A stretch of 64,000 bases of DNA from Camelus dromedarius (Eukaryota). Below, piece by piece: positions 1-64,000 of the stretch (position 1 is its first letter; every line of letters begins with the position of its first letter). The notes under the pieces were generated by a model that did no database searches, was not told the origin of the DNA, and saw only the letters and a list, made by a program, of their open reading frames with translations. The stretch lies in contig NC_087462.1 in assembly GCF_036321535.1 (NCBI RefSeq), positions 9,734,001 to 9,798,000 of the forward strand, given 5' to 3'. A program made the translations under genes and the position numbers.

Positions 1-40
1 TCACCTCTAACCCTGCCCATTCCTTTGCACCCCAACACAC

Positions 41-137
41 CTGTCAGCGCCCCGTTCTCAGCCCCCATCTGGGTCCCCTGTGCCTTGGCCTCGTCCATCT
101 CAGTCTTCAGTGTCATCAGTTGGGTCTGAAGCCGACT
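41..137 (-). CDS. CCDC194: CCDC194 exon 2 (97 nt; SRLQTQLMTLKTEMDEAKAQGTQMGAENGALT); gene continues off the left edge
   Basis: Minus strand ctgcag|AGT...ACAG|gtgtgt. Phase 0 start matches exon 1. Peptide matches recalled human CCDC194. Confidence 0.9.
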
Positions 138-1277
138 CTGCAGAGTGGAGAGGAAATGAGGCGGGTAGGGGGAATGGGAGAAGGAGTGAATTGGCCCCGC
201 CCTTTCTAGGGGAGACTGAGACGACACTAATGTTCCTTAAGCTTTATTTGCAATGTCCTTGAGCGTCCTGTAATTGTAAAACACGGAAGTGGTCTCTGAA
301 GTCTGGGGTACGAAGTGGTGACTGGTGCCTGACTGGAAGGAGATCTCTGCCCAGGTCCACCAATCCCCACTCCAGATCAACGGGGTGTAGAAAAGGTTTA
401 GCTCTGCCTACAGACACTGGTTCCAATCCTAGCTGTAGACTTGCCGATGGATTTTAAACGAACACAAGCCAATTTGGTGTTTAACAATGTTGGGTTTCTG
501 GGGTATCCTTAGTCACTTCTGTGAGACATTCTGCAAAGCAACTGGCCTGACTTCCTCAGAGAATCTTCAATAGAGGGGCAGAGCCAGAATTTGAACCCAG
601 GGCAGATTGCCTTTAACTTGGCTGCCCCAAGTCCTTCACTTAGGCAGGCAGGAGAGGCAAGTTTCAGTTTCTAAAATTCACACACTGCCCAGCCACTACT
701 GGGCGGGGTACGCAGAGGTATGCAGTAGTTACTCAATAAATGTGAATGGTTGGGACTTTGAGGATGGTTTTTCTGTGAGGCCCAGGGCTGGGAAGGGTTA
801 AGAAAGAGTCTGAAGGAGGTGGCAAGAGGAAAAGGGAGGACCTGGCTGGTACCTCCCCCAAGAGGCCAACTTTAGCCTCTTAATTACAGGTGACTTGAAT
901 GTCCCTATCTTGAAATAGGGCTGCTGGACACTGGCAGGGCTGGGGGAGTGGAGGGTTGGGGAGGAGTGTTGAGTGGGTGTCTGGGGGGAGGGTTAGCACA
1001 GGGCCTCCCCAGGTGGGCTCAGGGGTCTGGGGCTTCCCTAGCTACCGACCATTGACCTGGCAAATAGCAGAGAAGAGTGGAGGCTTCTTGGTCAGAAGGT
1101 AGACTCAAGGATGAACTGGCAATGTAGGAGTTGGAAGGAATTACCGTGCTATTCTCATTTGCCTCCCTCAGTTGAAGAACTGAGGAAACCAAGGCCCAGG
1201 GGAGGGACCCTGGGGATGTATGTAAGCCCTTTTCCCCCAAAGCCTGAATTTCCCAGCACCCCACCCTACCCACGTAC

Positions 1278-1601
1278 CTGGCGGCCCTCACAGGCCCTTA
1301 GGGCCTCCTCCAGCTGCCCACGGACACTCTCGGCCTGGTTCAGCTGCCTGGTCAGGGCCTCCTCGCGCTGGGCCGCCTCTGCCAGCCGCCGCCGCAGCTC
1401 CTCGACTTCGGGCGCCGGGTCCCCAGGCGGCGCCGTGGTGTTAGTCCCTGGTTCTGGGCAGAGAGGCTTCCGGGAGGCCGAGGCGGCCAGATTCCAGGCC
1501 AGTAGGGCTGCTCCGGCGGCCACCGCTGCCAGAAATACAGCAGCCCCGCAGAGGGCGAACACCCGCCATGCGCGTCCCGGCTCCGGCCCCTGCTCGGCCA
1601 T
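1278..1601 (-). CDS. CCDC194: CCDC194 exon 1 (108 codons; N-terminal TM segment plus coiled coil)
   Basis: ATG at 1601 (MAEQGPEPGRAWRVFALCGAAVFLAAVAAGAALLAWNL...ACEGRQ), donor CAG|gtacgt, CpG-rich. Syntenic position next to BST2. Confidence 0.92.
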
Positions 1602-3444
1602 GCCGCCGTCCACAGCTCTAACCCCAGACGGCCACGAGCATTTAATTGGCACCTTGGGGAGCCAGGGACACCCACGGTTCCGCCCCGCCCGGCGGTGGCT
1701 TCTAGTTTGTTGGGAGGGGCTGGACCTGCGCCAGGGGCAAGTCCAGGCTACTCGAGCCCAGGACGGGACTTGGGGGTCCTGGGTTCCAGTCTCGCTTCTG
1801 CATCCCATGTGCTGTCCTCTGAGACTCAGTTTCCCTCTCTGTGAAGTTAAGACAACAGCAGCTCCTGCCCTACTGGGTTTATTGGGAATCACATGAGCAC
1901 ATCTGCACATAGCACTCACTTCCACAGGAGGATGCTCTGCGAAGGTCTAGGTGTATATTGTCCCCACTCTGTTCATGAAGAAACCGAGGCTACATGAGCA
2001 ACTGAAGTTAGCCTGGCTCCAGCTGCCACACTTTTTGTGACCTGCTGTGAGGGCCAGAGGGTAGATGCAAGGATGGACAGTCCCCATCTCCCTGACTGTT
2101 CTCCACTAGGCCACCAGGGGGCAAACTTACAACATGAATCTAGGCCAACTTATCCCCTTCCCCTAGCTTCCCTCCCCTGTGGCAAATCAAATCCTCCTCT
2201 TCCCCTTGGGCCCTCATCCCCCTTCTCCTCCTGGCCCTCCTCCATTGCCATCTCCCTTCCTCCTCCTCTTCGCTCACCCTACTTTCCCCCTTGTCTCCCC
2301 ACCATCTTCCCATTTTCCCTCTACCCTTCCCCATATCTTAATCCTTCCCCCTTCTCTTCCTCCTTCCCCTGCAAGGCCCCTAGCAAGTATTTGATGTCAT
2401 TTCCTCCTGCCGACTCCCTCCAGCCTTCAACAGTCTTCAGGCAAGTGCATTCCTACCCCAGGGCCTTTGCATTGGTTGTTCCCTCTGCCTGAGGGCCCTA
2501 TCCTCTCTCTTTGCCCAGCTAACTCTTCCTTACCAGCTCTCCCCTGTCTACCAGAGTACCTCCTCCTCCAGAACCCTCCCCCTTCCCCATTAAGTCAGGC
2601 TGCTTTGGATCAGTTTCCTCAGCTCTGCTGTAGTTTTATGTCTTATGTGTTTGGTTCCTGGCTGCCTCCCCCATCAGACTGGGTGAGCCCCTAAAAGGCA
2701 AAGCCCGCAAAGCCTCCTTCCCTCTGCCATGGCATGGACCTGGAGCACAGCAGTTATGTAATAAATGTGAACTAGAATCTGTGTCCCTCCCTGCCTCCCA
2801 CGTCACATAAAGAAACTGCCCAGAGAGGCCAAGTCTCAGGCCAGGGACACACAGCAGCTGCTGGTCCCTGCCAGATTCCCATTGGAGCTGGACCACCCCC
2901 TACCCCCCAGACCTGTAGCACCCCTTAGTCCTGACTTCTCAACCCCTGGCTGGGTCACAGCCAGCCAGGGAAGAGGGGCACTTTTTGGAAAGAGAGAAGT
3001 TTATACCCCGGCCCTTGTGTGGGGGTTTGGAGGGAGAAACTGAGCAGGTTGAACCCATGATCTTTGGCAAACCTGTCTCCCTCCATCAGCGAGACACAGC
3101 TCAGATGTGGTGGGGCAGTGCTGTTTGGGGACATTCCAGTAGCCCAAGTTGGGAGTTGGGGTGGAGGATGTTGGGTGTGGGTGGGAATGGACTGAGGTCA
3201 TGTGAGAATGGCTTGCTTACTGGCAATTGAGAGAACCTGCTGGAAGCAGAGGATTCCATAGTCTGAGCAGCTGAGAAACCCTGAACAAGTCCAATCACTT
3301 CTCTGGACCTCAGTTTCCTCATTTGTTAGGTGGGGCTATTGAAGGGAATGTGAAGTGACTCAGTCATTGTAAAGGGATTCTGTGAGGGCTCCGACAGAAG
3401 TGAGGGGGACCCAAGACTTGCCCTCTATAGCTGACGTTTTCACT

Positions 3445-3667
3445 GGAATTGATTCTGCTCCCACCTCCCCAGGGAAAAGGAGAACTTGATAATGTCTGGA
3501 GGCATTTTTTGTTGTTGTTGCCACATCCTGGGGGTAAGGTGTTACGGGCATCTAGAGGGTGGGGGCCAGGGATGCTGCTAACATCCTACAGTGCACAGGA
3601 CGGCCCCCCAACGCAGAGAACGATCCGACCCCAAATGTCAAGGATGCTGAGGCTGAGAAACCTTGCC
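3445..3667 (+). mobile_element. MER20-like hAT DNA transposon remnant
   Basis: aatgtctggaggcatttttgttgtt...ggcatctagagggtgggggccagggatgctgctaacatcctacagtgcacaggac...gagaaacc matches the MER20 consensus pattern. Confidence 0.75.
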
Positions 3668-4391
3668 CTCGAACTTCAGAGTGAAGAGTGGGTGTCCCTA
3701 GCAGCAGGAGCTGCTCACTAGTCAAGGCTGTGGGGCAGGAAGGAACTTGACAAAGTTCCAGAGAAATGATTGGGGCAGGGGGAGGGGGGTTGGAGCAAGG
3801 GGAAGTTAGGGGACAAGGGGGTCAGAGGGCCTGTGGCAGGGATGGTGTTTGGGGGTCCCTAGGAGGACAGCAGAAGCCATAGAGGGGGAATCTACCAACC
3901 ATCTGAGTGGGGACCAGGGGACCTGAGGGCAGTGCAGAATTCTGGGAATTCTGGGTAGATGCAAGCATCCACCCCCAGTGCCACATACAGGAAGCTGCCT
4001 GGACAATAGTTGGGATTCCAGGAGAACTTAGAGGAAGGAAGAGGAGGGAACTGTGGGGCATGGGAGGATGCAAGAAAGTGGGTTAAAGGGTCTGTCAGAC
4101 CGTAGCCCTCAATTCTGAGAAGCAGAGAGGCTCTCTGGAGGAGGGGCTCCCAGAGCTTGGTACTGCAGGATGAATAAGGGTTTGGGGGATGTAGAAGAGG
4201 GGGGCATTGTGACACAGGCATGGTCTGTATGTGTCTGCAGATCCAGATTTGAATCCGAGCCCTGCACTTTCTGTGGGAAGGGATTGGGAACCAGGACAAA
4301 GTGTCTCTTTCACAGCCTCAGTTTCCTCCTGGAACCACTGTTATTAGGAGAAGATCCGGTGAGGAGATGGGAGTAGACCACTCTGCAGGCA

Positions 4392-4987
4392 TGTTGCTGA
4401 AAGATCAGCTCCGTCCCTGACGAGCCAAATAACTCAGAGACCAGGTCTTAGGGTTTAGAAGAAAAGAGGTATTTTTATTGCTTTGCCAGGCAAAGGGGCC
4501 TCACAGCAGGCTAGTGCCTTCAAAACTGTGAGCCCGTTTTAGGGCTGGGGCTTAGTGATTATACAGTGAACAAATTGGGGTGTAAAAGGGGACATTAATT
4601 AACAAAAGTCTCTGTTAAATCTTCCTCCTGGAAGCAGAGGATTCCATAGTCTGAATCTTGGTGTGTCTGCCCATGACCTTCTTTATCTGATCAGATTCAT
4701 CAGGCACCAGGAGGAACTTCTAGGGGTCTGGTCATTTTCCTAGGATTATTGTCCCATGACTCCCTTCCTGGGGGAATGACTCAAATTCCAAACATGATTG
4801 TAAACTTCAATTGCCAGAGTAAGGTAAAATAAACAAGGAGGTTAATAACTCTAACTCTAACTCTAACAATGGGCCTGGGGCTGGGGCCAGTGTCCGGTCA
4901 ATCAGATTTGCTGACCATTTTAAATCAAACGGCAAGTATAGGGCCAGGAATTAGCCTAAGTGTGGCCATTTTGTTATTTCTCCTTCA
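4392..4987 (-). mobile_element. Solo ERV1-class LTR, 596 bp, same orientation as BST2
   Basis: TG...CA termini, 4-bp target-site duplication GGCA (4388-4391 and 4988-4991), minus-strand AATAAA at 4479-4474. Confidence 0.85.
4474..4479 (-). terminator. LTR-borne AATAAA, first canonical poly(A) signal downstream of the BST2 stop
   Basis: tttatt on plus. No tttatt or tttaat was seen between 4480 and the stop codon at 5731. Confidence 0.5.
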
Positions 4988-5169
4988 GGCAGGGAGCACT
5001 GACCTGGGTGTAGAGTCCTTTAAGATAATCCCAGCAGAGGAAAGGGTTGGGGAGGCCCTGGAGTGGTGCTGGCTGGAACCCCAGGGATTCCTGGGGACAT
5101 TCTAGAACAGGGAAGGCTGGGTGTAGATGTCAATAGGTGTCCACCCTTGCCCACAGGGCAGGTCCTAGA

Positions 5170-5474
5170 TGCTTGGGGTGGCACAATAATACTCCAAAAA
5201 CTTTAGAGTAAGGTTTTTTCCCCCCTCAATGGGGCCCAAAGACCCCAGAAGGAAGTGACCTTCTAGAAACCGTAACAGCAAGAAGCACTCTGCATGCCCT
5301 CCCCAGCTCTAGGGCAGCCTTGGGCCCACTCCACTACTTCTCCATTCCCAAGGCATCCCTCGGGAGCTGCCCCATGGACCCCCTGCTGCCACCCCATTCC
5401 CCACCCCCCCAACCATGTTGCCATGTGGTCCCCTGAGAAAGCTGAGTGGGAACCGGACCAGTCCAGGTTGTGGC
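5170..5474 (-). other. BST2: BST2 exon 5 (3'UTR only); left boundary approximate
   Basis: Acceptor tttgatgtcttttag| at 5475-5476 and donor ccg|gtaagg after 5712. Sequence resembles the recalled human BST2 3'UTR (ttctggggtctttg...). Confidence 0.7.
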
Positions 5475-5730
5475 CTAAAAGACATCAAAATAGGGACTCA
5501 GAGGTGGACAGAACAGGGGCTCCGCCCCCTCTGAAGCCCCGCCCGGCTCCAGGGCCCCTTCCCTCCTCAGGGAGCTCTCTGTCCCGCTCCAAGATCCTTC
5601 TCCTCTGTGCCCAGCCCTCTACCTCCGCAGACAGGTCACCTCCCCAGGCCCTGACCCATCCCTGACTCCCGGCCCTTCTCAGCTTCTCCCCCTGGCTACT
5701 CCCCTCCTTACCGGCCGGCTTCCTGGGACC

Positions 5731-5842
5731 TCAGCCCTGCCAAGACTCGAGGCATAGGATCAACATGTTCAGAGTGATCAGGAAGCCCAGGATGCTCCAG
5801 CAGCTGGAAGAGCTGTTAGCTGCTGAGGCCTCACTTCTTTTT
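5731..5842 (-). CDS. BST2: BST2 exon 4 CDS (RKRSEASAANSSSSCWSILGFLITLNMLILCLESWQG*)
   Basis: Acceptor ctccag|A, phase 2. Stop TGA at 5733-5731 is followed by ggtcccaggaagc, as after the human stop. Confidence 0.85.
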
Positions 5843-6113
5843 CTGGAGTAGAGAAAGGGACAACTCTGGCAGCTGCTGGATGGCTCCAGCAGCTCTAGGC
5901 TTCTCCCCTAAGAATCTCCACTCCTCCACCCACCACCAAGTCACTGGGGGGGAGAGTGGGCACTGGCCAACCCATGGCTGTGTGACACAAGGGACAAGGC
6001 TGGGGCTTTTAAACTTTGCTCCCTGAGCAACGATGAGTTTCTCCGATCCAAAGGGGTCCAGAGTCTTGGGGGTGGGGTGAAAGGGGCGTGGCCTGAGGGG
6101 CGTCATCTCGGAC

Positions 6114-6171
6114 CTTTGTCGCTCTGCCTCCTCCAAAGTGTTCAGCTTCTGTTTCAATGTCAGGACCTCAT
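6114..6171 (-). CDS. BST2: BST2 exon 3 (58 nt; DEVLTLKQKLNTLEEAERQR)
   Basis: ccaccag|AT...CAAAG|gtccga. Phases 1 to 2, as in human. Coiled-coil heptads. Confidence 0.88.
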
Positions 6172-6440
6172 CTGGTGGAGAGAGGCGGGGAGACAGAATC
6201 AGGGGCCCTGTCAACACGGTGGCCACACCCCTTGCCTGACCCCACCCCCTCCAACCCTGCCCTCCTCCAGCCCCAGCTTGGAAAGCTGGCCCACTCCCTT
6301 CCCCACCCCTCCAACTGGATTCTGGCCCGGGACCTCTCTCCTGACCCCAACCCTGGGACCTTCCCTCCCCAGTCCTTTTCAATACCTGGCCCACCCCTCT
6401 GAGCCCCCTCCGTGGGACCCTGGACTTGTGCTTTGCTCAC

Positions 6441-6516
6441 CCTGAAGCTCCTCTGCACGTGCCAGCTGCTCCCGACCCAGAGCCTTCTCCTTCTCCAGGG
6501 AATCCCTCAGGGTCTC
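6441..6516 (-). CDS. BST2: BST2 exon 2 (76 nt; ETLRDSLEKEKALGREQLARAEELQ)
   Basis: catcccag|GAG...CAGG|gtgagc. Phases 0 to 1. Confidence 0.9.
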
Positions 6517-7296
6517 CTGGGATGGGGGGGGGTAAGGAACCGGGCTTCTGTCCCTGGGTCCTGGATCCCTCCCTAGGTCCTGGGGTCAGAGGAGCTCAGG
6601 TCCAACACCTTCTTCAGTTTCCTCTCCAACCCTCCCTGCACCTCAATCTCCCACCTTGAAGAATGGCCACAAATTCCCATCTTCCCAGGGCCACCCATAA
6701 GACTGTGATCCTCAAAATGGGAGTTTTGAGGCCCCCCACAAGAGACTTTGGAGGCTCCCCATGCCTAAACTCTAGGAGAAATTTCCAGATCCCCTGGGCT
6801 ATTGCCCAGGGAGCTTGAGAGGTTCTCCCCAAACCAGAACCCAGGGGGACTTTGGAGCCAAAGTTACATGTCCAATGGGAGTGTCAAGGTCCCCTGTACC
6901 AGGACGCAAGTGAAGGTTTCAAAATCTGTCTAGACGCAGTGGAAGTATCAAGAGCCCTTTCTTTCTCTGGGACCTGGTGAAGTCCCCATCCCAATCCCTT
7001 GAGGGGGCTTCCTCTCCCCAACACTGGGGCCTGAGGGCAGTTTCTAGCTCCCCCAAATCAGTGCCCTGGAAATTGGAGAGTCCCCCCACATCCTAGCAGG
7101 GTTGCTGAAATCCCCGATTGGGGTGCTCTGGAGACTTTTAAGGCCCCCTGACACCAGCACCCTGAAGAATTTAGAGGTTCCCAAACTGTGGTGTGGATAT
7201 CCAGGGGCAGTTTCAAAGTCTATCTTGATGGATCTCCACGTAGGCCCTGTGAGAGCGCCCCGAGCACAGGGCGCTCTAGTGGGTGCAGTGGCTTAC

Positions 7297-7605
7297 CACA
7301 GATTGGATGCAGATGGTGGCCTGGGCTTTGGTCTCCTGTAAGACTTCCTCGGTCTGGGTTAGCTGCCGCTGCAGGAGGTTGGTGGAGTTCTGACACTCCT
7401 GCTCTGCTTGGAGGCCATCCTTGCAGCTCTTGCTGTTGGCCCTGATAGTGAAGATGATCAGGGGCACAAGCAGAGCCACCACCACCAACACCATCAGAAA
7501 CAGCAGAAACCACAGCCATCCCGGCAGCTTGCGGCCCCGCTGCATCAACTTCCTACAGCAGTCGAGCATGGGCATAGGGCTGTAGTGATAAAAAGTGGGT
7601 GCCAA
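7297..7605 (-). CDS. BST2: BST2/tetherin exon 1. Ancestral start position is TTG (7605); first ATG at 7575.
   Basis: (L)APTFYHYSPMPMLDCCRK...TM...RANSKSCKDGLQAEQECQNST...ATICIQSV. The three ectodomain Cys are conserved. Donor GTG|gtaagc. The spliced product is 184 aa from TTG or 174 aa from the first ATG. Confidence 0.93.
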
Positions 7606-7680
7606 CCAGATCTGCCGGTAGGGAGTTTGGATGGGAGTTAGAGAAGGGCGCTGGAACCTTCTGTGGACTGGGGCTGCCCC

Positions 7681-7861
7681 CTTATAAGCATAGGAGCTGT
7701 GCTGACCAATGATGAGTTCTGGGAGGGTCCTCTGACTTGGAGGTGTTGAACACGAAATCTGCAGGCAGAGGACAGCCCAGGCTTTAGGTTTCGGTTTCCT
7801 TTTCATTTTCCCAAGAAAAAAGGTGAGTTGTTTCTGCCAAATTATAGCCTTGGGGATTTCT
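7681..7861 (-). promoter_or_regulatory. BST2 promoter: TATA-like box, tandem ISRE/IRF-E, GAS-like site, NF-kB-like site
   Basis: TTATAAG at 7687-7681. GAAAATGAAAAGGAAACCGAAAC at 7810-7788. TTCCCAAGAA at 7808-7817. GGGGATTTCT at 7852-7861. BST2 is an established interferon-stimulated gene. Confidence 0.75.
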
Positions 7862-7950
7862 GGGCTGGATGCTGGCCAGTGAGATCCTTTGGAGGGGCAG
7901 CTAGGACTGCCTGCGACACCCCATCTCAAGTCCCTGCCCTTCTCTTAAAA

Positions 7951-8062
7951 GTTTCTTTCTTTGCGGGGGGAGGGGGTAATTAGGTTTATTTATTTATTTA
8001 TTTTAACGGAGATACTGGGGATTGAACCCAGGCTCTCTACCACTGAGCTATACACCCTCTCC
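7951..8062 (-). mobile_element. Camelid tRNA-derived SINE (Vic-1-like), internally deleted
   Basis: A box tatagctcagtggtagag, B box ggttcaatcccc, (TAAA)n tail then taattacc. Confidence 0.85.
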
Positions 8063-9244
8063 TATGTGTTTCTGAGAGTGACAACTGCAGTTACTGAGCG
8101 CCTAGTGTATGCCAGCTTTGTCTCCATCTGTCCCATGACCTGAAGAGGTGAAGGACATTTTTGTTCCAGTCCCCAGCTGAGGAAAATGAGGTTGAGAGGT
8201 GAGTGGTGGACAGGGGGCCAGGTCTGGATCTGACCAAAGAGGCTGGGTTTTGAGTTCACGGGTCTCCGTGGTGACCTAGACCTAGCAGGGGTTCACTTAG
8301 CATCCCTGACCAAGCAAAGGGGACCACAGAGAGCCATAGAGGGTGTCAGAGGCAGGATCATAGCCTGGCGGAAGGAGGGGGGCCATCTGGATGGACACCC
8401 CCACGCCCTGTGACCAAGACTGCAGTTGCCCCATTTGGCCACCAGAGGCCGCCCCAGCCAACGAACAAGGTCGCCCAGGTACTGGTCTGGCTCCAGCCAG
8501 AAACAGCCTCCTCCTCCCAGAATCTGCCCCTGCCACTCCAGGGTGTGATGTAAACCCTTTAAACCTCAGTTTCCTTATCTGTAAAATGGGACAATAACAG
8601 GAGCAGCCTCATTAGGAGGGCCAATGAGGAGTTCTGAGTAAAGTGCTTTGGCATCTAGCAGGCTCTCAATGGGTGTATGGCTGGTCCTGTGGCACAGGGC
8701 AGGAGAGGTGGATAATGTGAAAACAAGGCCACAGAGTGAGAAGCACATTTTGAGGAAAGACAATCAGGTCCATTTGGGACATGCTGACCCCACAGGGCTC
8801 GGGGGGGCTGTCTGGGGAGAGGCCCCTAAAAGGGGTTGGACCGTGGAGGGAGGTTTGAGGAAACTTAGGCCATACTGACCTTTCCTCCATGTGACCAAGG
8901 GAGCTGGAGCTTGCTGCTGGAAATCAGCCTGATTACAGTCTACCAGCTGCCGGCTGTGACCTCTGGAAGGCAGCTGTGTGCTTTTTCCGGTGGCTTCTTT
9001 TAGTCGCAGCCTGACCACAACCCAGATTCTCTTGGGTCAGCCATTTCTAGTGTTTGCAGTTAGCTGGGTCAGATGGTGGGCAGGGCCAAGGCCAGAAGCC
9101 CTGGCCTTGAAGCCCCACCCCCCCACCCCTTAAAGCCACTCAGCAGCCAAATGACATGGGATCAGAGACAATCTTGTGGAGGAGGCCCAGGGGGAGCTTG
9201 TGTGCCCCACTCCTGCCGAAGATTAAGTTCTTGTCTCCTTGCAG

Positions 9245-9845
9245 TGTTAGAGTAGGCAGATAGCTAGATAGGACCAGAAAAAGAAGGGGCCCGGGCCAAA
9301 TGGCAGGAAACCATACATCTTGTGAACAATGGGGGTCCTTGGGCAGAGAGAAAAAAGCAGGAACCTCCGACCTGATAAGAGATCACATATTTTGGGGTGA
9401 CAAGTGTCCTAGAGGCAGGCAAATAAAGCTGGGAAAAAGCAGGAATCTCCTGTGTCTGAATGTAACCATTTGCTCATTATGCCTCATTACAATAATATTA
9501 GCCTTGCAGATTAGAAGTATCTGTCATGCACCGACACCATGACACTTCCGATCCATACTAAGGACAGAAATCCTTCCTCCCCTGGGGAAGGTGGAGCTCG
9601 GATGGAAATCAGGGAATACGATCCCAAACCCTTCCCTCCCCAATGAATATTCCGCCCATTCATTTTTACACTCTGTAACCAACTTGCCAAAGAAGCTCAG
9701 TGCAGCTGCTCACCCGAGCCTGCCCGCTCTTCCCTTGAGAGTGTACTATCCATCCCTTAATAAATCCTCACTTTGCTTTCTTAACCTCCGCATGTCGTCT
9801 CCGAATTCTTCCAGGGATGAGACAAGAACTTAATTGTCAGCAACA
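9245..9845 (+). mobile_element. Solo ERV LTR about 1.6 kb upstream of BST2
   Basis: Starts tgttagagtagg, has ttaataaa and a U5-like gagacaagaac, ends ...gtca/gcaaca. The TSD is ambiguous. Confidence 0.75.
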
Positions 9846-10244
9846 CCATAAGCAGGGTCCTCCCTCCCAGGCCAGGACTCCAGGTGCACAACGCTTGGCA
9901 AAGCTGACTTATGGGAGCCCCACTGTGCTAGTTTCAAACCTGAGAGTCAGCTCGGGACCACAATTTCCGGTAGAGGCTAATATTGTGTGTGAGCAGCCCT
10001 GCCTCTCTGTGAGACTGTGGGCAAGCGATTTCCTCTCTGTCTCAGTTTCCATAGCTCTAAGATGGAGATAACAATAATAGAACTGTTAGGTGCCCCTTGC
10101 CCCATATTTTGCAACCAAAGCAAGTACCTTATTCATCTCACTCTAGTCCTAGCTCTGCAAACAGAAAGTTTGTGATTTTTTTCTCTCTAAAATTCCAAAT
10201 AGAAATAGTTGTGCTACCATTCCTCAGCTTTTAGCTTTGTTATT

Positions 10245-10407
10245 TTTAATTTTTTTGTTTTTTTTTTTATTTTTGGGGGGGAGGTAATTATGTTTGTTTA
10301 TTTTTTTTAATTTAATTACTTATTTTTAATGGAGGGACTGGGGATCGAACTCTGGACCTTGTGCATGCTAAAGCACACACTCTACCGTTGATCTATAACC
10401 TCCCCCC
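10245..10407 (-). mobile_element. Vic-1-like SINE
   Basis: Reverse-complement SINE head and A-rich tail, flanked by tttgttattttt direct repeats. Confidence 0.85.
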
Positions 10408-10429
10408 AGATTTGTTATTTTTTTTAAAG

Positions 10430-11230
10430 AAGCATTTTATTTTGGAATAGCTTTTGATTTGCAGAAAAATAGCAAAGATAGTACAAAAATGTTGCCTATA
10501 CCCTACACCTCATTTCTCCTATTTTTACCATTTTACATCTGTATGGGACGTGTGTTAAAATTAATGAACCAGTACTGACTGAGAACATTATTGCTAACTG
10601 GAGTCCATGCATTATTCAGATCTCCTCATGTTCCCTAATGTCTGTCCTGGGATCCCCAGGTTACATTAAGTTGTCATGTCTCTTTAGGCTCCCCTGGGCT
10701 GGAATCCTTTCTGAGACTTTCTTGGTTTTGATGATCTTGACAGTTTTGAGGTGTTTTGAAGGATGACCCTCAGCTAGGATTTGTCTGGTGTTTTTCTCAT
10801 GATTGAACTGGGGTGATGGGTTTAGGGAGGACCACAGAGGCAAAGCCCCCTTCTCATCACACCGTGTCCAGGGCATATGCCACCAATATAACGTATCACT
10901 GTGATGTTGAAGTCACCTGGCTGAAGTGTCTGCCAGGTGTCTCCACTGTTGAGTTACTCTCTTCCCCTCTTTCTGTGCTGTACCCTCTGGAAGGAAGTCA
11001 CTATATACAGCCCAAACCTAAGGGATGAGGAGTCACCCTCCACCTCCTTGAGGGCAGAGCATCTGCATAAATTATTCGGGATTCTTCTGCCTGGGAGATG
11101 TCTCTTCTCCCCCATTTATTTATTTATTCAATCATTTATTTAAATCAGTGTGGACTCGGGGATATTTCTTTTACACTTTCCATTGTTTATTTTGTCATTC
11201 AAATAGTTCCAGCTTTGACTCTTTGTTTTA
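10430..11230 (-). mobile_element. Old L1 (L1MC-like) 3' remnant
   Basis: ttttgatttgcagaaaaatagcaaagatagtac...gggatccccaggttacattaagttgtcatgtctc pattern typical of L1MC 3' UTRs. Confidence 0.65.
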
Positions 11231-11325
11231 ACAAACTTAGTTCCAAGGAAGTGTTCTGGAATATTCCTCGTAGGCAAGTAGAAACCAAATGTTTATAAGG
11301 GGCTCATTTAAGGGAAGGTCAAGGG

Positions 11326-11707
11326 GAAAGAAAAATACCATATGATATCGCTCATATGAGAAATCTAAAAAAAGAAAAAGTAAGACATTAATGAACTTAC
11401 CTACAAAACAGAAACAGACTCACAGACATAGTAAACAATCTTATGGTTACCAGGGGTAAAGGGGATAGGAAGGGACAAATTGGGAATTCAAGATTTGGAA
11501 ATATTAACTACTATATATAAAAAAGATAAAAAACAAATTTCTTCTGTAATAGCATAGGGAACTATATTCTGTATCTTGTAGTAACCTATAATAATAAAGC
11601 ATATGAAAACAAATATATGTATGTATGTGCATGACTGAAACATGATGCTGTACACCAGAAACTGACACATTGTAACTGACTATACTTCTCAGAAAAAAAA
11701 AAAAAAA
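11326..11707 (+). mobile_element. Artiodactyl L1 3' end with poly(A) tail
   Basis: acagactcacagacatag...atggttacc...gcatagggaactatatt...gctgtacaccagaaact...poly(A). Confidence 0.85.
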
Positions 11708-11879
11708 GAGAGAAGGTTGGGGTAGGCAGGGAAGTGACATGATTCTAGGAGCAGAGAGCATGCACAAAGGTTTTTCTTTTCATGGTTAATATTAAGATGA
11801 TAACGTAGAGACATTAAAGAAAAAAGTCCGTAAAGGACGCAAAGATCCAATCATCCTGCTTCCCTCCGTCAACTATTTT

Positions 11880-12185
11880 CTTTCTTTTTTTGTTGTTTTT
11901 TAGGTTTTTTTTTTTTTTCATTTTCTGGGTGTGTTCTTTTATGTGTAGCTCTCATCACCTTCTTTTCTTTAATTCTTATTTTTTATTAACATGTAGTCAA
12001 TTTACAATGTTAGTTTTAGGTCTACAACAAAGTGATTCAGTTATGCACATAATTACATACATATATATTTTTTCAGTTTCTTTTCCATTACAGCTCATTA
12101 CAAGAAATTGAATCTAGTTCCCTTTGCTATACAGTAGGTCCTTGTTGTTTATCTATTTTACGTGCAGTAACGTGTATCTGTTCAA
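11880..12185 (-). mobile_element. L1 3' fragment
   Basis: atttacaatgttagtttt...acagcaaagtgattcagttat-like...ccctttgctatacagtaggtccttgttgtttatct. Confidence 0.75.
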
Positions 12186-12321
12186 CTGTTTTATTTCTGT
12201 TCATTAAACTACACATACATTTCATTGCATTGACAGAATGCCTTACTTTGGGACATTGAAGTGTTTTTAGTTGTGCGTAGCCCCGTGTGGGCGACAGAGG
12301 GACATCTCCATGCTTGTAGAA

Positions 12322-12532
12322 AGCCGCTGGCCCAGGGGCAATTCTGCCCCCAGGGGGACATTTGACAATGGCTAGAGACAGTTTTGGTTGTCACAGCTGC
12401 AGGAGGAAGGGCGCTGGCCTCTAGCGAGTGGAGGCGGGGCTTATGCTCAACTTCCCACAGTGCACAGGACGGTGGTCCCACCGCCACAGAGAATGCTCCA
12501 TCTCAGGAGTGCGGAGGGTGAGAAGCACTGCC
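12322..12532 (+). mobile_element. MER20-like DNA transposon
   Basis: ggggcaattctgcccccagggggacatttgacaatggctagagacagttttggttgtcacag...gagaagcactg. Confidence 0.8.
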
Positions 12533-13176
12533 CTGGAGGGTCTTAGGTGCAGCTTAGGAATCAGACCTCCCCTCAAATTCCATCTTGGCTCTGGACCAGC
12601 TACTTCATCCTGCTGACACTGTGGTTTCTTTCATTAGTTTTACTTATTTATTTATTTAGTGCTTTCTTATAGAATGGGTGTGATATCAGCTACATCCCAA
12701 GTCATTATGAGAATTAAATACATCAATATATCAAAAATGTTTGGCTCAATGCCTAGTGCATTCTTACTACCCTGTGAGACTTCATCCTTATCATCAGTTG
12801 ATAAGTTTTGGATTTGATTGAATCCTTTCCTTAGATGGAGCTCCCCAAAATGGGGTTCCTGGGTCCCAGCAGAATGTGTGTCTCCCTGGCTCTTGCTTTC
12901 CCTAAAGAGGAATCTAGAATTTAATCCATTGCCTGCCCCTGGGTGGATTCTTATCTCTCCAATCGTGTCACAGTTGTTCTTGTTTTCATTCCAGCTCCTT
13001 CCCTGGTCCCCATTCCAGCAGCCCCTCCCTCTCCTATAAAACACACCAGCTCCAGAGTGCCCTCGACCCACATTGGACATTTCCCTGGGTCTGCAGTTCA
13101 ATCAGCACCCCTTTCTCAGTCCTGGGCCTCTGAAGCAGCCCCAGGACTGAGTGTGGGCATCCAAACCATGTTTTCT

Positions 13177-13641
13177 TGTTGGAAGAGGTTGTTGAGAGGA
13201 TGTGATGACCAGTTGACCTGAGAGCTGGACGGGGCAATTAGAGGCTCCTTATCTCTTCCTCTATCCTTTTCCACCCCCCTTCCTCTATACTGGAATATAT
13301 GTTCTGCCCACTTTTCTCACTTCAAGCCACTTTAAGCCACAACCTTGAGAGAATAATGCATTTTTGAAGCCATCTGGTTGATACATCTGACTGAACCCCA
13401 TTAAGATCTCTGTATAAACTTGTAAGATCATGGTGGGTGAGGGCTGAGACCTACTCATCTTGCAGGCGCCCAAGACAAGCCTTTTAAGTAAGTTTCCTTG
13501 CTTATTAAACCCGCCACCAACAATTATGGAGTGTTCTGCCTCCTTCTTCCGTCACTCCTTACCCTCTGTCTACAGGGGCCAGTTTCAGATTTCACTCAGG
13601 GAATACCAGCTCGCGTTGGTTCTGGAGGTTGGGAGCCAACA
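13177..13641 (+). mobile_element. 5' LTR of the outer provirus
   Basis: tgttggaagagg...gggagccaaca. Shares the blocks cagttgacc, ccagtttcagatttca and gaggttggga with the 3' LTR. Confidence 0.8.
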
Positions 13642-13643
13642 AT

Positions 13644-13661
13644 TGGTGAGCCAGCCAGGAG
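13644..13661 (+). promoter_or_regulatory. Primer-binding site, tRNA-Arg
   Basis: TGGTGAGCCAGCCAGGAG, 17/18 to the complement of the tRNA-Arg(ACG) 3' end, 2 nt after the LTR end. Confidence 0.85.
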
Positions 13662-14385
13662 ACTGAAGGAATGGGCCTTGGGAAAGAGGCATCTGAGGGG
13701 GAAATTACTGGATGGCCATCGACCTCTGTGTGAGGAAGAGTGTCCTGTATGTTAGATGCTTGTGGACCTCCACATGAATACAGAGATGCCCTGAAAACAT
13801 TAGCTGGTCTAATGTACTGTTTGAGGAACTGTGCAGAGTGCAGTTCAGCAAAGAAGGGAGATGAATGACTGTCACAGGGAGCTGGACACCCATGCCAATT
13901 AGAGGCTGAAGCTCGAGTTAGCAAATTGGAGGAAAAGTTGAGGTTAGAGAAAGATGTGGTTGTTCACTACTCTGATAGCTTTGGGGCTAGTGGAGAAGGT
14001 GGGAAAGCAGGATATTAAGTTGGAGAACTGAGTGTGCTGTTTTGCAAAGCTAGGAGGGTGCAAGCCGCCTCAGATTAAGGTTGGAGCACCTGGAATAAAG
14101 CCACTAAGAGGTGGGACCCCTGGGAAAGTGAGGAGACTGAAGGGGAGGATGTTGTGGTGATTAACGGTGAAATGGATGAAGCACCTTGTGCTGTCAGACC
14201 CCTAATACCAAGGACAGCAGAAGCACAGCAACCACAAACCCAGCCGGTGGGGCAGCCCCCAGTTCAGGAAGTGTTCCTGATGAGAGAATACATACCTGCT
14301 GAGCTTACTGACCTGGGAAAACAAACAAACAAACCTGACTCTCGATCAGCTTTCAGAGAAAGATTTTGATCAAAATGGGGAAACG

Positions 14386-14882
14386 TGAAAACGAATAAAC
14401 AGAAACCTCATTTAAAATGGGGTGGGGAGGCCAGAAGGGTGAGCTCCTATGACCTACCTCTCAGTGTCAATTCTGCAACAGACAGAGGTGGTACTTTTGC
14501 ACCTCCAACAGGAAGAAGATGACTACTTTGCTACTCAGCAGGAGGGAGGAAGGAAGGATTTCTCCCTGCCTGGCAACAGACCAGCCAATTAGAGACTGTC
14601 ACAACTCAGCCAATGAAAAGCCACTACACTTTGAACTCCCAGTTTCCTCCAGTGGACTCTTTGTTTATAATAGCCCCTCTCAACTCCCCCTTCTCCTCTA
14701 TAAGAGAACACTTCTCTCCTACATTCTCCAGGCTTGTCTGTGGTTCACTATAATTTGCATATCCCAAATTGCAATTGTTTTCCCGAGTACCCCCGCCCCC
14801 TGCTTCTTCTTCTTCTTCTTCTTCTTCTTTTTTTTTTTTTTTTTTGGTAAAATAACTGATTGTTTAATTGTTTTAGGTAAAT
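14386..14882 (+). mobile_element. 5' LTR of the inner class I ERV (MER34-like)
   Basis: Related to the solo LTR at 55395-55853 (gaaacctc...aaaatgg...gaggccagaaggg; ttgcaatt...ggtaaaataact...aggt). Followed by a degenerate PBS-Leu tgatgtctgagaagtggggt at 14889-14908. Confidence 0.7.
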
Positions 14883-15073
14883 TTTACTTGATGTCTGAGA
14901 AGTGGGGTCCAGAAAGGACCCCTAATAAGACTGAGGCTGGTAAGCAAACAGGTGCTGGTACCCACAGAGCCCACTGAGCCCAGTCCTTTCTTCCCAAGTT
15001 TGAGGGTAAATTTTCTCCTGGATTTAAAATCTGCTTTTTTTGCATTTTTAAAGTCTCCAGACTTTATTGAGGA

Positions 15074-15111
<38 letters not shown>

Positions 15112-15371
15112 GCTTTGTCCTTTCTGTGATTACCCATTTGGCCTGACTTTTGAAACCAGGCTGTTTCTACTGAAACTGTACTAGTCCTCAGTCTGGTTCC
15201 TTTTGGAACCTGGGTGTTTCTATGGGAACTATGCTGTTTAAGATTTTTTTTCCTTTGCTCTAAAGAAAAACCTCTAAGAAATGGGATTACAGTCATCTAA
15301 ATGTTTTGAGGGTTCCCCTCCACTCCCCTTTAGGGATCCCAGTCAACTTTATGTTTAAAAATCACAATCCT

Positions 15372-15490
15372 GGGGAGGGTGTAGCTCAAGTTGTAGAGCA
15401 TATGCTTAGCATATTCATGGTCCTGGGTTCAATTCAAAGTATCTCCTCTAAAAACAAACAAACAAACAAACAAACCAAATTACCCCCCAC
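15372..15490 (+). mobile_element. Vic-1-like SINE inside the inner ERV leader
   Basis: ggggagggtgtagctcaagttgtagagc...gggttcaattc...(aaac)n. Confidence 0.85.
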
Positions 15491-15559
15491 TCCCCAATCA
15501 GTCTCTACTCATGCCCATTTCTAACTAAATGGACTGACTTAACCCCAAAATAATTTAGA

Positions 15560-18500
15560 ACACTGATGGCCATTTTGGGGAACTTTTGAACTCCCTAAAC
15601 TTAATTTTCTTAATATTGGACAGCAATGGCTCTAAAATTGTCCAAATTGAATGGGATGCCTATTTTGATTGATATTTTGAGGCTTCCAAACATTATCAGG
15701 AGTCAAAAATGGCCTCTCTGCAAAACACAATTTTTAAGTTAACTGAAGCAAACAAAGAGAGACAACATGGCCCTGAGGCTCTCTTTCCTCTCCTTCAACT
15801 TTTCTGTGTTGCAGCACCCGTCTTGTGCTAAGGCTCCACATCTGTTGCCATCTTCCTCTTTCTCTTTGCACTGCCTCCACTTCCTCTGTACCCTTTGCTT
15901 CCCCATCCTAATTCTCTGGCCAAACTTACCTTTTTCCCTAAATCTCTCTCACCCCCTCACCCCAAACCAATCAGAATCTGCCCTTTTAAAGTGAAATCTT
16001 CTAAGGACCCAAATAAAACACAAGTTTCTTAGGTTCCCTGGACTGAGGCTGAATTGCAAACCATATGAATTGCAAGAGTTCCCTAAAGTAACTGAGGGCT
16101 CCGATAGGTTTGCTGGAGAATTTCACATAGGAGTTCAACCTATTACAGACCCAGGTTCTCAGAATTTTTAATCAATAGAAATTGATAAAAGGCTGGATAA
16201 AAAATTCAGGCATGGGAGGCAGGTTATAGCTCAGTGGTAGAGTGAATGCTTAGTAAGCACAAGGTCCGGGGTTTAACCCCCAGTACTTCCATTAAAAAGG
16301 TAAATAAATAAATAAATGAACATAATTACCCTCTCCCCCACAATCAATCAATCAATCAATTAATTTAAAAAGAATATTATTAAAAAATAAAGAAATTCAA
16401 GCATGACTTTACTGGGACTGCTGCAGCAGGAGGAAGTGAAAATAAGAAACAGATGCCCTTAATCACTCCCTGAGCTGAGTGGAGGAGGAAACAAGCTCGG
16501 TCCTTAAACAGGGAGAGGGTGGGGGCAGATCAGTGGTTTGGGTAGGAGGCATAGCTTAGGTGTTCTGCACATGCCCATGGAGGTGCTGTGTGATGGGATC
16601 ATGCCCAGTACCTTGCTTTTGCTGGCACTTCCGAAATGGCAGCTGGTTTGTGGCCTTTTTGTATCTTATTGTTCATAGTTGCCCCAACTGAACATGTGTT
16701 GTAGATATTTTTAGTGCCTTGTAATTTCTTTGTACTCTGTTGCTCGAGGAGCCATTTGTCTGGGTGCAGGCACTCCTGGTAAAGAGTGCCAGGTCCCAGC
16801 CTATCTCAAAACAAGCCTGGCTGTCTAGATTTATCTCAGTTAGTCCACATGCTTGTTGGTAAGGATCAAACCAAGTATTGGATGAAACTAGCTAACCCAA
16901 TGGGAACATCCTCTGAAAAGGATTTAGGAAAAACAAACCCCTAACTTTTGTCAAGAGCCTAGAACACTCACTAGAGTCCTCCACAGATCAATTGCAGTAG
17001 CTTTTTCTACACTCAATGACCAGAACAAAATTTAGGCTTGCACACAAAAATCTGATGTACCTGTTCATAACTACTATAATCAACTTCAGATTGTTTTCAA
17101 AGAAAATTCTGGTCTTTTTCAGATGTTGAATCCACTGGGTAGCCTTTAACTCTATGTTTATTAATGGGCTGAACTGGGATCTTTCTCTTTTAGTTAAAAG
17201 GACCAGGGTGGAATGGGAAATTATGTCCACTCCAGATGTAGTTAATTCGGCAAATCAGCTTGCTTGCACCCTAGATGAGTCACCTAAAAGAAAGAACACC
17301 AAAAGTCTTAATTTTTAACTATAGCAAATGAAGGTCTTTAAAAACCAAAAACCTAATTTCTCTATTTTTGCAAAAAGCCAGGACACTAGAAATGAGACTG
17401 TTATAAAGTTAAGCTTCCAGGCATCTTCAGTCCCCTTCCAGGCTTTCCAATGTCCTTCTAATTCCCAGGAATTACAGCGGCTCTTTCCAATATTCTGTCT
17501 TAATCTGCTCAGAGAAACAACTCTCCAGATTGGGAATGAACCTGTGTCTGTCCCTTATTGACACTGGAGACACACTCTGGATGTTCAACTCCTCTGCTCT
17601 AAAGCAGCCCCTGCCTCACAGTACTGGAACAGTTCTAATATTGGGAGTCTCTAATGAACCTCAAGAATGAACCTATTCCCTTTTGTTTAGGCCCCTTGAG
17701 AGAGACACACCCTTTTCTCATTAGTTCCTCAGCCCTTATTTATTTATCAGGCTGAAACATCTTAGAAAAGTATTATGCCAGAATTTCTTTCTCCAGAAAG
17801 GGGGAAATAATTCTAGAATTTGAGAGTAGCAATCAAAATAGCCAATACGGTTAATTAAATAATCCTTCAGCATTTTTTATTTGCCCCATCTCTGATGATA
17901 CTGGAGCTGACTCTGGAGACAATGATCATTTGTCCCTATTGATTCAGCTACCACCCTCCTTATGGGCAAAATCTCCAACTGATGTTGGCAAAATCCACAG
18001 TGCATCTTCCATTGAGATCCAAACAGACCTCTCAAAACCTCTCCCTAGAATTAATCAATACTCTGTAAGTAAAGAAGCCCTTCAAGCTATAAAGCTTCTA
18101 ATAGAAGATTGCAAGTCATTATAATGGGCTTCATTAACCTTTATGCTAGTTCCTGTAACACTTTTATTCTACTTTTGAGAAAACCCAAGGGTTGAGGAGG
18201 TAGGTTTGTCTAGGTCCCTCAAGCAATGAGCAACATTGTTATTTTTTTGTCACCCTGTTGTTTCTAACTTATCAATACTACTAACATTCATCCCCACTGA
18301 AAGCAAAAGATTCACCATAACTGATCTATGCAGTGCATTCTTCAGTATTCCAGTTTACAAGGCAGGCCAATATCTTTTTGCCTTCACATGGGAAGGACAG
18401 CAATACACCTCGACAGTAGTGCCCCAGGACTTCACAGAAAGTCCCTCTTAATTTTCACAAATCTTAAAATCTGATTTGGATGATGTAAAATTTTCTTCAG

Positions 18501-21500
18501 GCTCTACTTTTTTTTCCCAAAATATATGACTGATTTGCTTCTATGTTGCCATTCTCAAACCTCTTCACAGGAAGATAGCACCCACCTGTCAAAACTTTTG
18601 GTCTTGTAAAGTCTCCAAAGAAAAATTGCAGTTTGCTCAAATTCAGGTTCAATATTTAGGGCACCTGATCTCAGAACAAGGACTACATTTAGATCCAGGT
18701 AGGCTTCAGGGGATCCTGAACTTCCCCAAACCTAAAACTAAGCACCAACTATGAGGTTTTCTCAGGCTAGCTGGCTACTGTCAAAACTGGACTCCAAAAT
18801 TCTTTCTTTAAGGCCCAGCCCCTATACACTTCATTAAAAAACAGCAAACTTTGCCCCATTGTTTGGGGAGGTCAGGATGACATAGTTTTTGAAGCCTTAA
18901 AGAAGGGCTTAATGAGACCCCCGCCCTTGGACATCCTAATTATCAGATTCCTTCTCTCCTCTCTATTTGAGAAGGAAGGAAATGTCCTTGGAGGACTCAC
19001 CTGAAAACATGGGGACCATCATTGACCCATAGGGTATCATAGCCAACATCTGGACCCTGTGGCACTGGAATACCCTCCTTGCCTCAGAACCACTCCTGTG
19101 ACTGCCCTTCTGGTTAAGAAGAAATCACCAAAGAAATCATCATGGGATTCCCCATTAACCACCTTTGTACCCCCTGCAGTAGAAGCCCTCCTGAATTTCC
19201 ATCACACTCAACACTTTTCAGGCAGTTGCCTCACCTCCTGTGAAATCCTTTTGCTGATTGCTCTTCACATAACTCTTTCAGGTCATAATAACCTCAGCCC
19301 TGCTTTTTTTCTCCTCTCCTTCGCTGACGAACTCCCTCATGACTGTCCAACACTGACAGATCACCTTTTGACTCCCTTTGATAATCTGCGGGAGACTCCT
19401 CTAACCATTGTAGACTTCTCATGGTTTACTGATGGTTCATAATTAAAGGATGGCCATGGTAAACATCATGCTCGGCATGCTATCACACCTCTCAAAGTCG
19501 CTGAGACAGCACCCTTACCTTTGGCTACTTCAACCCAACAGGCTGAATCACGCACTCTCACTCAGGCTTGTACTTCAGCCAAAGGCAAAACTTCAAACAT
19601 TTATACCAATATCCATTATGCAACTGGGCTAGCCCATGACTTTGAGATGTTATGAAAACAGTGAGGTTTTCTTACCTCTAGTGGGGAAAATATTAAAAAT
19701 GGCTCTATTATCCAAAATTCATCAGATGCCATACTCTTGCCAGCCGCATTGGCATTAAGATCCCTGGCATTCCTAGCTTGACTCTCTAGAGGCTAAAGGA
19801 AATCCATTCACTGATATTTCTGCCAAAAATGCTGCTTTCAAAGGAACCAGTGGCCAAACCTCTGTCATAGTCCAAAGGGGTGCTCCTCAAAATGACAGTC
19901 TAGAAAATTGACTAGAAATGGCCAACAGTTGTCCCCAGGAAGGGAAAATCAATATTGGAAATCTAGTAACTGTTGGTTTGATAAAAAGGGAAAATTCTGG
20001 TTTGGTCAAATAACAAATGTGTCCGACCAGATATTCTAAGATTTGCAATTCTTACATTAAGCCATTATATTATAATATATAATCATATATATAAAATAGT
20101 GGCTTGTATTATTATTACATTATGTTTATTTTATATTATATATAATAATACAAACCATTATTATATATATAAGAGCCCCACTTCTTACATTAAACCAATG
20201 CATTAAACCATTGGTCCACTGACAAAAATGATAGCACGCATTAATCAATATTGGTGGGGAAATATTAATAAAGCTGCAAAAAGTGCTTACCTTGCTTGTC
20301 CCATTTGTCCAAAGTACAATGCAGGGAAACCTGTTCGCGCTGCTCCAGGATGTTTTGAATTGCCTAACAGCCCATTGGAGGTTTGAGAAATGGACTTCAT
20401 GCAGCTTCATGCCCCCATCTCATGGATATAAACAGAGCTGTATGTTTTCTCACTGGACTGAAGCTTTCCCTTGTAGACAGGCCATTGTTTCTGCGGCTAA
20501 AATTTTGCTAGAAAAGATTATCCCTACCTGGGGACCCCCTCTGGAACTTTATAGTAATAGGGGAACCCATTTTACAGGTCAGGTACTTCAACAAGTCTGT
20601 GCTATTTGGCCAGTTGATAACACTTTTATTGTGTTTATCATCCTCAAGTCCTCCAGGTTAGTCGAACTCACCAACAGCACTATGAAGACTCAACATTTGT
20701 GAATACCCTCCAAATACCTTGGCCAAAAGCATTGCCATTGGTTCTTCTAAATCTCAGATGCACCCCCTTTGGAACTCATAAACTCTCGCTCTTTGAGATA
20801 GTTATAGGATGTTCAATGCACCTAGCCCCCACTTCTTTTTATCTGCAGCTAATAAAAGTAGATATGCTTCAATATTGTAAGGCCTAATTGCTTCTATTAA
20901 AAATTACCACGCTTTGGTAGAGCGATCTTTGCACAGTGTGCTCCAGGGCAATGAAGACCTTAAGCATCACACCTTGCAACCTGGAAATTTTGTCTATCAG
21001 AAAATACACCTCTAGAAGGATTCTTTCTTCAACCTTGCTGGAAAGGCCCTTACCACATTCTGTCAACCAGCCCTTGTGGCACCACACTTAAGAGAATAGA
21101 TTCTTAGATTCATGTGACATATTTAGAGAAAGCACCAAACCCTGACTGGACTTTCACACCATCTGGTGACCGGAAGGTAAAGATTTCCCAGAGCTGAAGT
21201 GGATGACATCTGATGAGACAGCTTTCTCAAGATGTCTGGACTCAAAGGCTTAGAATTTACAGAAGTCTCTCTTTCATCTGGACTATTAACTGACTGTGGA
21301 TTCTTATCCAAATCCATGGTCCCTGAATTTTCAAAATACAGGCTATCAATGTATTATTGATAAAACTTTTGATTCCAAACATTTCTTTTAAGATAGTAAT
21401 ATTTTTTTTTAATGTTTGAAGTTCTGCTATTTTTGTGAAAAGTCCATTAACTATTGTCTCCTGTTTACTCCTGCACTGTGTCTTCTGAAAGCACTCGTTT

Positions 21501-21540
21501 AATTCTTCCAGTTTCAATGTGCTTTCCTGTATTCACTATT
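15560..21540 (+). pseudogene. Degenerate gag-pro-pol (plus env start) of the inner class I ERV
   Basis: Gag MHR-like CTQKSDVPVHNYYNQLQIVFKENSG (~17040-17115). RT ITDLCSAFFSIP..FAFTWEGQQYT (18236-18451). RNase H WFTDGS (19442). Integrase EAFPCRQ..EKIIPTWGPP..SNRGTHFTGQV (20283-20702). Many stops and frameshifts. Confidence 0.85.
16214..16390 (+). mobile_element. Vic-1-like SINE inside inner gag
   Basis: SINE head and tail, with a TSD-like aaattcaggcatg/aaattcaagcatg. Confidence 0.88.
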
Positions 21541-21559
21541 CTAAGACATAGACTTCAGA

Positions 21560-23750
21560 CGGGAAATGCCTGAGAGGTCTCCCCCCATCCTTGTCCCCAG
21601 AGCTGTGATTGACAAGGGGCAAGCCTATCAACCCCTAATAATGTGAAAAAGGTACAAGCCTTTGTAGGGATTTGGGGGTTTCAGAGGACTTTTATTCCCC
21701 ACCTGGCGCAGTGCCTCCATCCTTTATACCACCTTTAAGCAAAGAAAGGGCATGTGTGGGACTGGGGATTAGAGCAGCAAGCCAAAAATACTTGAGAAGG
21801 CAAAAATACTAGTGAAGCAGATTAAAGCTCTGGGCATCTCCCAAGCAGGGTTACCATGAGAGTTAGATGTATCTGTGACTCTGGACGGTACGGATTGCGC
21901 ACCGTGGCAGAGACAGCAGGAGAGAGTATCCCTCAGATTTTGGTTCCAGCTCCGGAAGGGGGCAGAAACCCAATATACCCCCATAAAGCAAAAGCTCTAG
22001 CAGAATACATCACGCCCCTCCAAGTAGAGCCTCTAGCGAAAACCAGCATACCATGGAAATAACGTCAGTTCTTATCAAGGGGTGTGTTAAGAGTATGTTC
22101 CATCGACACCCCTCTGCCACGGCTCAAACCCCCACAGTCACTGAGTGACGTCCTATATGCGGCACAGGAGCCCCCTGTTGGCCAGCCCACTGTCTCTAGA
22201 AACGCGGGTACTGCTGGATCTTGCAGAGTATGTAGAGCCTCCAAATGCCCCACCCCTCTTCCTGTGGTTGCCCTCGCAGCGTGTAGAGAGGAAGTGGGGG
22301 AAATTTCTGCTGATGGCTGCAGTTGAGCTGAATCTGGTTGGGCAGCAGGTCATTGGATTACAGTCACTATTCAGCCCAACACTGCCACCATCTGGATGGC
22401 AAACAAACTGCAGCAGCCAGTGGGCTGAACTCCTGGCGATCACTCAAGACCCCCGGGTGTTTGTTAACCCTTTGCATTAATAGTTGGGCTGTTTTCAAGG
22501 CATTAACCCTATGGTTTGGACAATGGGAAGCCAAGGAGTGGATGATCATGAATAAGCCCTTGCAGGGTGAAGATATGTGAAAAGACATTTGGGTTCACCT
22601 CCAGTAACCAGAGGCGATCCTCACTGTTTTCCATGTCCCTGGCAATCGGAGAGCTGATGCTCTAACCCAGTAGAAGCCCTAATGGGCTCTTAAGTAGATA
22701 CAGCAGATTGGGCTTATAGGACGAGCAGCCATCGTAGTGGGATGGCATATTGCCAAGGATGCTAAATTGCCCTCGAAATACAGTGACTTGGTTAATGCAG
22801 TGACAGTTGGTCCTGTGTGTTCTAAACAATGCCCCAGGCAGCTGCCAGTGGAATCTGGGGCCATCCACTGGAATTCCCAACCAGTGAGGGATTGGCAAGT
22901 GAGGGTTCTAATTGTCTTGGTTTGGGTGGATACCACATCTAGCCTAACCCAAGGTTTCCCCTGTCACTGTCCACCACTAGGGGATTAGAGGAACTGAGTA
23001 CAGATATTCTCATCGAATAGACAGTGACCGGGGGTTACATTTTAAGGGTCATGATGTGCAAGATTGGGCCAAAGCACGTGACACTGAGCAGAAGTTCCAT
23101 CTCCACCCCTCCCCCATCCTCCAACCCAAAGCTGCAGGCAGCAGGGTTGGTAGAAAGAGAGAACGGAATTTTAAAGCAGCAGATTAAATGACTAAGAGGA
23201 AAAACCACCCGCTAGGCGGACTAAAGTACTGCCCCAGGCTTTAATACATTTAAATAATCAACCAGGAAGGCCTGTTGCCCCATATGCCAGACTGAGGAGC
23301 CCTGCCCAGACACCCAACACTGTAAAGGTGCGGAAGTGGTGGGAGAGAGCCCCTGCCCCGACTCTCAGTGTGGATCGATGTGTGGTGCTGCCTAGAACAC
23401 CAAGCCCTGTCACACCAGCAGTGGAGTTCGCTGTGGGATGTCCCACCAGGATGAGTGAGTTACACCCCTGGGTGAGGGGGACCTGCTTAGTCTCTACTGG
23501 GACCCTGCTGTCCTGCTATAAGCTGGACAGTCACCATTGAAAGACAGGAGAAGGTGGGGGTCCTGGTCTGGGAGGAGAAGGTGGGGGTCCTGTTCTGGGA
23601 GGAGAAGGTAGGGGTCCTGCTCTGGTCTCTCCTTCCCCGAGTCCACCTTCTCACTCCTGACAGTGCTGCTCTTTCTGCCGACATGTCTGATATGCACAAC
23701 GAGGTCAAGTTCATAAAACTGCAGCCACATTAACATCTAAGGATCAGGTC
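21560..23750 (+). pseudogene. ERV-L-like pol remnant (RT thumb, RNase H, integrase) of the outer provirus
   Basis: NNVKKVQAFVGIWGF. LRFWFQLRKGAETQYTPI. SSQWAELLAI. SQPVRDWQV. IDSDRGLHFKGHDVQDWA. AGLVERENGILKQQIK. Confidence 0.8.
23547..23626 (+). repeat. 27-bp tandem repeat x3
   Basis: Unit ggagaaggtgggggtcctg(g/t/c)tctggga. Confidence 0.85.
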
Positions 23751-24033
23751 ATAAGTGTGAAGGGGAAGACCTCCCCTGCAAGTTCCTACTAAGGATCTGT
23801 CTTTTTGACCTTAGACTCCTGCTGCTTCTGTGCTGTCCAGTCACAGGGTGGGCACCAAAGGGACCCACACACATGCCCAGCAAAGGAATCACTCCAGCTG
23901 TTGGATATGTGAAAAACTGCTCCTCTCTAATTCATCAGGATTGCTGTGGTGGGCACTAACACTCCAGTGAGGGAATTAGAAGGCACTAACGCAGTATATT
24001 ACATTACAGAAAAACAAACCTGGATGAAAGCTC

Positions 24034-24161
24034 TTTTTTTTTCTTTTCTAGTGGGGAGAAGGTAATTAGGTATGTATTTATTTTGATTTTTTTTAAATGG
24101 AGGTACTGGGGACCTCATGCGTGCTAAGCATGCACTCTACCACTGAGCTATACCCTCCCCC
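24034..24161 (-). mobile_element. Vic-1-like SINE in env (B box deleted)
   Basis: ctctaccactgagctataccctcccc; lacks ttgaacccagg. Confidence 0.85.
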
Positions 24162-25131
24162 TTAGATTAGTGCCTTTAATTCATCTGATATTACCAATAC
24201 TGATCCAAAAACCAGGCACACACTATCAGTAACACTGAGCAGGGGATATTCTTTTTCTGTTAGTCATCACCGACAGCCCAGCAAACTGCTGACCAATAAA
24301 AGTACCACCATCAGAGACACAGGTGGTTATGCTTACATCCGAAATGGGTACATTTGGTTAACCCCAGGTTAGGGATATTTGAGTACCTGGGGACCTCTAT
24401 TTTGGGAACAGAAAAAACATTCTCAACAGAACCAACTCAGTTGGAATATGAGGAATATGAGAAGTACATCATTGGAAACTGTGCCAGCATTCTGTCCTAT
24501 TAAAGGATAGCGACTGGTTTGGCACTGGTCATGCAGCCCAGGTATTTATTGGGTAATCCTTAATGAGACCCAGTGGATGTGGGGCAAAAATATTTGGCCA
24601 TCGCTTCCACCTGGATGGTTGGGCTGCTGCATCCTGGGTGCAGAGAGAATCCACCCCGCAGTCACAAAAGTTGTGAACCTCCCTCTCCTCCAGTCCAGAT
24701 GGGCACATTCTGTTTTCCACTGGTACAATCATTTGACCACTGTCTTTTTCCCCTTTATTGGCCTGGAGCACTCATAGAAGCCCTTACTCAATTCACCCAG
24801 CAAGTCTTAAGTGATAGTTGACAAAGTCTGCACTTCCTGAACAGTGACATGTCTGCAATGAGAAAAGCTATCCTTCAAAACAGGATGACCTCGGACATCA
24901 TTACTGCCTCGCAAGGAGGCACCTGTGTCATTATTCAAGTAGAATGTTGTGTGTTCATGCCTGATGCGTCTGCTAACGTATCGTCTTTATTAAAGCACAT
25001 GAGGACACAAGTGAAGGCCTTGAGTGACTCCCAGCCTCAGGGACTTAATAAATCAGTATTCAAATCATGAGGCTCTTGGTGGGAAAAAAAATTGTTACTT
25101 ATTTTGAGAATTGTTATCTTAATCCATGTTT

Positions 25132-25250
25132 CTTTTTTTTTGGGAGGGGCAGGTAATTAGGTTTATTTATTTATTTATTTAAATGGTGCGACTGGGGATT
25201 GAACCTAGGACCTCTTGAATGCTCTACCATTGAGCTATACCCTCCCACCC
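25132..25250 (-). mobile_element. Vic-1-like SINE in the env membrane-spanning region
   Basis: SINE head and tail, flanked by aatccatgtttc/aatccctgcttc. Confidence 0.85.
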
Positions 25251-25429
25251 CAATCCCTGCTTCGTTTTGCGTGTGCCTATGTTGTTGTTGTGCTATCTGC
25301 CTCCATTGCAGCTGGAGAGCCACCCAACATGCCCCCTCCATGCTAATGATACTCCTGGCTGACCATTCATCACATGTGGTAGAAGAGGGGGCCATGTCAG
25401 ATTGTACAAGCCAGTCACGAGGGGTGGAG

Positions 25430-25861
25430 TGTTGGAGGAGGTCATTGATAGAACATGACTGTCAGTTGACCCTCGAGGTGGCTCGTGGCAATCAGAGGCC
25501 CCTTACCCCTGCTCCCCATCTTTGGAATGTATGTTCCACCCACTATTCCCACAATGGGAGCCATTTTCAAAGACTCAGCTTTGAGAGAGTAAAGTGTTGT
25601 TGAGGCCACCTGAACAGTATATGTGACTGAATCCAGTTAAGGTCTCTATGTAAACATTTAAGATTCTGGTGAGCAGTGTGGAGATCTACTGGTCTTGTGG
25701 TTGCCTCCCAGAAAGCCTCATAAATAAGTTCCTTTGCTGATTAAAGCAACCACTTACCAACCTGGAATGGTCTACCTCTTTCTTTTGTTTTTCCTTGCCT
25801 TCTATGTATGGGGACCAGTTTCAGATTTCATCGGGAGAACTCCTGAGGTTGGGAACCACTA
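25430..25861 (+). mobile_element. 3' LTR of the outer provirus
   Basis: tgttggaggagg...gggaaccacta, preceded by a purine tract. Confidence 0.8.
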
Positions 25862-26044
25862 TTCCTCCAAAGTGGTGGGAATAATGGGGTACTTCAAGGG
25901 GACCCATAGTTTCTTCACTTCTGTATCTTTAGTGGGTTATCTTTTCCAGGATGTTTGTTTCCTCATGGGCATTGAGTTTTGAATTTCATATAATTTTCAT
26001 ATGTCATTAAATATTCTTCTTTTGATTTTTCTTCCATTTACAAA

Positions 26045-27175
26045 TATCAACAAAATTTAATCAATAGTCTAAGAAAGATTTAGAGAATTTTATTTGAGTC
26101 AATCTGCAATTATAACCCAAGAGAGAGTCTTTCAGAAAGTTCTGAGAATTGTTCCGACAGTTAGAAGTCAAAGCCCAGTTGCATAGTTTTCAAGACAGGG
26201 TTCTGACAATTTACAGAGGCCAGGTCTGCACATATTATGTGAGTAGTGGGCCATTGTGACCCGTTACAGGATTTAGGAAGGAATATTATCTCATAAAGAG
26301 TTCCCTTGCTGGCACTAGAAGAAAATTGCTTTTCTGTTGAGCAGGCATTCCTGTGTTAAGGAGATCTAGTTAATATATAATGCAGATGTGTTACCAAACC
26401 AAACTTGGGTCAGTTTGCCTGTGCACCAATCTATTGCCACTGGATTGTAGTGAATTAAAGCCAATCTATTGGCACTGGATTGTCGTGAAGGAAAGTGTAG
26501 CATTTATTGCAGGGCGCCTAGCAAGGAGTCCAGGCAGCTACTGTCCAAAAGATCTGAACTCCTTGATGGCTTTCAGGGAAAGGTTTTTAAAGACAGGGCG
26601 AGGGAGGGTGGGAGTTGTGGGATACATGATCAGCTTGTGGACATTCTTCTGATTGGTTGGTGGTGAGGTAATCAAGAGTCAACATCATCAACCTTCTGGT
26701 TCCAACCCATCGGGCTCTACATGTTTGTGGGCAACATACAGTTAACTTCTTCCACCTGGTGGTGGTTTCAGTATTTGCAAAACAGCTCAAAGAACATGGC
26801 TCATAATATTATCTATAGCCCTTGAGGAGGAACTAAAGGTCCTTGACTTTGTTTAATGGCTAAACTATTACTGTTTTGTCTTGCTTGACTCTTTTCCTTT
26901 GCTTCTGCATTTTCCCACTTCTCTGATTAAATTTATTCTTTAGAACTCAGGGAAGGCCTATGAGGCTAAAGTTTTTCTACAAATAAGAGGCAGGTGGAGA
27001 ACATGGGATGGGGTTGGGGGGGACAGACCTATCCCAGGAAGGCCCCATAGGGTCCTGCTCAGTTACAGATGCACAATACACACTAAAGGGGAGTGAGTAG
27101 TGGCCCAAACAGCAGAGAAAATTTTATGGTAAAAATTTTCTTGACCCACCTTAAGAACAATTTTATTTCATCACT
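26045..27175 (-). mobile_element. Older LTR interrupted by a younger LTR
   Basis: Sequence continuity tgcagatg|cacaatacac across the insertion; minus-strand AATAAA near 26093. Ends approximate. Confidence 0.55.
26389..27067 (-). mobile_element. Solo ERV1 LTR (679 bp)
   Basis: tgttacc...agttaca termini, perfect 4-bp TSD GATG. Confidence 0.85.
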
Positions 27176-27218
27176 AATATAAAAATCATTCTTAGCTTAC
27201 AGGTGGAAACACAGCCTC

Positions 27219-27711
27219 TGTACCCTGCTTACTGAATTGTGACTCAAAGACAGAGTTTTGGATGAAGTTGAAAAGGCAGCTTTATTTCTTTGCCAGGCAA
27301 AGGAGGTAATAGTGGGCTAATGCCTCTAAGACTGTAAGCCTGCTGGGGAGAGAAGGCAGGGGGATTTATAGCAAAAGTTCAAGAGTTCAAGGGGTGGAGC
27401 TAGTTTCCATAGAGATCATACACAGGGTAACAAATTATTGCAAAGTTTTTCTTGTTTTTGCATATACAATGGTCCCCTTCCTTCTGCTGGGTATGAAGTT
27501 TACCTCTGGCTTTGGGACTTTCTCAATATTCTTGTTCCTAGAACAAAAGGTGCACAGAAAGAGGCTCTGTGGAAAAGAGCTCTAGAGAAAAATTTGTGCA
27601 GCTTAAAGTCAGGCTGATAAATGCTTTTAGCCTTTTAAGCAGGCTGAGGGCTGCAGCTCGAAAAACAGGATACAAGGAAACCACAGGGATCAACAACAAC
27701 TATGAATAACA
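27219..27711 (-). mobile_element. Solo LTR related to the 4392-4987 LTR
   Basis: Shares the R/U5 motif tttatt(g/t)ctttgccaggcaaagg...ggcta(g/a)tgcct. No clear TSD. Confidence 0.7.
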
Positions 27712-28339
27712 AGATGCACAAAACACTCCACTGCCCCTTCTGAGGTGTCAGGGTTATGAGGAGGGCACTGGGGGCAAAAGCAGGGCACTGAGCATGATCC
27801 CCTCACACAGCACCACCAGGGTTTGGGTGGACCACCCATGCCTCCCTCCTCTCCAGCCTAACCCTGGTCAGTAAGAGCATGAGAAAAACTCTTTAAACCA
27901 TTATACAGTTGAGGTAGTTACAAACACCACTGTAGATATCAGATGGTCACTGATAACAATAGGGTCGTGCTCTGTTTCAGTGGTACAAAAACCAGGCGGT
28001 GGGCTAACCCATGATATTGTAGAAAATTGTAAAACATGCAAAAGTAGATAATATTCTGTTCCCTAGCTTTCCATATCTTCCACCTGAGGGTGTAAAAGGA
28101 AGCAGCCATACTAAATACTTTCATATCACATTAAAAAAAAAAAACTTATTGTATCTGTGAGCAAGTCCTCAAGTTACACCAAGATTTCATGGCTCAAATT
28201 GGTCCCTATTTTTAGTTAAACTAATCACTGCATAATCCATAAAAGTTTTCCTTGGGAGGACTTTCTAGAACTAGAATTGCGGGTTTTTCATACTTGTCTC
28301 CCCAATTTCCCGGAAACACCCACTGTGTTTCTGGAAGAC

Positions 28340-28687
28340 AGGCTAATACCGCAAGGAATTCTGGGGAGCGTAGTTCTGGTTTGCAGCTAGCGAATCCCTA
28401 AGCGCTGAGCCCGGACATTTCCGGCGGAAGTTACTGGGCCTGAGAAGAAAGCGAGACAGTTTTCCGCAAACGTCGCTCACGGGTGCACTTGCGGGATGGG
28501 CGGGGGGCGTGGCTTCTTGTCTCCATGCCATTGGCGGGTCGCTTTCCCAGCACGCGCATACGGCGCTTCCGGCCCCGACCTCACAAAGTCTTCTGGGAGT
28601 TGTAGTTCAGATATTTGCCCGAACTCTCCTCGGGCAGCGGCTCGGAGGTCCGAGGCGGTCTACCGCCTTCCGCGCTTGTTTCACGGG
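28340..28687 (+). promoter_or_regulatory. MVB12A CpG-island promoter with ZNF143/THAP11-type ACTACAnnTCCCA and ETS motifs
   Basis: tgggagttgtagt at 28594-28606, tggggagcgtagtt at 28362-28375, cggaagt near 28425, cttccgg near 28566, high CpG density. Confidence 0.7.
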
Positions 28688-28777
28688 ATGGATCCAGGGC
28701 CGGGGACCGACGCGTCTCCGCTGGCTGGGCTGGCCTGGTCGTCGGCCTCCGCGCCTCCGCCGCGGGGATTCAGTGCG
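28688..28777 (+). CDS. MVB12A: MVB12A exon 1 (ESCRT-I subunit)
   Basis: [30 protein letters not shown]|gtgagc. Confidence 0.95.
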
Positions 28778-28905
28778 GTGAGCGACGTCGGGGGACGCGG
28801 GACAAGTAAAGGGAGATGCGGCGGCACCAGGGCGGGGGCTTTAATGGGGACAGAGGCGGCTGCGGTCGGGTAGGAGCTTGGCGCTGACCCGCGTCCGCGC
28901 CTTAG

Positions 28906-29004
28906 ATCTCCTGCACCGTGGAGGGGGCTCCTGCTAGCTTCGGCAAGACCTTCGGGCAGAAATCTGGCTACTTCCTGTGCCTCAATCCTTTGGGCAGCCT
29001 AGAG
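28906..29004 (+). CDS. MVB12A: MVB12A exon 2
   Basis: cttag|[33 protein letters not shown]|gtaagt. Confidence 0.95.
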
Positions 29005-29119
29005 GTAAGTGGCGCCTGCCTTCAGAATCCCCGGGATCCTCCCACTCGCGCAGTCCATTCTCGGGGCGCGCCGTCTCTGCTGCTGGGTGACTCGCTGTGT
29101 GTCTCCCCCTCCACCCTAG

Positions 29120-29216
29120 AATCCACAGGAGAATGTGGTGGTCGATATCCAGGTCCTGGTGGACAAGAGTCCCCTCCCGCCAGGATTCTCCCCAGTCTGT
29201 GACCCCCTGGACTCCA
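29120..29216 (+). CDS. MVB12A: MVB12A exon 3
   Basis: ctag|[32 protein letters not shown]|gtgagt; 97 nt. Confidence 0.95.
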
Positions 29217-29716
29217 GTGAGTCTCGCGTCGACAATGTAGCGGGGTGGGATGGGGTGGAGTCGGGGAGTACGTTCGCGTCCCTGAGAGGAGGACCTGGAA
29301 GGGAATGGACTGACCACAGGTGCGCGAATTTTGAGTCTTGGCCGCCCTTTCGGTGCACTGGGTGATGACATTGTTGGCTGAGGACTAAAGAGCCCTGATC
29401 TAGGGCGGGACGATGTGCCCTGCCCTGGGTAAAAATGTGGGGTTGGTACAGTCTCTTTCCTAGAGTAAGAGTCCAGTCAATGCAACCAGTTTTGTTACTG
29501 TTACTACTCCATCTCCTAACACTGTAGCCAAGCTGAACCACACGCAGTTCTATTTTTCATTTCCAGGCTTTTGCACACGGGCTTCGGTTGCCCTAGTGTT
29601 GCCCTCCCGGCCGTGACTGCTCTGCTTTCTAACTATCAGGCTCTCCCTGCCTCCCGTGCATGCCCCCACCATGTCTTGTCATTTATATTTAACTCTTAGC
29701 ATATATCTATTGATAC

Positions 29717-29892
29717 AGGACTTGGCAAACTTTTTCTGTAAAAGGCCAGGTAGTAAATATATTAGGCTTTGCAGGCCAGGTGGTATCTGTTACATATATG
29801 TATGGATGTAAAGACCATTCTTAGCTCATGAGCCATAGAGGAAGAGACTTTGGACCGGATTTGGCTCACAGGCTGCAGTTTGCTGACCCCTG
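29717..29892 (+). mobile_element. MER58A-like hAT element
   Basis: caggacttggcaaactttttctgtaaaaggccagg...cagtttgctgacccctg. Confidence 0.8.
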
Positions 29893-30227
29893 GATTAGAG
29901 GGCTGAGAGAAAGTGAGTTTGGAGGGGGCCAGGCTGGGTACCCTGTTCTGTCTGATCCCACAGCTATCCACCCTCGCTGTGGTACCCAGGGCCACCCCAT
30001 GGATGCTCCTCCATGTCACTAAAGATGAGCCTGCCCCAATGGCTCCTAAAAGCTGCATGGAGTCCCCTCCTCTTGCCTTACCATTCATGATTTAGCCACT
30101 GTCCTAACACCATTCAAGTGACTGCCTTAAACAGCACCCTGGCGAGCATCATCCTGGAGCCATCTTTGGGCCCCTGCCCTGTTTCTTCTTCCCTTTTCTC
30201 ATTCCCCTCCTTGCCTCCCACTCCCAG

Positions 30228-30354
30228 AGGCCTCTGTGTCAAAGAAGAAACGCATGTGTGTGAAGCTGGTGCCCTTGGGGGTCGCAGACACGGCTGTATT
30301 TGACGTCCGGCTGAGTGGGAAGACCAAGACGGTGCCTGGTTACCTGCGAGTAGG
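30228..30354 (+). CDS. MVB12A: MVB12A exon 4
   Basis: cccag|(K)[41 protein letters not shown](G)|gtaggg; 127 nt. Confidence 0.93.
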
Positions 30355-30715
30355 GTAGGGCTGCCCCCTCGGTCTCTGGCCTCCTTCCTCACCCCGCCCC
30401 CCCCAAGTCTCATCTCCCCCTCTGATCCTCAAGGATTCCCATGAGTCCTTCCCTTCTGCCACCTCCCTGGGCCTCAGTTTCCACATGTTAAAATGGGGAC
30501 AGTTGTACCAATCTTGTAGGGTGGTCATGAGGAGTAAAGGCGCTGATGTGTCTAAAGTGCCTAGTATGGTGACTGAACCCGGCAACATTGGTTAGTATGT
30601 TGCTGACAGTGTTGGCTGAGATGTGAGGTCACCCAGAAGCCTACCTCCCCTGCCAGCTGTTTTCAGCCCTGGCTGCATCTTAGACCAGAGCCCCTCCTCT
30701 CTCCTCCTCCTCTAG

Positions 30716-30835
30716 GGACATGGGTGGCTTTGCCATCTGGTGCAAGAAGGCCAAGGCCCCACGTCCAGTGCCCAAGCCCCGAGCTCTCAGCCGAGATATG
30801 AGGGACCTCTCCCTGGACCCGCCTGGACAGCCCAG
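30716..30835 (+). CDS. MVB12A: MVB12A exon 5
   Basis: tctag|[39 protein letters not shown]|gtgagt; 120 nt. Confidence 0.95.
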
Positions 30836-30918
30836 GTGAGTCCTTGGGCTCAGGGATGGGAGCAGCCATGGAAGGGGAATGGCATCAGGCCTGACCTGGG
30901 CTGTCCTGCTTCCACCAG

Positions 30919-31025
30919 CAAGGGTGGCTTCCTGGAGCGGACGCTGTCAAGGCTGGGCTCCCGGGCGTCTACCCTGCGGAGAAGCGACTCCATCTATGAG
31001 GCCTCCAACCTCTATGGCATGTCAG
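30919..31025 (+). CDS. MVB12A: MVB12A exon 6
   Basis: ccag|[35 protein letters not shown]|gtaagc; 107 nt. Confidence 0.95.
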
Positions 31026-31247
31026 GTAAGCACAGAACAGGGAAACTGAGGCACAGGGGTGGGGGCGGGGTGAGACTGGCCGGAGGTTGTACAGTCCAGA
31101 AGGGGCAGGGGCAAGGTTGGACCATCCCTAGGCCTCCCCGATTCTGTAAAGACTGGGAAGAGCTGAGACCTTTGGGATGGGTGTCTTGGGTTGGGATGGG
31201 CAGCAGGCAGGCTGCCTCAGTTCCTTCCTCCCACCTGCTTTCTTCAG

Positions 31248-31309
31248 CCATGGATGGGGTTCCCTTCACACTGCACCCCCGATTTGAGGGCAAGAGCTGT
31301 GGCCCCCTG
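31248..31309 (+). CDS. MVB12A: MVB12A exon 7
   Basis: ttcag|(A)[20 protein letters not shown]|gtgagt. Confidence 0.95.
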
Positions 31310-31612
31310 GTGAGTTAGGGTCATGGGGAATCTGGGTCAGCCCCTGCCCACTGCCTTGCTAGGCACCAGAACGCCGGGAGCATCATCCGTGACTCATGGA
31401 GGGGAGTTCCTGGGTTGGAGGAGGCTGGAGACCAAGGGGTGGGGGCTGGAGGGTCTCCCGGAATGAGGGAGTCCAGAAGGGCGGCTGGATGCTGGTGCTA
31501 GAGGTATGGCTGGTTGGGGGAGAGGACGGTTGGGCAAATATTGAGGAGGCTCTCCTTAAAGATGAGGGAATGGGGGTTCCAGGTTGGGGCCTGACCTGCT
31601 CCTGCCTGCCAG

Positions 31613-31669
31613 GCCTTCTCTGCCTTTGCTGATCTGACTATCAAGTCGCTGGCGGACATCGAGGAGGAG
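31613..31669 (+). CDS. MVB12A: MVB12A exon 8
   Basis: gccag|AFSAFADLTIKSLADIEEE|gtaggt. Confidence 0.95.
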
Positions 31670-31885
31670 GTAGGTGCAGAGCTGGGGAGGGGGTGGGGTT
31701 GGGGGCTGCAGGCCACCTCAGTCTCCCTCTGGCCCCCATGATCCCAGCTACATCCCACCTCGAGGGCTCAAGATCCCTCCGTTCCTAAGTGCTTCCCCAC
31801 CTCTCACCATTCCTCAGGCACTGGCCCCTCCCCCCCCCACTCCCCTACCCCTTCATCACTGTGCTCTCCCCTCACCCTACCTCAG

Positions 31886-31948
31886 TACAACTATGGCTTC
31901 GTGGTGGAGAAGACCGCGGCTGCCCGCCTGCCCCCCAGCGTCTCTTAG
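31886..31948 (+). CDS. MVB12A: MVB12A exon 9 CDS
   Basis: ctcag|YNYGFVVEKTAAARLPPSVS*. Total CDS 822 nt = 273 aa. Confidence 0.95.
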   Translation, partial: YNYGFVVEKTAAARLPPSVS

Positions 31949-32225
31949 CCCCAAACCAGCTCCAGGGAAGAGCCCCCTGCCTGACACTCCTTGACCGACA
32001 GCTGTCCACCCCATTCTATTTTGGGAACCTTGGCAGTGCAAGGCATTCCGGACCCTCGGCCACCCAGTGGAGCTGCAGCCCTGGAAGAGGGGGTGGGACT
32101 GGGTCTGTTTGGTGATGGGGCCCCCTGCCCAGTGGGCAGGGGTTGGGGCTGGACGGAAACCAGTGCCTTCAAGTCACTTGTGTCAAAACTCTGATGCCTG
32201 GAGGCCATGCAGGCATCCTCCTGGT

Positions 32226-32231
32226 AATAAA
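32226..32231 (+). terminator. MVB12A poly(A) signal
   Basis: AATAAA about 280 nt after the stop, followed by the GT-rich gtctgtgcc...tgtgtgtcctttgtgg. Confidence 0.75.
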
Positions 32232-33085
32232 CACTACGCTGTCTGTGCCATCTGTAGTCTCCATCCTGGCTGTGTGTCCTTTGTGGCTCGTAATCTTCAA
32301 CACACATGGAGCACGAGCTGGGGCAGATGCACACCCAGCAAGTAGGTGAAATCAGCGAGGGGAGGGGGGCACTGCTGCCACTCCCATTCTATGGAGGGAG
32401 AAACTGAGACTTGGGATTCTGGATCACAGAGAAGACTAGGTCCCGCCCCTCCATCGTTGCACATGACAGTAATAATAGTAACATCTACAGTTTATACTGT
32501 GTGTACCACATCCCAGCACCTGATAGGCAGTATATGATTTAGTCCTTCCCAGCCCCAGTGGGAAGACCTGGTTTTGGGGCCATTTCAAAGATAAGGAAAC
32601 CAAGGCTAGGGGTGGCTAAATTCACAGCTGGGATTTGAACCCAGAGCCTGCTGTCTTAACCACCAAGCCATCAGTTCTATACATCCCCTTTCTTCCGCTG
32701 TGTGGTGGATGCAAACGGTGGATTCTCGTGAATGACAGCAGTTACTTCCTATAAGGTCTTGGGGAAACTGAATTAGGAAATAAGGGATTCCTCGGGGAGA
32801 TCTGGGTACATTCCTGTAAACCTCTGGTCAGATTTCTGTCAAGTGATCAATATGTAACCTTACTTTCTGTGTGTTTCAAAACACCTTGTTTAATATATGC
32901 TGCTGGTTTGTTATCATTGAACTCAGAGCCAACAGCAGCATAACCTCATGCTTGAACAAAGCTCATCAAACAATATTTCCTCCAGAGGCACATTCTGGCC
33001 TTCTTCCTCCTGGGGACACTAGATAGCTCTTCAACAGTACACTTGGGGGCCTTTTCAAATGGCAAAATCACCAATAAAAAAGGAT

Positions 33086-33240
33086 GGGGCCGGGGGCGGG
33101 GGTATAGGTCAGTGGTAGAGTGCGTCCTTAGCATGCGTGAGGTCCTGGGTTCAATCCCCAGTACATCCATTGAAAGGAATAGACAGACAGACAGACAGAC
33201 AGAACTAATTACTCCCCTCCCCTCCAAAAAAACCCCAAAA
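33086..33240 (+). mobile_element. Vic-1-like SINE with (GACA)n tail
   Basis: tataggtcagtggtagag...gggttcaatccccagtac. Confidence 0.85.
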
Positions 33241-35124
33241 TGAAAAACGTGCCACTAGCTAGATCTCAGAAAGAATACCTGTCTACAGTCAGAGAGCTGG
33301 AACAGGAAGGCAGAGCATCACCTCATCCCACCTCAACTGGGAACATGTACCTCTGGTGGCTCAAATTTCTGTGAATATCCACCAACCACCACAAAAGCAC
33401 TGTGAGTCTTGATTTGGGGGTGGTCACAAATAAATTTTAGTCAGTAGAATTGATGAATACAGACTCCACCAATGGTGAAGTTCAACTGTGTATGTTAAAT
33501 GAACCACCCCAGTCTCATGCCGTCTTTCTCACACATGGGCTTTCTTTTCTGCTTTCTTTCCTGGGTCCCATAGCAGGGTGGCCCAGCTTCTGCTGCAGTC
33601 AAGAACATCCCCAGATCTCTGCAGCTTAAGGTGAAGGCTTATTTTTCAGTCACACCATGTACCCAGGGCAACCGGCTGCTGGTTGTAGTCATGTGGAAAT
33701 ACACCTGAAGGAGTGGCCAGCATCCCTCCAAGATAGTGGGGATGGACTCAGAAAGGTCTCATGTTGTCAGTTAAATACTCTGGCCTGCAAGTGTCTTGTC
33801 AAATTTCTGCTTACAGTTCATTGGCCAGAAAGGGTCACATGGGGCCTCGCCAGGATATGCCACCCACCTAGAATCTTGTATCTAACCGCACTGCCCTGGG
33901 GACCTGCAGGGGCAGACGTTGCCCTGAACAGGGGTCCAAGAGAAGAGAGTCCCTTGCCCTGGGGTCTGAGGGAGGAGGCAAAGTCCTGCTCTGCGGTCCG
34001 ATGGGTGAGGTATAGCCCCGCCTTGCGAGTCTGAGGGTGGAGACAGTGAACGATGCTGGAGAGGTGGATGAGGGGAGACTGCAAAATATACCCTCTCCCA
34101 CACGTATTTCAGCTGCTTTGAAAAAACTAGAACTCAGGTGCTAAGATACCTTCCCAAATCTCTCCCTCTGGGCACAGCCAGCACCTACCAGGCCCAGTCC
34201 AGGCTGCTCCGGCGCCGGCCTTGGAATTTGATCCAGCCGGGAAGCAAAGGCTGTTTGTTCTCCCTGATTGTGATCTCAGCCACCCCGAAACCAGCCCCAG
34301 ATCACTTTCCAGGGCATCTGTGTGTAACCAGGGGCCCTTGGATGAACCAAGCTGACTTTGGGTCCGACTGGACCAACTGTCATTGCCAGGTCACTGACTG
34401 CAAAATCCTAACCGTTTGAGCCTCCCAGGGCCTGGGAACAGCCTCACAAAGGGGCCAGTAAGTCCCATTGGGGCCTGTGCCCCTAACCCCCAACTCCTAA
34501 CTTGGGCCACATCAATCCTAAGAGCTCTAGCCAAGCTTACGTCATCTTGGGCTACAGTCAAGGGAGAGGAAGACTTATCCTGCCATTTGCTCACTCCTGG
34601 GCACTGAGCCAGGCATTCTGGGGACTAAGAGGGACATTTCTGGAGAGATGTAGCTCAAATGCTTACCAGACCCTGAGTACCTCAGTTTTTCCACCTTTAC
34701 AATGGGAATCTCAACAGCCCTCCCTTCATAGGTAGTTCTGAGGGATAACTCATGTGGGGCTGTTTCTCTCAGCTGCCCCTGCTGACTGTTGCATCAATGC
34801 TTCCTGGCTCTGAAAATCCTCAGCTGGAAGGTTTCTGCAGCCCAAAGTCCAAGCAGAGTGGATGGAGGATGCAAGTCCAAGCGGCCTCTGCTAGTGGCAA
34901 GCTCCACGCTTCTTGTATTCAAATGTAGAGCTCAGCTGTGGCCCTTACTGCTCTCTCTACCCCCAGATCAGAGTGCTGATCTGTGGCAGCCTTGAGCATC
35001 CCCTTGGGCCCCCTCCCAGCCAAACCATCAAAGCTTCTGGCTTCTACCCCATCATTCATTCAGCCTGTTCTTGAACTTGACCTAAGGGCAAGGCCCCAAC
35101 AATTCCTCTTTCCTGAGCCTGGCT

Positions 35125-35500
35125 AATTAGGTTCACTGTTATGTCTGTGACATTTATCTGGGGGTATTGTCTGTATCACCAATTCCTTCTTGTTCATTGC
35201 TGAGTAGTATTCCATTGTGTGAACATACCACAATCTGTTCACCTGTCCATGGACATTCGGATTGTTCCCAGTTCTTGGCCATTGAGTGAAACTGCTCTGA
35301 GCACTCTTGTACATGTCTTTTGGTGAATATACACTTGTTCCTGTTGGGTAAATACCCTGAGTGGAAGTTCTGGGTGGTAGGGGAGGCCTAGCTTCAGCTT
35401 TAGCAGATATGGCCAAGCAGACTTCCAAGGCTATTGTATCAATTTACCCTCCCACCTGAAGCAAATTTCAGTGTCTCCATGTCTTCAAACACTTGGCATT
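35125..35500 (-). mobile_element. Old L1M fragment
   Basis: ttgctgagtagtattccattgtgtgaacataccacaat...gagtggaagttctggg. Confidence 0.65.
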
Positions 35501-35559
35501 GTCAATTTCATTAATTTTGGCCATTTGTCTCACCAGCTGGAATTTCTTAGCTATCCTGT

Positions 35560-36760
35560 GCTCTCTTGCCAGCTTAGAAATCCGAACTGAAAATAGCTGA
35601 CTCATGCTGTATAGAAAACCCCGCTTTCTCATCTTCCTTATTCATCTGTCGTTTTAGTTTGTCTTTGGGCAGAGAATTCACAAGACATTACGTAGCTACT
35701 GAGATGGTCCCCTTGGGGGACTTTTGGCCTTTGTGTCTTGATATCCAGGCCTGGTAATCCAATCTTCCCCTTAAGGGTAGGCTGAATCTAGTGTAGGCTC
35801 ACTTCTTTTGGGGGAAGTAATGAGGTTTATTTATTTATTTAATGAAGGTACTGTGGATTGAACCCAGGACCTCATGCATGCCAAGCTTGTGCTCTACCAC
35901 TGAGCTATTTCCCTCCCTGACAAAGAGTTTTTTTTAAAAAGTGTTTTAATAAAGTGTTCTCTGGGGGAAATGGGCCCTTTGTTGCTCTGAGCAGTCTCCC
36001 TCAAGGTAGCATCTGGCCTTCTGTTCTAAATGTCATCAGCACAGAGGACCCCCAACTACATCTGCCACTTTCAGAAGTTTTCAGGTGCAGAGGTAAAGGA
36101 GAGAGACCAGTTGTACTGGGGCAACAATGTTGATACCTGTGTGAGTTAGGCAGGGTCCTTGGTACATGGCAAGCATTCCAAAATCAACAGCTCTTCTCAA
36201 CCACAAAATAGCACGGTCAGGTGCTTTCAATATCCTCCTTAGGCCTGCTGTTGTGAAAATGCCATGAAGCTGGAACAGATGTTATGTGCCTTTCTCCCGT
36301 CCACAGACATCTCTATGTGATGAAGATAACTCACAGCAAATACCTGTGCCTCGGCCTTGGCCTGGGGCCTCCTGCGGCCTCCTGGGGGCCACAGGAACGT
36401 GTCTGATCGGTGCATAGAAAAGGCCAAAATTGTGAGGGGTCGATCCCAACGGGAGCCACTCTCAGCTAATGCCTGATGGTGATAAGAGGATCAATACCAC
36501 AGCCCCCTCGCCCCTGGTGGGGGACCAAGTTATGTGTGCTCTATGCCATCTCCCCAAGGTCCTTAGTGGGATGGAGTCCGGGTTACTCGCGGCACTGTCT
36601 GCTCTTTGGCGCCCCCCTGCAGGACGCCGGGGCTTCCTGGGTTCACCTCCCAGATAAACGGACCACATCTCTGCAATCATCTCAGGCTTTGGTTCTAATG
36701 ACGCCAAGCTTAAAATGCCAACAGCTGCTAGTGTTGGTGAGACTTGCGGAGTTCACGGAG
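35560..36760 (-). mobile_element. Probable ERV leader/internal remnant, with a SINE at ~35805-35917
   Basis: Minus-strand PBS-like tggcgtcattagaacc near 36700 and an ERV-leader-like composition. Family and ends uncertain. Confidence 0.4.
35805..35917 (-). mobile_element. Vic-1-like SINE
   Basis: ttgaacccaggacctcatgcatg...ctctaccactgagcta. Confidence 0.85.
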
Positions 36761-37261
36761 TCATTGATGCTTTTTCTGATTTGGTCCTCGCAGTTTTGCT
36801 ATGGTGGGGTGGGAGTGGGGACCAGCCCTCTTTTATAAGAATAGAAACTGAGGTGCAGGTCGCACGTCTGCTCCCCGAGCCAGGTCTGTCCTGGCTGGCT
36901 CCTAGAATGCCAAACCTTCATCAGGTGCCCAGGACACGGAGCAACCAGAGTATTTGGCTCCAGGCCCAGAACCAGCCTCTTCCCTCCTCGGAGGAATTCT
37001 GCCAAGATATTAAGGTGCTTGGCGTCCCTTCCGGAGCGGTGCCGACCAGGGCGGCAGGTTTCAGCAGGGACTGTGGGCAGTGCTTCCTGCCAGTCTCCCA
37101 TATTGCAGTTTCCAGGGCTCTGGGTCTCAGGAGGATGGGCAGGGATCAGACTGGGTTGGGGCTAGCTAGCACGCAGGGCGCAACATTTAAGGAGGTGGTC
37201 ATTTCAAGCTCAGGGGTCCTTCTGTACCTGAAGGAGCCTGAGAATGGGCACCTCCTTAATT

Positions 37262-37790
37262 TTTTGTGTGGTTTTTTTTTAAGTTGAGGTGAAATTCACC
37301 TAATAAGGAATACACCATTTTTTAAATGTTCAATTCAGTAGCATTTGGTGCATGAAGGATGTACAACCATCATCTCTGTCTAGTTCCAAAACTTTCCCAT
37401 CATCCCAAAGGAGACCTCTTCCCTGTTGGCCNNNNNNNNNNNNNNNNNNNNNNNNNNNNNNNNNNNNNNNNNNNNNNNNNNNNNNNNNNNNNNNNNNNNN
37501 NNNNNNNNNNNNNNNNNNNNNNNNNNNNNNNNNNNNNNNNNNNNNNNNNNNNNNNNNNNNNNNNNNNNNNNNNNNNNNNNNNNNNGCTTTATCCATGCTG
37601 TAGTGTGTGTCAGGGCTTCATTCCTCTTTATGGCTGAGTAATATTCCATTTATGGCTGGATCACATTTTGTTCATCTATTGATGGATATCTGTGTTGTTT
37701 TCTGCCTTTTGGTGATGGTGACTAGTGCTGCTGTGAACATGTATGTCCAAAGATTTGTTTGAACACTTGTTTTCAATTCTTTTGGGCCTC
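37262..37790 (-). mobile_element. L1M 3' fragment spanning an assembly gap
   Basis: gaggtgaaattcac...tgtacaaccatc...ttcctctttatggctgagtaatattccatt. Confidence 0.7.
37432..37585. other. Assembly gap (154 N)
   Basis: Run of N. Confidence 1.
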
Positions 37791-38868
37791 TTACAATTTT
37801 GCATCCCCATCCTAGTCCTGGCCCTGGGGATGGGGCCTGGAGATCCAGTTCCTAATTCCCCAGACCAGTTCAGGAGAAGAGGCACTCCTCGCCCACAGCA
37901 TGCCAGGGTCCTTCTCCTCAGTTCTCTTGCCCACCCTCAGAGTTCCCAGGGCCTCTCCTATTCCAGAGAGTTCTCAGAAATGGGAGTCTCCAGTGTTTCC
38001 CAGGCACCTGCTCTGTCCTGGAGTCCTAAGTGACAGGGTTATGGGGTTCCATCCATCACCACTGCCATGTGCTCTCACAGGAATGTTCTTGCTTCTTGAG
38101 CCTCAGTTTCCCCATCTGTGAGTGGGGGTTGTCCTAAGGATTAACTAAGGCCAGAAATTGCCTGTCAGGTGCCTGCAGTACCAGTCATGTGATAAAGACG
38201 TGCCTTTCATTCTTTTTTATCCTCTTCGTTGATAATGCTCACCAAGAACCTATGCTTCCTGGACACCCCTATGACAGGTGCCACGTGGAGGGGGCGGTCT
38301 GTGCAGCCTCCTGGCCCAGGAAGGAAGTGGCCCAGGCCAGTGGGCATCCGGGTCTGTGTGTGTCTGGTCATCAGGATCCCTGCCCAAGGTCAGGCTTGGG
38401 GACCAGCCTCCCTGCTGGGTGCTGTCACTTCCCTGCCCGTTGGGACAGGTCCTGGGGAGCTTCAAGCCACTATGTGGCTGAGTCTCCTCTGCTCCTGAGT
38501 CCCCATGTGGCCCAGGAAGGGGCAGGCTGGGAGATATCTGGGGACATTGGTCCACTTGGGGTGGGGGTAGGGGCCAGGCCATCCCCACACCCAGTGAAAC
38601 TGATATGCACGAAGATCTGTGGGACACAGGTCCCAGACTGCAGTCTCCCAAGGGGCACATTCTCTGCCTCCAACTCCTGCCTTTCCTACCCCAGCTCCTG
38701 TCACTCCACCCCTCATCCTGGGCCTGGACTTGGCTACACAGCACTTTTGGATATGGCTCACATGACATGGAGAGAGTGAGATGGAGTTTATTTTCAGGTT
38801 GTACAGGATGGGGGGGCAGGAGACCCCTGGGGCTCTGAGTTATCCACTCCAAGCCCCTTCAGTTCCAT

Positions 38869-39340
38869 TGTTGCGGAAAAATGTGTTACAGATCGGTATT
38901 ACAGCTCAGTGTTACAGCTCAGTTGTGACAGCAACCTGGATCCCGGCAAGAGACCAAGCAGCACTTGGAGAGTTGGAGAACTCAGGTTTATTACGCCAGC
39001 GGGCCCAGAGGAGTTAACACGCCAAGCTCTAGACCCCTTCTGTAGGTTTACACAGGCCTTTATAGGCTGCCAGTTTACACTTTGCAACATCATAAGCAAA
39101 TAAAGTATAGCAGAAGTTGACCAACCAGGAACAAGCTTTGTAGGAATAGCCCAAATAGTAGTGAGAGAAATAACCAATCAGGAGTGAAGGAAACAACCAA
39201 TCAGAAGTGAGCTCAGGGAACCAATAGAATTTTAGGCGTAAGTAAGCTGTTTCAGAGGCAAAAAGTGGGATAGAGCCTCGCCAGGGAACCGGATGGTGCC
39301 GGCACAAGAGTGGGGGCCCTGCTGTCCCCCCTGGTGCTGG
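38869..39340 (-). mobile_element. CpG-retaining (young-looking) LTR, abutted or truncated by L1
   Basis: tgttgcgg terminus, minus-strand AATAAA at 38992-38987, repeated CCAAT boxes. Confidence 0.7.
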
Positions 39341-39761
39341 TTTTTTTGTTTTTGTTTTTGTTTTTAACATTTTTTATTGATTTATAATCATTTTACAATG
39401 TTGTGTCAAATTCCAGTGCAGAGCACAATTTTTCAATTATACATGAACATATATATATTCATTGTCACATTTCTTTCTCTGTGAGATACCATAAGATCTT
39501 GTATATATTTCCCTGTGCTATGCAGTATAATCTTGTTTATCTGTTCTACAATTTTGAAATCCCAGTCTATTTCTTCCCACTCCCCACCCCCTTGGCAACC
39601 ACAAGTCTGTATTCTATGTCTATGAATCTATTTCTGTTCTGTATTTATGCTTTGTTTGTTTGTTTTGTTGTTGTTGTTGTTTTGGGTTTTTTTAGATTCC
39701 ACATATGAGCGATCTCATATGGTATTTTTCTTTCTCTTTCTGGCTTACTTCACTTAGAATG
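39341..39761 (-). mobile_element. Young L1 3' end running into a gap
   Basis: T-rich tail, acaatgttgtgtcaaattccagtg...gattccacatatgagcgatctcatatggtatttttc. Confidence 0.85.
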
Positions 39762-39896
39762 NNNNNNNNNNNNNNNNNNNNNNNNNNNNNNNNNNNNNNN
39801 NNNNNNNNNNNNNNNNNNNNNNNNNNNNNNNNNNNNNNNNNNNNNNNNNNNNNNNNNNNNNNNNNNNNNNNNNNNNNNNNNNNNNNNNNNNNNNNN
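39762..39896. other. Assembly gap (135 N)
   Basis: Run of N. Confidence 1.
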
Positions 39897-40821
39897 CATG
39901 TCTTCCCTGCTGGGTTTTTTATGGGGCTTCCTGCCTCACCATGAGTTCCAGAAACTGGCCTTCATCCCACCTTTTCCTGCCACTAGGCACCCCGAGACAG
40001 AAGCACAGGTTGACATGCATTGAGGACCTCCTGTTTACAGGTCCCTGGAATGGCTCACATGGAATCTCACGAGAGCCCTCGGAGGAGGAATGGCTTCTGT
40101 TCCCATTTTACAGACCAAGAAACCGAGACACAGAGCAGTGAAGCCTTCAGCCACAGGCCCACAGCCAGGAGTCTGGGTCCAGGCCTCCAGGTGTGTCTGT
40201 GGTCCTGGGCTGCTCTGAGCTCGGCATACACAGGTTTCAAACACTCACGGCTGGGAAGGATTCGCAGAGTCTGAGACCGGCACTATTGGCAGCATGGAGG
40301 TTACACGACTCAGGTTCGAATCCTGGACCTGATGCTCAGTACTGACCTTGGGACCCTTGGTGAGTCACTGCCCCTCTCTGGGCCTCGGTTTCCTCATCTG
40401 TAAAATGGATGGAGATATTTAGAGAACTGCTGCCTAAGCCTTCCCCTCCCCTCCTGCCTATAACAGAATTTTATTCATTCTGGACAGCTACATTTCCTAG
40501 TCTCCCTGTGGTCTCCATGGGCCATATGACTCTGTTCTGTCCAGTGAGCTATAGGCAGAGATGTTCCAAGGCCTCCCAGGAAGACTTTCAAAAGCTCCTG
40601 AGCCAGCCCTGGCCTCTACTTTTCCCTGAGTGAGGAGGTGAAGGCTGGAGCCCTGGAAGCCATTTTGTACCAAGAGGTAACCTTGAGGACTAAAGTCAGG
40701 GATGCTGTGAACTGAGAAAAAAATCAATATGTGCTGCTACTGGACCTATCTCTACTAAGAGTCCTTTTCCTGCTGCCTGACAGCAGGAAGGACACCAGGT
40801 CTCTATCCCTGACCCTTGGGC

Positions 40822-41310
<489 letters not shown>

Positions 41311-41659
41311 TCATTCAGTCAACAAATATTTGCCCCCGCCAAGCCCTGGGAGGGCTCCCCCAAATGGAGGGCAGTCAAAGAAAATCGTACATTATGACAG
41401 GCACACAGACTAACTCATCTAATCCTCCCCCACCCCACAAACACATCATCATCATATCTATTTTGCCATAAAATGGTAAATTGTATGTTATGTGTACTTT
41501 GCCACAGTTAAAACAACCCAGATCTCAGGCTTTCTGAATCCCTGTGATTGACCTTGAATGAATCACAGTCCCTCTCTGGCCTCAGTTTGCTGATCTGAAC
41601 AACAAGATGTTTGGTGACCTGACCTTGAGGACCTGTACTGGTTCTCTGTTGCCCTGTCC

Positions 41660-41850
41660 AATGTCCATTTAACACCATTCCTTTTTGGTGGGGACTATCC
41701 TGTCCATTGTAGGACATTTAGCAGCTTCTACCCACCAGATACCAGTAGCCCCCTCCCCCTGCTCTGCCATGATGACAACCAAAATGTCTCTAGGTATCTC
41801 CCATTGGGAAGTGCTGCCCAGTCCATACCCCTACCACAGCCACTGGTCTA
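41660..41850 (-). mobile_element. MER20-like DNA transposon
   Basis: ctgtccattgtaggacatttagcagc...gacaaccaaaatgtctctag. Confidence 0.7.
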
Positions 41851-43023
41851 GAAGCACTAACCCCTCTCTGGCATCAGTGATGAGTACGGTACTAGGCTTG
41901 GCCAATCAGAGCATTGCTTCCCCTGGTTGTAGTGATTGGTGCACAGCTATCATATGACCCAGGGTCAGCCAATCAGAGTCAGCCGTGGGACTTTTGCTTG
42001 AGTTATGGGAACGGGACAATTTTCTTACTGCAGCAGTTAGGCAATTGATAGGAGAGAAATCTAGAGCTGACGGAGGACTTCTTGGCACTTTATGGACTGT
42101 TTTTATGCTTTCTCCAGCTCTGCAGTCTTGCTTTTGAAGATGCCACACTGCATCAAGTCTGACATATTAAAGTGAGGCCAAGGAATTTTTTTCTCTAAAC
42201 ATTTTTGAAAAGGTCTTTATAATTATTATTTTGGCTCTGGCTAGCAACAAATGGATGATTGGCTCGATGTGCTTGGGAATTCTTGCTGAGTGAGGTCACC
42301 TCACCTCAAAAAGCATCTAAATGGGAGCTAAACAAATTCTTGTTTTAACACTTAATGAGGTTGACATAGTTACCTTTTTCCCCCCCCTTTGTGAGTTTTC
42401 TTGTATTTCAGAATGAGGATAAAAATATTCTCCAAGTCTCCAGCATTTTTGTCGGCCCATGAAAAGGCTTGAGGTCATAGGTATTATGCTGAAAGCAGTT
42501 ACAGATACAGGCATCTTTTTCAGATAGGAAAGGTGAAGATATGAAGAGGTGAATTAAGAGGCATTTCTGATGACCTCATTTGAATGCCTGGATCCAGCCA
42601 CATCTGAGGCCAATAACTCCTGATCTTTTCAGATACTTGAGTCACTCCATCCACTCTCCTTTCTAAAAAACCAGTACCTGGAGCATGTTATTAAGTCAAA
42701 TGACAAAGGTTATGTGGAGTTCCCTGCCCTGTAACATACAAATTCTCCCAATGAAACCTCAGCTCATATCTCATAAGTAAATATTTTAAATATACCTTCT
42801 AAAGTTCTATTTCTCTATGGTGGTGCTAAGGAAAAAAAACAGTAATAGCAAATCGTTTGTTTTTCAGTTAGCTGAGTATTTGTTCTTCTAGTACAACAGG
42901 TTGTTTATAGGGCTGCCAAAGATGTCTGTATGGTGCATCGCTGAGTCTGCAGGTCCAGCAACACATTTTTCAAGATTAGAACGAAATATAAGGTGTTAGA
43001 CGTTTCTTTAAAGAAACTTGATT

Positions 43024-43172
43024 GGGAGGGGAGGGTACAGCTCAGTGGCAGAGCACACGCTTAGCATGCACGAGGTCCTGGGTTCAATCCCCAGTACCTG
43101 CATTAAAAAAAATGAAATTATAAATAAATAAAACAAATAAACCTAATTACCTCCCTTTCCCCACCCAAAAAA
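43024..43172 (+). mobile_element. Vic-1-like SINE
   Basis: Full head; 13-bp TSD aaagaaacttgat. Confidence 0.9.
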
Positions 43173-43781
43173 AGAAACTTGATGATTTGATTCCTTCACC
43201 AGCATGCATGGGTGAGAGAACACTGATGTAAGAAAAGTTAAGTCAGGGAAGGGAAGATGATGTGGTGTGTCTTTCTGGTACCCAGGTTATTCATTTTCAC
43301 TCTGATTCAGGTTTTGGGGGTTAAAATTGCATTTCTGGCTTATAAAGCATTTTTTTCCTTAAGCCATTCTTGAGCTGGAGGTTCTGATATTTGTGACCAA
43401 AACAGTTTTTGCTAAGGCCAACCTGAGAAACACTCTCTGCAGAAACCACCAAGGATTTGGAAATTTTCATTCAAATCAAATGTAAAACACCAATGAGTTA
43501 GGTTCTGAAGACAACCACCATTTATGGGACCCCCCCTAGTGGGACCATATGCCATCCATGGGCTTTTATGGGGATTAATTCAGAATCCTCTCAGCAATCC
43601 TATAAGGAATGGGCAGTTATTAACCCCACTGTCCTAGTGAGGACACGGAGGCACAGAGGGAATTTGCCCAAGGCATCAGAGTGAGAAAGTGTCAGAGCCA
43701 AGAGTGACACAGACAGGCTAGCTCAGGATCTGACCCCGGCTATGGGGCCATTATCCCTGACCACCCCAACCCAGGGCCCTA

Positions 43782-43925
<144 letters not shown>

Positions 43926-44044
43926 TCAGGAGGTCAAGCTGGTGGAAGAGGATTGGGGAGGAGAGGGAGGGAGAGTGGCCCAGCTTTGGGGAACTGTATA
44001 TCTATGTGATGACCCGAACATCCTTTCACCCCCCCACCCCCAAC

Positions 44045-44360
44045 TCATTCATCCTTCCAGGTAAACATCCACCACCACTTACCATCCATCCACATCAATG
44101 ATTCAACCATACAGCCATGCTTTATTAATCCATCTACCCATTTATTTAAACAGCCACTATCATCCATTCATCCATTTGTCATTCACCACTTATCCATCCA
44201 TTGACCCATTCATTCCCACTCACCCATCCATCCATCACCAATCTTCCAGTCACCATCCATTGAGCCAGCCAACCATCCATCTGTCCATCCAGCCATCAAT
44301 CACCACCCATTCCATTCCCCTCCTCCATAACCCATCCATATACATCAATCCATTCAAACA
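44045..44360. repeat. Degenerate (CCAT)n simple repeat
   Basis: Recurrent ccatccat/cattcat. Confidence 0.8.
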
Positions 44361-45951
44361 TCCAATCTGCACAAAGCAGCTATTATGTATGACACTTGCT
44401 AGACACCTGACCATAAGCTTATTTGAGGGTGAGGAAATTGTGGTTAACTCGTTATCAGTGATGATAGACATAGAAGTTCTCAAGAGCTGACACGGATTGA
44501 GGACTTAGTCTTGAGCCTAGCAGCGGGTATACTCTCTCTCCCTGCTCCAGTTCTGTGAGATCAGGAAACGGAGGCTCTGAAATCTTCCATCATCACTCAC
44601 CTCCTACCAATACAATGGAAATGGCTTTCTCCCTGGTCTCCCTGCCAGCTCCCCTCCTAGCCCCTTTTCTGCACAGTGGCCAGAGTGGGTAATTCCAAAC
44701 TTAAGTCAGATCATGTACTCCCTCGCTCACAACTCTTTGAGGTGGAGTAAAACACAAAGTCTTCACCACAGCACAAGAGGCCTTATATAGTTCAGTACCT
44801 TTCACTTCCCTGACCCCATCTCCCTGATCTCCCCCTCCACCCACACCAATCACCTCTATCTCCCTCTACCTCCCCAAGCTGATTCCTGCTCCAGGGCTTT
44901 TGCATATGCTGTTCCCTCTGCTTGGATCACACACAGTCCCACAGATCTTCTGTCTCCTTTCGTCCTTCAAGTCTCAGCTCAGGCCTCCCCTGATGGTCCC
45001 ATCTCTCCCTCTGCCCTGTCCTCCTCCACCCCATCACCCCATTTTCCAGCATTCATCACCATTTGACATTATTGATCTGTTTTGTTTCTTTATTATCTGT
45101 GTCCCCATGAAGGTGGGTCCAGGTCCACCTGGTTCCTGCTGTGTCCCCAGCATTCAGTTCTGGGCTCAGCCCCCTGCAGGTGCCCAACATATATTTGTCA
45201 ACTGACAGAACACATGCATTTCAGCACCCTTTGAACTATCAGATGGGTGATGCACAATTTGGATGGGATCCAATGGTGGAAGTTCCCATCCGCTCAAATC
45301 CGTGGAACCCTGGACCAGGATCCCTGCTCCCCTTCCTCAGCATCCTGGAGGGAAACACTCGCATATGGGACAGCCAAGTCCTTGGTTCAAGGAAAGTTCC
45401 TCACTTCAAATTCACCGCTCCCCCTTCCAGTGCCCATGTCCCTGCACTCAGGTGACTAACAAGGAACCCCCAAAACTCTCTACCAGATTCAAGTTCAAAT
45501 CCAGCCCACCCTCTTCCAATCTTGGCAACCTAGAGAGAGCAGCCTCGCCTGTCCAAGACGCAATTTAAAAGGGGGATAATAACAGCACCAGCAGCCCAGG
45601 GGGCTTCACTGAGCGAATCCACATGAAGTGGGAGGTTCCATAAATGACAAAGGCCATCAACACTGGGGCTAGCTGACCCCAGGACCTCTCTGAGCCTCAG
45701 TTTCCACATCTGTGAAAGGGGGTCACAGCTGTAGTTGTACCTGCTGTAAATTTTCAACAAATATAGGATGGAGGGAGAGATGGATGGAGAGAAGGAGAAA
45801 GAGGGGAAGGGAGGGAGGGAAGAAAGGAGGAAGGGAAAGTGAGTGGAGGAAGTGAGGGAGGAAACTCTCCCCCAACCGGAGGCCCAGAGAGGGGCAGCGG
45901 CTCGCCCGGGCTCGACCAGCCACGATCCTGGCCAAGGGGCCCGTCCTCCTA

Positions 45952-46308
<357 letters not shown>

Positions 46309-46719
46309 TCAAAGAGATTTTAGGGGGCAGGAGAGTTGGGAGACGTCTGAAGGCCCCCGGGGATCCCCAAGGGTGCGGGGCTGCAGGGGGTGTCTGAAAG
46401 TTGAGGGGACTCAGAGGACTCGAGGTGTTTGTTGGTCGTGGTGTGAACACCAAAACTCCGGGACAACTTGAGACAAAAATCTTCTCTCTCTGGTGACCCT
46501 GCGGGCGCCCCTTCCGGGCCTCCAGGTTCTGGAGGGGCGGGGCCGGCGAGAGGCGGGGCAAATTAGGGGCAGAAACGGCCCCGCGTGGGAGAAGGGCTGG
46601 GTGGCTGTATCCAGGGAGCCTCACAGGTCCCTAAACGCATTAAAGTGACCCTCTTTCCCCTCCCGCTGTCCTAAACGCCTATCTTATTTATTTATTTTTT
46701 TAAGAAAAGAAACTTGAGT

Positions 46720-46850
46720 GGGGAGGATATAGCTCAGTGGTAGAGTGCCTGCTTAGCATGCATGAGGTCCTGGGTTCAATTCTCAGTACCTCTATTAACA
46801 ATAAGTACATAAATCTAATTACCTACCCCCTCCAAAAAAAAAAAAAAGTT
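46720..46850 (+). mobile_element. Vic-1-like SINE
   Basis: ggggaggatatagctcagtggtagag...gggttcaattctcagtacc. Confidence 0.88.
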
Positions 46851-47059
46851 GAACGAATATTTAAATAATTCATTTTGGTACTTGGTCTCTGCCCACGGAC
46901 CTGGCAACTGCCTGTGATATCCCCTCCTCTCACCTTCCTTCAAGGCTTTGCAGAAATGTCGCCTCCTCCGCGAGGCCCTCCTGGATCCCCTCCCCATTCC
47001 GCACACCTGTCCTTCGCTGTTAGGCTTTGTTGTTCCCACGGCACATTTTTGGGAGGGTT

Positions 47060-47960
47060 ATTATTTATTTATTTTTAAGTTTTAAAAATTGAGGTGAAAT
47101 TTACACAACATAAAAGTAACCATTTTAAAGTGAACAGTTCAGTGGCATTTAGTACATACGTAATGTTGTGAAACCATCACCTCTGTCTAGTTCTGGAATT
47201 TCCATAATCCCCAGGCAAGATCCCATTTCCATTAGCAGTCACTCCCCATTCTCTTCCCCCAGCCCCTAGCAACCGCTGATCAACTTTCTGTGCCTATGGA
47301 TTTATCTCTTCTGGACATTTCACATATAGGAAAGCAGATAATATGTGGCTTTTGGTGCTTGGACTTTTTCACTCAGCATGATGTTTTCAAGGTTCATGCA
47401 AGTTATCAGTGCTTCATTCCTCTTTATGGCTGAACAGCATTCCGTTGTGTGCATGGACCAAATTTTGTTTATCCATTTGTCTGTTGATGGGCCTTTTGAT
47501 TGTTTCCACCTTTGGGAGATAGTGACTAGTGCTGCTGTGCACGTGCACAGACAGTTTGCTTGAGTCGCTGTTTTCATTTCTTTTGGGTCTATACCTAGGA
47601 GTAGGATGGCTGAGTCATATGGTAACTCTGTATTTGACTTATTGAGGAACTGCGGGTTTTCCACAGCGGCTGCACAATTTTAAATTCTCATCAATAGCAT
47701 AGCGCACCAGGGCTTTAATTGCTTTAATTTCATCATTTCTTTGACAACCTTGTTATTTTCTGTTTTTAAAAAATTATTATAGCTGTCCTACAGGGTGTGA
47801 AGTGGTATTTCATTGCAGTTTTGATTTACATTTCCATCATAATCACTGATATTGATTGTCTTTTCATACACTTGTTGGCCATTTGTGTATCTTCTTTGGA
47901 GAGATGTCTGTTCACAATCTCGACTTATTTTCCAGTGGGTTGTTTGTCTTCTTGCTTTCC
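47060..47960 (-). mobile_element. L1M (L1MB-like) 3' fragment
   Basis: gaggtgaaatttacacaacataaaagtaaccattttaaagtg...gaagtggtatttcattgcagttttgatttacatttcc. Confidence 0.8.
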
Positions 47961-49838
47961 TGAAGAATTTGTATCTCCACATGCAGTGTGTGTGGTTTCC
48001 TGCTGTCTGCGACCCCCTTCAGGGTCGGTGGGGGGTGTGGGGATGCTGCTCCAGGACCCCAAAACATCACCTGCTGTGTCCGCTTCCTGTCTGAGACTGC
48101 ACCCAGCACACAGGAGGCCCTCAATAAATGCTTGCTGCACACATGAGTGAATGACTCGCCTTGTACTCCTGCTCTGGAATTCTTGCAATATAGAAAATAT
48201 CAAATCTGAAAATGATTCCAAAGACAACACATTCCTGCTAGATCTAAAATATAAGAGTCAATGAGGTTGACATGGCCTCCTGCAAGCAGAGTCCTGTTGT
48301 AATGCATTCAGGTCTGAAAGCATAGTCATTACCTAGGCTTTGCAGATAAGGAAACTAAAGCTCAGGAAGGGTCAGTGACTCCCTAGGTGACATAGCAAGC
48401 ATAGGCAGCCCAGCTCCCACCCACTGCTTTATATTACTTCACAGAAATGTTATAGATCCCACTGGTTTTGAACTTCTGGGTCTCTTTTCCGACTTTGGAG
48501 TCATTTTATTTTCAGGTTTCAAAATTTTGGAGGTCTTCTGGGAAAAGTTTGTGGGCCCTGAGCCCTCATCCCAGTACCTGCTGGGGAAAATGACCCTGGG
48601 GAAGAGTATGGAGTGACCCTTCAGCCCCAGGTGGCTTCCTCCTTTGCTGTGTGGCTTTGGGCAAGTCCCTTAACTTCTCTGGGCTTCCCCATCTATAACA
48701 GGAATCAGTTCACTTACTCGTCTATTCACTAGGCATTGACCCAACACACCCAGGCTTTTTTCATCATCACCAAAGTTAAAGTGAATTTTCTGTTTTACAG
48801 GTAAGAAAAAGTCTCAACTTGGAATTACCTCAATTTCCTCACTTGGAGATTGGGGATTAGGGGTAAACATGATATGAGGCACTTGTCCAATTCTTTCGCT
48901 TCTAGAGCCTCCCAAACCCCCGAGACTCGTCGCCCTCTTAGCACCCTTTGCGGGAGCTGGAGGAATGGATTGCATCTTATTTGCATGTTTGGCCCCTCCC
49001 CAAGGACACGCCTCTCCATCCTGCTGCCACGCGGCGCCAGAGCCAAAGCGAAGAGGTTCGTGAGCAGAGCCAGCTCCAGCTCTGGCTCCAAGGCTGGACT
49101 GCTAGGTAGGATATTGCCTTGCCATTTTCCAGAGGAAAGTTAGGAGACTTAGTAACGGGGTCGGGGGGCTGTCCTAGAGTCACACAGCCGGGAAATGGCT
49201 ACAGACCGGAGTTTTTGATTTATGTATTCAGCTGTCTCTCCCGAGAATCCCTGGGGTTCACCAGGGACAGGGAGACTCTTAGCCCTCGCTGGAGGTCCGG
49301 AACCCAGCGCACATCGCACCAAATATTGAAATTCATCCCGTGTAAATCGGCTGAGAGTTCTCAGCACGATCGTTCGCTTTTAGTTTGCATTTTCCCATTT
49401 TGGAACAATTAACCGCCCCACCTCCCCCAGTTTTAGGAATACTTCTAGATACCCTTGAAAAGCTCTCCCTGCTTCACCACCCTGACCCAGAAGGCTCAGA
49501 TACGCCGCTGGAGAACCAGTACCGCCCTGGGCCCGCCGGATCCTGGGGTGGGGGGTCTCACAAAGAAACCTCGGCCACCGACCCCGCCCTAGGTCCAATC
49601 CTCCATCTGCGGGAGGATCAGAACAAACGCCCCCAGGTCCTGCCATGCTTCTCCCTACCCCGATCTTATTACAGCCCCTGCTCCAGCCCCATCCGGGGTT
49701 GGGGGGTGGGGCTCAGAGGACCCTCCCTACTCCCCACCTCTGAGCCTCAGAAGAGCCGGGGTCCGTCCCGGCCCCGCCCTCGCGCTTCTGCTGGGGTTTT
49801 CTTCGCGGAAACCCCAGTCTAGTCTACCCCTCCAGGGG

Positions 49839-50169
49839 TCAGAACAGCCCTTCTGCCCCACCCTCTGCCCCGCCCTCCTGCCCGGGGCCGCCCCGTCTCT
49901 CCCGGCCACGCGCGCCTAGCGCAGCCGGGTCCACGCGGTACTTGCGACGGCGCAGTGGCTCAGTGAGGCTCCGCGGAGCTGGATCGTCCAGGTCCTCTGG
50001 CTGCAGGAAGTTGCGGTCCAGCACCTCAGCCGCCTCCTGCCAGTTGGCGAAGCAGGCAGGGCCCAGGCGCCGGATCTCGTCCGCTGCGTCGAGCGTGAGC
50101 ACATCCCCACCCGGCTTGAGCACGACGACCGCAGGCAGGCGCTCCACGAAGAACTGGCGACTGAGGTCC
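49839..50169 (-). CDS. NXNL1: NXNL1 exon 2 CDS (long, thioredoxin-like RdCVFL)
   Basis: cgcag|DLSRQFFVERLPAVVVLKPGGDVL...GAEGLF*. Total 218 aa. Confidence 0.93.
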
Positions 50170-51161
50170 CTGCGGGACAGGTAGGTCAGTCCAGTAGGAC
50201 CCTCGTCCGTGACCTCAAGCGAAGGAGCACCACACCCTTCCTCTCAGTACTTACTGAGCGCCTCCTGTGTCCACTGTCCCGTGCCGGCCTCTGAAGACGC
50301 CCAGGAACCAGGACAGGCCCGGTCACACTAGCCTCCGCACTGTGCCTCCAATACCCAAGACATGCTTCCACCTCAGGGCCTTTGCACTGACCATGCCCTC
50401 TGCGTGGAGCACTCTCCCCAGACATCTGCGGATTAAGACCCTGTAAGCTGCAGATACCCAACCTCAAATCACAACGTCTCTCTCTCTGCTAATGCTTGGC
50501 TCTCAGCATCCAACACACTGCATAGTTTATTTCTCCTGTTTTTGCCACTTTCTCCCACAATAGAATGTAGCTTTGGGAGGGCACAGTCTTCATTCACTGG
50601 TGTCCCTGCTGCCTGAAACAGTGTCGAGCACAGAGTAGATGCTCAGGGAATATATGTGAGATGAATAAATAAATACTGATAAATTCCATGAAGAAATATT
50701 AAGCTGAGTAAAGGACTCATGGTCAGAGAGGGCCTCTTTAAGGAGGTAATCCTGGAGCTGAGATCTCCAGAATGAGGCAGGTGGGGGAGGGGATGGTGAA
50801 CTGGGGAATTGTTTCCCAGGCAGAGGGGACAGCTGGTGCAAAGGCCCTAGGATGGGAGAGAGATTGGAGTACAGCCTTGATCACGGTAAGGAGTTTTTTA
50901 TTTTGTTTCCTGTATGAGAGGAAGCCAGTGAGAAGCCCTCCACAGCCCCAGGGGTCCCCAGAGCAAATCTCCCATCTTGGCCAGAATCCCACAGTCATCG
51001 TGGAATGAAGCAGCCTGCCAGACTGGGCCGATAGCCCACAGTTCTTAATTTCCACCCACTGGGATCTTGGGTGGTCCTTTTCCAGGCCTCCACTCAGACA
51101 ACACATAGTACTTTCCCAGTCCCACAGGAGTAGGTTGCTGGACTTGGCAAACAGAAATGCA

Positions 51162-51290
51162 GGGGGAAAGGTATAGCTCCGTAGTAGAGCACCAGCTTAT
51201 AGCATACAAGGTCCTGGGTTCAGTCCCCAGTCCCTCCATTAAAAAATAAATAATTAACCCTAATGACATCCTCCACAGAAAATTAAAAAA
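51162..51290 (+). mobile_element. Vic-1-like SINE
   Basis: gtatagctccgtagtagagc...gggttcagtccccag. Confidence 0.82.
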
Positions 51291-51934
51291 ATACAGGACA
51301 CATTGTATAAATTAACTTAAATTTCATATAAACATAATATTTTATAAGTATGTCCCTGAAATATGTGGGACATAACTAAGACTAAAAATTATTCCTTGTT
51401 TACGTGAAATTTACATCTAACTGGTTATCCTGTTAAATATAAAGCTGGCAACCTTTGTTTGGGGAGTGGGTAGAGGGTGGGAACTTGCTCACTCTCTATT
51501 CAGGTACTTGCCTGGGTAAATGTTTTGTTGAAAGGACCGTACCTAAGACAAGGTCAGTGTTTGGCTCTGATGCCCTTGCAGCTGGCTTTTCTGCCCCAGG
51601 GAGGGACATATTGCCAGTTTAGGGGAAAAAAACCCAAAAACCTCCTGCTTCAGAGGTCACAGTGGGAGTTGAACAAGTGTCTGAACTTTGATAATGGATG
51701 GAAATGAAGGTGTCCAAGATCAGAAACTTGGCACTTGTGTAATGAAATTGATGAAATCAGTAACATGTCACAAAGTCTGCAACTGACTTTGACTTATAAA
51801 TGGTTCCACTTGAACGCCCCACTAGTGGAGATACAGCAAATGGCAAAATGTGAACAAGGACCAAGGGTTTCCTTGTCTGCTTCTCCTAACTACTTGGTAT
51901 CTTTGAAATTTTTCATAGTAAAAAGTTGGGATTT

Positions 51935-52085
51935 GGGGGGAGAGTATAGCTCAGTTGTAGAGCACTTGCTTAGCATGCATGAGGTCCTGGGTTCAATCCC
52001 CAGTACCTCTATTAAAATAAATAAGTAAATAAACCTAATTACCACCCCCAAAACAAAACAAAAAACAGAAACAAAACAAAACAAA
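51935..52085 (+). mobile_element. Vic-1-like SINE
   Basis: Full head; aaagttggg on both flanks. Confidence 0.88.
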
Positions 52086-52859
52086 ATTTAATTTTTTTTA
52101 AAGTTGGGGTTTAAAAAGAATTCAATTCTTAATGCAGAAAAGAGAGAAAGTTTGAAAATAGCCACAAACTCTCACACTGTTTATTGGGCAGCTCATTGGA
52201 AAGTTTAAACCCAACCACGTCTCTCTCAGCTCCAGGACTCTCCATGGCTCCCAGCTACTCTGAGGATGACATCCGCACTCATTAAGTGGCATTTAGGGGG
52301 CTGCCGCACATGATCCCTGCTGACTTTGCACTCCTAGAATTACTTACTGTTCCCTGAATTGGCTGTTCTTTCTCTGAAGCCCTCAGAGACTTTGTGCTGT
52401 GTCCTCTGACTGGAAACCCTTCCTTTCCCTTACCCTTCACTCTCCAATCCTCCATGTCCTTGGAGGGGGTCCCTCTTTAAAGCCACTTCCTGGAGGAAGC
52501 TTCCCCTGACCCCCATATCTCAGCAAGGTCTCCTTGTTATATTTCCACATGACATCCTTCCTTTGTCCTCCAAAAGGAAGTCAAACTTGGGCAGTTTGTT
52601 ATTATGTATTTATTTGAGAATTTGAGTCTTTGTTTCAGGTTTATCTCCCCTACTAGGTTGTAAACTTCCAAGCTGGACAGGAATTGTGCACCTAAACCAC
52701 CCCCCTGCCCCATACCCCTCTAGTTCTCAGTCCTGATTGGCACACAGAGGGTGCTCATCAACTTCAGATGGAACAGACACATTAATAAACAAATACTCAC
52801 TTTCAGCAGAAACAGCCCCTCCTCCAGGAAGCCCTCCCTGACCCCTCCTCCTGCCTCAC

Positions 52860-53185
52860 CTCCTCAGGGCATCCTCGAAGGGCAAGAAGAGCCACTTCTC
52901 GGGCATGTCCCTGAGGAACAGATCCTGCTCCTCCTCCGTCGGGTCTTGGGATACATACACCAGGGCCAGCTGGGCTGCTCGCAGCACGTAGAACTCATCT
53001 GTGAGCCGCACAAAGAAGTCCCGGAGGATGGGTGCAAAGGCTTGGCACTTCGGACATGACCCAGCACCAAAGAATAGGAGCACCAGTCGGTTCTCCAGCC
53101 TGCGGCTGAGCTCAGCCTCCGTGTCCAGCTCATCCTGGTCACTGTTGTTTCGGATCAGGACGCGGCCAGAGAACAGGGAAGCCAT
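52860..53185 (-). CDS. NXNL1: NXNL1 exon 1 CDS. Read-through to TGA (52858-52856) gives the 109-aa RdCVF.
   Basis: MASLFSGRVLIRNNSDQDELDTE...GSCPKCQAF...FEDALRR; donor AG|gtgagg; 326 nt; CXXC motif and E64 intact. Confidence 0.96.
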
Positions 53186-53263
53186 GGCAACCCTGGCTGT
53201 GTGCTGGGAACAGGGCAGAAGGACCTCCAGTGACCCTGAGCCTACCGGCTGGCTGCTGTCCCA

Positions 53264-53501
53264 GGATTAGGAATCTTTAGGAGACCAGTTTAGGACTTCA
53301 CTAATCTGCCTAAACCTTGACCTGATTCTTTGCTGCCTTTGAGTGCAGGGCACCAGCTGCCCATGGGTCCTTCTCAGGAGAAGGCTGCAAATGCATAAAA
53401 AAACAAACAAACCAGTTAGACTGACATACTGGTGTGAAAATATTTCATTAAATTGTTATGTAAAAAAATCTGTGCTGCTTCACGAATGCAGTCAGTAATC
53501 C
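53264..53501 (-). promoter_or_regulatory. NXNL1 proximal promoter with CRX/OTX2-type TAATC(C) sites
   Basis: GGATTA at 53264-53269, CTAATC at 53301-53306, TAATCC at 53496-53501. NXNL1 is a photoreceptor gene. Confidence 0.55.
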
Positions 53502-54007
53502 TAAATCACAAGGACTCTACAAATTACTCTAATTACTGTGATTTCTAAGTCGAGATGAGCAGAAATGATATTTCAAGATATCTGCCTGCAGTGACTGGGA
53601 TGTGCTGTGAAATTATCTTTGATTTACATAGGTGACAAAGTCACAGGGCCAATAACTTGCTTTGACAGGCCCTGAGAAAAACATGCTAAATTCCAATGGG
53701 AAGTTAATAAGAATAAACTTTTTTTCTCCACCCTCCTGAATTCTGTGTCTGCACAGCCCACCTTAAGATCCCGTGGTGTGTAAGTGAAAATCATGGTCAC
53801 AATATTTTGCAGCCCCCTCCCATCAAGAGCTGGAAACTGGTTCCCCTCTCCTTGAAGCCAGGCTGGCTCCTAACTTGCCTTGACTGATAGAATGTGCTGG
53901 AAGGTGTGAGTTCCTTATTCTGCAGGATAAGCCTTATGTTAGCCTTCCACTTTCACTCTTTTGGAATGCTGCCTCCATATGCGCCATGGAAGGAAACCGA
54001 TCTAGCT

Positions 54008-54290
54008 CACAGGCTGGCAAACCTTTTATGTAAAGGGCCAGGGAGTAGGTATGTTCGAATTTGTGGGCCATACGGTCTCTGTTGCATCTTCCAATCCTCT
54101 CATTGTGCAAAAGCAGCTCTAGACAATATGTAAATAAATTTCTGTATCTGGGTTCTGATCAAACTTTATTTACAGACACTGAAATTTGAATTTCATAGGA
54201 TTTTCAGGTGTCATGCAATATTAATCTTTTGACTTTTGTGCACCCATTCTTAGCCCCTAGTTAGCAGGATTGGCCTGTGACCCCTGCTCT
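54008..54290 (+). mobile_element. MER58B-like element inserted in an MLT1 LTR
   Basis: caggctggcaaaccttttatgtaaagggcc...aaactttatttacagacactgaaatttgaatttcat. Confidence 0.75.
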
Positions 54291-55394
54291 AGCCTATTGG
54301 TTGACAGGCCACAGGGAAGACAGCTAGATGCCCAGCACCAACTGCCATACATGTGACCTTCCAGCCCAGCCACTGGCGGAATGTAGCAGAGGGACTGGAC
54401 CAGGTGAGACTGAGAGAGGTGATGAGGCAGGCTTGCTGACCCTGGCTGGTTAACACAATAAGGGAAAGAAAGTGCCAGGCTGTTGAAAAACAGGATGCTG
54501 CTTTTATCCCACAGTTGGCTCCTTGGTTCTAAGGACATAGCCCTACAACAAGACATTTTATCTTCTACAACTGCTGCATCAACCCCAAGACCATATCTCA
54601 GTACCTCTTTTTTTGGTTCTCTTTCCCATCAAAGTTTCTGTTTTAGGGCTGCTATCCACGGGAGGAAAGAGCCCATAATAGATGGTGATTGGCATCGCCA
54701 GAATGAAGATAATGATGACAGAGCCTTTCAATAAAAGACCCCATGGCCTGATCAGAAGCTGGAGCTCTCTCGTCTGGCCACCTTAGTTGACAACTCCCTG
54801 CTCAAGCACTTTCTTTCCTTTTCCTCTTTGGAGCAATAAAAACAGCCTTTCTCTTTGTCTCTCTGCCTCTGCTGAGAATGTGCTGAGAGTTCTTTCTCAC
54901 CCCGCGAGCAAAGACCCACACATTTGGTGGGCTTTCCAGCTTGGGGGGTAGTCTCTCTATCCATTAACAAGACCAGCAGAGGGACCACCTCGGCAACCCC
55001 CAGGATCCTGAGAAATAGTTGATTGCTCTTGTATGAAGCCACTCAGTTTGGGTGATTTGTTATGCAGCAGTAGCTAACTGGAACACCGGGTCTTGAGGAC
55101 TTTTCTGGACATAGGAAAATGTGATGGACTCTAAGAGAAACTCACTATTGACTTTAAACAATAAAAAAGGAAACTGCAAAATCCTTTCTCAAGAGTTTAA
55201 TTTACATTCTCAAGCACTGTGAACTGACCCATTCCTGATGTGTCCCCATTTCATTCTGTTTAGAAACAATTTCCTGGTCAAATTTTCCTTATACTGCCAG
55301 AACCCTGGGAAGTCCCAGCCTGTTGTGAATTCAAGAGGTTCCTGAGAGCAAAATGATCTCAACAATGGAGAACTCTTCTATGATGTTTACCAGT

Positions 55395-55853
55395 TGCAAA
55401 AATAAAGGGAAACCTCACCAAAATGGTGTTGAGAGGCCAGAAGGGGGAGCTCTCATGCAGGACCACTCAAGGTCAATTTCAGGAAGAATTGTCAATTACA
55501 GGCCCCAACAGAATCATCAACAGGAAAAAAGCATCAATTACAGGCACCAATAAGAAAAAATGTACATCACATCTTTTATAAGAAATTGACTAACCCAGGA
55601 ACTCAGTCAGTGAGAAACTGTCATCACCCTGAATGCTCACTTTTCTCCAATGGATTTTCCTTCAAAATAATGCCTCCCAACTTCCTTCTTTTTCTCTACA
55701 AAATAATGTTCCTCTCCCCACAACTTTTTTTTGTTGTTGTTGAACCTGCCTATGGTTTTTGCTGTAGCTTACTTGCCCTGAGTTGCAATTCTCTGCTATT
55801 CCCCAACAAACACATTTTTGCTGGTAAAATAACTTCTATTTTTAAGGTCAACA
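55395..55853 (+). mobile_element. Solo MER34-like ERV1 LTR
   Basis: Ends ttgcaattctctgctattccccaacaaac...ggtaaaataact...taaggtcaaca; related to 14386-14882. Start approximate. Confidence 0.7.
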
Positions 55854-56024
55854 GAGGTGCCAGGTTTGTGTTCTCAAAACAGCTCTACAAGGCCTATGTG
55901 ATTTTCTCCCATTTCACAGCTGAAGCACAGAGCCTGGGGGAAGCTGATTTGTGCAGCCAAGCTGCCCACTGAATGATGAGCAGAGCTCATTTCAACTTGA
56001 CCAGACCTTTCAGCTATCTCAGAA

Positions 56025-56233
56025 TTGCCAAACTGTAGCACCCTTGCCATTTGGGGCCAGATCGTTCTTTGTGATGTGGAAGCTGTCCTGAACATGGCGG
56101 GACGTTTAGTAGCATCCCTGGCTTCAACTCACTAGAAGCCAGTAGTACCTCCTCTTTGTAACAACTAAAAATGTCTCCAGGTGTAATCAAGTGTCCATAG
56201 AGGGCAGAATCATCCCCCAGTTGAGAACCACTG
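56025..56233 (-). mobile_element. MER20-like DNA transposon
   Basis: tttagtagcatccctggc...aaaatgtctccagg...gttgagaaccactg. Confidence 0.8.
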
Positions 56234-56249
56234 TTCCAGCTGGTTACCC

Positions 56250-56695
56250 TGCTGTTATTGGGTTGACTGGTGGCCCTTAAAGAGATATATCAAAGTCCTA
56301 ACCCCCCAGAACCAGTGACTGTAAGCATATGTGGAAAAAGGGTCTTCGCAGATGTAATTAAATTAAGGGTTTCAAGATGAGATCATCTTGGATTATCTAG
56401 GCAGGTCCTGACTCCAATGACATGTGTCCGTATAAGAGACAGAAGAGAGGACACAGACACAGGGTGAAGGCAATACGAACATGGAGGCAGAGATTGGAGC
56501 AGCGTGGCCACCAGTCAAGGACTGCCTGGAGACCCCAGAAGCCAGAAGAGGTAAGGAAGCATCCCTGGAACTTCCAGAGGGAAACTTTTATTTCTGACCT
56601 CTGGCTTCAGGAAGAACTGTGAAAGAATACACTTCTGTTATTTTAAGCTACCCACTTTCTGGTACTTTGTTATGCAACCCAGTAAACCAACACCC
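56250..56695 (+). mobile_element. MLT1 (MaLR) LTR
   Basis: gggtcttcgcagatgtaattaaattaagg...gccagaagaggtaaggaag...ggtactttgttatgca. Confidence 0.8.
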
Positions 56696-56883
56696 CTACT
56701 GTGGTGGGCACTCAAACATGGCTGGGAGAAATTGCTCACTCCCACATGGTGCTCATGTCCCCGGTGCTGTGATCTTCCCGTAATTTTATTTCAATGTATG
56801 CTTCATTTTTCTTGTTCTTCCAGAAATTTCTAATGGAAGTTCCAAGAACTCCCTTGGCTATGGCCTTCACAGCCCTGTGGTCA

Positions 56884-57401
56884 TGTTACCCAGTCCAAAC
56901 TCTCCGCTTGCTGCATGACAGGTCAATAAATTGGAAGACGAGGTATTGGGGCAAGGAATAATGACTTTATTCAGAAAGCCAACAGATGAAGAAGATGGGG
57001 GGCTAATGTCCTAGAGAACCATCTCCCCCAAATCAGAATTCAGGCTCCTTTTATATTAAAAATGGGAGGGGGTGTGGTTGGTTGTTGCAAACTTCTTGGT
57101 ATCGGAATCCTTTGTTCTTGCAGCTGTCCCCATAGATCAGGTCATAATGTTCCTGTAAACCTCCAACAAGACAAGTGTTATTCTCTGTTCTGCAACTTTT
57201 TATATCTGTATGAATGGAAAAGTGTTACACCTTCACAGGTCAGAGCCTTGAGAATGGGTTACCCTGTATATTTCAGGCTATAGGCCGCATTCTTTTACAA
57301 AAAGTGCAGACCCAGCATGACTAAGCACCAGAAACAGAGCACACGGTTGGAGCTAAAGGAACAGATCTAATATGGAGTCAGATTTGTTCCTCCCTATTAC
57401 A
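56884..57401 (-). mobile_element. Solo ERV1 LTR (518 bp)
   Basis: tgttacc...tattaca termini, perfect 4-bp TSD GTCA. Confidence 0.85.
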
Positions 57402-58019
57402 GTCACCTGGGGAAGGGAGACACCTATCAGTCTGTGCCTGTTCATTCTCCAGATGAGAAGCCCCTTTGTGCACAGCGTCCCGGGAGGTGGATGATAGCCC
57501 CCAGAGAGCAACCAAGGAGCAGAGGGGAGAGGTGACCCTACCCTGTGAAAGAGGCTCAGATCCTGGTTTGACCTTAAAACCTGAGTTCTGTCCCTCTGTC
57601 CCCTTATCCCAGCCTCAGTTGCCCCTTCTGTGAAATGGGGATAGGACTATTTTTTCATCAGTCATCCAGAATCCCTGGTGATAGTTATGTTTTGGAATTG
57701 GACACTTTTCAGATCTTAGGAAGGTAACTGAGGGTGAAAGCTACCATGTATTGCAAGATGTCCCTGGGGGTGTGGGAAAGCCCTTATGTAAAGGGATAAA
57801 GGCTAAAAAGGGATGATTGAATCACTGAAAACAGCCTGGCTTGGTGCTGGAGAAGTGGTCTGTCCACTGGAGTTCTGGCACTATCCTAAGAAAAAGTTGG
57901 GTTTCCAGAGCCTTCTGGATTTGGGGACTACTGAAGACCCAGAAGAGTATCTCCAGGAGCAGTGGGGAGAGGTGGAAGAGACTGTAACGTGCACTATTTA
58001 GTCAGGGCTCAGTAAACTT

Positions 58020-58390
58020 GGTAAAATGGAGGGAGGAGAGGGAAGAAAGGTGGAGGGGGGAGAAGGGGAGGAGAAGAAGAAAGAGGAAGAGGAAGAACCC
58101 GCAGGGGACAGGGGAGAGAGAAGGGGAAGGGGAGTGGTGGGGAGGAGGGAGGGGAGAGAGAGGGGGAAAGTGGAGGAGGAGTGGGTGGAGGAGGGGAGAG
58201 AAGTAGGGGAAAGGTGAGCAAAGGGGGAAGTGGAGGAAAGTGAGGAGGGGAGGGAGAAACTTGAAGGGGGATGAAGAATGGGGGAGAAGAAGGGAGGAAA
58301 TGGGGGAAGTAGAAGGAATTAGGGCCAGAGGGAGAAGAGGGAAAAGTTTAAGGAAGATTGAAAGGGGAGGAGGAGGGGGAGGAAGGAGAG
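58020..58390. repeat. GA-rich low-complexity tract
   Basis: Almost entirely purine on the plus strand. Confidence 0.85.
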
Positions 58391-58949
58391 CAAGCTTTCA
58401 GCCGGCATCTATGAATGAATGAATCTCAACTCCAGCTAATGACAACTCCAGCCCTCAGTTTCTTTACCTGTAAAATGGGGGGGGGGGGGATCACAACAGT
58501 GCTACCTGGCAGGATAAGAGTGCGGTGTTGTTACAGGGCATTGCTGACTCTGCTAACTCCTGGCTGAGAAAGTAGGGGACCAATGGCTGGCTCTGGGCCT
58601 GTCCTCTGGATCTGCCTCCTCGTCCCCATTTCACCCACCCTAGGCAGCCCGCAGCGACCAATGGGCAGCATCGAGGAAGGTGGGGGTGGGGGCAGTGAGC
58701 GCCTGCCCAGTCCTGTCCTCCAAATAGTGCTGGAAGCACGCCCTGGCCACCTCCCAAGGAGAGTGCTGAGAAGGTCGGCCAAGAATGGCAGAGAACAAGC
58801 AGGGGTGGGGTGGGCAGGGGGTGCAGAGGAGGGGGAGCTTGGAGAGGGGGATCCAAGGCAGAAGCCCACATGGGCACAAAGCCGTCAGAGCAGGTCCCAG
58901 GACTCTTCAGAAACAGAGGCCCCGAGGGGCCCACCTGCTCAGGCTAGGT

Positions 58950-59046
58950 GTGGCGTCCTGTGTCTTGGCCTGGCTGTCCCTGGCCGTCTACTGCCTGAGC
59001 TTCTGGGAGCCCGCGAGGGAGCAGCTAAAGACTGAGGGTGTGGTCT
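58950..59046 (+). other. SLC27A1: Probable SLC27A1 non-coding first exon
   Basis: ctgcctgagcttctgggagccc resembles the recalled mouse Slc27a1 5'UTR; donor gtaagt at 59047. The coding exon has an acceptor 1 nt before its ATG, so an upstream exon is required. Confidence 0.5.
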
Positions 59047-60682
59047 GTAAGTGGCTCCAGGTCAGCCAGGGAACAGGGTGGTGGGTAGCCAGGCCAGCAC
59101 CGGCAGCGCCTGACCAGAAGGAAGTCTTTGGGGTCTCTAGCTGAGCATTTAGGACCCTGGAATGCAAATAAAGGACTCTGTGGAGCTTCCTGTGGAAGGG
59201 TGGGGACCTGGTATGTGGATTTTATCCTCCCTGGGCTCCTGGGATGTTACATTGAGACTTAACTGACAAGATTTGGGGATATAGATTTGGGATTAGCTTG
59301 GTTCTTAAAGTACATCTCTAAGACTGAGGTGAGGGTTAGATCTTTTGGGGCCCATAGCCTGTGAGTTTAGGACTCTCCGGGTCCCTGGAATGTGTTTAAA
59401 ACTGAAAAGGCTTTGGGGATTGGATTTAGAACAAGATGGGGCAAGAATCCAGCACAGGTAGGCCCTGAGTGTGAACTGGGACTTCCTAGTCCCCCGGGGT
59501 AGGGATCTTGGTTGCAGTAATGCTAGGGAAGGTGCACCAAGGAGCGCCCGGGAGCCACGCCTCTGGAAAGGGATGCACGTGTTTTCTAATCGCCAGGCAG
59601 AGAGGGGAGGAGGGAGAGGGGGCGTGGTGAAATTTAGTTGTCATGGAGACAGCGGCTGTCTTCGCCAGAGCGTTCTAGCCCCTGCGTCTCGTTGGCCGTC
59701 GCTCTGACTAGGGGGCCTTCTCTATGTTCATGGCCTCCGGAACGGGGGCCTCGGCTATACGGCCGAAGGACTCTAAGCCAGATCGGTCGGAGGAGAACCT
59801 TCTTGGTAGGGCAGGTGAGGCGGGGTCTAGGGTGCTAGGTGGACCAGAGTGAAGCCGGAGGGTTGTCGCTGGGCCAAAGCCTGAGGGCGGGGCCGGTGGC
59901 TGGGGTGGAACTTGGGCCTGGGAATGCGGGTTAGGCCCAGGACTTGGGGCGAGACTTGAGTTCCTGGGGGCGGGGCCTGATCCAGGGTGGGCGGGGCGTG
60001 TGCTTGTGGGCGGGGCCATAGGCCTAACCTAGGGGCTGAACCTGTTTCAGAGAGGGCGAGGCTCTGGACTGGGAACTTATGTATATGGGCGGGACCGAGG
60101 TGGGGGGGCCTAAACTGGGGGCGGGGCCAAATGAGTGGCGGATGCGGGTAGAGGTGGGATCTGGAGGAAAGCCCAGGACCAGAAAGCTGGATAGGCTTGA
60201 GGATAGGAAGTGGGGGTGGATCCAGGGAACCAAGGACAACAGCTTAGTCATAGCATGGGGGCAGGTCCTAGTCAACTGATTGGGAAGGGCCTGGGTCTGT
60301 GGTGGGGCCAAGGTGGGCACTAGGCTTGGCGGCCAAGTCGTTAGGGTGGAGCTTGGGCCCAGAGTATAGCCGCTAGGTCGAGGCACGGGGCAGGGCTTGA
60401 CGGTGACTGACGGGATGGAAGAGCACTATCTTGGGGCGCGGCCTGTACTCGTGATTGGCAGAAAAGCCTGGGCCGGGTTAGGAGCAAGGCGGCCTGTGTC
60501 CGATTTGGGATGGGAAGGAGCCCTAGCCCGGGGGCGGAGTCTGTCCGAGACATGCCCAATACTAGACATGGGGCGGAGCCTGGCCCGAAGCGGGAGCGGA
60601 GCTTGTCCTGGGGGCGGGGCTGTTCTGTCCGTGGGGCGGGGCCTCGGCTGCCCGCGGCCTCAGCGCTCTCCGCCTCCCCAGG

Positions 60683-60849
60683 ATGCGGACTCCGGGTGCA
60701 GGTTCGGCTTCCATGGCCTCGCTGGTGCTGCTATGGTTGCTCGGGCTGCCGTGGACCTGGAGCACAGCGGCGGCGCTCGGCGTGTACGTTGGCGGCGGCG
60801 GCTGGCGTTTCCTGCGCATCGTCTGCAAAACCGCGAGGCGGGACCTCTT
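60683..60849 (+). CDS. SLC27A1: SLC27A1 (FATP1) first coding exon; gene continues beyond the window
   Basis: cccag|gATG; [55 protein letters not shown](F)|gtgagt; 167 nt. Confidence 0.95.
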
Positions 60850-63066
60850 GTGAGTGCAGCCCAGGCCTGGTCCCAGGGCTGGAGCGGGTCGGAGGCGGGC
60901 TGCACGTCCTGAGGGCGAACACTGGCGAGCTGCAAGGGCGGCTTGGGGATCCCTGAGGGCTTGGGGTGGGGAGAGAGTTTGGTGACTGGGGGTGGGGTTT
61001 GGATTGGGGCGGGTCTAGGGGCGGGGCCGGGATCTGAAAGAGTGAGGGGTTGGGGCACTCTGAGGGTGCCTGCAGGGGACAGCTTGAGGGTTTCTGGAGG
61101 GAGTTGAGTAGTGGCTGCTTGGGTGACCTCAGGAAGCTGGAGGGCAACTTGGGGGTCTTTGGGCCGTGGGTAGGACTTCCAAAGAGCTGAGGCTGACTGG
61201 GAGGCCGTGCGTGATTAGGGGGTCTCAATGGGGCCTTGGTGACTGTGGGAGGACTCTAGGAGCTCTTCAAGGACTCCGGTAGGTCCCTAGGCGTTCTCAG
61301 GGGGCTTTCTCGGGAAAGATGAAAGGGTTACCTTGAAAGGGCTTTTTAGGGTCTTTGAAGAGTGTTTTGTCTCAAGGCCATTTATAGGTTTCTCTGTGTT
61401 CGGGGTGCCCTGCGAGAATTTGAGGTCTGGGTGTGACTTTGGAGGTTGTTCAGGGTCTCTGGAGAGGTTGCTGTGTATTCCAAGACTTGCTTAGGAGTCC
61501 CTGGTGACTGGGAGTCCCTGGGGAGGGGATTCTGGGGTTGTTTGCAGGCCTCCTGGGAAGGTCTCTGGGATGTCTCCGAGGAGCTTGCTCAAAGAAGTTG
61601 TTTGGGAGTCCTGGGGTGAAATAAGTTTCTGAGCATTCTCATCAGAGCACATCTCAGGAACAGCCTCCTTGTGGGAGCCCACGAGTACCTGCTGTGAATC
61701 TCCCAGGTTTGGTGCCCTCAGGAAGTTGGAGGGCTAACCCATTGTAAGGGTGAAGAAACGGAGGCTCCATGAGTGGCAGGATGGTGTGGAGCTGGGAAAA
61801 GTGCCACTGCAAATTGACTGGTTGGAACCTTCTAGAACCTGTCCTGTTCCTTCCATGCCCTGGCTCCTGCCCCTGCCCTTGGTCTTCATCCATGCAGATC
61901 TGACTGTGTCTTCTGCTCAGACACCTTCCACGATCTCCATCCTCTGCAGTAGAAAAGACTCAGTCTCCAGCTGGGCACTTGAGCTCCTGCCAACCTATCC
62001 CCTGCCCTCTTGCCACTCCCCACCTCTGTAGGTTCACCTCTGTAGGTTCACCCCCGAATCAACTTGCCTTGTCAAGTTCAGGTTGCTACTTCTGTCTAGA
62101 ACACACTGGGCCTCCTTATGCCTGGTGACGCCTTATGATGTTGCCTCCCTTGGGGACCCTTTGCTGAATTTTTCTGCTCAGAACCTCCCATGGCTTCTTG
62201 TTGCCCTTAGAATCTAGACCACATGAGCTTTCTGACTGTATCCCCAACCTCCTTTCCTTTGTCACTTTTCCAGCTACAATGGCTTCCTTGCTGTTCTTAA
62301 ACACACTCATATTTGTTCTGGCCCCAGGGCATTTGCACTTGCTTTCCCCTCTGCCCAGATCAGTCTTCCCCCGCTATTCATTTTCATCATGCCATGGCTT
62401 AGATGTCACCTTCTCAGACAGCCCTCCCCTGACCCTGTGTCTCTGTAGACCCTCCCACCTAGTTGCTCTCTGGGGGAATGGCCAACATTTACACAGTGCT
62501 CCTTCTGTATGTGGCACCATGCTAAGCCTGACTTCTTCAGGCCCTCCCAACAACCTGGTGAGGTGAGTACTCTCTGGTCTCATCTTACAGAGGAGCTGCA
62601 AACTAAGGCACAGCATGGTTTTGTGACTTGCCCAAGGTCACACAGCTGGCAAGTAGTAGGGGCAAGATTTGAACCCAGGCAGCATGGCCCCAGAGCTTGA
62701 CTTGTAACCATGAGCAGCACTTGTCATTTGTAATGATCTTATGTGTCTGCTTTTTTGCCTTTTACTTTTTGGGTCTCTTCTTCCCCCCTGCATTCCCCCT
62801 CCCCAAACTGTGAGCCCTGTGGGGACCCAGATAGAGATTGTGTTGGTCTTTGTGCCCCTGTGGCCCTGGTCTCCCATCAGGGTGGCACACAGCAGGAGGA
62901 CGGGATATATCTTTTGGCTGGGAAGCCTTCCCTCCTTCCTTGGGCTTGCCCAGGCCCCAGCTCTGCTCCATGGGACAGGGGACATCTGTGTTCGCTCTGC
63001 CTCCCCCAGCACAGGGCAGGGGCTGGGTCCACTCCAAGTCCCCAACACAGAGCGTAACACGCTTTC

Positions 63067-63535
63067 TGTAGGAGGCAGCCTCAAAGATGGCCCACTTCCT
63101 GGTCTTCATGCCCTTGTACTTCCCTTTGAGTGTAGGCTGGACTTAGTGACTTATTTCTAAGAATAGAATACAGCAAATGTAATAGGATATTACTTCTGAG
63201 ATTAGGTAATAAAAAAGACTGTGGCTTCCATCTTGGGTGCTCTCTCGGGTCACTGCCTTGGCAGAAGAAGCCAGCTGCCATGATGTGAGACAGCTCTGTG
63301 GACAGTCTCAAGTGAGTGAACTTGGAAGTGAATTCTCTCTTGGTGAAACTTTGAGATGACCACAGCCCCAGCCAACATCTTGATTACAGCCTCAAAAGAG
63401 ACCCTGAGCCAGAACCACCTGGCTAAGCTGCTTCTGGATTCCTGACCCCCAGAAACTGTGAGATAGTAGATGTTTGCCGTTTCCAGTTGGTAATTTGAGG
63501 GATAATTTGTTACACAGCAATAGGTAACTAATGTG
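63067..63535 (+). mobile_element. MLT1F-like MaLR LTR
   Basis: tgtaggaggcagcctcaaagatggccc...gagaccctgagccagaaccacc...ttgttacacagcaataggtaactaat. Confidence 0.8.
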
Positions 63536-64000
63536 ACTTGTATAGCACACCCCTCTCTGCCAATACCAGGCCTTGTTCTAATGCTCTCACAGTCCCGTAA
63601 GGAAGGAATGCTTATTAACCCCATCTTACACTTGGTGAACCAAAGCACAGAGAGGTGAGGTCATTTGCTCAATAACACACAGCCAGGCAGGGGCAGGGCT
63701 CCAGAGTCTGTGTTCTTAGCTGCTCTGTTGTACTGGGCTGGGGGCTGCATTTAGACCCTAGGATCAGAAAATATTTAAGCACCCCAAGCCAGTTCTTCCA
63801 ACTTGTCCTTGTATTTACGTCATGACATCTGATCACATTCAGCCTTGTTTGTTTCTTCCTGCCCTGGTTCCCTGGAGCTCAGGGTGAAAACAGGAGGGGG
63901 CAGAAGGAGCAGAGGGACAAGAAGAGGCCTCAGGAAGGGCCCAAAGGCAAACAGTGGCCTCTTTGTCCCCAGGGAGGGGGTGGTTTGTGCTGTTGCCAGG

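What the first reader, a model, noticed from the sequence alone, without database searches (positions are those of the whole stretch)
7567..7612. Tetherin start codon is TTG while the Y6-x-Y8 signalling peptide is intact
Seen: the minus strand reads gatctgg TTG GCA CCC ACT TTT TAT CAC TAC AGC CCT ATG CCC ATG, i.e. L1-A-P-T-F-Y6-H-Y8-S-P-M11-P-M13. There is no AUG between the TATA-like box (7687) and M11. Known: human BST2 reads gatctgg ATG GCA (recalled), with Y6/Y8 and M13 at the same numbering. The long isoform uses YxY for clathrin endocytosis and NF-kB signalling, while the M13 short isoform lacks it and resists some viral antagonists. Short-tailed tetherins are reported in cat and horse. 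Inference: either this lineage lost the long isoform independently, or UUG (with +4 G) acts as a weak near-cognate start that tunes the long:short ratio. The uninterrupted YxYxxM peptide is consistent with the latter, but a recent mutation would look the same.
Basis: partly seen in the sequence, partly recalled or inferred. Interest (0 to 1): 0.8.

Follow-up and report, generated by a model that had tools for sequence, protein, structure and literature searches.

The report
Camel tetherin lost its long-form start
In camels and alpaca the antiviral gene BST2 (tetherin) has TTG where other mammals have the first ATG, so it most likely makes only the short protein that lacks the tyrosine signalling and endocytosis motif, as already described for cat, horse and other mammals.

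Summary
On the minus strand, TTG (7605-7603) sits at the position of the canonical BST2 start codon. It is followed by an intact A-P-T-F-Y-H-Y-S-P peptide and by in-frame ATGs at codons 11, 13 and 21.

The TTG is not an assembly error or a recent mutation. It is present in three further camelid genome assemblies (wild camel, Bactrian camel, alpaca) and in a spliced RNA-seq contig. It therefore predates the camel/llama split.

The best reading is a fixed loss of the long isoform:
- The UUG has a poor context (-3 U).
- UUG reaches only 5-10% of a consensus AUG even in the best context.
- A GUG at the same position in NZW mouse tetherin could not initiate translation.
- Donkey carries the same TTG in the same context, yet its YxY motif has decayed.
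- A porpoise-like cetacean keeps the intact peptide behind an AGG, one of the two least efficient near-cognate start codons.

An intact peptide is therefore not evidence of translation, and zero changes in codons 1-10 is expected by chance (P=0.38).

Two additions. The alpaca gene is also broken (M13R, and a TAG stop before the membrane anchor). The camelid coding sequence evolves at or above the neutral rate.

This is a new member of a known kind. I found no paper describing it for camelids.

The parts
7603..7605 (-). TTG at the position of the canonical BST2 start codon (M1 of orthologues). Context aucuggUUGg, with -3 U and +4 G.
   Evidence: The same TTG is in C. ferus, C. bactrianus, alpaca and an RNA-seq contig.
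7576..7602 (-). Former codons 2-10 (A-P-T-F-Y6-H-Y8-S-P), carrying the dual-tyrosine motif. Now most likely 5' untranslated leader.
   Evidence: The peptide is identical to lemur and the cetacean orthologue. It shows 0/27 nt differences from alpaca and 1/27 from the porpoise-like sequence.
7567..7575 (-). M11-P-M13, the first AUGs of the mRNA and the likely real starts. M11 is a camelid-specific gain (GTG to ATG). Both have weak context (-3 C, +4 C).
   Evidence: The NCBI dromedary isoform X1 model (P0011) starts at M11.
7543..7545 (-). M21, a third in-frame AUG before the membrane anchor. It could be reached by leaky scanning.
7297..7575 (-). Exon 1 coding part from M11: short cytoplasmic tail, transmembrane anchor (about 7518-7444), and the start of the ectodomain with three conserved cysteines and one retained N-glycosylation sequon (NST).
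6441..6516 (-). Exon 2 (coiled-coil ectodomain).
   Evidence: Splice sites checked. The RNA contig maps here.
6114..6171 (-). Exon 3 (coiled-coil ectodomain).
5712..5842 (-). Exon 4: serine-rich stretch, hydrophobic C-terminal GPI-type signal, stop TGA at 5733-5731, and the start of the 3'UTR.
4855..5474 (-). Exon 5 (3'UTR), joined after a 3'UTR intron (5711-5475). The RNA contig ends at 4855, so the true end lies further downstream.
   Evidence: L002 mapping.
7681..7687 (-). TATA-like box (ttataag), about 82 nt upstream of the TTG, matching the human spacing.
   Evidence: Human spacing from PMC3989765. Conserved in 7 species.
7787..7812 (-). Interferon response element (gggaaaatgaaaaggaaaccgaaacc), with the core GGAAACCGAAAC conserved across artiodactyls.
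   Evidence: alignment. The human promoter description is in PMC3989765. The functional assignment is by inference.
7804..7806 (-). Upstream in-frame ATG inside the interferon response element. RefSeq models use it as the start for three Camelus species (246-251 aa). Probably an annotation artefact.
   Evidence: The ATG is absent in porpoise, hippo and pig, and out of frame in alpaca.

Best explanation
This is the dromedary-type BST2/tetherin gene. In a common ancestor of living camelids the canonical start codon mutated from ATG to TTG, and the change became fixed.

Scanning ribosomes now pass the UUG. They initiate at the first AUGs, M11 and M13, and possibly M21 by further leaky scanning. 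Camelus therefore makes only short-tail tetherin. That protein lacks the Y6-x-Y8 motif, which in human tetherin serves clathrin/AP2 endocytosis and NF-kB signalling. The intact YxY codons are an untranslated relic in the 5' leader.

Shown here:
- The TTG sits at the orthologous position.
- It is present in four assemblies and in mRNA.
- The downstream reading frame is intact and the mRNA is correctly spliced.

Inferred:
- Translation starts at M11/M13.
- The product is a working, interferon-induced short tetherin.

Alpaca went further and carries a broken gene.
For: 1. Identity and position. Pfam BST2 E=5e-16. Orthologues align from residue 1 at 7605. The 7-species DNA alignment places the TTG at the pig and seal ATG.

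2. Real and old. TTG is present in the C. ferus and C. bactrianus genomes, in alpaca and in a spliced RNA-seq contig from an independent run.

3. Poor initiation prospects:
- The context has -3 U.
- UUG reaches at most 5-10% of a consensus AUG in the best context, and non-AUG codons depend more strongly on context (PMC5778536).
- Even the human AUG here is leaky because of the -3 pyrimidine (PMC3460627).
- In NZW mouse tetherin (ATG to GTG), mutating M13 and M16 abolished all product, so GUG at position 1 did not initiate (PMC3310811).
- No unusual RNA structure lies downstream of the UUG (z=-1.2).

4. Natural controls:
- Donkey has the same TTG in the same context, but reads L-A-L-T-S-Y-H-N-W, with Y8 lost.
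- The porpoise-like cetacean keeps A-P-T-F-Y-H-Y-S-P behind AGG. AGG is one of the two least efficient near-cognates, too weak to quantify in PMC5778536.
- Hippo has ATA and a decayed motif.
- Peptide integrity therefore does not track initiation potential.

5. In alpaca the frame from the TTG ends at a TAG at codon 30.

6. The NCBI dromedary isoform X1 model starts at M11.

7. Precedent. Loss of the long isoform through a start-codon mutation is described for cat, NZW mouse and the bat Taphozous melanopogon, and short or N-terminally deleted forms are described for horse, guinea pig and elephant.
Against: - Codons 2-10 have no substitution among four camelid species, and only one (synonymous-type) change from the inferred artiodactyl ancestor. 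Purifying selection on a translated peptide would give the same pattern. It is equally expected by chance (P=0.38).
- +4 is G, which helps some near-cognate codons.
- No protein, ribosome-profiling or 5'-end data were available, so the actual start site is inferred.
- Three RefSeq models propose a longer protein from an upstream ATG that would include the YxY motif.
- Whether the Camelus protein is still functional is not shown. The coding sequence evolves at or above the neutral rate on the camel branch too (12 non-synonymous to 2 synonymous changes). One N-glycosylation sequon is lost.
Confidence: 0.8

Rival explanations
1. UUG at 7605-7603 acts as a weak near-cognate start. Camels would then still make a small amount of long, YxY-bearing tetherin, with the long:short ratio set very low.
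For: - The frame from the UUG is open, and the YxY peptide is intact in all three Camelus species.
- +4 is G.
- UUG can give detectable initiation in reporter libraries.
- Zero changes in codons 1-10 contrast with 19 changes in the next 127 nt between camel and alpaca (Fisher P=0.025).
Against: - The context has -3 U.
- UUG reaches 5-10% of a consensus AUG at best.
- GUG at the same site in mouse tetherin gave no product.
- Donkey has the same TTG and context with a decayed motif.
- The porpoise-like sequence keeps the same peptide behind a very poor AGG.
- Alpaca has a stop at codon 30 in this frame.
- The 0/30 result is expected under neutrality (P=0.38). The Fisher contrast reflects the unusually fast tail and membrane anchor, not a slow leader.
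- No pausing structure lies downstream.
Confidence: 0.06
2. Camelus uses the upstream in-frame ATG at 7806-7804, as in RefSeq models XP_031293431, XP_032321208 and XP_045364140. This would make an N-terminally extended tetherin (246-251 aa) in which the YxY motif is internal.
For: - The frame is open from 7806 to the TTG.
- The ATG is in frame in all three Camelus species, owing to an A-run one base shorter than in alpaca.
- Three NCBI gene models use it.
Against: - The ATG lies inside the interferon response element and about 120 nt upstream of the conserved TATA-like box. It would therefore lie outside a transcript that starts where the human one does.
- It is absent in porpoise, hippo and pig, and frame-shifted in alpaca, where a stop follows after 7 codons.
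- The same frame is also open upstream in porpoise and donkey models. Openness is thus an inherited accident of a conserved promoter.
- The only RNA contig found starts 7 nt upstream of the TTG.
- A newer dromedary model starts at M11.
- Gene predictors commonly extend a model upstream to the first ATG when the aligned start is missing (my knowledge).
Confidence: 0.04
3. BST2 is decaying in the whole family. Start-codon loss in the camelid ancestor was the first disabling step. Alpaca has since acquired a stop, and the Camelus reading frame is intact only by chance and no longer serves as a tetherin.
For: - Alpaca has M13R, W30 to TAG, and a membrane-anchor insertion.
- The camel/alpaca ectodomain has pN/pS about 1.0 and the whole coding sequence 1.6.
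- The camel branch has 12 non-synonymous to 2 synonymous changes.
- The three exonic differences within Camelus are all non-synonymous, one of them a premature stop five codons early.
- The second N-glycosylation sequon is lost through two substitutions.
- My rough estimate is that a 174-codon frame would stay open by chance over this time with a probability near 0.3.
Against: - The reading frame and all splice sites are intact in three Camelus species.
- The mRNA is expressed and correctly spliced.
- The interferon element and TATA box are conserved.
- The three cysteines, the membrane anchor and the GPI-type signal are retained.
- The tail and anchor evolve far above the neutral rate (P=2e-8), which suggests selection rather than drift.
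- Ratios near or above 1 are usual for antiviral restriction factors (my knowledge).
- Short-only tetherins of cat and NZW mouse are fully active.
Confidence: 0.12
4. Assembly or sequencing error: the true codon is ATG.
For: None found.
Against: The same TTG appears in four genome assemblies of four species and in an RNA-seq contig.
Confidence: 0.01

Closest known systems
[quoted passage not shown] 2012 as summarised in PMC3989765)
   Same: The canonical AUG is lost and translation runs from the conserved downstream methionine. The product lacks the dual-tyrosine motif. The rest of the gene is intact and interferon-driven.
   Different: This is a different lineage and an independent mutation. 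In camelids the YxY codons remain intact in the leader, and a new AUG (M11) arose two codons upstream of M13. Function has been tested in cat but not in camel.
NZW/LacJ mouse tetherin polymorphism, ATG to GTG (PMC3310811)
   Same: A single-base change turns the start into a near-cognate codon. Experiments showed no initiation at that codon and use of M13/M16. The result was higher surface expression and better retrovirus restriction.
   Different: The mouse change is a within-species polymorphism. The camelid change is fixed across a family and is TTG rather than GTG.
Equine tetherin (donkey XP_044629916; horse listed among short or N-terminally deleted forms in PMC3989765)
   Same: The codon (TTG) and context (gatctggTTGg) at the orthologous position are identical, so this is a convergent mutation. 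The NCBI model likewise starts at an upstream ATG.
   Different: In donkey the former codons 2-10 have decayed (P3L, F5S, Y8N) and part of the tail is deleted. In camels they are unchanged.
Taphozous melanopogon bat tetherin, ATG to CTG plus a TAG between the two starts (PMC9599465)
   Same: The long isoform is lost by start-codon mutation in a single lineage within a clade that otherwise keeps it.
   Different: The bat has a second, unambiguous lesion (a stop codon) in the leader peptide. Camelus has none. Alpaca's stop lies downstream of M13 and so also kills the short form.
Human l-/s-tetherin made by leaky scanning (PMC3460627)
   Same: The gene architecture is the same, with a -3 pyrimidine at the first start position, M13 conserved, and YxY at residues 6 and 8.
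   Different: Human keeps the AUG and makes both isoforms in similar amounts. Camelids have no AUG at position 1.

Membership tests
BST2/tetherin (Pfam PF16716) | Sequence match to the BST2 ectodomain profile | tested here: met
   E=5.3e-16, 59.5 bits against a cutoff of 27. 90 homologues, all BST2-like.
BST2/tetherin (Pfam PF16716) | Double membrane-anchor topology: short N-terminal tail, transmembrane anchor, coiled-coil ectodomain with three cysteines, hydrophobic C-terminal GPI-type signal | tested here: met
   Read from the spliced translation: WLWFLLFLMVLVVVALLVPLIIFTI; cysteines in SKSC, EQEC and TIC; C-terminus ANSSSSCWSILGFLITLNMLILCL. No dedicated TM or GPI predictor was run.
BST2/tetherin (Pfam PF16716) | Orthologous locus and interferon-responsive promoter | tested here: met
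The promoter, TATA-like box and GGAAACCGAAAC element align with pig, hippo, cetacean, seal and donkey BST2. There is a single copy in the window.
Short-isoform-only tetherins (start-codon loss class: cat, NZW mouse, T. melanopogon) | No AUG at the orthologous M1 position | tested here: met
   TTG aligned to the ATG of pig and seal.
Short-isoform-only tetherins (start-codon loss class: cat, NZW mouse, T. melanopogon) | The change is real and fixed in the lineage | tested here: met
   Four species and assemblies plus one RNA-seq contig. Population samples were not examined.
Short-isoform-only tetherins (start-codon loss class: cat, NZW mouse, T. melanopogon) | In-frame AUG downstream, before the membrane anchor, with no intervening AUG | tested here: met
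   M11, M13 and M21. No ATG in any frame from the TATA-like box to M11.
Short-isoform-only tetherins (start-codon loss class: cat, NZW mouse, T. melanopogon) | Only the short protein is detected | not testable with these tools
   Needs a western blot, N-terminal mass spectrometry or ribosome profiling.
Proteins with a functional near-cognate (non-AUG) N-terminal extension | Near-cognate codon in a favourable context (-3 purine, +4 G) | tested here: not met
   aucuggUUGg has -3 U and +4 G. UUG is among the weaker codons.
Proteins with a functional near-cognate (non-AUG) N-terminal extension | Coding-type conservation of the extension beyond the neutral expectation | tested here: inconclusive
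   0/30 differences between camel and alpaca, P=0.38 under the local neutral rate of 3.16%. The alpaca frame is stopped at codon 30. The donkey extension, with the same TTG, has decayed.
Proteins with a functional near-cognate (non-AUG) N-terminal extension | Direct evidence of initiation at the codon | not testable with these tools
   No ribosome-profiling or proteomic data are available here.

The most novel reading that the evidence does not exclude
Camels may still produce a trace of YxY-bearing tetherin, by initiation at the UUG or from the Camelus-specific in-frame upstream AUG at 7806. The signalling and endocytosis isoform would then be turned far down rather than abolished. That would be a natural example of a restriction factor's isoform ratio being set by a near-cognate start.

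A second open reading is that the whole camelid family is shedding tetherin, with alpaca as a natural knockout.
Probability: 0.08. Interest if true: 0.65.

Novelty: new member of a known kind. Interest (0 to 1): 0.35.

Why it matters
Tetherin's long isoform carries the motif for endocytosis and NF-kB signalling. It is also the form most exposed to viral antagonists that act on the cytoplasmic tail. Short-only tetherins in cat and NZW mice sit at higher levels on the cell surface and restrict virus release at least as well, but the short form does not signal.

Three points follow:
- Camelids, which host several zoonotic enveloped viruses, appear to belong to the short-only group. Alpaca appears to lack a working gene altogether. 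This should be kept in mind when camelid cells are used to study interferon responses.
- Public RefSeq models for three Camelus species that start in the promoter are probably wrong.
- Within Artiodactyla alone the first start codon was lost at least three separate times (camelids TTG, cetacean AGG, hippo ATA), and equids carry the same TTG as camelids. This supports the view that dropping the long isoform is a recurrent and probably favoured outcome.

Tried and rejected
- Exact-protein look-ups for the dromedary X1 model and for the M11-to-intron reading frame found no contigs. Independent camel DNA had to be reached through other gene models.
- A scan of metagenome contigs for the 36-nt motif, allowing any base at the first position of the start codon, found nothing.
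- The bacterial-type promoter and terminator scan is irrelevant to a mammalian gene and found nothing.
- Folding the leader RNA gave no structure beyond chance (z=-1.2). A hairpin that could pause ribosomes at the UUG is not supported.
- A second BST2 copy with an intact ATG in the window was rejected. tblastn finds one copy only.
- Literature searches for camel, alpaca or dromedary together with tetherin or BST2 found no paper that describes the camelid gene. Blanco-Melo et al. 2016 is not held in the library, so I cannot exclude that it lists camelids.
- Confirmation of the alpaca stop codon in llama, guanaco or vicuña was not possible. No such proteins or contigs were reachable.

Full report
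**What is there**

The minus strand of the window between about 7656 and 4855 carries a single BST2/tetherin gene. Exon 1 translated from 7605 reads L-A-P-T-F-Y-H-Y-S-P-M-P-M-L-D-C-C-R-K..., followed by a transmembrane stretch and the start of the ectodomain. It matches Pfam BST2 at E=5e-16. tblastn with twelve orthologues finds one copy only, and every full-length orthologue aligns from its residue 1 at 7605.

The coding exons are 7605-7297, 6516-6441, 6171-6114 and 5842-5731. All have GT/AG borders, and the frame is open to TGA at 5733-5731. The observation as written is therefore correct. TTG occupies 7605-7603, M11 7575-7573 and M13 7569-7567, with a further in-frame ATG at 7545-7543.

No ATG in any frame lies between the TATA-like box (TATAAG from 7686) and M11. 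The box lies about 82 nt upstream of the TTG. In human it lies 81 nt upstream of the ATG, with transcription starting 51 nt upstream (PMC3989765).

**Is the TTG real?**

Yes. The window is dromedary-type: the NCBI models P0011 and P0101 match it exactly. The same TTG in the same place is found in:
- the Camelus ferus assembly GCA_009834535.1;
- the C. bactrianus assembly GCA_048773025.1;
- the alpaca assembly GCA_048564905.1;
- a Logan contig assembled from RNA-seq run SRR33129663.

The RNA contig begins gatctggTTGgcaccc and is spliced exon 1-2-3-4, followed by a 3'UTR intron. The codon is thus confirmed in independent reads and in mature mRNA.

By parsimony the mutation predates the split between Old World camels and the llama group. 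One abstract puts that split at more than 11 million years (PMC13751797). From my own knowledge it is usually put nearer 17-25 million years.

**Comparison with other mammals**

A seven-species DNA alignment of promoter and exon 1 shows these codons at the start position:

| Species | Codon |
|---|---|
| Pig | ATG |
| Grey seal | ATG |
| Dromedary | TTG |
| Alpaca | TTG |
| Porpoise-like cetacean contig | AGG |
| Hippo | ATA |
| Donkey | TTG (same gatctggTTGg context) |

Within Artiodactyla the first start was therefore lost at least three times, by different single-base changes. Equids reached the same TTG independently.

Seal, lemur, panda and bats begin M-A-P-T-F-Y-H-Y-(S/W)-P. The camelid A-P-T-F-Y-H-Y-S-P is thus simply the ancestral peptide. 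M11 (GTG to ATG) is a camelid-specific gain.

**Loss or weak UUG start?**

Several lines favour plain loss.

- *Context.* The context is aucuggUUGg, with a pyrimidine at -3. In human tetherin the same -3 pyrimidine makes even the AUG leaky (PMC3460627).
- *Codon strength.* In a complete motif survey, UUG reached at most 5-10% of a consensus AUG. Non-AUG codons depended on context more strongly than AUG (PMC5778536).
- *Direct precedent.* In NZW mouse tetherin the start is GTG. Mutating M13 and M16 abolished all product, so the near-cognate at position 1 was not used (PMC3310811).
- *RNA structure.* Folding the predicted leader shows nothing beyond shuffled controls (z=-1.2).
- *Natural controls.* Donkey has the same TTG and context but has lost Y8 and changed three of the nine residues. 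The cetacean keeps the peptide intact behind AGG, which the same survey found too weak to quantify. Whether the peptide is intact therefore does not follow the initiation potential of the codon in front of it.
- *Alpaca.* The frame from the TTG meets TAG at codon 30.

**Does the conserved peptide argue for translation?**

Camel and alpaca differ at 3.16% of non-coding sites around the gene. At that rate, 30 nt would show no difference with probability 0.38. Codons 2-10 are identical in all four camelids, so dN/dS is undefined there.

Against the cetacean, the camel differs at 1 of 27 positions. Against hippo, pig, donkey and seal it differs at 5-6 of 27. That is much like the adjacent 5' leader, at 62/75 to 49/69 identical.

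There is a significant contrast between codons 1-10 (0/30) and the next 127 nt (19/127, Fisher P=0.025). It arises because the tail and membrane anchor are unusually fast, not because the leader is unusually slow.

**The upstream-ATG models**

RefSeq models for C. ferus, C. bactrianus and one dromedary isoform begin at ATG 7806-7804 and read straight through the TTG, giving 246-251 aa. I consider these models unlikely:
- The ATG lies inside the interferon response element, about 120 nt upstream of the conserved TATA-like box.
- It is absent from pig, hippo and the cetacean.
- It is out of frame in alpaca, whose A-run is one base longer.
- The open frame upstream of the start is also seen in cetacean and donkey models, so it is an inherited accident.
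- A newer dromedary model starts at M11.

Without 5'-end data I cannot exclude the upstream start.

**State of the gene in the family**

Alpaca carries M13R, W30 to TAG just before the membrane anchor, and a 3-nt insertion in the anchor. It also carries K62M, which the annotators used as the start of a 123-aa product with no membrane anchor. On this single assembly, alpaca BST2 looks like a pseudogene.

| Camel vs alpaca comparison | Result |
|---|---|
| Cytoplasmic tail, non-synonymous : synonymous | 9 : 0 |
| Tail plus membrane anchor, pN/pS | 2.65 |
| Ectodomain, pN/pS | 1.04 |
| Tail, excess over neutral rate | P=5e-5 |
| Tail plus anchor, excess over neutral rate | P=2e-8 |

Polarising with five outgroups gives 14 changes on the camel branch (by my reading 12 non-synonymous and 2 synonymous), 15 on the alpaca branch and 4 ambiguous. 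Within Camelus the three exonic differences are all non-synonymous. One is a stop five codons before the end in the two-humped camels. Camelus has also lost the second N-glycosylation sequon, C-N-Q-T becoming C-I-Q-S.

These data fit either diversifying selection on a working restriction factor or relaxed constraint. I favour a working short tetherin in Camelus:
- The frame and splice sites are intact in three species.
- The promoter elements are conserved.
- The mRNA is made and correctly spliced.
- Short-only tetherins work well in cat and mouse.

I give about one chance in eight that the Camelus gene is no longer functional.

**Relation to what is known**

Recurrent loss of the long isoform is established. 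Cat has a start-codon mutation, and guinea pig, horse and elephant have short or N-terminally deleted forms (PMC3989765). NZW mouse has ATG to GTG. The bat Taphozous melanopogon has ATG to CTG plus a stop (PMC9599465).

I found no paper that describes camelid tetherin. This is therefore a new member of a known kind. The side observations also seem undescribed: alpaca's broken gene, three separate losses in Artiodactyla, and the same TTG in equids.

**Verdict**

- Observation: confirmed.
- Interpretation: the loss alternative is supported and the tuned-UUG alternative is not.
- Interest: modest (0.35).
- Most novel reading still open: residual long isoform from the UUG or from the upstream ATG, at about 8%.

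Noticed in passing
L001:5815-6126 (alpaca, GCA_048564905.1); orthologous to window 7605-7297: Alpaca BST2 has M13R (ATG to AGG), a TAG stop at codon 30 where camels have TGG, a 3-nt insertion in the membrane anchor, and K62M. The annotated 123-aa protein starts at M62 and has no membrane anchor, so the gene looks like a pseudogene in alpaca.
   Followed up: partly
window 7575-7444 (cytoplasmic tail from M11, and membrane anchor): Camel and alpaca differ at 19 of 127 nt here, against 3.2% in introns and flanks (P=2e-8). The tail has 9 non-synonymous and 0 synonymous changes. Both lineages contribute. This is faster than a pseudogene should evolve, so past positive selection is likely.
   Followed up: partly
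window 7308-7300: The second conserved N-glycosylation sequon (C-N-Q-T in alpaca and all outgroups) is C-I-Q-S in all three Camelus species. It was destroyed by two substitutions.
   Followed up: partly
window 5748 (codon 180): C. ferus, C. bactrianus and the RNA contig have TAG where the dromedary has GAG. This ends the protein five residues early, after the hydrophobic C-terminal signal.
   Followed up: partly
L007 (donkey), L003 (porpoise-like Logan contig), L009 (hippo), start-codon column of the alignment: These are independent losses of the first tetherin ATG: donkey TTG (identical codon and context to camelids), cetacean AGG with an intact YxY peptide, and hippo ATA with a decayed peptide.
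   Followed up: partly
window 7804-7806: RefSeq BST2 models of three Camelus species start at an ATG inside the interferon response element of the promoter. This is probably a prediction artefact caused by the missing canonical start.
   Followed up: partly
window 5711-5475 and 5474-4855: The RNA-seq contig shows a spliced 3'UTR intron and a 3'UTR running at least to 4855. The contig ends before any poly(A) site.
   Followed up: partly
window 4114-4182, minus strand: A short frame (S-T-K-L-W-E-P-L-L-Q-R-A-S-L-L-L) matches the alternative C-terminus of elephant seal BST2 isoform X3 (tblastn E=4e-4). It may be a conserved alternative last exon giving a form without the GPI signal, or a shared repeat.
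   Followed up: no
window 7609-7607, minus strand: An out-of-frame CTG with good context (-3 G, +4 G) lies 4 nt upstream of the TTG. It would open a 19-codon frame that overlaps M11 and M13 and stops at about 7555. Its use is untested.
   Followed up: no
   Followed up: no
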